64,000 bases of DNA from Plasmodiophora brassicae (lineage: Eukaryota), in NCBI GenBank assembly GCA_036867785.1, contig CP145425.1, positions 248,001 to 312,000 on the forward strand, in the 5' to 3' direction. The notes beneath the pieces were generated by a model. It worked only from the letters and a program-made list of their open reading frames with translations, was not told where the DNA came from and made no database searches. Shown here one piece after another: positions 1-64,000 of this stretch. The first letter of the stretch is position 1, and each line of letters begins with the position of its first letter. Both the position numbers and the translations under genes were made by a program.

Positions 1-1405
1 GCCGCAGCCAAGTGCAGTGCCGTCTTCCCGTCGTTGTTCCGCGCGTTGACGGCGACCACGGCAACCTGCAGAAACAACTCGACGACGTCGGCGTACCCAG
101 TCGACGCCGCGCGATGCAGGCCCGTGTTGCCGTCTTGGTCGGGCGCATCGACATCGGCGCCCGCGTCGATCAGCAAACGGGCGACGTTCGCGTGCCCCAG
201 GGTTGCCGCCCAGTGCAGCGAGGTGGTCCGCTCCCCATCACGCGCGTTAACATCCGTCCCGTTGGCGCTCAGCAGTATGCGCACGATATCGTCGAACCCG
301 CTCCCGGAAGCGTAGTGCAGGGCGGTCATGCGGATCCCCGACTCGTCGACGCCGACGACCGCGTTGACGTCGACCCCGGCGGTATCAGCGCTAACCAGCA
401 CGTGGACGACCTCCACATGTTGGCCCTCCACGGCCATCGTCAGTGGCGTCCGCGTTCCGTCCCCGAGTGTCGCGTCCGCTTCGATCCCAGCAACATGCAT
501 CAGAACGCTGACGACGTCAGCGTGTCCGTCTGCCGCGGCAGCGTGCAACGGCGTCCAGCCGTTGTCGTCGCGCGCGTTCACAGCGATTCCATGCGCGTTC
601 ACGAGCAGTCGGACAACCCCGACATGACCGTACGTTGCGGCCCAGTGCAACGGCGTCTTCTCCAGGAAATCGAGCGCGTTAACGTCGATCCCAGGCAGAT
701 ACAGCAGCAGTTCAACCAGGAATTCCTCGTCCTTCCGTGCGGCCCAGTGCAAGACGCTGCCGTCGAAGGTCCACCCTGCATCGTTGACCGGAGTGGCATC
801 GATCCCGAGGACCAGAGACGTACGACACATCTGGGCGATTGCCTTCCGGTACTCGTTCTGGGCAACCTGGGTCAGGCGGGCGACCCCCATGGCAAACCGG
901 AATGCGTGTCGTGGCAGCAGGTCGTGCATCGCAGGGATATCGATCCAGGAGCGCCTCCTGGACGCGACGGCGATCGACAGCAGGCGCATGTCGAGGTAGT
1001 CTGCTGCTGACAGCAGCCGGCAAACCGACTGGAAGTCCATACTCCTGACCCTGGTTTCGATCCATTCCACAGCGAGTTCGATCTGTTGCCGGGCATGCGG
1101 TAAACGACCGGTATCGGTGCAATTTCGAGGGCTCATGACGCGCGCCTTACATCGTGGACCTCGAATCTCGTGACGAACGGAATGACCGCCTGCAACTCGG
1201 TACTGTTGACGTTGGGGAGGGGCACGAATTCAACGCTGGCGCCGAGCTCAGCAATCAGGTTCTTTACGACCGGGGAGTGAGCAACGATGTCCTGCGTGCC
1301 GACGACGTGGTCAACGCCGTCACCGCTGCGAAGCCTGACGGCGTCGCCCGCACAGCCCACGACAATCGTCACAAAAAGGGAACGCAGCACGACCAGGACG
1401 GGCAT
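1..1405 (-). CDS. Secreted SKP1/BTB-like + ankyrin-repeat protein (3' end runs off the window)
   Basis: ATG at 1405 gives a hydrophobic N-terminus MPVLVVLRSLFVTIVVGCAG. SKP1-like segments follow (VRLRSGDG, VPLPNVNSTELQAVI, LLSAADYLDM) across one intron at about 1085-1150. Then several ankyrin repeats: KTPLHWAATYGHVGVVRLLV, WTPLHAAAADGHADVV, TGLHRAASTGYADVVELFL. Confidence 0.9.
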
Positions 1406-1878
1406 CGCGATCGCTAGCTTGAGATGTCGCGCGGCCTGTGCTTCGCTGATGGACGCAGTCGCCCAGGCGCCGACCGGCAGGTAGAACGCGCGTTCGAGTC
1501 GATGACTGTTTGGCCTGGCGGCCCGCTCTCCGCGCAACACTCGAATGGCGCCCCACACTCCTCCAGTACTGCCGCGTGTGCTTGCTAGTAATGTTGACCC
1601 GGCGCCCAGGCCCGGCTCAGTGATACCTAATCCCGGGTTGCCTGTCGCAGCAGCGGTATCGATCCCGAGCAACTCGCAGCGGAATCACAGGCGCTTCGGC
1701 CCCCGGAAGCATCAGCGGTTCCGCACGAAGGGAAACACGGCCTGTGACGTCGCGTCCGATCAACGAAGACGTATACTTTCGTACACTGCATCCTTGTCGT
1801 TTAGCGGGCAGGGGCGGCCTTCAACGTCCTCCAGCAGCCGAACGAAACCACAGTGCAGTGCGGGCCACTTCATTTCGG

Positions 1879-3283
1879 TCACTTTTTCTTCTTCTTTCCC
1901 TTCTTGCCGCCCTTCTTCTTCGTCGACTTGGAGGCCGCCGCCTCCTCGGCCGCTTTCAGCGCCCACTGCTCCATCACGGCGCGTTTCTCTTCCGCGGCTT
2001 TCTGCTGACGGGCGGCGATGTTCGCCTCGATCGCACCGACGTCGTACCTAACGACACGCCGTTTAGAGAGCGGAACCTCCACGACGCTCGGCTGTCGCTG
2101 ACTTCCTCAAAGACCCCTCGGCGTCGGCCGTGAACAGGCTCTTTCCGTTGCATGCCATCTGCAGGATGCCGAACGAGTGCCCGCACAGCTTGTCCTGCGC
2201 TTCGCCGGTCAGCACGTCGAACACGCGCACCTGCGTGTCGTCGCTGGCGCTGTACAGGCGCCCGTTGATCGTCATGATCTGGTTGACGACGTCACGGTGC
2301 CCGGTGTATCGTCGGACGGGGTCCCTTCTCGTCGGGTACCTCGTGTCCAGCATCGAGATCGACGCCTGGCCGTGCGCCACGAACAGGTTCGGGTCCGCCA
2401 GCAGGAACGACCTTCGCGTTCACAGCGGTTAGCCGTTGCGGGCAGTCAACGGGGAACGACGTGACGACGCGCGTACCTGACGGGCGACTGGCCACCTTCA
2501 TCGGTGTGCAGCACCATCGCGCAATCGGCCTGTCGAAGGTCGATCAGGCGCAGGCGCCCGTCCCAGGCGCCGGTCCAGACGGAGTGCCCCGTCTCGCCGA
2601 CCACCTGCAGGTGCGCGATCGGGCACGCACACGCCGAGTACGCGTGCTGGACGACCTGCTTGCCGAGGTCCAGCACGCGCACGTACCCGTCGTACCCGCT
2701 GGTAAACACTGCACAGAACGCGTCGGCGTGGATCGGCGTCGGACGAACCGGGGCGCCACGTACCCGCTGCTGATCGGCAGACGACGCGGCTGAGCTTAAC
2801 CGGCGTACTCGTGAGCGTCATCGACGCGGTCTGGTTGCCGAACTCGTTCCAGACGGCGACGCTGCCGGTGGCGTCCCCGGTCACGAACAGGTCGTCGTCG
2901 TTCAGCAGGTCGGCAGACGACGTCGGGCAGGCGCCCAGCTGGGCGTCGTGCTCGATCACGCCGGCATCGTTCCAGGAGCGAACGGCGCCGCGCGACGTGA
3001 ACGCGTAGATCGACGGGGAGTCAGGGACGCTTCGCAGCGTGACAATCGGCGCGCGAAGCACGTCGACCTCGCGCCCGATGTAGTATGGCGCCTCGACGGC
3101 AACGCTGCCCGACGGGTCGTCGTACCCGGCCAGCGCCGCCATCGTCGACGCGTACAACGACGATGTCGGCACGGACGCGTCGACCTCGTCATCGACGTTG
3201 TCGCCCTCGGCGCCTTCGTCGTCGTCGTCGATCGCCTTGTCGAAGACGTTCAGGCTGTCGATCCTGTCGATAGCGGTCGCCAT
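1879..3283 (-). CDS. WD40-repeat protein with acidic N-terminus and Lys-rich C-terminus
   Basis: Spliced frames carry WD motifs: LFVTGDATGSVAVWN, FTSGYDGYVRVLD, WTGAWDGRLRLID, YTGHRDVVN..LYSASDDTQVRVFD. Ends KKKGGKKGKKKKK. Confidence 0.85.
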
Positions 3284-3334
3284 CGCGAGTACCCAGTGAT
3301 CACCGCCTATTAGGGGCGCCGCCAGTCCAGCGTT

Positions 3335-5124
3335 TTATCGAGTTTGTCGTATGGGTGGGGCGCTCCTCACGTTCCGCACGTATCGCGTGGCCGGACGCGC
3401 GTCATCGTCATCGCTGCCGACGTCGCTGCGGACGACACTCTCCAGCGGTTCGTCTGCTGTCGTCGGCAGGTCGATCTGGACGTCGTCGACGAACCCGATG
3501 GCGTCCAGGTCAACGGGTTCGGGTTCGTCCTGGTTCGTATCGTATAGTTCGTCGAGCATCGCGTACGTGCACTGCTCCAGGCATCGCAGCTGGCTGATGA
3601 CATCGCAGTCGTCCGGTACTCGGAATCGGTTCGCGGGCAGCCCCGCCAGGACGCCTTCCACCGGGTCCCGTAGCTGGTCCAGCTCGTACTGCAGGTCGTT
3701 GTACTCGGCATCGAGGTGCTGAACCCGCGTATGCATCGCCTCGTAGGCAGACACGAGGTCGCTGACCGGCCGGACGGTCCTAATGGCCCTGGGGGCCTCC
3801 ACGCTGCGTTCGTGTTCGGTGCCGCCGCCGCCCTCGACGTCGTCCAGCTTAACGGTGTCCTCCAGCGCGTCCCTCTGCTGGCGCAGTTCGTTCATCAGCT
3901 CGAAGCTGGCGTAGTTGGTGTCCTCGGCCTCCAGCATCCGTTCGATGACCGTGTCGATGTTGTCGGTGCCGACCTGCGATGCGAATATCAGGGCGCAGCT
4001 CATATATGACTGCGTCGTCCCCGCCGACCGCAGAGCAGATCGTTCGCAGGCGCGCGTCCATTGCACGAAGCCGGTGCTCGGTGTCGCGAATGTTGCAGCG
4101 CAGGGCGGCGCGCGTCCATCGCGCCCTGGCGAACTTCCGCCGAAGGTGGGCCTCGCTGCGCAGGATCAGGACGTTGCCGATCGCGCCGGCGCGATGCGCG
4201 TCCTTCGGGATCCGGCTGGCCCGACTGTCGACGATCAGGCGCCTCGCCTGCCGCTCCTCGAACGCCTGCTGGTACTTCTTCAGGGCAGCGACCTGGAACC
4301 GCTCCTGGTCCATGACGTGGCACAGGTCCAGCCACTCCTGCTCGAACTCCTCGAAGTGCTCCATCATGACCTGCCGCGCAACGTGAAGCTCCGCCTGCGA
4401 TCGCGATCGCCCATCGAACATCGCCATGGACCGCTTGATCGTGTCGGTGATGGTGGCCCGCTGCGCCTTCTGCTCCTGTGACAATTGTTCCACGACGCTC
4501 TGCAGGAAGGCGACCTCCTTCGCCGCTGATGCCGAATGCAATTTCATCTCACGAACCTTCGTATCCGTCTGACAAGGTCATCGTCAGCAACGCGTTGCTG
4601 TGCAGCGTTCGACCGGACCACCTGGTTGATGCAGGTCAAGGCGTGCATCTGGCGCTTGGCGAGGACGCCTTCAATAACGGCGAATCGTTTCAGCTCGTCG
4701 ACCAGCGATAGCTGTTTCGTGTTCTGGATCAGTTTCTGCATCTCCTCGATGCGCAGGTCGGCCTCGCAGATCGCCAGTTTGATCTGCTCGAGGGCGACGT
4801 TCACCGCATCCGCCTGCTCGATGATCGTCTTCAGCTGTTGAAGGTGGTCAGCTGATGAAATGGGAGACGTCAAAGGAGCGCGCGCACCCGTTTGTTGGAT
4901 GGCGATGGTTTAAAGTCTCGCGCGACGCGAACGTTGAATTCCATATCGTGGCGTAAGCGCTCGTTGTCCTCGGCGAGTAGGCGGATCTGCTGGCACTGGT
5001 TGCGCTGGTCGAACGACGAGAATCGGTCTCGTGCCAGCGACGATAACGACCGGAACATGTGCCGCACGTCGGATAACGAGGCATCGTCGGCGGCAGCGCC
5101 CATGACGACCTGCTTATTCGTCAT
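3335..5124 (-). CDS. Coiled-coil protein resembling the outer dynein arm docking complex subunit (ODA1/CCDC63/CCDC114 family)
   Basis: Multi-exon coiled-coil. The segment VGTDNIDTVIERMLEAEDTNYASFELMNEL resembles the conserved E..N.S.F...NEL block of that family (recalled motif). Confidence 0.65.
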
Positions 5125-6090
5125 ACCCGATTAGGCGAGTGCAATCGATCCCTATACAACCTGCAGCATATTGCCCATCTATAGATCGAATGAACATACT
5201 AGTACCCTCCAACGAAGGCGCCAGGAACAAGGTGCGCGAGGCCAGTATGAATCGAATGTGGTCCACCCAGAAACATTCAGAGAGTCGATAAAGGCCGAGG
5301 ACAACCAGTGTCTGGAATGTAGATATCCCAGTCGTATCGGTCGGTGGCGCCTTGATCCTGCTAGCACTGCGCCGTCGGTGGCAACACAATGAAACAGTAC
5401 AACCCACATACGAGACCGCCGTGTGCGTCCAAACGCCGACAGTCAGGGACCTCCTGTCTCCGAACAATCGGGTTCGTCTGAGATGCGCACCACAGCGTGA
5501 AGAGCTGGGTACACCGAATCCGACAAGGCACGGGGAACATTATCTCAATCAAGAATCAATGATCGGCCTGGGACCGATCATCCGACGCATAACACAAATC
5601 TGTCTCATTGCCGACCAGGCCAGGGTGCTGATTATATGCAAGCCTGCAGGTCTTGTAACCGTCATGGGGATGCTCTCGGTGGTGACAATGAACGGGCAGT
5701 TGTTTGACGGTCAATGTCGCAATCCAGATCAAGCGTGGCCGACACCAGTGCGACTGTGGCCATCAGCGAACCTTGCTTGCGCGAAGAAGAGCCACCATCA
5801 CCCCTGGTCGCGATACAAGTCAGCGAATAGCTTGTCCTGGGAACCGCCGGTTCGGACGAGCGATATTCCGGCAGGAGCGACCACCAAACCAGGGCACACG
5901 TTCACCCTGCACACGCGTACCTATGGCCAGAGACTGCTGTAGCGTCTGGGGAGTACAGACCAGGCGGCGCGCCAGTATCGTCACACTGATTGGCACAACG
6001 CCTGCAACGTTCGTCGGTGCGGATGAACGGCGGGCCGATTGACAACGGGTGCTTCGTACTTCTTCAGAAATAGCCCGTCCAGGTCCAGCG

Positions 6091-8028
6091 ATGGCGTCCG
6101 TCGCCGCCGCCGCCGCCGCCGCCGGGTCCATCGTCGATCGTCTGGTGGCGCGCCTGCGACCCGACCTGTCGTGCTCGTCCTGGTCGGACCGATGCGACTG
6201 CGAACGTTGCTGTGGCACGCCCCTGTTGATACGATCGCGTGTAGCCATTCGTTGCCGGCCGAGTCGTACTCGCTGGTCACCTGCGACCATGCCGTCTGCA
6301 GGTCCACGATCGCGATGCCAATGTGTGTGTGGCCCCACGACAATGCGTCCCTGAACGCGTGCGTTTGTGTGTGATCAGGGCGTGCAGAGACGACCTCCTG
6401 GACCGCTTGCCGCTGACGTGTCCTGTCTGTGGCGTCCACGTCTGGCGGGATCGCATCCGGCCGTGTGTGCCCGTCTCGAACGTCGCCCGTCATCTCGCCG
6501 TGCTACTCGAAGAGCACCGAACACGGCAGGGCGGCGACGACGAAGCGGAGCGGACGTCCCGGCGACATGAGCAGCGGCAACATCGCCCATCGTTAGACGA
6601 GGCGGACAGGCCACCGGCGGACGACGACGACGATATCGTCGTACAGTGGTCGGATGCGTCGCCGGGACCGTCGCAGAACGACGCAGGGACCAGCGAGGTA
6701 CTGTTTGGGCAGATCCCGTTGACGTCCGACCGATGATCTCACACATGAGGCGCTCAGGGACAGTCCGTTGTCGAAGTCGTCCCCGAGACGCAAGAATTCG
6801 CCAGCGGCCATGCGTGCCCCGACTCTGCCTGGCCGTCGCCGTCGCCAGGGACGAGTAATCGGAAGGCCAGTGCCCGTTGTATGCCCTTCCTGGGTGCTCC
6901 TCTCATCACGATTGCTGACAGGCCGTCGTATCCGTCGACTCCCTGGAACGCCATCAGGAGCGCCTCAGTGCATCGTTCGATGTCATGGGCATTAGTGGGG
7001 GACTGTCGGCGACGTCTGGGAACCCAGTCGTGCTCGCCGCCGGGTCTGTCCCAGAACCAGCACCCGTCCGTGGTGCGGCGGCCGTCCCCTCCGACGACGA
7101 ACCACGACGTACGTCAGCCATGTCCCTGTACAGTAACGTTCGTCGATGGTTGCTGATCATCTGTGAAGCGCCCGCGCCGAACGTGCACCGACCGCGTCCA
7201 GTGCGGTACCAGTTCTCGGGCATCCAGAAGGTTGTCTGAGACGCCCGGATACGGTTACGACGTGGCTGACGGCTTTGGATAATTGCAGGCGGGTCCACTC
7301 GCCGTACACTGCAAGAGCCTCGGTGGGATCAGCGCCCGATCGGACAGCGACATGACGCACCTGATTTGTTTCGTCGACGAACGGCGCCTGGCGAAACGCA
7401 CGCTCAAGTACATGCATGCGGTCGCACGTGGCATCTGGGTCGTGTCGTCCGACTGTCAGTGCACCTTGGCCGTTGACCGCTCGTCGGCTCATTGTGGGTG
7501 CGCCTGTCTGCGTAGGGGTTGCTGAGTCGGCCGCGGCGGGGCGCTGGCTCGACGAAGAACCGTTCGAGGTGCAAGGCGATTCGTCAACACCGGATGCGAC
7601 CGGTGCCCCGAGGCAGTCCAGGGTACCCCTGTAGTCCCTTGCAGAAGTGGTCGTTCCAGCTGACGTCGTCGTCGTCGTCGCGTTGTAGTTTTGCCTGGCG
7701 AGGGTGTTCGCTGGGATGCGGTTCGTCCTGGACAAGGACGATCCCAAGGTGCCTGACCTGGCCGAACTGATCGCGTTTGCTGGTGGCGCTGTCGTGCCAC
7801 GCGGCGAGGCCGCCTTCTGCATGATCTGTGCCCATGATCTCGCGCTATCCAGGTACGTCGCGCGCGTCGTCGTCGCCCCCGCTCGCAGCTGACCGCGAAC
7901 CGGACAGGGCGCAGAAGATCGTCCTGGATTACAACACGATCCCCGTATCGCTCGCCTGGGTCTTCGACTCCGTCAGCCGATACACCGTCTGTGACACGCG
8001 CCCGTATCGGCTTGATCTCGACCAGTAA
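6091..8028 (+). CDS. BRCA1: BRCA1/BARD1-family protein: N-terminal RING + C-terminal tandem BRCT
   Basis: RING split over exons (DLSCS..C, TCDHAVC..C, TCPVC). BRCT1 THLICFVDERRLAKRTLKYMHAVARGIWVVSSDWV..WLDEEPFEVQGD parallels BRCA1 RTLKY..G.W.VS..WV..FEV.GD. BRCT2 FAGMRFVL..LAELIAFAGGAV..WVFDSVS. Confidence 0.8.
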
Positions 8029-8041
8029 TATACAATCCAAA

Positions 8042-8900
8042 TCATCGTGCAGCAGTGGAGCCGCGTTGCAACCCGATCACCTTGTGCAATTTAGGGACTT
8101 CTACACCTGACATCATCGCAGTCAGCGTCCGGTGTTGACCGCGTCGATAGCGATGGACACGGCTGCCTGCGTCCTCTTGGGGGCGCGGCGGGATCGGCCT
8201 CTCGGCTCTGCGAGCGTCGGCGCCAACGCCTGGATCAGCGATATCGACATCGGGGGCGATGATGGCGTCGTCAGCGTCGCCGTTCTCGATGCTGCTCTCG
8301 GGTGGGTTCGCGACGGCATCCTCGCAACTGACCAGCACGGGATAGCCAGGGGCGTGGTCGTCGGCGCCGATTGCGTTCTGCAGTGCTGGTTTAACGGCGT
8401 CGTCCTCGGCGTTCGAGAGACTTGGGTTCGCGGCGCTCAGGAACCCTGCCAGTGCAGGGTCTCGTCGAGGCACGCATGTGCATCGTAGCCGAGTCGTACC
8501 GCGGAGCGTCCAGAGAAACACCTAATTAACTGGGCATCAGCAGTTGAAGAATGGTCATTGCCGGTCTCGATACCGACCATCACGAACCATCGAGGGAAAT
8601 GTCCTACCCGACGGATGGAACAGGGGGGAGTTGACCACGCCGTTCCAGTCGGGGGCGACGCCACCAAACATGATCAGGGGGATTTATCCAGAGACGGCGA
8701 TTTGATCAGGGGGATTCATCCAAAGACGGCGACTCGTTCGACGGTACGACGTCGATGGACAACCCAACGTTGGGGTTGGGCTCTTCCGGCCTGCAGATGG
8801 GCATAGGCTTGCGCGCGTTCTTCACAATCCAACGGCGCCGAAAGCTGATATCGTTACCACGAAACGTCAGGCAGGGGGTGCATCTCAAACATAGGGACAC
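8042..8900 (-). CDS. Possible hypothetical protein (last exon 8042-8521; upstream exons unclear)
   Basis: An acidic, Pro/Ala-rich ORF of natural-looking composition converges on the BRCA1-like gene. No motif recognised. Confidence 0.3.
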
Positions 8901-9628
8901 GGTGATGCAGACCTTGACGGAAGCGGGTGCGACGCGTTGCGCTGGTAGTTATCGTCCGTCTTCGAGGGGCCTGGCGGTAGACAACCGAGCGTACCCTGGA
9001 GAGCGACCTCGGCCGTCAGACATTGAGGGAAAACGCTTTTCCGAGCAGGCATCACCTGGGCATCTCCCATCAGATGCTCCGGTTCCCGACGCAAATGACC
9101 AGGACAACAGAGCGAAAACGTCAACGCTCGCCGGTAGATGGCATTCTGTAGGTGGCCCTGGGTAACCACGAAAGAGTCGTCAGCTGTGCACCCCGCGTTG
9201 TCGATATCTGCAGGGACTCTGTGGGCCAGACACAGAGCGTCTGGAAATTCGCTCGTATTCTTGTCGCTGGGAAAATCGTATGCTTTGCAGGCGTTGATCC
9301 CCGTTGCGTAGCGTCCTTGGCATCACGTGCTGCCTTGGTCGGCGCACCCCTCCCTTCCCCCCTCGTCTGTGCCGTGTCACCCTGCCGCTTGCCGGTTTGT
9401 ACGTTTCAAAGTGAGCGCGATCCACTCTACGCACTACAGAAAATGAGCGGCTGGTTCCAGGCGCCAGTTGTCTCTGACTGTGTCTGACTCTGACTGGGAT
9501 CTGACTGGACACTAATAATAGCCACGGACACCGCCCGGACTACCGTACGGTAGTTTGGCTGCACCGACGGCATCCTTGCGACGGATTGGCAGGACTGAAA
9601 TTGCCGAGGTTGCCGAACGTCTGTGCCT

Positions 9629-10315
9629 ATGGCGCGATTCGCATGGTCGTTGATGATGGCGCTTGCTGCTTTTTGTATTGTGCAGAGGGCGGTCTCCGTG
9701 CACTGCTCGCTCTGCGGGGAGGCGATGGAAAGGACGCTGCGCTGCGGTGGGTGCAAGGCGACCCCGTACTGCTCCGTTAAATGTCAGAGGAAAGACTGGC
9801 CGCGCCACAAGCCGATGTGCAAGACTGATGGTGGACCAAAGCGGGTGTGCGTCGTCAGCAAGCAAGCCGCTACGCAGCGCCCGAACACGCTGGGGTCAGC
9901 TCGATTTGATAACGCGACGAAGGGAATCGTCTCGCTATTGGCCTCTCTGATCGATAATGATAACGTCCTTCCACATGTCGAGTCAAACCCCAGTTTCAAG
10001 GATTCGTTTCAAGCGAAGGTGCAAGCACTGTCGCACGATTTCGAGAGTGTGCTACAGAACTGCTTGGGGACGGAACAGCCGCTCCACCTCATCAAGTACG
10101 TCCGTGAGAACAAGCCTGCGCTGACCGAACGGTGGCTTAAAGTGGTCTTGATCCCTTCGTTTGAGGAAGCGCTACCCAGCCAGGTCGTATCATCTTTTCC
10201 CAATTGGTTCGACCGTGTGACGGAGGAATTGCGTATAATCGCTGAGGAGGTGATCGACGGTGCGTTGCAGTCCCTTGAGGATAGGAAGCATTCTGGCACG
10301 AGCTTCAACAGCTGA
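9629..10315 (+). CDS. Signal-peptide-bearing MYND zinc-finger protein (effector candidate)
   Basis: Intronless ORF. Hydrophobic leader MARFAWSLMMALAAFCIVQRAVS, then a canonical MYND finger CSLC..RCGGCKATPYCSVKCQRKDWPRHKPMC. Confidence 0.9.
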   Translation: MARFAWSLMMALAAFCIVQRAVSVHCSLCGEAMERTLRCGGCKATPYCSVKCQRKDWPRHKPMCKTDGGPKRVCVVSKQAATQRPNTLGSARFDNATKGIVSLLASLIDNDNVLPHVESNPSFKDSFQAKVQALSHDFESVLQNCLGTEQPLHLIKYVRENKPALTERWLKVVLIPSFEEALPSQVVSSFPNWFDRVTEELRIIAEEVIDGALQSLEDRKHSGTSFNS

Positions 10316-11374
10316 GTATGAAGCTATGGTCCCATATCACTACACTGAATTGCCGCGTTTTGTATGTCCCATGAAGCCCCATTGTCGTTAGAGGACATTT
10401 CATGTTTTGTCAGTAGCAAAACCCAATCGACAGGGTGTGAGGGCACGTGCTCGACCCGAACTTATCGGAGTTCCATCATGTTCACAACATCGTCATCGTC
10501 TGCTGTGCCACACTCCTCGTGCAAAAGGTGCTTCACCACGATGTTCGATGGGGATATCGTCGTTTGGCATCGGTATGGGCGTCATCGTCCTGCAGCAGCT
10601 GGTCTGCAACATAAATGTCAGCACTTCCTAATTGCATATTGTGGTCGCTTAAACAAAGGACATCGCGAGCTATTGGACCTGTGTCCAATCGTGTCCGTCC
10701 TATGTGGGTTCGTAGGCGCCTTACGAACGCGTCGCGAAACGTTCTCTTGCGAACGTTTATGGTGCACCACAAAAGGTGGTAAGGTGGTAAGATACTGAAA
10801 GTTTCAAACGGTTTATCGATTTTCAGGAATGAAGATTCACCCGTTTATCGATTTTCAGGAATGACTTCTCGGACCGCGTCATTCTCACGGTTCGTAGTGA
10901 CGACGCCCATGGGATATCAACCGCAAGATCACCGAGATTCTCCCTGTTGAGAAGACCTCCATCTACAGCGCCGGCAAGGTCGCTAAAGTCACGACTAGCC
11001 GCAGGCGCATGTACACCCAATAGCAGAGTTGCTTACCGTTCCCTGCTCAGTGCGGGTTGCTGCCTCCCAAATCGTGCGAAGGCCCCCGGACCGGGGCATT
11101 CGTTTCGGCGATGGGAACACCCTCCTCACCGGGCGTATGCCATTGCATCCTTCGACTCAGCGACGACCGCGGTGGGATCGGTTTCCCTGGACGGGATATT
11201 GGCGATAGATACGTAGAGGGCGGGGAATGGGACTGGGAGTCTGCCGTCTAGGACCCACTCGGCACTCGCGCAACTCCGCTACAACACGACGACGAAGGCG
11301 ACGGCGTGTGTCCGTTGCCCTGCGACGCTCGACACTGACGTACCTAGCGCCACCATCCTAATTGTTCCCGCTGG

Positions 11375-11714
11375 ATGGACCGCACCGCCGCACCTGCCGA
11401 TGCCCGCCTGCGCATGCTGCGGTTCTGGCAGGCGGCGTGCGACACCCGATGCGACGTGACGTTGCGCCTGATGGAGCAGTACGTGCGCGGCGTTGTCGTC
11501 CGTCGATCCGCGACCAACGCACACCGCGCGCGCTGACGATGTTGCAATCAGGACGACCGTGCGCGGGCGCCTGCTGGAGGTCGACGGGCAGCAATCGCGT
11601 TTCCTGGTCGAGAACCTCGACACCTGCCTGGGGACGTACCCGACCGCCATCGTCAGACGCGACGACGTCATCGCCGTGCGCATCCGCCCACCGCCCGGCG
11701 CCCTGCAACGATAA
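11375..11714 (+). CDS. GEMIN7: Gemin7 (SMN complex, Sm-like fold)
   Basis: One intron (11479-11551). Spliced protein MDRTAAPADARLRMLRFW..MEQTTVRGRLLEVDGQQSRFLVENLDTCLGTYPTAIVRRDDVIAVRI matches the Gemin7 pattern F.V..L.T..G....A..R..D.I. Confidence 0.75.
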
Positions 11715-11936
11715 TACACACCGTCCTTCGTCAGTTGGCTGTCCGTGAGCAGCAGGCGAGATCGTGACGAAGCCGGCGGCTGCGCGCGCGGGGAGGGGCG
11801 TGCGCGCGCGCGCTCTGCGGCACAGTGTGACGTGCGCCGCCGCCCGACCGGCCGTCTATCCTCGGGGTGGTGCGACGAACGTCGCGTCCGCATCGTCGAA
11901 CGCACGATGGAGGCGCGCCGGAATGCCGACCGGAAC

Positions 11937-12931
11937 ATGAGCGGCAATGCGGTCGCGTTCGCCATCAACCCGGAGCACCCGTTCAGGTCGGCGCGCGATC
12001 TGTCGCACCCCGTCCGATGCTGACGGTGCCCGCCGCCTGCCCAGGGATATGCAGTACCGGGGGCCGGGGCGCCCGGCGTCGAAGAAGGACCACGCCAGGG
12101 AGAACCGGCACCTGATCAAGGAGCTCCAGCAGCGCGCCAAGGCGAAGCAGGCCGACGCCGTCGCCAAGGCCGCCGTCCCCGTGTTCCGCATGAAACGCTT
12201 CCAGGACGTCGAGTCGAAACTGTCGCAGACGCTGCGACCACCCGCCCCCGGGAGGCATCACGCCGATTTCCTACGTAAGGGGGCCGGCGTCGCCAGGCTC
12301 GTCGCCTCGGACGCCACCGCGAGACCGAAATCGTCGCCGCGGGCGGACGAGTCGCTTGCGGAGCAGGTCGTACGCGCGCGTTTCCTTCGTTCAACCGGTT
12401 TCTGACGTTCGCTCGCAGCTGAAGTCGCTATCCGTTGGCGAGACGCTACCGAAACGGAAGCCCAAGAACTTCATCAAGATGAACTTGAAGGCGGCGATCG
12501 AGGCGCAGCCGCCGGCGGCGCCGAAGGAGGAGCCGACGTCGATCACCCAGTCGGTCGGGTTCGGGCGTGTGCCGCTGTACATCCACAAGCGCAAGCTGGA
12601 GCTGGCGAAGAAGGACGAGGATAAGCGCCTGGCGCAGGAGAAGGAGAGCCTGCCGCCGGGGATGACGCTGATGTCGGAGGAGGAGCGGCAGCGTACCGTC
12701 GAGCTCCTCCTGCAGAACCAGAAGAAGCTGATCGGGCAGCTGGCCAAGATGCCGCTGACCATTGAAACGCCATCGCTGGTTGAAAAGTAACATTCGCCCG
12801 CGTCGATTGCCGCGTCTGTTTCTTGCTCAAACGCGGTTCGCGTCAGGCACAACGCCATCAATGCGAAGATCGCCGAAGTGGAGGCGGCGCTGAAACTGTT
12901 CACAAGAAAGAAAGTGTACATCACGGCATGA
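11937..12931 (+). CDS. ENKD1: Enkurin domain-containing protein
   Basis: Motifs KDHARENRHLIKELQ, KNFIKMN, FGRVPLYIHKRK, LPPGMTLMSEEERQRTVELL, IAEVEAALKLFTRKKVYI; three short introns. Confidence 0.85.
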
Positions 12932-13000
12932 ACACGACGTCTACCGTATCGGAGCAGAGCGGCGGCGACGATACGTACACTTGCAATTATTTTAAACAGT

Positions 13001-13913
13001 CTATAAGAAGGACCAGCTCTCCTGGAGGTTGGAGTTCATCAGCAGGACTGCGGGTGATGATTAGGAACGAACACCAGACGATTCACCGACAGACGCGCGC
13101 GTACTCTTCTGAACCAGCAATGCTGATCGGTTGATCTCAGCGTCGGTCTTGCGGGCGTCGACCGCCGGCTTGCAGGCGACGACCAGCGTCGCCCGTCCGA
13201 TGGGCAGGACGACGATCCGGACACTCTGACTATGCAGCGACATGTACATTGGGAGATCGCGTTGCCAGCTCACTGCAGGAACCCGTCAGGCACGTGCCTC
13301 GCAGCGCGCGAACGCGTCCCGCTTACTGATGTCGCTCGCGATGCCAAAGAGAGCCTCCAGATTGGCGACGACGCCGACCTTGTCGACATCCTGCGTAGCA
13401 CACAGCATGGTGTCCCCGGACACGAGCAGCGCCGTCTGGACGCCCCGCACGCCGGTCAGCGCATCCAGCGCTGGACGAATGGCGCTTCTAATCGCGTCCG
13501 ATATCTTATGGTTGAACCCGCTGAAATCCTTCAAGTTCGCGCTGATCTGCACGAGCTGCGACGAGTACTGCTGGACGAACGCCTGCAGGATCTCCAGCGC
13601 CAGTAACCGTCCGAACGCGGGTCCCTACTTGAAACCGCGGTTCAGGAATGACACACCGACCGTTATCGCGTATTACATCTTCCTTGTCGTAGAACAGGGA
13701 GCACGACACCTTGCACTTGGAGTCGGACTGTATGGCGACGGCGACGTTGTCGAACTCGATGAGCGACACCGGGTACCCGGTCCGGATCACGGACGCCTTC
13801 AGCATCGCCGTGATCAGCCCGCCCAGCAGCCGCGGCTGCGACAGCGCACTCGTGAAGTCCTTCGCGAACAGCACGATCCCGCTCGACGACACGATCAGCA
13901 GGTTCCGCAGCAT
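13001..13913 (-). CDS. Uncharacterised protein: longin-like N-terminal domain + roadblock-like C-terminal half
   Basis: MLRNLLIVSSSGIVLFAKDF..PRLLGGLITAM..VSLIEFDNV has longin-type beta-beta-alpha patterning. ALDALTGVRGVQTALLVSGD resembles a roadblock N-terminus. Multi-exon. Confidence 0.65.
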
Positions 13914-14150
13914 GGCCGCTCGGTGAACCTCGGCCGCCGGCCTCCCCAACTCCGTGACGCGCTGCCGCCCCACAGCAGGACTAAGTGCCGAAGGGGGCCC
14001 TGAGTCCTGACCTGCCGCGCGGACCGCCAGTGGGACCTTGCAGTTGCAGGCTGCAGCTCGCACTGGGCAGCAGAGCATACAGTGGCCACGGGGGCACGCA
14101 GCTCAGCGCAGGCCGAGACTGCAGTCGCGCAGTTCGATCAGGCGCGGTGG

Positions 14151-15519
14151 TCACGTCGGAGGGTGTATTGATGATGACGACTGCCGATGGCTACTGATCC
14201 ACGGGTGCGCCATCATCTGTTCGGCGGTGATGCGTGTGACCGGGTCCCGGTCCAGCATGCGCATGAGGAGGTCTTTCAGCTCCGGGGACAGGCGTCCATG
14301 AGGGGACGCGGCGGACACGGACACCAGGGCGGGGTCGGCGCCGTCCTGCGCGATCGACGCGTAGTTGTCGATGATGGAGCGGCCTCGGAACGGCATCGTC
14401 CCGTGTACCATCCGGTACAGGGTGATGCCGACCGCCCAGATGTCGATGCCGCGCCGGTCCCAGGTCCCGTTGGGGTCGCTGATGAGCTCCGGGGACGCAA
14501 ACGCGGGCGTGCCGCTGAACCGGCGACTGCGTCGCGACTTTGACGGCGACAGCGTCGCAGGCGACCCCGACGCCAGCGAATCGCTTGGACGATGGCAGAA
14601 CTGCGCCACGCCAAAGTCGGCGATCTTGATGTGGTTGTCACCGGTCAGCAGCAGGTTATCTGCACAGCGGGGGCGGGCGGATCAGGGCGCGCCTCCAGCG
14701 GTGGGTGGGTGCACAACGCGCGCCCGTTTACCTGGCTTCAGGTCGCGGTGCACGATCCGGCGCGAATGAACTGCTCATGGGCGAATCAGGTGCACATGGC
14801 GTCGTGATCAGGCGCTGCAGCGTACTGTAGTTGACGCCTTCGACGACGTCGAGCATGATGGAGCGGATCTCGTCCTCGGACATCTGGCCCGCCTTGCGGC
14901 TGTCCAGGACGACGTCCAGGGCGCCATGCGGCAGGTACTCGAGGACTGTGGGCGTGTCGTCAGCGGCTCCGACGGCTGACACGGGTGGGAGGGCGGGTGG
15001 ACCTAAGTAGAGCCAGTCGCTGACCGGGTCGTCGATGACCTCGTAGAGCGTCACGATGTTCGGGTGTCGGCCCAGTTTGCCCATGGTGACCACCTCGCGA
15101 ACGGTCTTGTAGACGTCGGGGGCGCCCGGCTGCGACCCGGTCAGCTGCTGCTTGCTGACCATCTTCAAGGCCTAAACGGGCGCCAAGCGCATCAGCAACG
15201 TGCTCGCAACCTGCACCCCGGCGCCTCTAACGTATAGCCTGTCGTCGTCTAGGTTCTTGGCGCATACGACAGTGCCCGTCGACCCCTCCCCAATCTGCTT
15301 GATGACCTGGTACTGGTTGACGAGGTTCTTGTCCTCGGAGACGACCAGCGTCTTGGTGACGGTCACATGGCCGATGCGTTCGTGCGACCGCGACGCCGTT
15401 AGTTTCGGGGACGGCAACGGTGACGGCGCCGGCGACGGCACAGGCGATGGGCCTAAACGCGACCGGCGTTTCGGCGTCGCCGGCCAGAAGCAGCACAGCC
15501 AACGACATCTATGCAGCAT
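14151..15519 (-). CDS. Ser/Thr kinase, CaMKK/GRIK (SnRK1/AMPK-activating kinase)-like
   Basis: VNQYQVIKQIGEGSTGTV, ALK, HPNIVTLYEVIDDP, IVHRDLKPDNLL, KIADFG, GTPAFASPEL, DIWAVGITLY. Confidence 0.9.
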
Positions 15520-15660
15520 TGCCCAACTGGCATGGATATTGCCCTACTGGAGACCGTACTCGAGCCGACCCCCCTTGTGGGCCACTGATGCGGCTTAACC
15601 TACGTTACGGTCTCGGGTCTGTATAACAGTTCACAACAAGGTCGAGGTCGGGGGGTGCCG

Positions 15661-16520
15661 TCAAGCCGCGTACGCCTCCGTTTCCTCGAGGTTCCCGTTC
15701 GCGTGATCCCCGGATACACTGGCGGCGGCCGCCGCCAACATGGTCTGATGATGGATGCCTGGTATTGCCTTGGCGGGGACAACGAACGCTCTGCTGGTCG
15801 GCGCGTGCATCGGCGTGCCGCTCGGGAACGACGACGCGGGCTCGTAGTCCTCCAGGCTGAAATGCTGATCCTCGTCGTACACCACAGACGGTACCGCCAC
15901 CGTCGCTGAACGACAACGGTTAGCGCTGGCGGTCAGACGTATCGACGTAAACAGACACACTCGTACGGGCGTGCCATGCGCCTGTTGAAGCAGGGTTGAC
16001 CGGGAACGGTTCCGCAATTGCAACGGTGACGCCGTCCGGCTCCATCTTCATCGGCACGGTTTCATTCGCTTTCCTCAGGAGCTGATGGCGCAGCGATGGC
16101 ATTCAGATGGCGTTGGCGCGATGGACGCTGTGCGCTCACCTCATTCGTGTGCACCTCTGTGGGCCGCCCAGCATCGCAGTGCTCTTTGAAGGTGCCCAGA
16201 AGCTGTCCCAGATCGGACGACGCCTAACGCAATGGTCGTCAACGGCCTGGGTTTGCCGGGTGATACATCATCGCAGGCGCGTACGTATTGGCACATCTTG
16301 CCGTCCTTATGGATGAGAAGGCCAACGTCACAGTCGCACAGCACGGCGAGCCTGACAGGCAACGTTAAGCCCTGCACGCGGCGCGACAGGTTGGGGGGGG
16401 GGGGGCGGTGCCGACGTACTCGCTGGCCTTCTTAATGAGGCCGAGTTTCCGTTTGTTGAACGTGACGCTGCGCTTGCGGTCATTGTCGATGCGGCAGATC
16501 TCGATCTTTCGCCGCCCCAT
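15661..16520 (-). CDS. MEF2: MADS-box transcription factor, MEF2 type
   Basis: MGRRKIEICRIDNDRKRSVTFNKRKLGLIKKASE|LAVLCDCDVGLLI..GKMCQY; several short introns. Confidence 0.9.
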
Positions 16521-16996
16521 CATGCGGCGGCACCGGGCAGCGTCGTCGTGGTCGTCGTCCGGGCCCCCGAGGCGGCGACGCCACACACCCACCACTTACA
16601 ACCCGACCCCGTCCGAGTCGCGCGCGTCCAAAAATACGACCGCCCCCCGTGGCGCCCCCACACTCGCGCCACTGGCCCTGTCCGTGTCCGCCCGGGCCCC
16701 GGCGCGCGCCATCTGACCGGGCCCGCCCGCCCACCTGGCACCTGGTGCGGCAAAATGCGCGGGACAGCGACCGGCCGGGACGGAGGGGCGCACAGGTTAA
16801 CGATGTGTGCACCTACGTAGTCTACCTACGGCCGCATTCTCGAACCATGGATCATTAGATAACCAGTAGGTGTAGGGTGTGTTTGCTAGCGGATGAACTT
16901 GGGCCGCTTCCGCACCTGGGTGCCATGTTGACTGGGCGACGATGACGCGGCGGGCCGCTCGACAGGCATCGGGAACGACGGTGGTGCCTGTGCGTT

Positions 16997-19900
16997 TCAC
17001 ATGTTAGTGGTCGGCGTCAGGTGTCGATGGCCGTTGTTGCTTACTGGAGCGGGCGGTCCGGTGTGGCCGGGAGCGGAGCCATGTTGGTCCGATGGCGCTC
17101 GCAGCGTTGGGTTTGTCCATGGTGGTGGCTTGAGACCCGCTTCCGTTCCAATGGTCGACTCCGTTTTCAAGGAATGACTTGGAACCGTGAAAGAGGCAGC
17201 CGCAGCAGCAGGCGGCCATGCTTGGCGCATTACGATAGGCGGTGCGTTCTCTTTCTGCTCCTGGGAAAGTCTTGACATTGGGAGAGGTGCAGCAGCAGGT
17301 GGCGATGGTGAGCGCCTCACGAGAGGCGTCATGTCCTCCCTCTGCTCCTGGGGCGGCCGCTGGCCACGTACAGCGAGCTCGACGCCAATAAGGAGAGCGT
17401 GCGTCCCACTTGTGACATACTGTTCGAGCAATTCGTGTGTGCTGGCGAGCAGCACCTCAACGCCGATATCGCTACTGCAATGCCGGCAGGACACGGGAAA
17501 CCCACCAAGGCAGTGCGACTTGATGAACACGCACCCATCTTCGTCAGTCTGCGAACAGCCCAATCAGCATGCTGCCCTGGCAATCATACGCAGGTTGCAT
17601 TACCAGGCATTGCTCTCGAATCTCTGAGGAAGCGACGTCGTAGACCGAACAATACGGGATCGCGTCTGATTGCCGTCCCATGGGCGCCGCCTTCCGGCGT
17701 AAGGACGACGCGATGTCGCACATCATGGCTGAAACGTCGACGCCAGCCCCGTTGTCGAGCTTGGTATACGGTACACCCTCGCGAATGATGACCGCCTTGC
17801 AATGGATACACAGCAGAGCGCGATGCTGGTTCGTCACCAAGGAATCCGCAGATGGCGAATTCTTGAACCGGCTGGGTATGGCGCTGGATGCACAGGCAGT
17901 GCCTCGATCAGCGCCCTCGTGTCTAGGCTTGTCGTTGCTCCTCAGCGCGCAATATCGAAGTTGTTGCTGACTTCCGTGTCCAGGGGGTGGAGTTAAGCGG
18001 GGTGTCTTCGACGAAGAACCCACTCCAGCGGCTGGAGATGCCGAGTTCGCGAAGAAGTCGCTAGACGTCTCAACGGAAGGCCTTGCACGAGGCCCATCAT
18101 CGCGCTCGGGTTGCTCAGTGTTCCCCAAGGCGGGCACCTGGGGGAGCCGTTGACTGCCGACACTCGCCGGTGTACCTGAACTCGCAACGACGTGCGAACT
18201 CTTTGAAGCGAATCCGGCAGCAGGAGCGACGGTGCTGAAGGTCGATGCTGGGTGACTTCCATGACGCTTATCGATGCGTCCGCTCCCGTACATGGCATGG
18301 TCCCTCACAGCACATTGTTGGCCAGGCTGGCTGTTGCCACTACCAGACGGTGGAGTCGAGCAGTCTGCCTCGTCAGCGACAGCTGATTGCGAAGATGAAA
18401 CCAAGGTTGGGTCGTCCAGGTCCATGGAGCGAGCACCAGTATGGGCACCGTTAACGCTAGGCGCGACTTGCGATGGCTCCACAGCAGACGCGACAGCATC
18501 TGAACAGTAAGCCTTCGACGCCAGGAACGCCATCACGTCATCCGCCGTCGTACAGACTGGATCGGCTCGTGGTGGATCAGATGAGGTAGAAGCCTTTGGC
18601 GCAGAACGGGAAGTTGCCGTCTGAGGTTGGGCCTCAGGCGCAGCACGACCAGTTGTCGTCTGACGTTGTTGGTTGCCGGGCGGATTCTTCCGGACGACTT
18701 TTACGTTGCTGCCTGCTGTAACAAGCATGCGATCCAACGGCCCGATAGCAATCTAGCCATACTGTTAGGTTCAGCCAGCGTGTGCACAATGTCGGGTACG
18801 CCTACCCCAGGCAAGGAGCCAGGAGGCCGTTTTGATTTCGTTCCTTTCGCTGAGGATGCAGTCGATGTGGGTGGAAACCGGTCTGCGTTTACCATAAGTG
18901 TGTGAGACACGGACACTCTAAGGGAACATACCTTTCATTATCGTGAAGAAGTCGCGGATCCCCGACTCCGCTTGGGCAAGCTGTTTAAAAGTAACGACAT
19001 GTTGGCGCACCTATCAATCATGGCATTAGAGCTTTAAACAAGCCGTGAAACGTTTGATGTACAATACCCATTTCGAAAGGCTCCGCTTAACATCTGGCCG
19101 TTGATACCGGGCATCGACAAGGATCACTGCCCCATAATCCAGCCGATGCCGGATAACGCGGCCGATAGACTGGTTCAACCTGCGATGAAACGTTATCACC
19201 TACCAGCACACAGGGTAGCGACGTCGCTTACGCGCGGTACGCCTGTTGACAATACCTGAAGGTATAAGGTCAGCACAAGTAAGCACTGTGCTACACTAAG
19301 TATTACCATTCTCGTCCAGATGGAACTGTCTCCTGTGCCCCATTCGGGTTTCTCTTCGCTTCGTCTGTATTGTGCTCCTTTTTCAATTTGACTTGGAGAC
19401 TCGTTGCATTCGGAAACGGAATGCCTGCTATGTAATGAGCAAGCAACATCTAATCATTGAGCGGCGCATATAACCAACCTATACACACAACGGCACGCGC
19501 ATCGTTGTCGGCAAAGTCAATCCCTTCACTAAGCTTGCCTCGGTAGACAGCAAAGAACATTGCGCCCGCGTCTTTCGTACTGCCAAACGATGATCAATGC
19601 AGGTTGCGACGATCAAAAGGGGGTACATACCATTTCTTGCGATATTCCTTGATGCTGGAATCGAAGCCGGCTCCGCTGCGCCGGTCTTCAAGAAAAACTG
19701 GCTTCTCGTGTCAGATCAACAGGCCGGTAAGTATGCAATAAATGACGATACCCACTCTTCTTCCGCTTGTTAATCTTCGAGAAGACCCTGGTGTTCTTCC
19801 AACGCCTGACAAGGGTCTCCATTAAGGTGTACCTGAGTAAAGCGTTACGTTATAAACTAGAATTCTGATCAGGCGACGCAAACCGTACGATGGGAAGAAG

Positions 19901-22080
19901 ACGAGGACCCCAGATGGAATGATGCAAGCAAGGCACAGCAGCGTCTCGGCAAGCTACCATATTCGTCAGCAGTCGTCCAAACACTGAAACGAAACCAACA
20001 AGGACCAACATTGTCCTGGAAATCAAGTGAATGCACATTCTGGAAGGTGGCTTCCGTGTGTTGATTGTTCGCCAGAGGCACCACGCCGACCAAGATCTGA
20101 TCTGGACTTATTACGTGAGGAGCCTCAACTCTCTTGAACTCGAGTCAGGAGGCGAATACTCCCCACGTAACGGTAAGTACGTACCTGTTCAAACGACGTG
20201 CCAAGTTCTGCAGCAAACGTCCCCAAAGGAAATAGGGTGCCTGCTGACGTTTTAAAGGCTTCAGGAAACGCATGTCATTATGGAACGCACCTGATGCGAC
20301 GATTATTGTTGATGCTGCGCTGGACAGTTGTTGCATTGCTAAAGCCGGCGATAAGCACCATATTGAAAACTAACGATCAAATGGGACATTAGCTGGACAT
20401 AAAGTGAAGACGCACGACTCGTAAACGTCTTCACCTCGTACTCCCAGGCGTCACCGGTTGCAGACTGCCGAGTGACGACCAGTCTGAAATGTCTGGCATT
20501 GTCGTCTTCCGCATACATAAGCTCCAGGCATGAACAAACCCCATCGCAGAGGCGCAGAGCGAGCAGAACGCGCCCACGTTCATCACCGCTTTGTGAATAG
20601 ACTAAAGATCAAGTGTTAACGTGTCAGTATATGATGAAAAACAATGTTACGGGTACCTTGGTGACTTTGTCGTTCACCTTCAAGGTTTCCTGCCTCTTCC
20701 CCGACGTCTCGGTAGCGCTCGCCAATTTGCTGATACAGGGAGTAGCATTTAGAAGCCGCAACGGTATACGCTGCCACATAGCCCGACATTAATCGCCTTG
20801 CGCATAGCTGGTACTACATCAGGCCCAAGCGCATGCGTTTGCAGCAGGGAGAGCATGTCAGCCTTATCTCTATAAAAGGAGTCTTGCTGGAACGCATCAG
20901 CTTTCATTTGGCCTGAGTAGCCACAACATGAGCAGCAAGCAGGCCATGTGCAATACTGCATCGGTACCTGACGCATGCTCAATCAAACGATTTAGCCCGT
21001 CAATAGCACTTGTAAGAGGATCGCCATCCTCGACGCAGGAAAGCCCGTCCAGGATAACTTGGACCTGGTTCCGAGAAACGGTACAACTTGACGCCTCACG
21101 GGCGACATTCTCAATGTTGTGGGCCTATAAAGCCACATGAGTTCACGAGACGCTTTGAAACCCATCGTTAAGGACGAGCAGACCTCGTCAAAGATGAGGA
21201 CCGAACCCTTAAGGCTTAGCCCGAGGCTCCTTCGGATAGGCGGGTCGATGACGTAATTGTACGGGCAGAGCACCAGTTTGGCAGAATTCGGCGTTCGCAG
21301 CATAGACCGTGCTGTAAAGTACGGGCATGCATTGATCTTTTCCCCCGCTTTGCATAGATCCTCAATGTCATAGACCCCGTTGCCGCGTTCGATCGCCGCC
21401 CTTAGACGATACTGGTTGTTGAACGCGTCGCACTGCTTGTTATTCAAGAGATTAGTACAGTTCTCGTCAGCGGATACCCTACGATGGGCAACATTCAGGC
21501 CGCCGGTCACATTGCGCATGGCGATACGACCGAACCCAGATGTCTTGTTGATGCACAGTTGTTCGCGTGAACCAAGGATCGTCATCGGCTTCGGTCTGTA
21601 GACGGTTCGATTGAGCTCTTTGACGACCTGTGTTAATTGCGAATGCGTTCGCGACATCTGCCACGACAAGCTGTCATTGCCCTTGCCAACGATGCGACCG
21701 TAAGGGCTCCCGACATAGTATACAGTAGGAATCTTGACCGATTGCGGGTCAGTTTCAAGGGCAGCGCGATCCTCGAGAGCCTTCTGATAGGCAAGGACGC
21801 TGCAGAGCAAAGCCAGCGATTTCCCTGGTCGTCCAGATTACACCGCAGCATAATGACCCCCTATCAGGGGCAGTACCTGTTCCAGTCGGGGATTCCACGA
21901 GCGCATTCTATGAACAGCAGTAAGCGACTGAGCGCGCGCACGAGACGCCGGCGCGGCGCAGACCTGTCCCTTCTGCAACGCGGACAGGACTTTGGACGCA
22001 ACCATCATCTGGGCCGGGTATGGCGTTTCGAAAGGGAAGCAGACCTCGATGCCGTTGACCTTGCGGGCGCACGACGACAT
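16997..22080 (-). CDS. BRIP1: XPD/DinG-family Fe-S DNA helicase, FANCJ-like
   Basis: [80 protein letters not shown]. Long low-complexity C-tail with a CxxC..CxxC module. Many introns. Confidence 0.8.
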
Positions 22081-22370
22081 GGGTGCCAGCCCCTGGACGA
22101 GATGTCACAGTGTGTCACGGGGTTTCCTGCCGCGACGGCTCAGTGGTCACTGCTGACCAGTGGCCACTCTGCTGACCCATTCCCAACCCGACGACGCCAT
22201 GCAGGCCCACTGCAGAACGAACAGCAACCATCCACAAGCACACAGGGAACACGGCAATGCAGTACGCGCAACACAACGCAAGATAACGAAGTGTAAGACG
22301 GCGCATTGGAGTAGATCGAGTATAAGCATAGAGCCAGGTGGGAGGAGCGCCATTTCATGGCATGCCCTCA

Positions 22371-24838
22371 TCATGGGTTGTTGGTGGCAGGCGCTCCCTG
22401 GCGTCTGACTTGGGCGACAGGTTTAGGTGCGTTTGCTTGTTCCGCAGGACTGTCCGCTTTCGGACGCCAGCGATGACGATTTCGCTTTCGAGCGTCTGCT
22501 GGAGCAGTAGGAGCAGCTGCAGGCACCTTATCGGACGCGTCCGGCAACGGGCTCGCGAGAGCGACCAACGTCTCCATGCCATCGTTAGGTGGCGCCGTGG
22601 TCATGGCTCCATTAGCCGAAGGTGGTTGGGCGCGTGCAGGTTTGGGTCTTTTCTTTCGCATTACGGCATTCACAGGGCCACGAGAAGCAACCGCCTCCTC
22701 AGACGTGTCGTCTTCTTTCTGATCGGTCGATGACGGATTCTCTGACTTCTCGCCGTGTCGTGTCTTAGAGCGGCCTTTCGGGGTCGCCAGCTCCTTGTTC
22801 GCCGCGTCCTTGCGCTTCGACGGCGGCGGTTTCGGCTGACGCCTCTTGACCGGTTCAACGACTTTTTCCCATGGCTGGCAAGTACTAAGCAGGTCGTACG
22901 CGCGTCGGAACTCGTCTTCAATCCGTACTGCTATTTCCTACGTAAGATGTTGTGAGCACCCAGTCCGGAAACGGGACTTCCGGGAGCGTACCATAGAAAC
23001 GTTACGCCCAACGTTATCTCGTTTGTCGAACGGGTCAATGATACAGTAGTTGAAGTGCTGAAAGTCGTGGAACATTGCGATGCGGTCTTCCGCTGCCTCA
23101 GGCAGTGTACGCGCTTCGCCAGTGCTGATACAGATTGCTTGGCGAGTCGGGCTGCACTCGATGCTGTAAAACTTGAAGAACGAGTACAACAGCCCACCTA
23201 TGCAACGTAGAAGTGTTTAAACCAAGCGCCAACGTACTCAGAACAAACATACCAATCGAATCAGTGTTGTCAGTACGCCAGGACGTGAATGGGCTAGAAA
23301 GGAAAGGGTTCGGACTGTTTTTCGTTGCCTGGGCAACCTCATCACTGGACGCCATGGCCTGTGCGTTGGGGATAACCGGCGGGCTGCAATGCTGCAAGAA
23401 GTACAGCACGAGAAGGGTGTACCCGAAAGAGTTTAACGAGCCCTTCGATGCATCTCCGATGAACCGGGCTTTGCTCCAGAACTGATGTACCACAGACCCC
23501 GTTAGCAACCTGTGGTTGATGTTGCAGTACATGAGCGACCTTGACTGCTGCGATGAGCTGTGGAACGCGAGGGTCCTTTTCCGCATAGGCTCGCAGCAGC
23601 CACGTTTTCGAACGTTGCGAGTCGGAATCATTCTTCAATGTGAAATCACACTCGAGCTGAAGTTGCCGATGTTGGAACTTCACAACCGGGACCCGGGCTG
23701 AACGGACGTGCAGCGATGAGTTGCAATCGAGGGCAGGGACAAGAGACGTACCGCCCGAGATCAGGCGCGTTATCCCCAGTCGGCGCTTCTTGAGGACTTT
23801 ATACCATGCTCTATTGAAAGGATCAGCCGTTCGGAATCATTCTTAACCAGCGAACAATATTCATACCTGAGGACGGCTTCAGGGTTGGTGACGTCGCCGA
23901 TCAAGGCAATATCGAGATCGGATCTATCCGACGACAAATTGCATGGAACGGACCCGAATAGCTCCAGATGGAGACCGAATTCACGTCCTTCGGCCTCGCG
24001 AAGCGCCTTCCGAGTGAAGCCATCGGCAAGAATACGCGTCAGCAGTGTGATGACCTGTTGAAAAGACCACGTCAGTGGACGAAGAGCGCCGGATGGTGGG
24101 CGCTTCCCACTTCTGAGCGTTTGTCGATCGTCTCCTGTTTCGGTCGCACTGTCGCATACCACGAGTCGACCGACACGCTTACGGCAGGCAGAGCCGCAAC
24201 AACAGACTCTCTGGAACAATGAACAACAGCGGGGCGCTTCGACCGAAACCATCGACATCAGATGCGCAGCTGAATATACCAAACGACCGTACCTTCTTTC
24301 GTGACTCGAGCACACGGTTCCGTCGTTCCATCTGCGACACGAGTCAGCTACGTACGTCAGCGCTTGCAAACGAGGGCGGCATGCATTGCCTTCAGAGCCG
24401 CGTCGTCCTTCGCTATCCGAAGGCGAACGACCAAGTCGCCGAGCTCGCGTTTGTCGTTTGCCAGGGCGCGTTCCACCGAGGCCGGGTCGCTGAACGTGAC
24501 AATGGCGAACGCCCGATCCTTCTTCCGCAGCAGCCTGCCTTGTCTGATGTCCACGCCGACGATCCGATCGGCGACGTCGACAAACAGCGACCGGACCGTC
24601 GTCTCGTCGGCAGTCGCAGGGAGCGGCCGAACAAACACGGCGTTCACCTACAAACGACGGTCACTGCACTACCTGGGTGGGTTGGAACCGACGTACCTAC
24701 CTGCGTCCCGCTGGCCGCTGCCGACGTCGGATGCTCACCGTCCGCCTCGACCTCAACAGACAGCGGATGCGGACGCGCCACCCGCTGATCGCCGTCGCCG
24801 ACGCCCAGGACGGCGACGCCGTTCACGAGAGCGTCCAT
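22371..24838 (-). CDS. RRM + Cid1/TUT-family terminal nucleotidyltransferase (copy 1)
   Basis: RRM AVFVRPLP..RAFAIVTF. Catalytic LFGSVPCNLSSDRSDLDI and ECDFT. GSLNSFGYTLLVLYFLQHCSPPVIPN. PAP-associated motif CIIDPFDKRDNVGRNVS. Confidence 0.9.
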
Positions 24839-25132
24839 CAAAGATGCCGTGGGACCACCACGGCCCGGAGGACGGGTTCGTCGCGCTCAACGGGGCCGCT
24901 CGCGAATTTCTGCCACGGTCCGGCCAGAGAGAGCAGAAAACGCGATCGGACCCGCGAGCAACCAACCGGGTTCTCGCCCGGGAGACCGGAACCGGGTCCG
25001 GCGGCATGGCCACGCCCGTCAATGTGGCCGGTAACAGCGCGGTGTCATCCCCGAAGCCGCCGTGTTTCTGGGGTGGACAGCGACGAATACGAACCATATG
25101 TATGATGAGGCTACCAGTAGTCATCGTACTGT

Positions 25133-27554
25133 CTACAGCCTGAGCCTTGCCAGAGTTCGGACAACGGTGCTGGTCCAGGAGGAACCTCGTCGCAGGGCGA
25201 CTGGCTGTGAACTGAACCGGCAGCGCCCGTTCACAGGAGGGGCTTGCCAGGGTCGCGTAACAGGAGCCGGTTGTGCGGTAGGCGAGTGACGTTGGTCTCG
25301 GCGAGCGCGCCGCCCGACGTGTTGCATTCGTTCCAGATCGGTTCGGAGATGGGATGGTCTGGCCAGGCGCTCATCGGGGACAGTCGCTGCGCTCGCGCCC
25401 GCAAGGCGACCAGGGGCGGCTTCGGCGAACGGATCTTCACCAGCATGGTCAAGGGCGCCCGGTCTCCGTTCGTTGCCTTCACTACTGCTGATCTCTGGCC
25501 GGGCCTCTCTTGACGGCGCTCCGCTAAATCCATACCGACGTGACGCCGCTTCCGACAGGGATCTGTTGCTGCGGTGCTTGCGCGGCGGTTCGATAACCGC
25601 CTCCCAGGGTTTGCACGTGCCGAGCATGTCGTAGGCCCTCCGAATCTCCCTCTCGATACGTTCCGCAGTCGCCTGAATCAATATCAGGGCCCAACGAAGG
25701 CAGAACTGATGCGGTTCCTGACCGCGGACACGTTCCGCGCGACGTTGTCGTTTCGGTCGAACGGGTCGGCGATGCAAAAGCTGATGTGCTGGTTGTCGTG
25801 GAACATGGTGACCCGGTCTTCGATGTGGGACGGGGCCGGGCGTGGCTCTCCTTCGCGAATGCACACGACTTGCTGCGTCGGACTGCACTCGGTGCTGTAG
25901 AACTCGAACATGGAGTAGAGAAGCTGACCTGGCGATGGGAGTAGTTAGGACACACGCCATCGCGGCTGGCGTACTGTGCCTGCACGGTACCAATTGAGTC
26001 CTGGTTCCGGGAACGCCATTTCATGAACGAGTCCGACAGGAACGGGTTCGTTGATTCCTGATCCGTCTTCGCCAGGGCCGCAGCGACGACTTCGGGCGCC
26101 ACCAAACGCTGCGCGTTTGGCAGAATCGGCGGGTGGCAGCACTGCAGGAACTGGATCGCAAGAAGTGTGAAGCCGAACGCGCTCAGCGACCCTTTGTGCG
26201 CTCGGGCAACCAGGCGGTGCTTGCCCCACAGCTGTGGCAGCGCTTGGGACGGGATTTCATAAGTACCATGACGAACGGCCTACCTTGACTGCGGCAATAA
26301 GTCGTGGTACACGAGAATCCTTCTGAGCATACGCGCTCAGTAGCCAGGTCTTCAGACGGTTGTTGTCGTTCGATTCTATGATGGAGATGTCGCAGTCGAT
26401 GTCCGTTTCCCGATGATGCAATTCAACAATCGGTGTTCGAGCTAACACAGATTCAGGCTCTAAACTAACAGCATCCGTTTACATTGGTGTCCTACCGTGC
26501 TGAATCAGATCTGTTCTTCCAAGGTATCGCCGCCGTAGTACCCTCCACCAGGCTCTGCAACATAAAGCACTCAGGATAACGATAGCACAATGCCAATGGC
26601 ACGTACCGAAGCACTGCGTCACGATCATTGACCCTGCCTACAAGGCCAATGTCCAGGTCGGATGACTTTGTGGACAGGTTGCAGGACACGGAGCCGAACA
26701 GTGCCATTCGAAGGCCTACGTCGGCTCCATTCGCGTCACTTAGCGCTTGCTGAGTTCGCTTCTCCTGGAGTATCGTTCTGATCTCCTCAAGAACCTAATT
26801 TTCAACACTGAATGTTGTTCCCGCTGATATGACGACGTAGCACCTTAGAACGACGGGCCGCAGTCTCCTCACATGGGGATACGTCGTCGTACCAGGTTTC
26901 AACAGCATCGGCTACACCCATCAATCCGACAGCGACATCGTCTTCGGAGCAATGCGACGCGCCGGAAGACGCCTGCAACCCATTCCTCAGGAAAGAAGCG
27001 CTACACAAACTGTAGATGACGATACCCTGGGTCGTGGCAGTTGCCTGATCAAGAACGCCTGAACCTTTGTCAGAACCTTCACAGTGCGATTAATGTGGTT
27101 TGCGTATACCTTCCTCTCACTAATGCTCTGGAGCGGGTTCACCCGAGCGACGAGGTCGCCGACCCTCAACCGATCAAACACAAGCGCTCGCAGCATCGCA
27201 TCATTGTCCTGAAACTCGACCGTCGCCGAGACGCGCAGTTGTCGGGTCCTCATTGGAGTAAACGTGACGCGTACAATCCGGTCCGATAGACCAGTGAACA
27301 TTGACCTGATCAGGTCCTCGGTGGCATCGCCAGGCAGCGGACGAACGAACAGTGATACGCCCTGGAATCGTTCGGCAAACGCGATTCATAAGATGGATCC
27401 GCACAGAGTACCTCCGGGGCTAAAGGTTCATTCAGCAGCGTCCATGTAGGTTCCGACCTCGGGTCCTCCTGCGAAGCGAGCAGCAAATCACGCGATGCCT
27501 CGTGGTTGATCTCGCGTCACCATAACGTACCAGAGAAGACGCGTGATCACCCAT
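25133..27554 (-). CDS. RRM + Cid1/TUT-family terminal nucleotidyltransferase (copy 2, tandem paralog)
   Basis: RRM SLFVRPLPGDATE..ATVEF. LFGSVSCNLSTKSSDLDI, ARTPIVELHH..DCDISI, GSLSAFGFTLLAIQFLQ, CIADPFDRNDNVARNVS. Start inferred through two short 5' exons; the 3' end is uncertain. Confidence 0.85.
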
Positions 27555-27892
27555 TTTACACGTTGACAAGTCTGGCCCTCCCCCGTCAACATTCTGCACG
27601 ATGCGCAAGTCACACACGTGCTCAAGCAGCAAACCATCAAACACCAAACATCGTCGCGGTTCCAGGCCTGCCGACGCGCCTGTCAACTCAGCCATCACTG
27701 AACAGCGGTCCCGTTTTTGATGAAATCATCGCCCTCACCTGCTTCATATCGGCATACAACGAATCGAGACCACCCCTGGCCATGACGGCGTTGATGATGA
27801 TCGATTGCACAGAGGACTCGCGAGTCGCGGCGCGGGTTCCGGCCTCCGGGTCCGTCAATGACGCGAGCGGGTAGCTTCACACGTTACGCGGA

Positions 27893-28075
27893 CTTATTCC
27901 CGAGACTGATCCCCAGACTGATCCCGAGACTGATCCCGAGACTGATCCCGAGACTGATCCCGAGACTGATCCCGAGACTGATCCCGAGACTGATCCCGAG
28001 ACTGATCCAGAGACTGACCCCGAGACTGACCCCGAGACCGATCCCGAGACTGATCCCGAGACTGATCCCGAGACT
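27893..28075. repeat. 12-bp tandem minisatellite (ACTGATCCCGAG), about 15 copies
   Basis: Directly visible: 14 full units at 27905-28072 plus a degenerate first unit, with a few point variants. Confidence 0.97.
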
Positions 28076-28178
28076 AAACCAGCGGTTCTTCCGGGACAGG
28101 CATCAACGATCAGGCCGTCGTTCCCCGTGTCAGATCCGATATTATTGGAAGAACCGGTACACCGTGTAAGTATTGAGA

Positions 28179-28742
28179 ATGAAGGTGGACATGCAAGCGA
28201 CCGCGCAAGCGTACCAGACCATGTTGCGGAGCAGCAAGCCTGGCGTGAAGGTCTTGGGCTTGCTGCGCCCGCTGGCACAGGTGCTGATCCCCCTGATGGT
28301 GATCGCGCTGTGGTGGTGCGCTGGTGAACTCGCAGACGATAGGGCACCTGATAAGGTGCAGGATGCGATCCGCAAAGTGCAGTTCATCTTGGTCTGGTGG
28401 TCGTTTCTTTACATTGCCCTGTGGGTTCTGTTAATGCTCGCGACGTCTTCCGAGACAATGTTGGCGTGGGCGGCGGCAACATCTGCTGTCATGTCGCAAT
28501 GTAGCATGCTGCTGGCGATTAATAACGGAAACGGCCAGAGTGATTGCGGAACCATGGTTGCCACCATTGGCGGTATTCTGACGTTCGCGCTGTCCGGAAT
28601 CGCTGCACTCATCATTTTCCAGCAACAGCATCTTGAAACGGGCCAGGCTTCGGCCGCGATTGGCGCCGCTCCTGAGTACCCGCCAGACCTCAATGACAAG
28701 GTGACATCCATGTACGCCGTTACCGACAATTCTGCTGCGTAA
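28179..28742 (+). CDS. Hypothetical multi-pass (about 4 TM) membrane protein
   Basis: Intronless ORF with hydrophobic stretches VLIPLMVIALWW, FILVWWSFLYIALWVLLML, MLAWAAATSAVM..MLLAI, TIGGILTFALSGIAALIIF. Confidence 0.6.
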   Translation: MKVDMQATAQAYQTMLRSSKPGVKVLGLLRPLAQVLIPLMVIALWWCAGELADDRAPDKVQDAIRKVQFILVWWSFLYIALWVLLMLATSSETMLAWAAATSAVMSQCSMLLAINNGNGQSDCGTMVATIGGILTFALSGIAALIIFQQQHLETGQASAAIGAAPEYPPDLNDKVTSMYAVTDNSAA

Positions 28743-29265
28743 ACGCAGTTGTCAATACATATTTGGACCTGTCGTATGTCCGACCAGAAAGGTTTTTGTG
28801 GTGCCCTTGGAAAAGGCGAAACCTGACAAAGTGAGGGGCGGAGCATCATTTCAGCAGAAATGCATGTGAAGAAACGGACGATTCTGAAGGAGGCAGCGAA
28901 CAATGGTAATTGCTTAAGAAGACATGGCTGAGGTTTGGAACAAATTCATCAACAATCGATGATGACGAGTCGCGGTCTGCGGTAGGGCGCACGTCCAACC
29001 GGTGGCAACCGCGGCGGTCTTTCGTGTCAGAGAGCGAAAGGTGACTTCGGCTATGGCTATGGTGGAAAACCTGTCTGTGAGCCACGAGACAGCACTGAAC
29101 CTGCAGGCATTTCAACCGCTCGAATATACCTATATACCAGGGGACACGCTCCGCCATCAAATCAGACTCGACGTATCTGGGGACATCGGTGACGTTCAGT
29201 ACACTGCAGTGATAAACTTACTGGCATGGTTCCCAGCTTCGCTAGGCCGGTTTGAATGCGAGCGC

Positions 29266-31711
29266 TCAGACCAATGCGTTTGTAGTTCTGCCATTGGGGG
29301 AACACAGGAAGCAGGAACCCGAGACGGGCGCTCCTATGGCGACTGGCACCACGCCGCAGTTCGATGACAAGATGCCCGTGAACGTCATTGTCGTCGCCCC
29401 CAGCTTCATGAAACACATGCCAGTACGTGTGTATATACATGGCCGTAAACGAGAGGGATACAGTCTGTCGCTGGCAATGTATTTCGCGGTCATGTAGCTG
29501 ATCGCATAGTTCGTGATCATGGGATTCACACCGGACGACGTAGGGAACACGGATGCATCTGCGACGAACAGGTTGGTGCACTCCCAGACCTCACCATGCG
29601 GCGACACAACGCCGTCGTCAGGCGATGCGCCCATCCGACACGTCCCCATTTGGTGGGCGGAGAACAGGTCGGTGTCGAGGTTATGCACGCCATGCCGGCT
29701 CACGTTGGCGATAAATCTCTCCACGTCGGGGTCGTTAATCTCACGTGAACGCGGGAACAAAGCACCGACGCTGCCTTGCGATGTTCGAACCTCGTTCGCG
29801 CCTAGTTGCAGCGGATTCAGCAACACGAATGGCATCGGTTGGGTAACGCGTACCTGCAGCGACAAGAACCTTGACGGCGTGGATGAGCCCGTCAGTGACA
29901 CTTTCCCCATCGAAGGGGCTGACGTTAAAGTCGATCTGTGGCTGTCCTTCTTCATCGACGCTCACGGACGCATCGCGATCGCGATCGCGAACAAGGGAGA
30001 TGACGGGCAGCGCGTGCTTGAACCTGGCAAAGTCACGCTTGTGCTGCGCCGACGATGACCATTGCAGCAGCGTTGCGAATAGCCCCGGGTGCATCATCGG
30101 GATTTCAAGCTTCGCTCCATAGTGCTGCCCATCTTGGTTGCCGGCGACGTTCGACAACGCCGTCATGATGCTGCCATCCCAGGTCCTGATCTCTTCGTCA
30201 AAGAGCCCAACGGCAACAGCGACTGGGTGCACCCCGAAGTGCTTCCCAATATGACGATTGGACAGGCCGGAACGAAGCAGCAGCGCTGGCGAATGCAAAG
30301 ACCCTGGCGGAGAGGTGCAAACGGATCAGATCGCGCAAGTGGTGATCAGCACCAGTTACCTGCGGAACAGACGACGATCGCAGATCGAACGACGATTGGC
30401 GGCCCGTTCCTGATAGAACACTCGATGCCGACGGCAGTGCCGTTCTCGATGACGACTCGGCTGACCATGCACTCCTGGACGAACTTGGCACCCGCGTCAC
30501 GCGCATCGCAAAGCCACGACTCGGGGCCGCTTTGCTTGACGCCGGATGGGCATCCCAGCCCACAGAACCCGCACCGGTGCTCCTTCAGGCCCGTGTTCTG
30601 GGGAATGCTTTGGTGATGGAATCCGAGACGTTGACAGGCATCGAGCATCTTCATGTTGCTCACGTTATGGACCGTGAACGTGTCGCTTACGCCCATGCGA
30701 TTGCAAACGGCGTCGACCGCGTCCTGGAATTCGACACTGAGAAACGAGGGAAGGTCGTGCTTCTTCGCCCATTCTTCCCGGAGCCAGTTGGGCGGTCGTA
30801 GGCTGGCAGACCAGTTCACGGCTGTGCCTCCGCCAAACGTCGACCCGGCGAACAGAAGCAGGGCGCCGTTCTCTGACGCCAGGAGACCCTCTCGTTCGAA
30901 CATCTTCTCCATTGCATCCTGCTCGATCAGCGCATGCTGGTCGCTTTGGTAGTACTTGCCCTTCTCGACGACAAGAACAGACTTACCCGCCTGTGCTAAA
31001 ACCGATGCGCAGACCGACCCACCCGCACCTGATCCCACGATTATGACATCGAAGTGGGCACCTCGTAAAGCGTCTTCGCCCAGGAATTCGTACTGGGGTG
31101 GCGTACGTTTGGGAATTGCGGAGCGAACCAGGTCGGGACCTGGGTACCTACGTGAATCAAACGGCAGATGGTTGGAAACGACACTTATGCAGGGTATTGG
31201 GCGTACCCGATCTCGGCCCAAATCGAGGTCGGTGGGTTCATGTACACATGCGTCATCGACATGATCTTCAGAACGCGATACAGAACTATCAGGTTAGGGA
31301 CCGGTGACTGCCATCAACAATGACTTCGCAAGTGCAAGAAGGGGGAAACCCGCCAAGTGAACGCACCGTTGAAAACAGGTTCAGAAGCCTGGTCCTGCGT
31401 TCAAGCGACAGCAACGCGAACGGCGAGAACATGGTGCCACCGGATACAACCAGGATCCCGTACGAGTTCGACAGGATCGCAAGGCCCAGGATAAACTGTC
31501 TATACGCGCGCCGGTTCAACTTGCGTCGCATGCTAGCCACCACGGCCGTCGCCGACTGGACCGACGACCCCGACAACTTCAGCAACGACGTCCCGCCCTC
31601 ATGTTCAGGCGCCACAAACGTGTCCAGAACGGCGACGACTGTCGCCAGTTCGCCCGGGGTCGGGTCCCGACCAACTTCACCGACGACGTATCGCGCAATC
31701 CAATCGTCCAT
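29266..31711 (-). CDS. Long-chain fatty alcohol oxidase (GMC oxidoreductase)
   Basis: FDVIIVGSGAGG..VLVVEKG, AGSTFGGGTAVNWSAS, CGFCGLGCPSGVKQ, SAHQMGTCRMG, LFVADASVFPTSSGVNPMIT. The exact 3' end is uncertain. Confidence 0.9.
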
Positions 31712-32628
31712 TCGAGCAAGATTTTAAGTACGAGGTGGTCCGCCTCCCCCGTAACGGTTTCGCACGTTTTTCTGCGTCCTCGCTGGGCGGCAAAGCCGGC
31801 GGGACCGATGGAATCGTTCGGGAAGCGTGGACGGCACCAACAGGTGGGTCTTTGTTCTGTTGCTGGTACCACCGATGGCCATACACACGCAGCAGACGTG
31901 GAAGGTCGACAACGTTGTGACGCATACGCCGTCCAGGTTGAGGCGGTCGGCTGGATTCACCTCGTCTTCACACTGGTTTGACCCGTTCTTGGGTCCGCCC
32001 TAAGTCCCTGACCTAACCCCACTTGCGTCAACGACACTGAGCCGCGAGCCTCGGCGTCAAACAGTATGGCGGAAAGGGTAACCCGTACTAGTACCTGCGT
32101 CTTCCAGGTAGGTATTTCCCTCGACGACGGAGCCTTTGCGCCGGGCCGTAGCAGCCGAAGCCCTGATCGGTGCAACCCCTTAGACGCCTGTCGACTCTCA
32201 ATGACAAGACAATCATACATATCCGCCTGCAAAAGACGACATGTGAAGCGGAAGAAATCGAACGGGTGGCACATTCGTTAGCACTTCCATCGCGAAGAAT
32301 CTGGACCACGTGAAAACGCGCACCGACTCCATGACCGAGATCTTGGAGACGGATACACACAGCTACTTCGGCATGGTCACGTTCGACGACGGGAGTCACT
32401 TTTATCCCGACGTGAGAACATGGGGTGCTTCAACCACTTCGGCCAGACGTAACACAGGCCGCCAAGGCCGCCGGGATGAATCTCGCGACTTCAACCCACC
32501 AAACACGAACCCCGACGAGGATATCCGCTGGAAGAAGTACGGCTCCTCGACGCACGCAACGGCGTCTCCCTAATAGGCCCGTTTCATTCCGATGTCTCGC
32601 GACACATCATACGTTAAGTAAACCCCGA

Positions 32629-32684
32629 GTTCAACGACATGAACGTCACGCTCCTACGGCGTCGTGACGTTCATGTCGTCGAAC
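32629..32684. repeat. Hairpin: 22-bp inverted repeat with a 12-nt loop
   Basis: GTTCAACGACATGAACGTCACG ... CGTGACGTTCATGTCGTCGAAC, one mismatch. Confidence 0.9.
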
Positions 32685-33659
32685 AGTTTACATAACGCAA
32701 GATAGTATCGCAAGGAATCGGAATTAATGAAGCGGACCTGCCTAGGGAAAAGCGGTCGGGTGTGTTGAGGGGACGCGCTCCTTTGTACGGACGTTGACAA
32801 ACGCGTTCGTGCTAGAGGATTGAAGTCGGAACCTTCATTTGGCGGCCTTACGTCTGGTTGAAGCGCTCCATGTCCTCGCGAAGAGATTCGTCGTGATAAA
32901 AGTGGCTCCCGTCGACGAACGTGACCGTGCCGACTGTGCCGAAGTAGCTGAGTATGGATGCGTCTCGAAGATCTGCCACGTCTGGAACCGGTGCACGTTT
33001 CAACATGTTCAGTGCCAGCACCGCCTCATTGATGCCGCAAACCTGTTTGAACCAGCCGAAGGCTGCGCGAAGAGCACGTTCTGCTTGCTGGCGGCCGCCG
33101 CATGAATGTGTTGGTAGTACACTTTCCCATCGATTTCGAAATATTATGGTCGTCTTGCCCGAGCACGATCGAACGCAGTTCGTTGATGCCCTCGGGACCA
33201 TCTTCGGCACCGGAGCCGCGAGCGTTTATCCAGAATCATGACAGCGCGAGCGACGTTCCAAGTAACAACAATGTGCGTTTCTGACAGGCTCTTGTAGCCA
33301 AAGGGCGACACGAGACACGTGGTGGCAGCTGGGCCCGAGGCAACGGGAATCTACGAAGTATGATCGGATCGGACGTTCAGAGAGGGAGGTGTTGCGCCAG
33401 TCGCGAATCCCCGAGCTGCCGACTGATCCGCGCGTGCGGACGTATTTTCCGGCACGCAGTGGACCCAATTAGGGGTACTCTAGGGCCCCTGAGTTAGAGC
33501 GCATCGGATTCGTGAGTATGGCACGGCCTCGTGATTGTAATCTCGTGATTACAGCCAGCCAGCGACAGCACACAAGTGCAAGGTCCTGGGAAATGACCTG
33601 GTTCCATACAATTGGCCTTTCGCTGCAGCCAGACGCCGTGTCACAAACCGACGAATGTA

Positions 33660-35773
33660 TTAGGAGTGGTTGGATCGGGAGTGCATGCAAACACAGCAGA
33701 TCTTCGGGTTGAACGCGTTGGGCTGGAACGAGGAACACGAGCACCCTGCATGGGTGCATGCATCGGGCATGCAGGTCGCCGACGGGATCGTCCCTCTCAG
33801 CGCTGCAGTGGCGAGGATCACCTGTTGCAGCTGGGACGACGTTGCCCGAGGGCGCCCTTCGATCGGTTCGGTCAGCGATCGCCGAAGCGTCGCCGCCGGT
33901 GGAGCCGTCTTAACCCAACGCGTCGACCCGTTCGCTTCGTCTATCGTTCTTGTCCAGCCGGATCGATCGCATTGGCTCGCACGCGAAGACGTCGCAGTGA
34001 ACACGATGCCAGCGTCGTCGGATGCGGTGACGGTTTCACCGTTAGGAGTCAGCGCGCTGATACAGGGCTGGCACACTCGCATGGTGACAGCAACCGCCTC
34101 CGAATCGGTGCTGTCGTCGCACACCGACTTCCGCACCGCTGAATGGATCTCGGAACACCGACCGCAGATGGGCACTTGACACAACCCGCACTCGTACCTC
34201 CTGCATCGTCGAAACACGCCACCGAACGCAGCTATACGAAAGTCAGGACCCCCTTCCTAGCCCAGAAGCAGTAACCAACAATCCTACTTTCGCAAGCAGT
34301 GCAGTGAGTCGCCTTCTTCTTGACTGGGCGTTTCTCTTTTGAGTCCTCTGTTTCAGTGTTGGCTGTGGTCGACGTCGTTGTCGTTGTGCTCGTGTCCTCC
34401 GACTCGGGTTCAGCGGGGTCCAAAGGTTCCGGGTCCGGTTGCTGTTCCGCGGGTGCCACAATGTGTGCCCTGGTTCGACAAAGTCAGTCACACGTTCTGC
34501 GTTGACAATATGAACACAGCAGACCTTGCCGCAGCAGCGTCCTTCAACAGTTTGATCCAATCTGTCAGATGCTCCTGCGTCTGGCACTGGAACGTGAACA
34601 ATTTCGTAAACCTTGTTATCCGGAAGCCCAACTCGCGATCGTCCATCTCTTCCACCTTCCATTTTTCGTCAGACAGCGCTTCCGATAGCGACAGAATTAG
34701 GCACCAACAGAAAACTGATCGTCAATAGGAAGCAGCGTGTGGACAGACAGCGACGCCGACAGCGAGAGCAGGTTATGCAGTGAAGATTGTGCCACAACCA
34801 GCAGGTCGTTAAACAGGTAGACGTACGCGTTCGGGATTGTATCGCAGGTCAGCTGCCCCTCGTGAAGGAAGTGCCTCCCGGGTTCAATCAGAACGCATCC
34901 GTTCAGCCGACGTTGAATCTCGACGATGTACGCCGTCGTCTGCTGCGAACGCATGGCCTAGCACCAAACGACGTTAATTGCCAGTCCGGTTGAGTATCCG
35001 TCAACGACAACCACCTCGTTGATCTTGGTGGCAACCTGAGCAATAAGGTCCAGGGCCCTGCTCAGAACGCTAAAGTCAGGGTGGTCCGAGTCGGTGTACT
35101 TGATGAGGTTCTCGAGCAGCAGGCGGTAACGCGGGATCCGCTGAACGGGAACGATCATGAACGACTCCAACGGTTTCATCCCGCACCGTGGGTCGCTGCG
35201 GCACTGTTCCAGGACCTTCCGCCACGACTTGCTCTTGCCGATCTTCTCCATGAGGAACTGCGACCCGAGCTCGTACTGACCCGTGTACGCCGTGTACATT
35301 CGCATGAACGGGACACAGTTCAGGAGGATGTCGCCGAAGCACACGCTGTCGTCCCAGTGGCCGATTCGGTCGGTCAGGTCGGAGAAGAAGGTTCGGTGCA
35401 GGCCAAGGATGATGGTGACGTTCTGGAACAGGTCCTGCAGGATGCCGAGGTCCAGACCGGCACCGGACAACGCCGGGTAAAAGATATCCAGCATGATGGT
35501 CAGCTGCTCGATGTACGACTCCTCGGTCGACAGGATCTCTTTGCAGATCATTGCTCTCATGCGGGACCGCTCGGCTTCTGCAACCGAACGGGAATCAGAT
35601 TCGACAGTTTACGGCCGGGAACGGATTACGCTCCCCACAGCACCTTTCGATTCGGCGGGAGGGGGAGGCAACGAGCAGTCGTCGCAGGAGTACATGGAGA
35701 CCATGGCCTCCGTCGACACCTTCGGGATCGGCGGCAGAGGTCGCGTCGGTCGCGAGTTCACCGACATCGTCAT
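33660..35773 (-). CDS. FGD-like RhoGEF: DH-PH-FYVE-like + C-terminal Cys/His motif
   Basis: DH: EILSTEESY, LESFMIVPVQRIPRYRLLL, VATKINE. PH: FLHEGQL..YVYLFNDLLVV. FYVE-like: HCTAC..RRYECGLCQVPICGRCS..RVCQPC. Confidence 0.9.
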
Positions 35774-36293
35774 CGTTCCAGGGGACGCTGGACGACCACC
35801 TCCAGCGCTTCTGCAGCTTCGGGCCTCGGGTCTATCCAGATTTAGATCAAACTGGTCCGCTATTTCGGTCGTCTCCGCTGCCCCTGGCAGGCAGTGCAGA
35901 TCGCAACTGCGAGGTCCTCTCGGCTGTGCCCATTCCCGGATTTGACGGCCCTCTCTGGACGAATCATGGCGTCGCCGTGATGGGCACGCACCTCGTAATG
36001 AATCGGCACTCCGACTGCCCTGAACAGCCTTCTTGTTGCTCGAATGTACCTGTTTAACATGATCGGTGCTGGGGACTTTCCTGGAAATATGCTACGAAGT
36101 CCCGATCGCTGCCAGTAGTTTCTTCCGGCGAATAGTGATCAGACGAGCATCGGCTTCGTAGAGCGCACTTATTGAAAACGTTTTCAGGATTGGCGCGCGG
36201 GAACCCGAAGCACGGACGCAGCGGTGGTGTACTGCGCCTGGCCTCAAAACGTAGTGCCGATTGTTGGGCGGATCGTCGCCGAACATCGTCGTC

Positions 36294-39200
36294 ATGCCGG
36301 TGTACTCGCTTCGTGGGATCGACATCGAGTTCCCGTTCGACGCATACCCATGCCAGGTCAGGTACATGGAGAGTGTGGTCGAGGCGCTGCAGAAGGTGCG
36401 GTGGAATGTCGGTGCGGCTGGCTCTTGCTGCACGGTCTAACTGCCGTCGACAGGGTCAGAATGCGCTGCTGGAGTCGCCAACCGGAAGTACGAATATGTG
36501 GCTTTACGGCCCTCCAGTATTATGGACGCTAAATGCTCACTTGCCCAGGTGGGAAAACCCTGTGTTTATTGTGTGCTTCGCTGGCGTGGAGGTCCAGGTA
36601 GGGCAGCGTGTAATCATACATACAGACGCGTTGTCTAATGTGTGTGTCAGCCTGCCCAGTAACTGGAAACCGCCTGGGTCCACTGCCCCAGACAGGCCGG
36701 CAGCAGGGCCACCTCTTATTATTTTCGCCTCCCGAACGCATTCGCAGATCCAGCAGGCGGTGAAGCAGCTGAAGATGACCAACTACAGGTCTAGCGGGAG
36801 CATGGAGATTCGTTGTTATAGCTTACCCTTACGACTTCGTTTAGTCCTCGGGTTACTGTCGTCGCTTCACGCGATTCGCTTTGTGTTCATCCTGTATCGA
36901 AGAAAAGTTCTGGCATGAAGCTGAACCAGGAGTGCTCTGCGATGAATGTGCAAAGGAAATGCTACCTGAAGAACAATTTAGACGAATTTCAACGGATCAA
37001 CCCGCAACTGCTGGGCGATGTTTATGACATTGAAGACCTTGTGAGGGCAATTGCCGCTGCCTGTTGGCGTGTGCTGACCCATATTTCGTATCAGGCATAT
37101 ATCGGGACAGAGCATGCGATTTGTCCATACTACCTTGCGCTTGACAACTCCCGCATTGCCGACTTCATCTTCGTGCCGTACAATTACCTGGTCGATGCAT
37201 CGATGCGAAAAACCATTCTTCTCGAGCAGCGCCTTGACAATGCCGTTGTCATATTTGACGGTAATCTCTCTGCCCGACGGAATACTTTGAAGTCGCAATA
37301 ACAATCGTGTGCAGAAGCTCATAATGTCGAATCGTCGTGCATGGAGTCGTCATCGTTCGACCTGACTGCAACGTGTCAGTAACTCTTTCGCTCTTTTCAA
37401 TGGCCCAGTTTGCTGATTTATGTTTGCCTTGGCAGTGCTGTCGCGGTGCATTATGGAAGTGGAGCACTGCATCGTGGCCTGCAGCAAGGATGGCTGGAGC
37501 CCTCCGCCAAACGTTCGGGCTGAGCCGGCCCAGCTGGCATCGTATTCCATCGGTCTAAAACAGTGTCTGATGGACCTTGAGAAGCTTATTGCCAATATCC
37601 CGATCACCGATCGAACACTGGTTTGTCATGGTTCATGCCGTCAGATGTGGTCGCTGTCTTATCGGTTCGCAGGGATTCACCCGGGAGGGACCTTATATCT
37701 TCGACATACTAGGCAAAGTGGGAATTCTTGAGGGCGACCATGAAAGACTTCACCAGTTGCTGGACAACCTCATCTTGGTCTGTCGTGAACGGAAAGACGT
37801 AACGTGCTCGAACGTTTGTCTGCATGGTTGTGGAACACTGAGCTCCTCGTGCAGCCAGACTGTGGTCTTCGCCAGCTGCGTGACGCGCTGAGCATCGCGT
37901 TTCGGGCTGGCAGGGCCAGCAGTGCGAAACAGTATCGTGTCCATATTCATGAAGAGTCAGGGGAACGTAGCGCCAGACCGAGCAAAGGGTATGTGACTTG
38001 GATAGGTGCCAGCTAGTGGGGCTAAGCCCGCCGGGTGTACAGGTTCAGTCGGTCTGCCGGATCAAGGACGCTGTCGTTCTGGTGCTTCAGGTAAGTCTGT
38101 TACTTTCTGCCACACGTTGCACAACACTGAGTCTCCTAGTTCGGGATTGATAATGCAAGAGCTCATGAACCTGGGCGTGCGATCCTTGATTCTCACAAGC
38201 GGCACTCTTGCACCTTTGGCCGCCCTGAAGAATGAACTTGAGGTATCGAGCCTGGCCGGGTCTTGCGGTTGCAAACGTTGAGTATCCTTAACAGGTCGAG
38301 TTTCCAGTTGTTCTCGAGAATGGACACGTCATTGGTGAAGATCAGGTATGTTCTATGCGACTACGATCGCAGGATAACTGACATCCCTAGATCTGCGTCC
38401 GAGTAATTCCTGTCGGCCCCTCTGGCGCGCCGCTGAATTCCAACTACAGGAATCGCACTGAGACGTCCGCTCGTGAATTGGGCGACGTCCTGGTCAGCTT
38501 CAGTCGGATCATTCCGGATGGGTAATAATGGTGCCGCCGCTGTTGACGGTCACGTTCACCACGTGTCAGCTAGGCTGTTGGTGTTCTTCCCCTCGTACGC
38601 AGCAATGTCAGTATTGATCCAACGATGGCAAGCATCTGCCCTGATTGGACGGCTTGAAATGCACAAACGCGTTATTGTCGAACCCAAGTCATCATCCGAG
38701 CTTGCCGTAATTCTCGTGCTACGTTGGTTGGATCGAGCCTCATCGCGTGGTCAGGGTTGCCTAGCAGCGTACCGAGAAGCCATTGAGTCGGGACAAGGAG
38801 CCATGCTGTTCGCCGTGTGTCGAGGGAAGGTCTCCGAAGGTGTTGATTTCAGCGACAGGGCTGCCAGAGGTAAGGAGCGGCAGTCCACTGTCCTTGCAGG
38901 GAGTACCGGTACGCTAACATCTACCAGGTGTGATTGTATGTGGACTGCCATACGCCGCCACACACTCCGATCGTGTTCGGCTCAAACGCTCGTACTTGGA
39001 TGCCAGCGCTGGCAACGGATCGGGTAGAGAATGGTACGACAACGCCGCGTACCGGGCGGTGAACCAGGTAACCTGTTCACGTATCTCCGATCAAGGGCTG
39101 GCCTAACGGCGGCCTCCGACACCGGTGTAGGCCCTCGGGCGCGTCATTCGGCATCGCAACGACTATGGCGCCATCCTGCTATGTGACCAGCGGTTCAGCG

Positions 39201-40882
39201 GTGAACGCTCGCAAGGATATCTGTCGTTATGGCTGCGGCACTTCGTCAAAGTCTGCAGCAACTTCCAGGCCTCGGTCGCCACTATCGAGCAATTCTTCAG
39301 GCAGTGCGACACGCGACCAACTGTCGCTCCACAAGCGACCACTGGCGCGCAGCCGAAAGCCGCCGACGAACGATTCAGGCACATCAACCCGATCCGGGCG
39401 CTCGCCGAGCGGTTCCGGCAGATGCGGTCCAATCTGGAGCCCGTCGACACTGACTCCAGATCGAAAGCGTACGGTTCCCCAGATCGTTCACGCAAAGGTC
39501 CCTCCGATGTTCTGGAGTTACCTGGGACGGTTATCTCCGCGTCGTGCCAACGACGGCAGATGGCAGCGATCTCATCCGCGGTCCTGCAACCGATGCCGAT
39601 GCCGTCGTTCGACGCGGAGAGTGGCAATGACGGCGAAGAGAGGTTCCAGAACCCAAGCGGTCAGACGATCGTTACATGCGTCTATCGCTCACTCCATTTG
39701 ACATAATGCGTTTGACGTAGATATCCCGCCGTCCCCTCTGCCGTTGTTGGCCAACCTATATCAGAAGCCGCGGCTGGCTGGGCCTGCCCCGACGGAAACC
39801 AGGAAGCGGAAGCCCGAATACGGCGTACCAGGTCGGTCTGCAGCGGGAAACGGCTGTGATGTCTTCGTTTGGTAACGTTCGCGTTCAGACCGTGAGACGA
39901 TGAAGAGGGAAAGGGGCCAAGACCTGCTGGACTGCATAAAGAGACGATGCGCCGCGAAGCACTACAAGGAAATCAAGGCGACACTGAGGACGTTAGCAAC
40001 GGCGGAGCCGACAGACGGTAGTCTATGGAAGGGCAATAGAGTTCGCGATGTCGGCTGACTGGCTGTCTGTGCAGCGGCAACTGTGGCGTCCAACGGTTCG
40101 GAACTGTCGACCACGAGCAATCTGATTGAAAAGCTTCGACAACTCCTTCAGGCGATCCCTGGTCATCAGAGTCTCCAACTGTGTGAGAGAATGGCCCCGT
40201 TCTTGCCTGAGCGATTCTCTCAGCAATTCCTGGCATGTGCGAAGAAGCCAGGTCTGGACGTTCCGTCTCAAAAGTGGCCTCGGTCTCTGATCGAAACTGT
40301 TCAGCTGCCAGGCAATTCAGCGATATGATCAAGGCGAAATCGGTGGCGTCGTACGAGAAGTACAAGGCCCTGATCAAGGGCTTGCATGCGCGGCGGTCTG
40401 CAATGTTCACTGATGAACAGAGGGCCGCAGTGCTCGCCGACCTGACGGAACTCGTTGACCTGCTGATGAGCCTGGATCAGTCCTGGCCTGTCGCGATGCA
40501 GGAGTTCCTTACCGAGGTACCCGATTCCTGGATATCGAGATGCCCCGCCCGGCTTATCGTCGACGTCTCATGACAGGAGTTACTGGAGTTGTATAAGAAA
40601 TGTCTGGCGGAGGCATACGAACGTCAAGAGCAGTTTGAGAATCTCCCCCTCAGCGAACGTCTGAAGCGCAATCCAAACAGAAACACGAGTACAAGCGCGC
40701 CAAGGAACCGGTCGCGAATGTGTGAATTCTGCAGAGGACCGCCAGTTGATGCACACATGTCGAAACTGTGCGGCCATCAGGCGTGCTTTGAGTGCTGGAA
40801 GATTGCACTAGCGACGACGAAGGCGTGCCAGATGTGTTCCCGGCCACACAGCCGTCGCAACCTCGAGAAGGTATTGTATTAA
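36294..40882 (+). CDS. RTEL1: Regulator of telomere elongation helicase (XPD family) with C-terminal RING
   Basis: LRGIDIEFPFDAYPCQ, ALLESPTG|GKTLCLLCASLAW, ASRTHSQIQQ, CPYY, LILTSGTLAP, FFPSY, FAVCRGKVSEGVDF, RAVNQ|ALGRVIRHRNDYG. Ends in CEFC..CGHQACFECW..CQMC. Confidence 0.88.
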
Positions 40883-41165
40883 AAGGTGTACAGCAAAGAT
40901 CAGCAAAGCATTCACGAGCTTCTGTCGGTGTCGCTGATGAAGAGAACGCGGAGCGAGCCTGGCGTTGCTCGCGAACCTCCTGTCGAGCGCCTGAGCTGTC
41001 AGCAGGGACGGTGTACTCGTCTGGTACTTTGCCCAGATCCATAGCTTGCCGTAAGGCGAAGTGCATCGGTGCAAGCGCCTCGCTCGAATCCAGAGTAGCG
41101 AGAATTTCTTGGACAGACTTAGCATCCGCATCGCCCAGTTCGGGAGCAGCGAAATTAGCACATCT
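40872..41165 (-). pseudogene. Diverged duplicate of the 3' end of the THNSL1 gene
   Basis: ELGDADAKSVQEILATLDSSEALAPMHFALRQAMDLGKVPDEYTVPADSS versus THNSL1 ELGSADAMSVQEILATLESIETLTPMHFALRQAMDLGEVADKYTVPADSS. Similarity extends into the 3' flank (TTGTATTAAAA). Confidence 0.9.
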
Positions 41166-41199
41166 GATTCTGACGCTGGTCGATCGGCAGTCTATTGGC

Positions 41200-42441
41200 G
41201 TCGGAGCCGTGGTCAGCGGGCAGTCCCTCTCCTGCCGTCCAAAGCGTCGAACGAGCCGGTCCAATGATCTGCGTCTTGTGCAGTGGCACTGGCGGTAAGC
41301 CCGAATGCACAGATGAATGACTCGACGTCGAGATCCCAGTTATTTTTCGGATAACATCACCAATGAATCGCGCGTCTGGGCAATCGCTGCGGCGGTAACG
41401 GGCAGACACCGCACAGCAGCGGCGACTTGTCCAGTCGTCACATGAAGAGCGGCAGGCATCGAACCCTAAAGTGTTGGAAGAAGGGCGTTGTCGGTGGCCG
41501 GCAAGGTTGATGACGATGTCGACAGTGATGCTACATTGGGCCGAGAACTGGCCGGCGGTACCGGCGGATTCACACACGCACTGTCGTTGGCTGGAATGAA
41601 CGTACGCACGACGTCGACGGCAGTGCAGGTAATGCGAGACCTGGGACATCTTGATTTGGACTGGAAGGCAAAGCGCGTGTTGCTGCCAGACGCATTAGGC
41701 CTCGGCAGGTTCCCCCGAAAATGATGCATGGACGTTTCCCGGTTGCCGGTCGGCGATTGGCGACAGCGATCGCGTTCGCTTGCGCCCTGTGCGTGGACGC
41801 GCTCCTCCGTGGGCACGACCGACTACGTACGTACTCAATGACGCACCAGAGTGCGGACCAAGGAGCCCTCGAGCAACGGAAACAACAACAGAGAAACGCT
41901 TGTATGGATCGGAAATCAAATCAGCGTCTTGCCACGGAGTCAGCGACTCGGCTCCGAGTCAAGCTCTGTCTGGGAGAGTCGGTAGTCCATGCGTGCCGCG
42001 CGACTGCCAACGCGACTGCGACTGCCTTTGACTGCGCGCCACTGGCCACTGGGGAGCTCACTCCGCCGCCGCCACTGCAAGCACTGCGTGAGCCCTCAAT
42101 CTGCACACTGCGTGACGTGAGAGTCCAACGCGGCCGCCTGCCGCATCGATCGCACAACGTTCGTCGTCAGTTCCAATTTGCACCGCTGTTCGACGAGAAG
42201 AATGGCGGATCGGGAGGCGCTGGAGGTGGCGCGCCAGCGGGCATCCGCGAGCGCGGCAGAATCCGGGGAGCGAATACTTCAACACTTTGCGGCTATGGCC
42301 CCTGACCAGCGCTACTCGAAGTAAGAGCTGTACCGCGAGCTCATGGACTTGTTCGATCATCCCTGTTCACCAACCAAACCGCTGGTATCATCGTCCGGTT
42401 CATGTGGGCCCAACATTTGCCCAATATCAGGCCCTCGTCGC
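41200..42441 (+). mobile_element. Degenerate MULE/SWIM-like transposase remnant
   Basis: Stop-riddled frames contain RRDPSYFSDNITNESR (like the MULE N.TNN..ES block), a decayed SWIM-like ICTL..LPHR..VRRQ..LFD, and QRYSK*ELYRELMDL. Confidence 0.35.
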
Positions 42442-42882
42442 CTTTGTCTCTAAGCCACCTGTACTATCGGTCCAGGGATGGTCATAACTCGCAACTCAAC
42501 GTCTGAGATGTCCGCTGCGGTGAGGACGGGGCCTGGGGGCTTACAGACGATTGCGACGGGGTCTGATATTAGGCAAATGTTGGGCCCACATGAACCGGAC
42601 GATGATATCAGCGGCTTGGTTGGTGAACAGGGATGATCGAACAAGTCCATGAGCTCGAGGTACAGCTCTTACTTCGAGTAGCGCTGGTCAGGGGCCATAG
42701 CCGCAAAGTGTTGAAGTATTCGCTCCCCGGATTCTGCCGCGCTCGCGGATGCCCGCTGGCGCGCCACCTCCAACGCCTCCCGATCCGCCATTCTTCTCGT
42801 CGAGCGACGGCGCAAATTGGAATTGACGACGAACATGGTGCGAGCGATGCGCCAGGCGGCCCCGTTAGACTCTCACGTCACG
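42111..42882. repeat. Long inverted repeat: arms 42111-42441 and 42553-42882, about 110-bp spacer
   Basis: The arms are near-identical reverse complements. The ORF track shows matching peptides MIEQVHEL..RHSSRR on opposite strands. Confidence 0.95.
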
Positions 42883-43099
42883 ACTAGTGTGTCTCACGCG
42901 CCGCGGACGGCTCTGAGTCGCCTCCCATGTGTAATCAACTTGTAACAAAGCGCTTCGCCTGTTGGAGAGTCAGTTTCCGGAATTACGATATGTCGACAGC
43001 AACGCGTATTACTTCTGAATTGATATCATCTTCAGGAAGGCAGCTGCAGACCCGTAATAACGTTTCGCGCTTTTAATGGTTTTGTGCCGTGAGGAAGGC

Positions 43100-46000
43100 A
43101 TAATCTGCTCGAGTTCACCTTTCCCAGATTGCTAACAAATAGCCTGTCTTGCGAAGGGTATGCGTTCCCCACACGCGCCCATCCTCACGTCCAACAACGT
43201 CCGAAGAGCACCTTCTTCAGCCTATAATGAGCCTGATTCGCCGTCAAATTGACGTTCGTAAATGGATCACACGAGACGTACTGTTTGTTGAACGTGGTGA
43301 AATCGAAGCAATCGCTATAGCCCCTCTTCTTGGGAAACAGATATTCAGCGACGAAAACGTTTGCCTCCTGTGGGTCAAGCATCTTCCTGAAATCCGTCCC
43401 CCGTCGCCTTCATCTCTAAGCCCCTGTCCTCACCGCAGCAGGACATCTCAGTCGACGTTGAGTTGTGAGTTACGACCATCCCTGGACCTATAATACAGGT
43501 CATTGACTTTGAAACGTCGGAACTCTAGTCTACCTGTACAGCACTCATGTTCTTCCCGGTGATACATGGTGTGCAACGACTCTTGCTAAATCGCTATTCT
43601 CCTGATTGTGCGTACCTCTATGGGCTGGTCATCAGGTCCACCGTTCGGTGCACCCCACTGCGTCATCAGATCCGACTACACATTGTTCTCTCTCGCAATG
43701 TGTTCAATGACGTAGTTGACCCTCTGTATGTCCAGTGCCCATTGTTGCAGTTTCTGCGCAGTTGGCTTTGACACGTCCGATGGTGATAACATCTCACGTA
43801 CGAGGTTCATATGATCCGTGAACAAACGAAACTTCTCGTTGGTTATGACGAGATAGTCCTGTTTGTCAATCGCATCCTTGATCGCGAACCCTTCCTTTTC
43901 TACCGTAAACCAGTTCCGCTCTGGGCCCGCGAACTTGTGTCGCGGTTCATGTCGCTGCCCATGCACTGGTTCACCAAAGTCTTCAGGCGGAATCTGTGTG
44001 ACTACCGCCGCGCTGTTGACCTCATTCGCATCCGAGAATAGGCGCCACTGCCATCTTCAGTTTCTCGAATGCCAGCGCATGTTCGGGAGATCATCCATAG
44101 TTGCACAATCGCACCCTCCCAATGGCTTTCGTCCTGCCAGGTTGGTCCCTCATCGCATCCTCATATATCCTCTGCCACAGATGTACCTTCCTGTTGAGTG
44201 TTGTACTAAGGGATGGATCAGCGCAGCCACTGAGTTGCCATTAGGAATTATTGTTGTAAGTCCCTTGTTGTCCTCGGCTGTGTGATCGCCATCAAAGCCT
44301 CGATCCTAGCAGGATCGCGCTTTACCCCCAGTGGCGTGAATATCCTCCCAAAGAACCTAACCTCCGTTGTGAAGAGCTCACACTTCTCCACGTTGAACTT
44401 GATATGTTGTGCCGTCCGGCAGCATCAAAGTTCGCTCCAACGTTCGGAACCAATCATCCTCCCGCTGGGCATGCCCCGTTAGATCGTCGATCCATATGAT
44501 GAGTTTGTGGAACATCAGTTCCCCGAACACGTCAAACATCCTCCCTTGATACTGGGGGGCGGAGTTCATTTCCCCTGCATCGACCTCGTTGCCTTATACA
44601 CCCCTTATTTGTCGTGAAGGAGAAGATCTCCTGACATGCTTCATCCAGCGGTATCATCCAGAAGCCTTTTGAACGCGCCTCGCTTAAACCAGAACCTCGA
44701 GCCTGCCAGGTTCAGTATCGCCTCCTGATGCGGCATAGGCCACGCCACGGCGACACGCTTGGCGTTAACAGCTCTGAGATCAACACAGAACCGCTTTCCG
44801 CCCCTGGCTTCGTCACCACCAACCACCGGTGAAGCCCACTTCGCGTTGTAGTTTTCAACGCCGAGGCCATACTCCTTCAATTGGGCAACGAATTCCTCCA
44901 TGAAAGCACTATCCTCCATACTGTACTTTCTGGCTCGGCACCTGTAAGGTTCCGCCTCCGGTTTCAGCTCCGTGACAAATGGTGTGACTCTGGCTGGACC
45001 ATATCGGGTCCAGCGCTCATACGCCAGACGTCCCTGTACCTCCTGACGAGTTCCCGCAGCGATTTTGCCATCGCCTGCGGTAGGCCATTCCTTGATGCGC
45101 GCTCGATCATCCCGTCCATCTCCCTTTCCAGGGAGTCTGTGGAATCTGCCCCGATCCTCACATCCTCTGCTTCCTCTTCCTCCCCATCCCAGAGAGGTGG
45201 TACCTCATTTGCCATCGTGTGCACTTCATCCATGATGTCATTCCCCTTCATCGGCGTGCTGAGTACGTCCAGGGCCTTCTTTGGGTGGGCACCCAAGTCG
45301 TCCACCAGCCTCTAACGTAGGATAATTTGCTTTCCAGGAATGTCCCATACGAGGCATCGGCGGCGGCGAGTGATCAGTTCGCCTGCCGTCGTCGCGTCTT
45401 CAGACCCAGGTCCAGTGTCATCACATGGTAGGTTGTGTGCTTCGTTTCTCTGCCTACCAAACAGAGCGGTCCCGGCTTCTGGAGTTTGTATATTGTTAAC
45501 AATGGGTCCCATTCCATCAGCTCGCGCGCTATGGTCAATGGCATCAGCACATCAGAACATCGACCGGTGTCGCTCCACAGTCCAGAACCCCAACGTAGTC
45601 TTCCTCATGTCCGTTTATACGAATACGACTACTTGGTCCCCTGTCCTCCGCGACTCCTCTGACACCAGGTCGCAGACCTGCTGATGGATCGCCGCAAGGT
45701 GCCAACGGGAAGGGACGGATCCCGTAGGACCAGAGGGAAGGAATCTGATAAAGATGAGGACCTAATCGGATTACCCACCGTATGAGGAGACGATGTTGTA
45801 CGCGGAGCCGGGACGTGAGGATGGCAAGGGGAATGGAAAGGGCAAACCCACCCCGAGGAAGCGAGGGGCGCAGACCGATGACGGAGGCGAGAGGCCGGGA
45901 CACGAAACAACATCGTAAGGACCTGCGATGCTTCAACTGTGAGGAGGTTGGACATCCAGCGTTTCGTTGCCCCAAGAAGCCTACGAAGAAGCAGGTCGCA

Positions 46001-47090
46001 GATCCCGTAGGACCAGAGGGAAGGGATCTGATAAAGATGAGGACCTAATCGGGTTACCCATGGATATGGGTAATCCAATTAACGGGATCTGCGACCTGCT
46101 TCTTCGTAGGCTAATTGGGGCAACGAAACGCTGGATGTCCAACCTCCTCAAAGTTGAAGCATCGCAGGTCCTTACGGTGTTGTTTCGTGTCCCGGCCTCC
46201 ATCGCCTCGGGGTGGGTTTGCCCTTTCCATTCCCCTTGCCATCCTCACGTCCCGGCTCACAACATCCGTCTCCTCATACGATGTTGCACGCTCCTTAAGG
46301 ACTCGATGGAACTCCATCGGGCCCTTCTGGAGCTCGGGTTGGCGCTTCATGACCAGGGTCCTCATCATCGCTTGCAAGCCGGGTGGTCGAACAGCACCCA
46401 ACAGGTACTTGGCGAGGTTCCGCCGTCCCTCGCGCGACGTGAAGACGTCTTGCCACCCGTTGCGCGTGACCAATTCCTCATATTGTTGCATGATCAGGTT
46501 CACAACCCTTGCAGCCGGCGTGGTGATGCTCAGCTTCATCGCCAGCTTACGCATCTCCCTGTCGATGTTCGCGTCCGTCGAACGATCCTGCTTCAGATGC
46601 CTCTTCATCCAATCCGTCAGGTCGCTCACCGTCACCTTCTCGGCGTCCCCGATCAACTCCCACGTGCAGACCGCCCTTAGCAGACCTGCAGTGACCGCGG
46701 GTTCTGGCCGTTGGCGTTCGGATCGTCCCGGAAGTGATTTCGGTACTCTTCAGCTCGGCCATGAAGGTCGTGACGGCCTTGCGATCCATGCTTTTCAAGG
46801 CCGGCGCCTTGTTTATCTGCAGGACGATCGTTGAGCCTTGCACGCTCCGTCCTTGCTGCCGATAGTCGACGTCGTCCTCCCTCAACATCTCCTCCACGGT
46901 GGCCACCATCGCGTCCTTCTTAACCGTCACCGAAAGAGATCTCTGGGAGTTCGCACGGCGTCCGTGGGAGCTGCAGGTCGAGGACACAGACGACTACGCA
47001 CACGGTTAGATAAACCAGAACCGTTTGGACGTGGTTTATCGAACCATGTGTGTGTCGGCGTCTGTCAGCCGCGGCCCGCGTCACACTGAG
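43100..47090 (-). mobile_element. Degenerate Ty3/Gypsy LTR retrotransposon (gag, protease, RT, RNase H)
   Basis: Gag with zinc knuckle C..(C)EEVGHPAFRC. Protease-like VLDCGAT. RT: WASPVV..RFCVDLRAVN..WPMP and IWIDDL. RNase H: WFTVEKEGFAI..FRLFTDHMNL..LQQWAL..IEHI. Many frameshifts; LTRs not resolved. Confidence 0.9.
45718..46280. repeat. Fold-back duplication of the gag knuckle region, with a 60-bp direct repeat
   Basis: 45779-46008 is the reverse complement of 46082-46280 (with indels). 45718-45777 is repeated at 46001-46060. Confidence 0.9.
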
Positions 47091-47164
47091 GCCGTCGCCA
47101 AAAATAGTTGCGTCACGGGGTTTGGCCGTGACGCATCACCTGCATCACGGCCGATAAACGACTA

Positions 47165-48151
47165 CCGTATTCCTCGGTACTTTGTACCCCCCAAATGTGC
47201 AAGCAAAATGGACAGGTGGTACAAAGTTCCGAGGAAGTGCGCCGTGGGTGGCATGTCCATTGACCGTGTTCTGCCGGGCGACGTTGGAGCCCTATCTGGC
47301 TTGCCATGGGTCGCCTTCGCATGGTCATGGGAAATGTGATGAACTGATGGCCCGTGCGCCAACTCTCCTAATGCTCTCCCCACCCCCGAGATGTCATTTG
47401 CATATTGCCTCGCCGCACGTAAACGCTGAGAAGCTTCGTATCCTAAGTGAGGTCACTGAGCGTCGGGCCAACTCAGACTCTCTCTCAGCGGTATGTTATA
47501 GCTTGGGCGTTCAACGGTCACAGGTAAGGCGATGGGAAGCACAGCGTCTGGCGATCCAGAATTCGAGTCCATCTGCACGGTCAACCTGTCTCGGCCGCGA
47601 ATCATATCTTCATCCGATCGAGGAGACCCTGCTGCAGTGGATCTTCGCGAACCGGGAGTGCGGCGTGGCAGTTTCGGTCGCCATGGTTGAGACCAAAGTT
47701 TTCCACCTACTGCCGTCGTGCAGGAGGAAGAGTGCACGAGCCAAAGACCAGATTGTGCGACGACTTCTGGCGGTCAACCAGTTGACGATCCGCATTGCAA
47801 CACCAATTTAAATTAACGTGCAGACACGATTTTCACAAATTGGTACCGTTCACTATTTCAACGTACAGCCCGAAGACGGACAACGACGTCAATAGCAAGT
47901 ACAGAGCCGCATACGTCGTGTTCTGCGCACGATCTCCCTCTATTTGGCGCCTGCGTTCCGACGATATCGACCTGGATACCGACTGGATGGTGCGACATCT
48001 ATATGCCGTTGGAAAGGTCTCGCGGCGACGGGTCCTGTCGGCACAACCAATTGCCGCAAAACGCGTCGACTGCGGAGTCAGCGACCAATGTACGCGAAAA
48101 AAGCGCCCCTGGTACAAAGTTCCGTAGGGTACAAAGTACCGAGAAATACGG
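47165..48151 (+). mobile_element. Non-autonomous pogo/Tigger-like (Tc1/mariner superfamily) DNA transposon
   Basis: TIRs CCGTATTCCTCGGTACTTTGTACCC / GGGTACAAAGTACCGAGAAATACGG, flanked by TA on both sides. The internal ORF has HTH + CENP-B-type HTH (GVQRSQVRRW, IEETLLQWIFANRECGVAVS) and no DDE domain. Confidence 0.92.
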
Positions 48152-48327
48152 TATTCTTGGAGCCGGGAAACCGCCATGGATCATGATCCACGAGTCCCCA
48201 GGCGCCTTCGTCGTCGCAGCCGGCCCTTTCTGATCCCGAGTCGTGATCGTCTCTTCACCCTGCCTGTCTCACCAATATAGTTCAAGTTGTATTAAAACTT
48301 GTACCGTTAAAGATACACGCAAACCAT

Positions 48328-50647
48328 TCATGAGCTTCTGTCCGTGTCGTTGGCCACCTCATTGGAAGCGAACGCGGTGCGAGCCTGGCGTTGCTCGCGG
48401 AGGAAGTTGACAACCTCCTGTCTAACGCTTGAGCTGTCAGCAGGAACCGTGTACTTGTCAGCTACTTCGCCCAGATCCATAGCTTGCCGTAAGGCAAAGT
48501 GCATCGGAGTAAGCGTCTCGATCGATTCCAGAGTAGCGAGAATCTCTTGGACAGACATAGCATCCGCACTGCCCAGTTCGAGGGCAGCGAAGATAGCAGC
48601 CGGGAATTTGGCGAAATGAGCCGTTGAGGACACGACAATCGGCGTGCTGTCGTCTTTCATCTGCTGTGCGGCGTGGACGCCCAAGGCAGTGTGTGGGTCA
48701 ACGAGAACGGCAGTATCGCGATGCGTTTCGCGAATGGTTCGCAGGCAGTCGTCTTCCGAGCAGCACATAGCCGAGACGTCATGACGCATCCGGACGGTCA
48801 TTGCAGGCGTTAGCTCGAAGCAGCCGTTGGACGCCAGGCTTTCGTAACAATACCGGATGAAGTCCGAATCGCCGTCGCTCAGATAATGCAGGAAACGTTC
48901 GACATTCGACGACAGCAGAATGTCGACAGATGGCGACTGCGTCCTTTGGAGGCGACGATGCCGAACGTCGTAAACGCCCGTTTTGACGAATGCCACGAGG
49001 ACGTCATTGATATTCGATGCGCAGATGATCCGACCCAGCGGCAGGCCAAGAACATGTTTGGCCACGATCATGCCAAGAATGTGGCCAAAGTTCCCCGTAG
49101 GCACTACCACGTCCACTGGCGACCCCATTGGTACTGTGCCACGCTGAACAAGGTCCAGGTACGAATTAGCGCCGTATGCGACCTGGGGCAACAGTCGGCC
49201 CCAGTTCATCGAGTTGCCAGCAGTCAATTGGAATGCGCGCCGGTCGAACGATGCATCTTCGAATATGTCTTTCGTAGCACTTTGGCAGAAGTCAAAGTCG
49301 CCATCAACGGCGACGGCCCGCGTATCGGCGGAAGCGAACTTGGCGGTCAGCATCTGGTGACGCTGAATACGGCTGACCCCCTTTGATGGATACAGGACGA
49401 CAACGGGAATGGAGACACGCGCGAACCCGTCCATAGCCGCGACACCTGTATCGCCGGACGTTGCCACAAGCAGGACGTTCTCGCGTGGAGTTTGCCTATC
49501 TGAAAACAGGCGTAAGAGTCAACAAAGTTTGATTCTACCCACAGCACCTACTCAGTGGGAAACGGGCGCTCGCCGTTGCCATCAGTCGAGGAGTCAATTG
49601 CAATGCCAGGTCCTACACAAACATCTCAGCCGCCGTGGCAGTCTGCGATACGCTCGGTACCTTGAACGATGCTGTTGGGCCGTGATACGTCTCTTGAACG
49701 TAAATCGAGTTCGTCAAATGTCGCAATGGAAGAACGTCGCCGTTGACCGCTTCGAACGAATTATACGCAACGTCTATCTCCTTCTTCAAATTCGACGGGT
49801 GCATACGGCCCAGCGGGAAGAACTCCATGACACGTTGCAGGCGCTCTCGAAAGTCAAGAGGCACCAGCCGGGACCATTGCGAGAGAGTCCATGGAGACAG
49901 GCACTGCTCAGGAACGTACAATCCGCGATCTGATGCGAGCCCTTGCTGAATGACGTCGGTGAACGTCATCGAACCCAATGGTACACCACCGCGTGTGCTG
50001 ACAAACGATTCTTGCTTGCTGCACGCTTCGACGACAAGGTCAGCAATGCGTTCCGGCGTATCACGAGCACTGACCAGCAAGCGAATATCGTAACAGCTGT
50101 CGTAATACGGCTGTCGATGGGCGAGAATCGACGCAATTGAGGCATTCTCCTATCGAATTCGACTCACGTCGGTTGCAAATCGCCACCCTCAGAGGACACG
50201 ACCGACCTTTTGGCCAACGATACGATCAACCTTCATCGTCCGTAATCTGGACGCGATCGCGTCAGCGGCGACGTCGAGGAAGACGACGATCCCGAATTTG
50301 GAGAGATGCTCCATGGCTGTCGGGTCGAGCGGGTTCGATCCCGTCAGCGCGACGACACTGTTGTCTGGGACCTGAAACTCGCACGTCGTTCGCGCTTCGG
50401 CTGCCAGGAACGCGGTATCACCGAGCGTCGCCAGCTGATCGGCCACCGACGCCTGCCACGACGGCTCCAGGACGTCGTCGTCCATGTCGACCAGGCGCCG
50501 GCCTAACCGCGACGCTACGATCCTGGCGACCGTCGTCTTGCCGCTCCCCGGCGGGCCCGCCAGGATGATCGCCCGATGCCGCCCCGTCAGGCCCGCCAGC
50601 GTCAACCCACTCGACCATCTTCGATTGAGAAATAACCGGCCCAACAT
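48328..50647 (-). CDS. THNSL1: Threonine synthase-like 1 (shikimate-kinase-like domain fused to a PLP threonine synthase domain)
   Basis: Presequence-like MLGRLFLNRRWSS. P-loop ILAGPPGSGKTT. QGLASDRGLYVP, YHGPTASFK, ATSGDTG, NSMNWGRLLPQ, VPTGNFG, DPHTA, STAHFAKF. Confidence 0.92.
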
Positions 50648-50689
50648 GCCCCCGTCGACCCACTTTGCTTTGTTGCAGCCTGTGCCACG

Positions 50690-53500
50690 CGCCCACGCCC
50701 ATCATCCGGATGCGGCACGTTTTGGAGACACACGGGGGGTGTCGTCTTTTCTCAACGCGACAGGTACGGTTACTGGAGCAGTTGGAGAATCATTTGCCCA
50801 GTTCTTCCTGGATAAGCTGGAATATAATTTTATCATTTGGCCGACCTCTACGGCCGGGGACATTCGTTGCGACTAATACACCTCGCCAGCGCCGATGTAA
50901 TAACCTCTCTGAAGCTGCTGTTAGAGATGGCTGGTCTGAACCTGCATGTCGAACGCAACGCAGGCGCCGCGCCACCACCCTGCAGAGCCTTGGAGCCGGC
51001 ACATGTAAGAGGAACGGTCGTCGTGTGTTTCGTTTCTGGGCACGGATATCACTGTACTGACTCCGCTGTAACCGGTACGTCCAGCTCAAGACAACGACGA
51101 TGGGCCGTGAGCAGTGCCAGTCCTCATCACGCGAAATTACGGTTAGCAGCATTGGCCGCCGTTTGCAGACCCCGACATCGAGGGCGAAGCGCACCAAGTG
51201 TTCTGGTGCAAAGGCGCGTTCTGATCGGTGTTCTTGTCATACTCAGAGTCATCGATGCAGTACGCATGTGTTTATGCCAGCATCTTATGTTAGTCCTCAT
51301 CAGCAAGCGGACTTCACTCTGCATCATCGCTTACTGCGGTCACGACAAACTGACTGCATGCCGCTGAGCTAGCTCAGTTTGTCCGACACACTTAGCTACA
51401 TAGTATACATCTTAGAGGGAGCAGGCGCTCGAACTCCCGTCGGTGAGATGTTTTGTAGACCGGACCCGCTGCTCTCGTGGCCTCGGTGGGCGGTCCGGTC
51501 TACAAGGTTGAGATGCGAACTGACAAAGTCGTCGACCTCTGGACACCCGTATGTTTCCTCTCGCGCCCTTCCAACTCTTCCCGGTCATGCATGTTAGATG
51601 CCAACCTCCGTATTTATCACGGAACATTCCAGGTTCCCTGGAATGGTCCTGATGTCATGCAAACGGTATTACTTAGTTCGGCTACCGGATCGGGGAATAA
51701 ACAGAGTTCATTTCCGCCGAACTCACGTGAGTTCGTTCGCTCCCAAGAATTTTTGGGTGCCTTCAGCCAGACGCGCCCTTAGTGAAATCAGCAAACCTGA
51801 CCAAGTTGCGCTACATTCTTCGCAATGTGAGAAGATCGGTGGCAGCTACGCCAATGAAAACTGTCGAGCTGCCTCTGATTTTTAATGCTCTTTCCAAAGG
51901 CACCCTTCTTCATAACTCCAGGTGGCTCGATCTCGTAAACAACACCTCGTAGCTAGCTCACGTGGAGACAGGCGAACGACACTTCCTTGTCTCGCGACGT
52001 GATAACGATCAGAACTCCAACTTCGATCGTATCGACTTCTCCATGATGCAGGGGCACTTGGTTAACGAAAATGCAGGCTGTAGAATCGTAACGTTACTAC
52101 CTCAGGTAACTGCTCCTCGTAATGGCTCGTATAACTAAAACGACACACATACAGTCGTCTTCGCGGGACGTTCTGACAATCGTCCACATCCCGTCCATTT
52201 GCTCCTTGTGTATATATGCGACGGGCCCGTGCCGACCGTTGGCGGCGAGGCGCAGAACGTGCCCTGCATTACCATTGGTCAGTACGTATATAACGATTAG
52301 AGCACGTGTACACAACCGTCGTCAGGCGAACGCGTGACAACACCGTCGACGGCATCGTGGGTAGACGCCCATTCGATGGTGAGGGAAGACGTCGGGGCGT
52401 CAGCGCAGTCCAGGTAGGCCAGGTTGCCGTCGCGACGCAGGACGAAGCCGCCCACATGCAAACACTGCATGCTGGCGGACGCGCGCCGGCTCACCGATTG
52501 TACTGTATGACGCAAGGTGCGCGGGCGGCGGCGACGTCACGCTGCTGCCAATGCACATGGCTCCTGGCTCCGACGTGGCTACAGTCTGGAACAAAAGAAT
52601 GGGCCCTGGGCACAAAAATCGGGCCCTGCTTCCTGCACTCGCCTGACTGTGCTGCCCTCACGTGCCGGCCACAACCTGCCAACGCAGTACGCATTCGGCA
52701 GTCCGCTCGTGGGCCCCGTCTCCGAATCCACTGCAGGCTGGCCCCAAAACGGACACTGCGTCCTGCGGCGTCGAACTGCGCTGTCTTGTACAGCACAATG
52801 TGCCACGGCTGGCGGCAGGTTGTGGTCCGCGTCGTCGAGGCGCGCCCTACCAGATCGTATCAATCTATATGCGACAACCTCCTGGTTTCGCTACCCAGCG
52901 ACAGGAGCACAAAGTATGCGAACTACTAAAGTCCCTCTGCGGTTTAAAGCAGGCAAGCCGCTTATGGCACCTCACGTTCCATGAATTTCTTGTGGAATGT
53001 GGCGTGTCTCAGTTGCACACCGACCATTGCCTTTATGTTCTCAAACTAGACAACGGCAAGCTATTCTTTGTACTAGTCTACGTTGACGACTTGATCGTCG
53101 CAAACAACACGACTCTTGCAACGTTTCACAGTAAAACACGTCGGTCCATTGACCTGTTTCCTGAACGTGGAGGTTATCAAAGACCGCCCCAATCGAAAGA
53201 TATGGCTCAGGCAACGTCAGTACATAACTGACATGGTGAACGAATTCCGCATGTTCGATCGCAACCCTCATTGCCTATGTGCAATCACTGAGGAGGAACG
53301 AGGAACCATGAATCACTTCCCTTACCGGAAGCCACCGGAAGCCTAATCTATCACGCAACCAGAACACGACCAGATATCGCCTATGCAGTTCAGCAGGTCG
53401 CCCGGTTCTGCGATAACCCAGGCACCGCACACCGGGACGCCTTACTCGGTGTTCAAAACTTACCGCGCTCGCATTTGAACAGCGGTTACATTTGTACTCA
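50690..53500 (+). mobile_element. Ty1/Copia retrotransposon remnant (RT core about 52840-53470; upstream extent tentative)
   Basis: KVCELLKSLCGLKQASRLW..DHCLY..VLVYVDDLIV and TRPDIAYAVQQVARF. Faint integrase-like VETGE..RRDN near 51960. Confidence 0.8.
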
Positions 53501-53768
53501 ATTGGTGTCGTCATCGAGCGCAACAGTACTGCCTAGGAACAACGTGCTTCTCGAACCCCCCCCCCCCTCCCAGGGTCGATTACGGTGCGCCTCATATCAT
53601 TCTGGGCGCCTGCTAATCGCCACTTGATCGATCTCCATAGCGAGTTCGTTATCCAGCCAACCTTGCTCATACTGACTGAAAGCTCACGCTTTAAGACACA
53701 CTGTGATGTATTTCTTGATAAAGGCGAATGTAAATCGCTCACTCGTCATCCGGTGCTACTGGCAGTTT

Positions 53769-55043
53769 TCAGCTGGAAATCAGTTTGGCAACGAAATGCG
53801 CAATAGCAACATGGCCACGCTCCGCCATGTCCGGGAAGAAGGGCGGCATCATCGGCGTGATGTGCGGAGCTTTCGGTTCGACGAATACGTCGAGAGAAAG
53901 CGCCGGGCGCGCCTTCTTCGCCGCCTCGATGAATCGTTCGATATCGGAAGCGAACGATTCCCTGCCGCCGTAGTGGATAAACATGGGGCAGAACCCGGAC
54001 AGGTCAGCGAACACTGGGGACAGCAACGGGTCCTTGACGTCGGCACCATCAGGAAGGAACCACTGCGTCATACGTTTCAACGTGTGGATACTTGTGAAAT
54101 CGTAGGCGTGATTCGCTTCGTGTGATGTGGGCGGGATCACGATGTCCACCCAAGGCGAGATCAGGATCGCGGCCGAAACGCGATTCTTCAACTCTTTCGC
54201 CTTGTCTACAGCATGGATGAGATAGAGTTTTAGCCATGGCAGCTTATCGGAAGGACTTTTCTTTAGAGTTTGCAGGACAGCAAGGACGAGGTTTCCTCCT
54301 GCAGAATCGCCCATCAAAATAATCGGCCGATTTGGATACTCCTTGGCGACGTAATCAATGGCAGCAATAGCTTCGTTGAGCTGTGTCGGGTACTTGCAAC
54401 AGGAACGATTAGTAACAACTATCTAGGAGATCACATCACGAGAGACATACCTTCGATTCCGGAGCCAGAGAGTACTCCAACGAGAAGATCCGCATGTTTA
54501 TGTTGTGGATCTTCTTCAGCGCCTTCCTTATCCCTGACAGACCAGTGACGTATGTCAGTGCCGAACAGGTCGAGTAGCCACCCCCTATGCGTCTGAGTCA
54601 TGATAACGAAGAATGTGAAACGGCGGCTAAGCAAACCGTGAAAATAGACGATGACAGGTTCGTTCGATCCGTCATGACCGCTCTCGTATTCATCGCCAAT
54701 CCAAACGCCCCGAATGCCATCATCCTCAACGGGCGTTAGCTTATCCGGAACCGACATGGACACGAGCTTGGACGTGGCAGCTTCGAACGCGCGCGCACCC
54801 TCCAGGCTATTCTCGATGGAATATCGAATGAAACGAACCCCGATCTCTGTGCGAATGCTCGATTCTGGCACGATTGGCTGCCGCAATTGCCATGAGTCTC
54901 ACGGCGTCACCATCGCTCACCAGCCCACTGACCTCATAGCCAAGCAGGCGCCGAACTGGCGTGACTGTCCACAGGTAGACCAGGAATGCCAAGCAATGCA
55001 GAAGTGATCGCCGGGGAGCTGGCACGTCGGGCACCTCCACCAT
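53769..55043 (-). CDS. Alpha/beta hydrolase, HSL-family esterase/lipase
   Basis: VIVYFHG|GGY, MGDSAGGNL, ILISPWVD, DPLLSP. Confidence 0.9.
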
Positions 55044-55401
55044 GACGCTGCACCGGCGACACGCCGGCTACACTGGCGATTCGGCGTCCCGCAACGACAA
55101 ATGAGAGTTGTCCGCTTGGACACGCGCCAAATTGGGCAACAGACCGCACCGTGCGCCCCTGAAAAAGCACCCCTATTGTTGCCCAAGCCTTCGTGAGGAG
55201 GCAGCAGATCACGTCCCAGCGAGTGGAGGCAGTGCTCCTGACCAGATCGATACGATAGAGCGACATATATGAATGCGGTTTACGTCATGCTATCGCGTGT
55301 GCAGGAAAAACCATGTGTCGGCGTGGCAAGGTTTGAGAACGTCAGAGGCAACGGGTTTTATAATTATTCGAGTAGAACCCAAACCATTACGAAACCCGTT
55401 G

Positions 55402-56411
55402 TCACCGGTCGTAATCGTGGTCGTGATCTGAGACGCAAAGTCAAGATTGAACAGGGCTGATGATATAAGTCACACGAATATCCTACCATCGTCCTGGTCG
55501 TGGTGATGATGATGGTCATCGTCTGTGATCGCACAGTTAGGAATCAGCATGACAAGAACGTTCACGACAATCGTACTGTGGTGATGATCATGGTCGTCGT
55601 CGCCGTGGTGGTGGTGATCTGGACGATGGCTCAGATGCGATGAGTACAGTAGCAAGGTTGGCCTATACCTTCGTGCCCGTGGTCGTGGTCCTTGTCGTGA
55701 CCTCTGTGATGGCCACGTTCGTCATGGTGACCCGAGTCGTGATCACCATGAGAGCTGGCCCACGTGTGATCACTGGCATCTGACGCAAGGAAGCAGTTAG
55801 GGCAATCACTCGTCAACTCAGGCGTGAGGGCGCAGCAGTTACCCTGATCCGCTTCAGTGGTTACTGAAGAATGGAAATCCCAGCCAGTGCTCATCGGCGT
55901 TGCATGCATATCGAAATGTGCATCTTGCTCCACGTCGTTGTGAGCATGCTGATCGGTATCCTTGCCGTTTTCCACCATGTGGTCGACGTCATCGTGGTGA
56001 TCTCGATCGTCGTGATGCTCGTCGTCTGGCGGACTAAATCAGCTCCTGGTGGAGGCATTCGTGACGACATTGTGTTACCGTGATGGTCATGGTCGTCGTG
56101 ATGGTGGTCGTGCCCGTCATCCTAACCGCAAAGATGAACATCAGAATGCGGAATCGCGAACATACTGGCGCAAGCATCAGTACGTGGTCATGGTGTTGCC
56201 CATGATCATGGCCATCGTCGTGTCCATCATCTACCAATGCGCATGTTAGACCGCGTCGGAATAGTTCCACAACTGTATGCCGACCGTGCCCATGATCATC
56301 ATGGTCATCGTGGTCGTGGCCTTCGGAATGCCCCGATACCGTTGCGAATAGCAGGAGGGCTACCAGCCCAACCGCAACCGCTACCCGACGATGACCGGCG
56401 GTGATGAACAT
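55402..56411 (-). CDS. Secreted His/Asp-rich protein, 8 short exons
   Basis: Signal-like MFITAGHRRVAVAVGLVALLLFATVSG. Seven GT-AG introns join in frame the His/Asp exons (HDHDDHDDHGH, DDGHDHHHDDHDHH, DHHHHGDDDHDHHH, DDHHHHHDQDD), ending DHDHDYDR*. Confidence 0.85.
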
Positions 56412-56743
56412 CTCGAACGAGATTTTCGAATGTGCCTGACCCATCGCCGCCCACGCTGACTCACGAAGGCGCCCCCACTTCAGCGCAGGTTGCATTGAAT
56501 CAACTGCCCGTGACTCAACCGAATCTTCAGCAGGCACGCCATCAACCTGCCGCTGCCCGGAATTTGACACCATGGCGCTGGCAATGATCGGGATCGGGAG
56601 ACTTACTGTCCTGGATGATCTAATACTTCAAAGGTAGGCTGTCCGCTGTCGTGACGTGATCGTTTTGTCGTCACTGTGCCTGCGGTGGACATGCTTTTTT
56701 TGTGCCAGTTGGACTCGGCCAGACTGGCCAGACGACAACCCGA

Positions 56744-59700
56744 ATGGGGCTGTGGCGGTCATCTCGGGTGACCCGCGTTCAGCTGGCCGTCGATGAGGCG
56801 TCGGCGTCGACGACGTTGGCGGCGCTGGACGGCCTGGTCCACCTGATCGATTTGAACCGGGGTGAGGTTGTCGTGCCGGAGTTTGCGATGGGTTGGAAGC
56901 GCAGGGCGATGGCCTGCGGTGGGCTGATGGCCCGGCTGGACGCGATCGGGAAGCTCATGGTAGATTACGATGTTGTACTTCCGGACCTACTTCATCATGA
57001 TGATGCTATGGCGACGATCGAGACCTGCGACTCGATCCAGACGAAGTTGCTCGCTGTTGAAACCGATCTGAAACATCATACCGACGTGCTCGTTCACCTT
57101 GAGAGCGATATTGAGCGATTGCTCGAACGGGTCTCCGTCCTGGCCTTGTGCCAGGCCATTGACCAGAACGAACGCACTGCCGACCTGGTTGACATCCGTC
57201 AGCATAGCGGCGAATCAGGCGGAACGCTCAGGTAACGCCTTGGCTCAGTTGAACATACGCTGTGCTGACGAGCACGTCTGCACAGTCGTGTTTGCGGCTG
57301 CATTACGCAAGCCGATCGTGCGCATCTGGAACGGATGATCTTCCGAGCGTCTCGAGGCAACGCGCATGCTCTGTTTGACCTGGACCGCCCCGTTCAGACT
57401 GAAAATTTGTTGGAAAACATGGTTGGGGCCTCTATCTGTCGGCGCTACCTCGCGTGATAATACTACTGCTATAGAATGGACGGTCGAAGCGGCAGCCACA
57501 AAGCAGACGCGTCGCATTCTGCGTATTTGTCGTTGGTCGACTTATGGAGCTGAAGGTCCGTCACTTGGTCTCCCTGGTGGGCGCTCTCCACGAGTATGTC
57601 TATCGTATTCTGGGACGATGTGTTGCCCGTTTATCAACCATGTAATCTCAGAGTCCCGAATCCAGAGTCGTGGTCCAGTGAAATTCAGGAAGTTATCGAC
57701 GAAATCCGCGATGCAGTGGAAGTCGTCCGTGCAACCCGGAACCATATCACGACACTGCTCGAAACTGTTGCCGACAGTTCGTTCCAGTCATGGCGCGCGT
57801 CCCTTCGCCGTGAACTGGCTATTAGTCAAGCAATGCAAAGATGTCGTACTTTGAACCACAGCAATTCCAAAACCATACGAATCGAGGGTTGGGTGTTTGA
57901 CATCGACCTCGTTCGGTCGTCGTTAAGCCGAACGGCCCACGATTTGGGTAGGCCCAATATGTTTCTATGCGCTCCGCCCGGTTCCCATGGTTTCAATATG
58001 TTTAGGCATTCCACCTGCGGCACTCCACGTTTTGAACCATTCTGGTGACGATATCATTCCTCCAACGCACTTCCACCTGAACGAGTTCACCTCCATCTTC
58101 CAGAAAATGATTAACACGTACGGTGTCCCTCGTTACCAAGAGGTGACTTCTTGTTGGTCCACATGTTCTCACTCCTCAGTACTCACTGGAACGTTCAGGT
58201 GAACCCTGCTGTATTCACTATAGTCACATTCCCTTTTATGTTTGGTGCAACGAAGTTGAATGTGTCCCATATAACGTTGATCCTAATTATGTCCGATCGT
58301 GTAGGTCAAATGTTCGGCGACGTTGGTCACGGATCTATTATCTTCCTATGTGGCCTCTACCTGGTTTTCCGAGGCCGATCTCTGCCACCCCAGTAGGTTT
58401 CATGATACTCTAGATAGCAGGCACGGCCGCTGAATTTCATGAACGTTCAGGTATGCTGATTTGTACAAGGCTCGATATTTGATTGCAATGATGGGTTTCT
58501 TTGCAATCTATTTCGGTCAGATGCCGTTGGCTATTAGAACATGTTCCCATCATTGACAGCGCTTTAGGCTTAATTTACAATGACATGCTTGGGTTCGGCG
58601 TGCCGCTGTTCGAGTCCGGTTGGTCGTCGGGGCCTGATGGATTGAAACATGGTTCGGTTTATCCGTTTGGGATTGACCCGGCATGGCATGGTTCCGACAA
58701 CGAGCTGCAACTGATGAACTCGATCAAGATGAAAATATCGATAGTGACCGGAATCATCCACATGACCGTTGGTATCTGTCTCTCCGCTGTCAATCATAAG
58801 ACAGTAAGTTTGGAACGCGCAATTGCAACAAATGTGTTGAACCATGTTTCGACAGTTCCAAGACCGGGACGCGCTACTGTGCGAGTTCATTCCACAGATG
58901 CTGTTCCTCTGGGCAACGTTCGGCTACATGGCATTTCTTATCATATTCAAGGTTTGGCGTTTGGCTATGTCCTCCCGCACTTGACTAATGGTGTCAGTAG
59001 GCCTGTTATTCTTGGGATGGCCTCGTTGCCCCATCGATCATTCAGACAACGATCAACCTGTTTGTTGGATCTCCGTACGATCCCATGTTTCGGTATCAAA
59101 GTGTGCTGCACGTGTTTCTACGACTAGTCGCATTTATTTCTGTTCCGGTCATGCTCTTTGGGAAGCCGTACCTGAGGTGGGCCGAGTGTTTCTCGTTTTC
59201 CTCCAGCGCGCCACTGACCGCCCCCTATTCAAAGGTGGCGCAGGCTTAAAACAGCCACTGTTGCCTACCGTCAAGTCGATATGGGCGACCTCGATATTGA
59301 AGTTGAGCTCCAGCCGCTGGCATCGAGCCAGGTGTCGCCTCCAGTAGCATCAAGTTATAGCACAACAGTTGAATCTGCTGATGCTGTCAGCCCGAAACCA
59401 ACGCGTCGGGACCGTGCGGATGAGGTTCGGGTCCCGGTTCCTTACTTCACTGTGCCCTATAATAATATTCGCGCTAGGCCATCGCTGAATCCCTTCTGCA
59501 TCAAGCCATCCACACAATCGAATTCGTGCTAGGCGCTGTTTCCAACACGGCCTCATATCTCAGATTGTGGGCTCTATCGCTCGCTCACGCTCGTACGTCC
59601 GGGGCATAATCCTAGAAACTGGATATGGCTAAAACGTTTCGCAGAGCTCTCTTTGGTCTTTCTGGAGCACATCCTAATTCCCTCGTGGAGCAGCTCTAGC

Positions 59701-59895
59701 GTGATCGTTAACGCCACCGGGTTCTGTATCTGGCTGGGCTCAACGCTTGGTATCCTTTGTGGAATGGACTGCCTGGAATGCTTATTGCATGCTCTACGCC
59801 TACACTGGGTTGAGTTCCAGAGCAAGTTCTTCAAGGCAGACGGTGTTGAATTCGAAGCCTTCTCACTCTCTGCCGACTGGACACGTACGGAATAG
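56744..59895 (+). CDS. V-type H+-ATPase V0 subunit a
   Basis: [99 protein letters not shown]. Confidence 0.95.
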
Positions 59896-59991
59896 CGAGG
59901 AATTTATTAATTTATCGCAATAACTATTCTATTGGCTCTGGAATCACATGGCGGTCAGTCGTTCGGACTGTTTGTCAGTGTCCGATTCGTG

Positions 59992-60640
59992 ATGCTGCGA
60001 CTAGTGTCTCGTTGCCGTTCTCGGTTTGCTACGTTTGCGACTAAGGTGCCGACGCCACCAACCCAGGAAAAGGCTGGACAGAAAATCGTTCTTCCCGCAG
60101 TGCCCGTTGAAGAACATGTGCCTGATCAGGCACCTGCATCGACCGAACGTTTCCGTCGCAACTCGTTTGACATCATGTCGGGAGCCCAGATAGCGGAAGT
60201 TGAAAGGAGCGTGCCGGGGCGGCCCCGTGTCAGTCTTAAGGGCGGGTTCAAACGAATTGCAGTCGCGTCGCTCAGCTCCGTCGAGGTTACTATAGTGCAA
60301 TTGCAGACGCTTGCATCTGACAGTCCCTCAGTTTTACCCAATGATGCTGTTGTTAACCTCTATTACCACGGGAATGGTTGTGTTCATGATCCAGAACTTG
60401 CTTTGGAACCCGGACGTCAAGATCAGCGCGAAGAGGTCAGTGGGCTTGGGTACTGGATTATGGCTATATTTGCTAAGTCGTATTGCTAACAGGCGATCGG
60501 ACTTCATGCCTCAGGAAGGTGATGAAGAATTTGGACGCTGGTACATGAACAGGCCCCACAGAGTGTATCTAGCCGCTAAAGCCAAGGAGTACATGAGGCG
60601 CAGGGGCCACATTGTTCCTGGGGAACCACGTCAAGTGTAG
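59992..60640 (+). CDS. NDUFA4/B12D (COXFA4)-like protein A, with a long N-terminal extension
   Basis: Introns 60286-60331 and 60436-60492. Core SSVE|FYPMMLLLTSITTGMVVFMIQNLLWNPDVKISAKRR..EEFGRWYMNRPHR fits the E..P(TM)L..NPDV.I...R..G..Y...R family pattern. Confidence 0.75.
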
Positions 60641-60789
60641 GCGAGGCTGTTCCGTTGAGTTTCGCAAGGTTGGCCTCGCAACATGCAGTCGACGGCATGG
60701 TCCAACGAAGCGCGTGTGTTATTTTGATAAAATTAAAAGAGTATCGGTCAGCGCCGGCCACGTGTTCCATCGATCGCGCCGATGATTTT

Positions 60790-61049
60790 TCAATACTGAG
60801 GTTTGCGATCCCAAATGGGCGCCTTCTGCTGTTGCATCTTGTCGTAGAAAACGCGTGTCTCCTGCGTCCACCTCCACTGCGCTGTGTAATAACTGCCCGA
60901 GACATCACCAACTTAGCCAGCATCCAGGATATATGTTCGTCGCGTCCTCACATGCTGGACAGCGCCATGCCTATGCCTAGGCCAATGCCCATGTTCCACA
61001 GCAGACTGCCTCGGATCCTTTCACGTGCCCAAGCAGCCAGCAACGCCAT
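60790..61049 (-). CDS. Cytochrome c oxidase subunit COX6C/Cox9/plant COX5C-like, paralog A (66 aa)
   Basis: Intron 60893-60951. Spliced: MALLAAWARERIRGSLLWNMGIGLGIGMALSSIYYTAQWRWTQETRVFYDKMQQQKAPIWDRKPQY. Confidence 0.72.
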
Positions 61050-61267
61050 TGTTGGAATACTGCCTCCGATCCGAATCCGAACCGACTTCGGAATTTCGCA
61101 GAGGCCAGCCCGGCTGGCTGGAGGCACGCGTAGAGCAGTTTCACTTGTGAAACGCGTGCAAAAAACTTGGAAATGCGGGGACCACCTCCCAGTCCCACGT
61201 TTTAGCGTCACAGAAGTTCAGGGTTGAGCGTGGCAGCGGTTCGGCCGTGTCGGCGGGAGTGATCAAG

Positions 61268-61511
61268 ATGAGCCTGAAGCACAGCGTGATATTCCAGGGC
61301 TTTGTCGGTATGTGCATCGGGACGGGGTTCGGCCTGTGGTAGGAAGCGGCCGCGCTGCTTGTGTCGCCCCTGCCCGGCGCTGAACCGATGGCGCAGGTGG
61401 AAGATGCGTCAGTGGGAAGCCATTAAGACGTCCCGCACGTACTACCAGAACCTGCAGAAGAAGCTGGTCGAGAATGGCGACCTGCCTGCCGATTTCTTCC
61501 ACAAACACTGA
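61268..61511 (+). CDS. Cytochrome c oxidase subunit COX6C/Cox9/plant COX5C-like, paralog B (61 aa)
   Basis: Intron 61339-61396. Spliced: MSLKHSVIFQGFVGMCIGTGFGLWWKMRQWEAIKTSRTYYQNLQKKLVENGDLPADFFHKH. Resembles plant COX5C SV.....G...G...G..WKM..W....R.FY..L. Confidence 0.8.
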
Positions 61512-61868
61512 CTTGACCTGTGAAATACATTTGTCCGTCACATCTGCCCCCCGATATCGTATTGTATAGTGGCCCTATCAGACGATCCCTCCGATCTGAC
61601 TGGCATGGGGCATCGGGACGCGTATGTTGCTGCTCCCATCGGTGCTGGACCGGGATTACTCCCTCTGTCGGTTTGTTCGTGGGTGTGGTGACGCATTTTG
61701 CAGGCACTGTGTGGGCCCGAGAGCGAGCCGCTGTGACTGCCCGTCGTCGTTTGGACGCGGCTCGGAAAAACACAGCAAAGGCCATCGGCGGTGTCGACAA
61801 ATCGTGTGTCGGTAGAGAGCTCCCGAAAGAGGCAGCTGCGGTGAGCAGTTGGTGACGGTTGCGGCGCC

Positions 61869-62285
61869 ATGGTCAACATGTTCACCAAATGGATGAGCCA
61901 TCCCGAGGTGCCTGGCCGGGTGTCGACGCGTGTGGCGGCGTGCTGATGGGTGCGTACAGACCTGGCCGATCTTCGGCCTGGCCGGCGGTGCGCTCTGCCT
62001 GGGCACCTTTATGCTGTTCCGAACGGCAACGTTTGCTCCCGATGTCCAGTGCGTTTCGAATACGCCATTGCCGTCGATGTTGCCAGTGACTTTGCGCCAT
62101 ACAGCATCAACCGCGAGGCTCGGGACCAAATTGTTCGGAACAATGTCGAGGAAGGTCAACAGTACTTCGACCATCCGCTTCGCCAGCGGCTGAAGCACGC
62201 CAGCAAGAGCCTGTTCGGCGACTTGAACGAGCGCATGAGCCGACCGGACGCGGAAGCGCCCAAGAAGAAGCACGCCGACCACTAA
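61869..62285 (+). CDS. NDUFA4/B12D (COXFA4)-like protein B
   Basis: Spliced: MVNMFTKWMSHPE|TWPIFGLAGGALCLGTFMLFRTATFAPDVH|INREAR..EEGQQYFDHPLR, a typical B12D pattern. Confidence 0.85.
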
Positions 62286-62427
62286 GACGACTTCTACCTC
62301 CCAGGTGGGCGCGACCAGCAGGTCGCGCCCTCGGCAGTAAATCGGTCACGATTCTCGACGCCGCTAGCTGACAATCGTAGCCATAGGTGCCTGAATGGCA
62401 TATGCAATCTCTTTCCAATGTTGCTAG

Positions 62428-62721
62428 TTACGGCTGCGTCGTCGGCGTCTGCTGGCTTGACAAGCGACCATCAGCCCTGCCCGGTATCAGATAGTCTAGG
62501 ACGGGGTCGGGCGCCCCGACCCACTCCAGAAACCGGAAGGACCACGGCTCTGGGATGATGGCCAACGACGCCGGGTACGGCGGGTGCTTGCGGACGAAGA
62601 TCCAGATTGCAAACGGCGAACACACGCCTGTCGCCACGGTCGCGATCCCTATCTTGGTCCGCACGTGCTGCGGCATCGAATGGGGATACATCCAGTACTG
62701 CAACAGCCTAGCGCGCCACAT
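62428..62721 (-). CDS. Small single-TM hypothetical protein
   Basis: 97-aa intronless ORF with TM KIGIATVATGVCSPFAIWIFVRK. Confidence 0.5.
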   Translation of the reverse strand: MWRARLLQYWMYPHSMPQHVRTKIGIATVATGVCSPFAIWIFVRKHPPYPASLAIIPEPWSFRFLEWVGAPDPVLDYLIPGRADGRLSSQQTPTTQP

Positions 62722-63012
62722 CGCGCCTCGCTCGACCGCTGTGAATACCTGGCGGAACGCGTCGGTCCGCCGGATTCCGATACCCAGTTCCTGTCGCCGA
62801 AAGAGGGCGCTCGGCTGGTGGTACCATTTCGGGGCACTACTTACGCCGAGACAGTGCTGTCAACTGCAGAGCTGCAATTACAGCTCCGTAGTTGACGAAC
62901 CGGACAGGCACGTTGTTCACTGGTCTGGACTGGTCTGGACCGGATGAGCTCTCAAGTAGTCCGCAAAACGGGGCGGTGGCGGTGGCGGCGGTTGCACCTA
63001 TTTCGATGCCCA

Positions 63013-63557
63013 ATGCTAACGGCTGTTCTGCGTCGATGTCGAGGGCGTGCGTGGGTGTCGCCCGCGGTGCTGTATAGGGGCCTGTCGGATGAAGCAGCGC
63101 GACGTCGACCTCGTGCACCTAGGCCGGACCCGTTGGTGATCACGGAGCGGGCCGCCCAGCGTCTGGAGGACCTGCTCCGGAGTCGTTCCGATTCGTATGC
63201 GGCGTGTGGGCGACATCAGGGCGCGTCTGATGGTTGAATTAGGCTCGGTGTGCGGATTGGGATCATTCGACGCGGGTGCAATGGGCAATCGTACACGATG
63301 AAATACGCGAACGAGATTGCGCCAACGGACGAAGTCGTCAAGCAGCATGGTAAGGCGGCCAAGGTGCCAACGTGCACGTGGATCGAACCTCATATCCGAC
63401 ATTGACAGGCGTCACTGTTCTCGTTGATGGCAAGGCCCTCATGTTCCTTGTGGGGACCACAATGGACTTTGTCGAAGACGACCTCAAGGCTGAATTTGTA
63501 TTCAACAACCCAAACGTCAAAGGCATGTGTGGATGTGGGGAGAGCTGGTCCTTCTAA
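63013..63557 (+). CDS. ISCA1: Mitochondrial iron-sulfur cluster assembly protein, IscA family
   Basis: Presequence-like [72 protein letters not shown]. Confidence 0.93.
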
Positions 63558-64000
63558 GATCCAGTCGGGTGTTCATCTGTCCTCTCCTGCACTTCCCTCT
63601 ACCTTATATATGTAGCTCACGGTATAGACCACTGACATGTCAACCCGGTTTTGCTTATTGTACACGCTGCCATGCATCACTGCATTGCCGGTCGAATCGT
63701 CGCAAGCTGCTACTGTAGAGGCTGTCGTATTCCAGCGGGCGTAGGACGATACGTGCCGTTAGCGACCCACTGTGTCGCTCGTCAGGTTTTCCGACGCGTA
63801 TTCTATTTCGACGCGGAACTCCGTTGGATTGCAGTGACTGCCCAGTGGCCCGTGTGCGTCGTGTGGTTCGTCTCGTGACAGCGGGCAGGGGCATGTCGGA
63901 TCTGCCAGTGACGGACGCCGAGCTGGCAGAGGCGTACGGGTTCCACCTGCCGTCGTGCAGCGGTCCGCTCGTGGTCGCTGTGCAGCGCGTTCTGCACTGA

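Follow-up and report, generated by a model that had tools for sequence, protein, structure and literature searches.

Several terminal nucleotidyltransferases that add U lack the histidine found at position 336 of Cid1 (Cid1 numbering is used for pocket positions throughout). Arabidopsis HESO1 (AtHESO1) prefers UTP (PMC4415760), a choice made without the canonical His that has been flagged as unexplained (PMC5689010), and HESO1 also incorporates C occasionally and produces CU/UC tails (reviewed in PMC13030794); in a survey of Archaeplastida it was confined to Viridiplantae (PMC7994812). Trypanosome TUTases also do without the His, reaching O4 through a water and Arg340, and trypanosome MEAT1, which is His-less and U-specific, has Phe at the Tyr212 position and an Asn contacting O4 (PMC3479196). 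Fungal CutA, a C/U adder in which Arg replaces the His at 336, retains Asn171. TRAID-seq has revealed both U-adders without the His and His-bearers that add A, G or all four bases. Here, we analysed a 64,000-nucleotide stretch of Plasmodiophora brassicae DNA (the window), which holds two spliced, expressed tandem TENT paralogs of 666 and 655 amino acids (genes A and B; 48% identity; Table 1) with Asp at the His336 position.

A tandem pair of expressed genes

All nine introns of gene B are RNA joints in all three RNA-like runs (X1, X2 and X4, treated as RNA because of intron skipping and not from their records), and the model built from these nine RNA-supported introns equals the stored protein P0155 exactly. 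For gene A, P0156 maps to the locus with 12 introns, of which four are listed as RNA joints and the rest are inferred from piece lengths and depths; the X2 pieces over the gene are short by 311 nt, equal to six introns, and in the X1 RNA contig the bin depths agree, by arithmetic, with the upstream exons. On this mapping and these depths, the start of gene A, set at 27554 in an earlier reading made from the sequence alone, was corrected to 27783. The 49-nt intron of gene A lies within ungapped pieces (26607-26971) of the X1 and X4 contigs and, if retained, places a stop codon ahead of the catalytic domain. RNA coverage also spans the gap between A and B, where read-through may occur.

Table 1. 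Features of genes A and B in the window
Feature	Positions	Strand	Details and basis
Gene A CDS, RRM + Cid1-family terminal nucleotidyltransferase, 666 aa, P0156	25133..27783	-	13 exons; spliced mapping, RNA contigs of 3 studies, Pfam
Gene A RRM exon	27110..27361	-	Presumed RNP2 Phe kept; presumed RNP1 aromatics gone (VSATVEF)
Gene A 49-nt intron	26795..26843	-	Kept in X1 and X4 RNA contigs, spliced out in X2
Gene A catalytic Asp249 and Asp251	26651..26659	-	Spliced mapping
Gene A third catalytic Asp303 (26389-26391) and Lys316 at Asn171 position (26350-26352)	26350..26391	-	Alignment, mapping
Gene A Ser355-Ala356-Phe357 (Cid1 S210/S211/Y212)	26175..26183	-	Without lineage Asn210 and without gamma-phosphate Ser211
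Gene A motif DPFDRNDNVAR; Asp479 = His336 position, Arg483 = Arg340	25735..25767	-	Alignment, mapping
Gene B CDS, RRM + Cid1-family terminal nucleotidyltransferase, 655 aa, P0155	22371..24838	-	10 exons; RNA joints, AlphaFold model
Gene B RRM exon	24390..24647	-	RNP2 VFVRPL, RNP1 RAFAIVTF
Gene B GC-AG intron	24332..24389	-	RNA contigs, spliced mapping
Gene B catalytic Asp233 and Asp235	23911..23919	-	Spliced mapping
Gene B third catalytic Asp287 (23645-23647) and Lys300 at Asn171 position (23606-23608)	23606..23647	-	Alignment, mapping
Gene B Asn339-Ser340-Phe341 (Cid1 S210/S211/Y212)	23425..23433	-	Alignment, mapping
Gene B motif DPFDKRDNVGR; Asp459 = His336 position, Arg463 = Arg340	23004..23036	-	Alignment, mapping

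Each protein carries Pfam RRM_1 and, over the cut-off, PF22600 and PF03828 (palm and PAP-associated domain). The hGS motif, the DxD and the third catalytic Asp are present in both, and the catalytic triads are intact (D249/D251/D303 in A, D233/D235/D287 in B), as had been noticed from the letters alone. The core is predicted to have a TENT fold, which Foldseek recognises in the AlphaFold model of gene B; the C-terminal tail of this model is disordered. Sequence and fold matches of the core are closest to the catalytic module of URT1, Cid1 and TUT4/TUT7 (E 5e-40 to 4e-21), the gene B model reaching a Foldseek TM of 0.68-0.85, by target, against the catalytic-module chains of Cid1, URT1 and TUT7; the nearest solved structures are TUT4/7, URT1, CutA and Cid1. 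These enzymes have the same triad and the same length of nucleotide-recognition motif (NRM), whereas the pair has neither zinc knuckles nor a Lin28 module and differs by His336 to Asp, Asn171 to Lys and Tyr212 to Phe, so that, with Asp at 336 and Lys at 171, neither copy is a His-type TUTase.

Both proteins are labelled TUT1/Star-PAP in databases, and the order of an RRM followed by a nucleotidyltransferase core is common to them. TUT1 itself combines a zinc finger, a TUT1-type RRM, a His-bearing NRM and a KA1 domain. Orthology to TUT1 was considered and rejected: the best PDB match of the gene A RRM is that of eIF4B (E 3e-6) and of the gene B RRM that of Musashi (E 0.002), with eIF4H also matched and TUT1 absent from the 34 and 7 PDB matches; Pfam detects no zinc finger, the C terminus is disordered, the His is missing, and the core match to TUT1 is weaker (E about 4e-16). 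The comparison with TUT1 drawn in the sequence-only reading thus falls away, Pfam finding an RRM in 2 of 22 scanned relatives, which are A and B themselves.

A pocket common to a protist lineage

Both motifs on which that reading was built lie on the minus strand, ADPFDRNDNVARNV in gene A (Asp479 codon, 25747-25749) and IDPFDKRDNVGRNV in gene B (Asp459 codon, 23016-23018). Because the B motif aligns without gaps to DPFDLNHNL of TUT4/TUT7 and DPFETSHDL of URT1, its Asp stands at the His position, as had been proposed, and the A motif occupies the same column. The pocket is non-canonical to a greater degree than was claimed: a second base-contacting residue, Asn171, had been overlooked and is Lys in both copies, Tyr212 is Phe and position 340 is Arg in both, and Ser210 is Asn in B. 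The adjacent Cid1 Ser211 is the gamma-phosphate Ser (PMC3479196).

Asp at this column is not an oddity of P. brassicae, a possibility rejected on finding it in 17 further proteins; 19 of 152 aligned homologs carry it, including the two from the window. Lys171 accompanies it in 17 of the 19 as compared with 1 of 128 others, and Arg340 in 19/19 compared with 23/127, counts drawn from related sequences for which Fisher p-values were set aside. Conversely, 18 proteins with Lys171 have a residue at column 336, and in 17 of them it is Asp. The lineage spans Phytomyxea, a vampyrellid, a foraminiferan and other protists; in it, including Leptophrys and Nonionella, the Asp comes with Lys171, Asn210, Phe212 and Arg340, Asn210 being absent from gene A and from the related protein P0002. 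By their aligned sequences, the Asp336 proteins are a coherent group and not a product of chance. The co-occurrence of Asp336 and Lys171 may reflect a single ancestral event as opposed to independent covariation. A word-limited profile search returned seven proteins, none a new named Lys/Asp member; no viral copies were found, nor did the literature yield an assayed Asp-bearing member of the family.

CutA is the top Foldseek match of the gene B model, but its Glu330...Arg336 NRM is absent from the pair. MEAT1 is distant (E 5e-4), and its Asn181 is placed near column 210 by alignment end-points only (178-180 versus 181). The pair has a full-length DxxDxxD-N NRM, and neither the DxxDxxN of Trf4/TENT4, the His-position deletion of GLD-2 nor the NxxExxL of mtPAP fits it (definitions partly from PMC5689010).

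Plant HESO1, compared by eye at the level of motifs, has a Cid1-type core without the His, with Lys at Asn171 and with Arg340, like A and B; AtHESO1 (At2g39740) has Lys171, Asn210, Arg340 and Val at 336. Soybean orthologs have Gln at 336, the Mesotaenium protein P0119 has Glu, and the wheat orthologs TaNTP4A/B/D, whose homology to HESO1 is stated in PMC12628625, have Asp, so position 336 is variable in a U-adding family and the non-His residue there is a feature that A and B have in common with it. In the protist lineage position 336 is fixed as Asp, in contrast to its variability in plant HESO1. The Asn at Ser210 is matched by copy B only, not by A or P0002; plant HESO1 keeps Tyr212, with Tyr-Ser/Ala at 212-213 where the pair has Phe-Gly, and the N-terminal RRM belongs to the pair. 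In our trees HESO1 was represented by one long-branched proxy, P0119, and not by named sequences; a clade with P0119 had a support of 54 and, with the signature columns removed, a p-AU of 0.22, a neutral result, and the best BLAST hits of P0119 are URT1-type proteins. In the ESM Atlas, only generic TENT clusters were matched (a HESO1 cluster at row 5 by structure, and at rank 20 for P0119), which does not discriminate. The one paper found to name OsHESO1 is, by its listing, a flowering-time study.

Which base is added

The proposal that Asp implies a non-standard tail holds in that the pocket is unusual, but Asp alone does not imply a base other than U, given U-preferring HESO1 without the His, TaNTP4A/B/D with Asp, and the TRAID-seq results. 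The best explanation, about which we are evenly divided, is that A and B are HESO1-like, His-independent U-tailing enzymes, a tandem duplicate fused to an RRM. The RRM would bind RNA, and the core would mark small RNAs, the products of Argonaute cleavage or the ends of mRNAs for turnover by adding short tails that are rich in U and perhaps contain some C. With the His gone, Lys171 would contact uracil on its O2/ribose side, O4 would be read by Asn210, by Arg340 (kept in place by Asp336) or by both, and Phe212 would stack on the base. It counts against U-tailing that a carboxylate is unable to donate to O4.

It is possible, if unlikely, that CTP and, less so, ATP are favoured across the whole Lys/Asp lineage, two exchanges having reversed the polarity of the pocket: the Asp in place of His would accept a hydrogen bond from the 4-amino group, and the Lys in place of Asn would donate one to O2/N3. 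Cid1 His336, a donor, selects against CTP (PMC3479196); CutA N403A, altered at the Asn171 equivalent, loses UTP activity and retains only CTP activity; and the Lys171-Asp336 pairing and the C added by HESO1 point the same way. However, the Lys, Asn and Arg of the lineage recur in the U-preferring HESO1 family, together with Asp in wheat, the pairing may be one ancestral event, and the geometry is argued by analogy with Cid1. We think it rather unlikely that the Lys171/Phe212/Asp336/Arg340 lineage is an undescribed TENT subfamily whose polarity-reversed pocket makes C-rich or C/A tails, independent of fungal CutA, part-convergent with HESO1 and the main 3' mark in P. brassicae.

An improbable reading is that of a non-canonical oligo(A) polymerase, in which Asp336 would set Arg340 to read adenine N1, a role that Asn336 plays in Cid1 H336N and in Trf4, and loss of the Asn171 "pyrimidine sensor" would favour ATP. 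The Cid1 H336N structure contains this Asn336-Arg340-N1(ATP) arrangement and identifies Asn171 as the sensor (PMC3479196), and every Asp protein has the Arg. Yet HESO1 with Arg340 and Lys171 still prefers UTP, this Arg transplanted into CutA gives more U rather than A, CutA N403A loses ATP activity, and a canonical Trf4 is already encoded in the genome, along with an expanded family of Trf4-like members.

The sequence-only reading had also suggested a dedicated two-enzyme system, A and B adding different bases in sequence or forming a complex, and the two genes are in tandem, both expressed, and diverged, including at 210/211 and RNP1. We consider this quite improbable. A and B cluster in the tree (100/99) with the single P0002 as sister, six intron positions of the core are in common, and the duplication is, on these sequence comparisons, lineage-specific and later than the split from P0002; the Asp of both copies is, on the same grounds, the retained ancestral state of the lineage. 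The proposed system is therefore unsupported. No paired arrangement was seen among the few neighbourhoods of relatives covered, and the genome has many tandem duplicates, among them two Argonautes and Trf4-like arrays. Moreover, copy A looks relaxed: its Ser211 has become Ala, its RNP1 is degenerate, and two of the three RNA-like runs retain an intron that contains a stop; copy B, with the full signature, is likely the main enzyme and A a diverged duplicate. A single fused A+B gene was rejected, as A ends in a stop codon of its own (25133-25135), B opens with a separate ATG, and the two lie on separate contigs in all three RNA-like runs.

Finally, the suggested G-tailing is highly improbable: a carboxylate at 336 can pair with guanine N1-H and N2-H, and Asn171, which makes no purine contact in Cid1, is lost, but the GTP bound by Cid1 is in syn and is poorly extended (PMC3479196), CutA excludes GTP, and HESO1, with the same signature, prefers UTP.

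Implications for RNA tailing in P. brassicae

A query of the URT1 type and one of the HESO1 type each have the pair as their top match in the P. brassicae genome, and the genome searches revealed no His-type TUTase. Two Argonautes and small RNAs of 21 nt are present in the organism; HEN1 and the Dis3L2 C-terminal region had no confident match in the genome, weak negatives that the controls show to be uninformative. A recent paper on its Dicer-less RNAi pathway does not mention tailing, and A and B are candidate turnover enzymes for that pathway. Under the U-tailing reading, HESO1-like chemistry would extend to Rhizaria, and the shared Lys171/Asn210/Asp336/Arg340 set offers a concrete, mutable hypothesis for His-less UTP choice by HESO1, with a natural series of Val, Gln, Glu or Asp at 336 and Asn or Ser at 210. 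If C or A were preferred, the lineage would represent a new class of tailing specificity, distributed through a supergroup of eukaryotes, and might supply an enzyme of use in RNA synthesis.

The tandem gene pair

Genes A and B, two RRM-containing paralogs of the Cid1 family, lie head to tail, and Pfam finds an RRM, a palm and a PAP-associated domain in both, with intact catalytic triads. Contigs of three RNA-like runs from three studies skip all nine introns of gene B and, among the joints listed (nine further joints lie beyond these), at least four of the 12 of gene A; a fourth, unspliced run skips none in either gene. The gene B model derived from RNA joints equals P0155, and both P0155 and P0156 agree with the RNA contigs, unlike the C-termini of the alternative database models P0001 and P0006 (22371-22936 and 25133-25672), which come from predicted introns that these contigs do not show. 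The tandem RRM pair with intact Asp triads described by the sequence-only reading is thus borne out by domains, triads and expressed models; of its positions, only the start of gene A (actually 27783) was misplaced.

Features of the window (G000:C18:248001-312000) and related genes elsewhere in the genome (G000)
Feature	Position	Strand	Remarks
DEAD_2 (Rad3-like) helicase	20992-22080	minus	neighbour
Gene B	24838-22371	minus	P0155, 655 aa, 9 introns, one GC-AG (spliced protein mapping)
Gene A	27783-25133	minus	P0156, 666 aa, 12 introns (spliced protein mapping)
Small hydrophobic ORF, no Pfam match	28170-28742	plus	neighbour
GMC oxidoreductase	29266-31293	minus	neighbour
Trf4/TENT4-like expansion	G000:C3:1.686-1.723 Mb, C1:1.568-1.595 Mb, C8:1.262-1.266 Mb, C4:195-198 kb, others		loci L003-L041, L055-L064

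Because the two proteins are 48% identical over 461 residues and the genes have six core intron positions in common, they arose by tandem duplication. The 294-nt gap between them (24839-25132) lies fully under RNA contigs (run X1 to 25126, run X2 from 24947), so either the UTRs overlap or adjoin each other, or transcription reads through. Directly upstream of gene A, a 12-nt tandem repeat, GATCCCGAGACT (27888-28080), encodes PETD repeats in one frame; RNA contigs barely cover it, if at all, and its DNA depth is raised.

Base-reading positions in the pair and its relatives

The gene B motif aligns without gaps to TUT4/7 and URT1, which confirms Asp at the position of the UTP-selecting His, and the gene B AlphaFold model (mean pLDDT 73.7, core mostly >90) matches CutA, TUT1, TUT7, URT1 and Cid1 in a structure search. 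Cid1 reads uracil through His336 (O4), Asn171 (O2 and the 2'-OH, a "pyrimidine sensor"), a water to Ser210 and stacking by Tyr212 (PMC3479196), and both paralogs are altered at more of these positions than the His, a point previously overlooked. In a core alignment of 152 proteins (mainly the best 150 of 5,012 hits, plus hits of two other searches, minus six duplicates or fragments), position 336 is occupied by His in 83 sequences, by Arg in 27 and by Asp in 19. Lys171 occurs in 17 of these 19 Asp336 proteins vs one of 128 others, and Asn171 in none of the 19, whereas Asn210 is found in 17, Phe212 in 18 and Arg340 in all; members include proteins of Leptophrys vorax and Nonionella stella. Run X15, the unspliced one, represents a diverged strain about 1.5% different (21700-28300), and none of the 16 variants checked among those listed for the gene B core (48 more lie beyond these) falls in a signature codon.

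A 41-row tree built without the six signature columns joined 12 of 14 signature proteins (94/89). The pair grouped with its single-copy sister P0002 and the Leptophrys proteins at 97/92 and formed a clade by itself at 100/99; all 14 formed one group at only 70/41. A metagenome scan added eight loci, seven of the signature type and one Asn/His protein, using search patterns biased toward the signature. Given this grouping and this bias, the co-occurrence of Lys171 and Asp336 may reflect one or two ancestral events rather than independent covariation.

By-eye motif matching in supplements (PMC10816777, PMC12628625) gives Lys171, Asn210, Val336 and Arg340 for Arabidopsis HESO1 (LLKSR, GTFNSY, DPFEQPVNAAR) and Gln336 for soybean orthologs; matched likewise, wheat TaNTP4A/4D (DPVERPDNAAR) and TaNTP4B (DPFQRLDNAAR) have Asp336 in three of three, with Lys171 and Asn210. 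The TaNTP4-HESO1 link is drawn from the phylogeny section and collinearity table of the wheat paper, one later paragraph of which swaps labels (PMC12628625). Among the four NTPs, HESO1 favours UTP (PMC4415760), with C added on occasion (PMC13030794). Thus, orthologs of an established uridylase carry the flagged Asp, a finding that weakens the proposal that it signals a non-U tail (G, C or mixed). Some points speak against a firm assignment to HESO1. Plant HESO1 keeps Tyr212, whereas the protist group mostly has Phe212. The Mesotaenium protein P0119 (Lys171, Asn210, Glu336), HESO1-like in appearance, has URT1-type proteins as its best BLAST matches, and a test that forces it into the protist group comes out neutral (p-AU 0.22; support 54 in a separate tree).

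The second copy, genome context and substrates

A dedicated two-enzyme system, as had been suggested, is unsupported, since the A/B duplication post-dates the split from P0002 and copy A bears marks of relaxation. This copy has lost both Asn210 and the gamma-phosphate residue Ser211 as well as the aromatic residues of RNP1, and its branch is the longer one (0.52 vs 0.38 for B, 41-row tree). Further, contigs of two of the three RNA-like runs (X1 and X4) keep its 49-nt intron at 26795-26843, which has an in-frame stop ahead of the catalytic domain; in X2 this intron is spliced out. These features would suit a second copy that is relaxed or regulated; a distinct specificity of its own is possible.

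A Pfam search of the genome gave 33 PAP_assoc and 23 palm matches. Among the 40 listed matches inspected (many overlapping) and 10 fetched stretches, exon-by-exon searches found no His-type motif, and the top genome match of URT1-type and HESO1-type queries was this pair. We take the inspected loci to be Trf4-like, apart from a single NTP6/7-like gene, a canonical-PAP-like one and a divergent third. A Trf4/TENT4-like expansion in tandem arrays accounts for about 25 of the 33 PAP_assoc matches and comprises long intron-free ORFs (about 700-940 aa) with unannotated N-terminal halves and, in some, altered catalytic motifs; one of eight checked (L055) has a hydrophobic, signal-peptide-like N-terminal stretch. 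At L059:2433-3539 (G000:C3:665 kb), a single ORF encodes a divergent nucleotidyltransferase whose Asp residues are intact and whose motif, DPIIGTINLAR, is unusual.

The genome also holds U6, USB1, three RNB genes and two tandem Argonaute genes (G000:C12:592-596 kb; L053, L054). These Argonautes were described in 2026 together with small RNAs of 21 nt and a pathway without Dicer (PMC13547706), in a paper whose main text contains none of the terms uridyl-, HEN1, tailing and nucleotidyl-. Given the Argonautes and small RNAs, small RNAs or Argonaute-cut fragments are plausible substrates. U6 is a possible one, but the RRMs of the pair resemble those of eIF4B/4H and Musashi, not TUT1, and among 22 relatives the RRM fusion occurs only here.

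Tail specificity

The most likely reading, at about even odds, is that A and B are U-adders independent of the His. Trypanosome TUTases without this residue use a water and Arg340 instead, and MEAT1 sets an Asn on O4 and a Phe under the base (PMC3479196); going by alignment end-points (178-180 vs 181), this Asn would lie close to column 210, a placement that is no more than suggestive. On this reading, Asp336 would play a structural part and keep Arg340 in place. C-rich or mixed tails are a real, if rather unlikely, alternative, in which Asp would accept the 4-amino group of C; CutA without its Asn171 equivalent retains CTP activity only (PMC7498324). A new C-tailing class is, in our judgement, unlikely. 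Oligo(A) tailing, to which the ATP-reading Asn336-Arg340 arrangement of Cid1 H336N lends some weight (PMC3479196), is more doubtful still, and G-tailing is highly improbable.

By TRAID-seq, residue 336 alone predicts specificity in neither direction (10.1101/422972), and the portions examined of a 2026 Cid1 mutant table include neither H336D nor N171K (PMC13702519). A literature search, mostly without subscription papers (among them the original HESO1, MUT68 and MEAT1 reports), found no assay of any Asp336 enzyme and no report of Rhizarian tailing enzymes or of the Lys171/Asp336 signature. The signature makes the question of how U is selected without the His directly testable.

What the first reader, a model, noticed from the sequence alone, without database searches (positions are those of the whole stretch)
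59992..62285. Hidden cluster of duplicated complex IV accessory subunits: NDUFA4-A > < COX6C-A, COX6C-B > NDUFA4-B >
Seen: four tiny intron-split genes lie within 2.3 kb, none recovered intact by the ORF track. They form two paralog pairs: two B12D/NDUFA4-like and two COX6C/Cox9-like. Established: both families are cytochrome c oxidase subunits, and NDUFA4/B12D isoforms are linked to hypoxia or tissue-specific switching in animals and plants. Inference: two unrelated complex IV subunit families are linked and both retained as strongly diverged duplicates. This may be an A set and a B set that build two alternative complex IV forms (for example zoospore versus low-oxygen intracellular stage). 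I do not know of a described cluster like this.
Basis: partly seen in the sequence, partly recalled or inferred. Interest (0 to 1): 0.82.

Follow-up and report, generated by a model that had tools for sequence, protein, structure and literature searches.

The report
Linked duplicated cytochrome oxidase subunit genes
In the clubroot parasite Plasmodiophora brassicae, four tiny spliced genes side by side encode two diverged copies each of two small cytochrome c oxidase accessory subunits, which is a neat but not radical arrangement whose proposed role in switching between two forms of the enzyme is still untested.

Summary
At 59992-62285 lie four small intron-split genes: G1 (+, 181 codons) and G4 (+, 102) of the B12D/NDUFA4 family, and G2 (-, 66) and G3 (+, 61) of the COX5C/COX6C/Cox9 family.

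- **Splicing:** all six predicted introns appear as GT..AG joints in transcript-like contigs of public runs.
- **Public records:** three spliced models equal public Plasmodiophora brassicae proteins letter for letter. G1 matches a shorter public model.
- **Not really hidden:** G4 is already named an MLRQ/NDUFA4 subunit. G1 carries a precomputed B12D domain. G2 and G3 are only "uncharacterized".
- **Family evidence:** B12D scores 56.5 bits for G4 and 24.8 bits for G1, against a cut-off of 21.5. The G2+G3 profile finds plant COX5C across 1.84 billion proteins and by hhalign at 96.8%.
- **Divergence:** each pair is about 20% identical and shares an intron position and phase. The G3/G4 pair is closer to outgroups than G1/G2.

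I read this as an old local duplication of a linked COX5C-NDUFA4 pair. G3/G4 are probably the main subunits and G1/G2 divergent minor paralogues. The "two alternative complex IV forms" idea is untested. Only contigs were available, and no relatives' loci could be reached. Interest is moderate.

The parts
59948..59992 (+). 14-codon upstream ORF in the G1 leader. Its TGA overlaps the G1 start codon.
   Evidence: Transcript contigs begin at 59938 (X6) and 59951 (X8).
59992..60640 (+). G1 ('NDUFA4-A'), a B12D-family gene. Exons are 59992-60285, 60332-60435 and 60493-60640. It has 181 codons from ATG 59992, or 120 from the internal ATG 60175 used by public model P0012.
   Evidence: Introns joined. 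Pfam B12D scores 24.8 bits on P0012 (cut-off 21.5) and 20.1 bits on the window exon 2-3 read-through. In the ESM Atlas, 22 of 30 hits are B12D clusters.
60790..61049 (-). G2 ('COX6C-A'), a COX5C/Cox9/COX6C-type gene of 66 codons. Exons are 61049-60952 and 60892-60790.
   Evidence: Identical to P0003 (PBTT_09845). The intron joint is seen in 4 of 4 runs. The top PDB hit is plant COX5C 7jro_h at E 0.018. The nearest ESM Atlas clusters are Cox9 and COX5C-2 at 0.93.
61050..61267 (.). Divergent intergenic region between the G2 and G3 start codons. It is a probable shared bidirectional promoter.
   Evidence: G2 contigs end at 61130 and 61149. G3 contigs begin at 61235 and 61239. The promoter function is inferred.
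61268..61511 (+). G3 ('COX6C-B'), a COX5C/Cox9/COX6C-type gene of 61 codons. Exons are 61268-61338 and 61397-61511. A poly(A) site lies near 61542.
   Evidence: Identical to P0001 (PBRA_001967 / PBTT_09846). The joint is seen in 4 of 4 runs. The PDB top hit is COX5C 7jro_h at E 5.4e-4, and Cox9 scores E 0.34.
61869..62285 (+). G4 ('NDUFA4-B'), a B12D/NDUFA4-type gene of 102 codons. Exons are 61869-61907, 61960-62048 and 62105-62285. A poly(A) site lies near 62358.
   Evidence: Identical to P0013, which NCBI names 'NADH-ubiquinone reductase complex 1 MLRQ subunit'. Pfam B12D scores 56.5 bits, E 1.8e-15, over profile positions 1-54 of 54. Both joints are seen in 4 of 4 runs. Its only two PDB hits are human NDUFA4 chains in complex IV.

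Best explanation
The locus is a real, transcribed four-gene cluster of Plasmodiophora brassicae. It encodes four single-pass inner-membrane proteins. Two are of the COX5C (plant) / Cox9 (fungal) / COX6C (animal) type and two are of the B12D / NDUFA4 (COXFA4) type.

It most likely arose by an old local duplication of an already adjacent COX5C-NDUFA4 gene pair, followed by an inversion of one flanking gene. The result is a near-mirror order: NDUFA4 - COX5C | COX5C - NDUFA4.

G3 and G4 kept the conserved sequences and are probably the main complex IV subunits. G1 and G2 diverged strongly. G1 also gained a 37-98 residue N-terminal extension whose start looks like a mitochondrial presequence. G1 and G2 are probably minor or conditional paralogues.

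Shown here: the gene models, the splicing, the family assignments, the asymmetric divergence and the shared intron positions. Inferred: membership of all four products in complex IV, the duplication history, and any division of labour between the pairs.
For: Gene models and splicing:
- All six introns are seen as GT..AG joints.
- Three models equal public proteins letter for letter.

B12D family:
- G4 scores 56.5 bits and G1 24.8 bits against a gathering score of 21.5.
- A profile of the two hits 5 PDB chains. Four are mammalian NDUFA4 in complex IV (E 0.0026-0.037). The fifth is a 'cytochrome c oxidase subunit 31' at E 0.37.

COX5C family:
- The G2+G3 profile, searched over 1.84 billion proteins, gave 9 hits at E <= 0.001. 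Two are the parasite's own proteins, one is a repeat-protein false positive and six are plant proteins. Four of these carry COX 5C/Vc names from their sources. The other two (P0009, P0010) are filed only as 'hypothetical'.
- hhalign against those plant proteins gives probability 96.8% and E 2.2e-10.
- A PDB profile search gives COX5C 7jro_h at E 2.5e-7, Cox5c 9f5x at 0.006 and Cox9 at 0.027-0.035.
- The nearest ESM Atlas clusters for G2 are Cox9 and COX5C-2 at 0.93.

Paralogy:
- G2 and G3 align without gaps in the core. Both are split in phase 2 at the same alignment column, column 33 of A1.
- G1 and G4 both have a phase-0 intron between B12D profile positions 5 and 6.
- The two pairs are about equally diverged, at 19.5% and 20.5% identity.

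Asymmetry:
- G3 scores higher than G2 against plant COX5C (23.2 versus 18.4 bits).
- G4 scores higher than G1 against B12D.
- Third-position GC is 0.76-0.87 in G3/G4 and 0.55-0.76 in G1/G2.

Literature:
- COX5C, COX6C and Cox9 are treated as orthologues, and NDUFA4 co-migrates with complex IV in another SAR parasite (PMC8217502, passages).
Against: - No direct evidence places any of the four products in complex IV.
- Pfam COX6C (PF02937) does not hit G2 or G3. The six plant relatives do not pass it either. Five of the six give no hit and the sixth scores 17.4 bits against a cut-off of 22.
- The G2+G3 profile also hits the membrane anchor of a cytochrome c1 chain at E 6.5e-4. Part of the signal is therefore a generic 'helix plus basic stretch' pattern.
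- G1 versus G4 is barely detectable pairwise, at E 0.38. Their second introns lie 5 codons apart.
- The mirror order needs an extra inversion, because G1 is on the + strand.
- No relatives' loci were available, so the age and order of the duplications are not shown.
- Translation from ATG 59992 is not shown. The public model starts at 60175. A uORF and an alternative 51-nt intron that removes ATG 59992 also exist.
Confidence: 0.7

Rival explanations
1. G1+G2 (set A) and G3+G4 (set B) are two co-regulated sets. They build two alternative complex IV forms used in different life stages or oxygen regimes, for example free zoospore or spore versus intracellular plasmodium. The model is the exchange of NDUFA4 for NDUFA4L2 or C15orf48, or of COX4-1 for COX4-2, in animals.
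For: - In both families the diverged copy and the conserved copy sit on the same side of the cluster.
- G1 splicing differs between runs. It is fully spliced in X1 and X4, mixed in X6, and unspliced with a minus-strand-type joint in X8.
- Exchange of B12D paralogues under hypoxia or inflammation is established in mammals (PMC5448071 passages; PMC8654286 abstract; PMC7793259 abstract and passages).
- A weak lead only: in the two runs where the genes lie on separate contigs, contig depths were 10.8-22.7 for G1/G2 and 218.6-1535 for G3/G4. The tool states that such depths cannot rank genes.
Against: - No stage-resolved expression could be read. Only contigs were laid and the sample labels are coded.
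- G2 (set A) and G3 (set B) are divergent neighbours whose transcript contigs end about 85 bp apart. That suggests a shared promoter region rather than opposite regulation.
- G2 is spliced in 4 of 4 runs, the same runs that hold G3 and G4.
- Nothing shows that a COX5C-type and an NDUFA4-type subunit need matched partners. One paper describes NDUFA4 as peripheral and in contact with the lipid cardiolipin (PMC8654286 passage).
Confidence: 0.2
2. G1 and/or G2 have left complex IV. They are diverged single-pass mitochondrial proteins with another role, such as an assembly factor, a subunit of another complex, or a lineage-specific extra subunit sitting at a new site beside the canonical copy.
For: - G1 barely passes the B12D cut-off (24.8 versus 21.5 bits) and has no PDB hit on its own.
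- G1 carries a long N-terminal extension.
- The G2+G3 profile cross-hits a cytochrome c1 anchor.
- A 186-residue 'cytochrome c oxidase subunit 31' is a weak hit of the B12D pair profile at E 0.37. Long B12D-like extra subunits may therefore exist in some complex IV structures.
Against: - Both keep open frames, correct splicing, the family motifs and the family's intron position despite about 80% sequence change.
- The nearest ESM Atlas clusters for G2 are all Cox9/COX5C, and those for G1 are B12D.
Confidence: 0.1

Closest known systems
Plant cytochrome c oxidase subunit 5C (COX5c), fungal Cox9 and animal COX6C
   Same: - They are about 60-residue proteins with one membrane helix followed by a conserved W...R.(F/Y)Y stretch.
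- G2 and G3 align to Vigna COX5C residues 15-55 in the same register.
- Arabidopsis also has several COX5c genes: COX5c-1, -2 and -3 (table in PMC5877523).
   Different: - The two P. brassicae copies are only about 20% identical to each other.
- They are head-to-head neighbours.
- Each sits next to a B12D gene.
- Neither passes Pfam PF02937.
NDUFA4 (COXFA4) and its paralogues NDUFA4L2 and C15orf48 (Pfam B12D, PF06522)
   Same: - G4 covers the whole B12D profile. Its only PDB hits are NDUFA4 chains of human complex IV.
- Paralogue pairs of this family exist and are exchanged under hypoxia or inflammation in mammals.
   Different: - No evidence of exchange was found here.
- G1 has a 37-98 residue N-terminal extension.
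- The two copies are far more diverged (E 0.38 pairwise).
- Both are linked to COX5C-type genes.
Condition-specific isoform pairs of complex IV subunits. Examples are mammalian COX4-1/4-2, COX6A, COX6B, COX7A and COX8 isoforms, and yeast Cox5a/5b (the yeast pair is recalled, not looked up).
   Same: Duplicated nuclear accessory subunits of one enzyme.
   Different: - The mammalian review's abstract lists six subunits with isoforms, and VIc is not among them (PMC5448071).
- In the papers I searched, no co-located duplication of two different subunit families is described.

Membership tests
B12D / NDUFA4 (Pfam PF06522) | Match to the family profile at or above Pfam's gathering score (21.5 bits) | tested here: met
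   G4 (P0013) scores 56.5 bits, E 1.8e-15, over profile positions 1-54 of 54. G1, via public model P0012, scores 24.8 bits, E 1.4e-5, over profile positions 4-45. P0012 differs from the window at 3 residues. At exon level in the window, G4 exon 2 scores 29.2 bits. The G1 exon 2-3 read-through scores 20.1 bits, just under the cut-off.
B12D / NDUFA4 (Pfam PF06522) | One membrane helix between a short N-terminal part and a 'PDV' turn | tested here: met
   The best 19-residue hydrophobic windows are G1 100-118 and G4 15-33. PDV is invariant in the pair alignment. The alignment to human NDUFA4 covers this stretch.
B12D / NDUFA4 (Pfam PF06522) | Physical subunit of cytochrome c oxidase | not testable with these tools
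   This needs complexome profiling or a structure of the P. brassicae enzyme.
COX5C / Cox9 / COX6C | Significant sequence or profile similarity to known members | tested here: met
   Six of the 9 library-wide hits are plant proteins. Four are named COX 5C/Vc by their sources and two are filed only as 'hypothetical'. hhalign gives 96.8% probability, E 2.2e-10. The PDB profile search gives COX5C at E 2.5e-7, Cox5c at 0.006 and Cox9 at 0.027-0.035. Singly, G3 reaches E 5.4e-4 and G2 E 0.018. The nearest ESM Atlas clusters for G2 are Cox9 and COX5C-2.
COX5C / Cox9 / COX6C | Match to Pfam COX6C (PF02937) | tested here: inconclusive
   G2 and G3 give no hit. The plant relatives do not pass it either. 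Five of 6 give no hit and one tandem form scores 17.4 bits against a cut-off of 22. The model does not cover this branch.
COX5C / Cox9 / COX6C | About 55-70 residues with a single membrane helix in the first half | tested here: met
   The proteins are 66 and 61 residues long. The best hydrophobic windows are 15-33 and 6-24.
Switchable complex IV isoform pairs | Reciprocal or condition-dependent expression of the two paralogues | tested here: inconclusive
   Only assembled contigs could be laid. G1 splicing differs between runs and contig depths differ, but the tool warns that contigs cannot rank genes. Sample labels are coded.
Switchable complex IV isoform pairs | Both paralogues occupy the same site of the enzyme | not tested
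   No structure or complex prediction was run.

The most novel reading that the evidence does not exclude
P. brassicae keeps a compact 'isoform cassette'. A diverged COX5C/NDUFA4 pair (G1+G2) and a canonical pair (G3+G4) are used together to build two forms of cytochrome c oxidase for different life stages or oxygen levels. Regulation would include a uORF, alternative 5' splicing and antisense read-through at G1. This would be a co-evolving, physically linked two-subunit switch. None was found described in the papers I searched.
Probability: 0.15. Interest if true: 0.65.

Novelty: new member of a known kind. Interest (0 to 1): 0.4.

Why it matters
- **Annotation:** the work gives a function-level name (COX5C/Cox9/COX6C type) to two P. 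brassicae proteins that public records call 'uncharacterized'.
- **Genome organisation:** two different complex IV accessory families were duplicated together and stayed linked within 2.3 kb. Eukaryotic respiratory subunit genes are usually scattered, so a linked, co-duplicated pair is a convenient natural test of whether accessory subunits evolve and are regulated as matched sets.
- **Biology of the parasite:** P. brassicae alternates between soil stages and growth inside root galls. A minor set of oxidase subunits could mark a respiratory adjustment between these stages. Existing stage-resolved RNA-seq could check this directly.
- **If no switch exists:** the locus is an ordinary case of old tandem paralogues.

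Tried and rejected
- **Exon-level searches for G2 and G3:** Pfam and PDB found nothing because the pieces are too short. Full-length public proteins were used instead.
- **Own genome:** no genome is held for this window. Further copies elsewhere in the genome could therefore not be searched. In the protein libraries, only these four loci's products appeared.
- **RNA runs:** no RNA holder is listed as such on record. The runs are marked 'RNA?' as a guess. Their RNA nature rests on the spliced joints and poly(A) ends seen.
- **Contig depth:** the tool states that depth cannot rank genes, so the depth differences are quoted only as a lead.
- **Synteny in relatives:** a metagenome scan with G4 gave 107 pattern matches, none confirmed. 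A scan with the neighbouring V-ATPase exon gave 46 loci at 38-81% identity. tblastn of the four proteins and one plant COX5C against all 46 gave only 3 chance-level hits (E 0.2-0.73). Synteny remains untested.
- **Earlier findings of this scan:** nothing was found by place, sequence or words.
- **Literature:** no paper holds the locus tags. The searches listed no paper on nuclear complex IV subunits of P. brassicae. The nuclear/mitochondrial genome paper mentions only mitochondrial cox1-3 (PMC6823432 passages). Supplementary expression tables were closed and may hold stage-specific values for PBRA_001967 and PBRA_001968.
- **Cytochrome c1 fragments:** I considered whether G2 and G3 are pieces of cytochrome c1, because of the hit at E 6.5e-4. 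I rejected this. COX5C scores far better, the proteins are complete at 61-66 residues, and the Atlas neighbours are Cox9/COX5C.
- **Not run:** complex and structure prediction. The report does not claim that these proteins bind each other.
Full report
**What is there**

The region 59992-62285 was read directly and gene models were built by hand. A script then checked them.
- G1, + strand: exons 59992-60285, 60332-60435 and 60493-60640, giving 181 codons.
- G2, - strand: exons 61049-60952 and 60892-60790, giving 66 codons.
- G3, + strand: exons 61268-61338 and 61397-61511, giving 61 codons.
- G4, + strand: exons 61869-61907, 61960-62048 and 62105-62285, giving 102 codons.

All spliced frames are open. 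The six introns measure 46, 57, 59, 58, 52 and 56 nt, and all begin with GT and end with AG.

**Transcription and splicing**

A search for public runs listed 20 holders from 12 studies with 0.50-0.77 of the sampled words. None is on record as RNA. I laid the contigs of four runs from four studies: X1, X4, X6 and X8.
- Every predicted intron appears as a joint at exactly the predicted borders.
- The G2 intron, the G3 intron and both G4 introns appear in 4 of 4 runs.
- G1 intron 1 appears in 2 of 4 runs (X1, X4).
- G1 intron 2 appears in 3 of 4 runs (X1, X4 and, weakly, X6).
- Poly(A) loose ends at 61542 and 62358 in X6 mark the 3' ends of G3 and G4. Together with the splice joints they show that these contigs derive from RNA.
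- In X6, unspliced G1 contigs also exist.
- In X8, the contig over G1 keeps both G1 introns but carries a CT..AC joint at 60317-60366. That is an intron of the opposite strand. The contig overlaps the G2 contig at 60699-60714, so it may be read-through from G2 running antisense to G1.

**Identity of the organism and public records**

- An exon-based search returned P0001, 61 residues. Its sources name it 'Uncharacterized protein PBTT_09846' and 'hypothetical protein PBRA_001967' of Plasmodiophora brassicae.
- P0003 is 66 residues, PBTT_09845, held by NCBI only.
- A profile of G1 and G4 pieces returned P0013, 102 residues, named 'NADH-ubiquinone reductase complex 1 MLRQ subunit'. It also returned P0012, 120 residues, PBRA_001968, with a precomputed PF06522 domain.
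- My G2, G3 and G4 products are identical to P0003, P0001 and P0013.
- G1 residues 62-181 equal P0012 except at 3 positions.
- The genes are therefore not unknown. What is new is the family assignment of G2 and G3 and the view of the four as one cluster.

**Family tests: B12D/NDUFA4**

- P0013 matches Pfam B12D over the whole profile at 56.5 bits, E 1.8e-15.
- P0012 matches at 24.8 bits, E 1.4e-5. The gathering score is 21.5.
- P0013's only two PDB hits are human NDUFA4 chains in complex IV, at a weak E 0.43. P0012 alone has no PDB hit.
- A profile of both hits 5 chains. Four are mammalian NDUFA4 (E 0.0026-0.037). One is a 186-residue 'cytochrome c oxidase subunit 31' at E 0.37.
- In the ESM Atlas, 22 of 30 feature hits for P0012 are B12D clusters at 0.91.

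**Family tests: COX5C/Cox9/COX6C**

- Pfam finds nothing for P0001 or P0003.
- The best PDB hit of each is the plant complex IV subunit COX5C, chain 7jro_h, in the same register (residues 15-55). E is 5.4e-4 for P0001 and 0.018 for P0003. Fungal Cox9 follows at E 0.34 for P0001.
- A profile of the two (A1) was run against 1.84 billion representatives and gave 9 hits at E <= 0.001. Two are the parasite's own proteins. One is a 975-residue repeat protein matched only in the low-information C-terminal part. Six are plant proteins. Four carry 'cytochrome c oxidase subunit 5C' or 'Vc family' names from their sources. P0009 and P0010 are filed only as 'hypothetical'.
- These plant proteins fail Pfam COX6C as well. 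Five of 6 give no hit and one scores 17.4 bits against a cut-off of 22. The Pfam negative is therefore uninformative.
- hhalign of A1 against five of the plant proteins gives 96.8% probability, E 2.2e-10.
- The A1 profile against the PDB gives COX5C at E 2.5e-7, an algal-type 'Cox5c' chain 9f5x_2F at 0.006 and Cox9 at 0.027-0.035.
- The same search also hits the C-terminal membrane anchor of a cytochrome c1 chain at 6.5e-4. This is a caveat on how specific such short profiles are.
- The nearest ESM Atlas clusters of P0003 are 'cytochrome c oxidase subunit 9' and 'subunit 5C-2' at 0.93.
- A complexome paper on Plasmodium states that Arabidopsis COX5C is orthologous to metazoan COX6C and fungal COX9. 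It also finds NDUFA4 in that parasite's complex IV (PMC8217502, passages).

**Relationship within the pairs**

- G2 versus G3: 20.5% identity over 44 residues, E 1.8e-5. G1 versus G4: 19.5% over 77 residues, E 0.38.
- G2 and G3 are each split in phase 2 in the codon that falls in column 33 of alignment A1.
- G1 and G4 each have a phase-0 intron between B12D profile positions 5 and 6. Their second introns are both phase 2 but lie 5 codons apart.
- In both families, the copy on the G3/G4 side is closer to outside relatives. COX5C bits are 23.2 versus 18.4. B12D bits are 56.5 versus 24.8.
- Third-position GC is higher on the G3/G4 side, 0.76-0.87 against 0.55-0.76.
- The order is NDUFA4 > < COX5C | COX5C > NDUFA4 >. 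This is mirror-like in position, but G1 has the wrong orientation for a simple inverted duplication.

**G1 peculiarities**

- From ATG 59992 the protein has 98 residues before the B12D part. Its first 25 residues hold 5 K/R and no D/E, which resembles a presequence.
- The public model starts at the in-frame ATG 60175.
- A 14-codon uORF starts at 59948, and its stop overlaps ATG 59992.
- In X4, a 51-nt GT..AG intron (59954-60004) removes that ATG. It fuses the uORF start to a 64-codon ORF in another frame.
- Which start is used is open.

**Expression**

- All four genes are represented in transcript contigs.
- In the two runs where the genes lie on separate contigs, mean word depths were as follows:

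| Run | G1 | G2 | G3 | G4 |
|---|---|---|---|---|
| X6 | 14.5-22.7 | 19.5 | 396.4 | 1535 |
| X8 | 10.8 | 15.7 | 218.6 | 266.5 |

- The tool states that such figures cannot rank genes, so I treat this only as a lead that G3/G4 are the major copies.
- G2 and G3 are divergent. Their contigs end at 61130/61149 and begin at 61235/61239, which leaves about 85 bp between them. That points to a shared promoter region rather than opposite control.

**Interpretation**

The best-supported reading is an old local duplication of a linked COX5C-NDUFA4 pair. It left one conserved pair (G3/G4, probable main subunits) and one diverged pair (G1/G2). The side-by-side asymmetry and the run-dependent splicing of G1 fit it, but it is not tested here.

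Paralogue exchange in this family is well known in mammals for NDUFA4, NDUFA4L2 and C15orf48 (PMC5448071 passages; PMC8654286 abstract and one passage; PMC7793259 abstract and passages). Plants have three COX5c genes (PMC5877523 table). Duplicated accessory subunits as such are therefore a known kind.

**What could not be done**

- No genome is held for this window.
- Two metagenome scans gave no relative's locus.
- No paper in the library holds the locus tags or discusses nuclear complex IV subunits of this parasite.
- Supplementary tables were closed.

**Verdict**

The family assignments are confirmed. The 'hidden' label is overstated, and the functional hypothesis remains open. I rate interest at 0.4 and novelty as a new member of a known kind.

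Noticed in passing
window 59948-60004: A 14-codon uORF has its TGA overlapping the G1 start codon. In run X4 only, an alternative 51-nt GT..AG intron (59954-60004) removes the G1 ATG. It fuses the uORF start to a 64-codon ORF in another frame that ends at 60193.
   Followed up: partly
window 60317-60366: In run X8, a low-depth contig (59951-60714) keeps both G1 introns but has a CT..AC joint, which is an intron of the minus strand. It overlaps the G2 contig at 60699-60714. This may be read-through of G2 running antisense to G1.
   Followed up: partly
window 58492-59895: A V-type ATPase subunit a gene (PF01496, two ORF pieces at 98 and 87 bits) ends at TAG 59893-59895. That is only 97 nt before the G1 start codon. 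The contigs of X1 and X4 run on from it into G1.
   Followed up: partly
PDB chain 8q1b_D versus alignment A1: The profile of the two COX5C-like proteins matches the C-terminal membrane anchor of a cytochrome c1 chain at E 6.5e-4. This is either convergence of short 'helix plus W/K/R...FY' tails or a limit on the specificity of such profiles.
   Followed up: no
window 52647-53231 (+), 53769-54422 (-), 55631-56627 (-): There is a copia-type reverse transcriptase fragment (RVT_2, 68 bits), an alpha/beta hydrolase (Abhydrolase_3, 83 bits), and His/Asp-rich ORFs, of which 56034-56627 was scanned and has no Pfam match.
   Followed up: no
window 62428-62859 (-): A 143-codon open frame lies directly downstream of G4 on the other strand. 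It has no Pfam match at E <= 0.01, and its transcript status was not examined.
   Followed up: no
G1 versus public model P0012: Three residue differences separate the window's G1 from the other strain's protein (positions 2, 3 and 108 of P0012). G2, G3 and G4 are identical to public proteins. This may reflect looser constraint on G1 or a different 5' exon in the public model.
   Followed up: no
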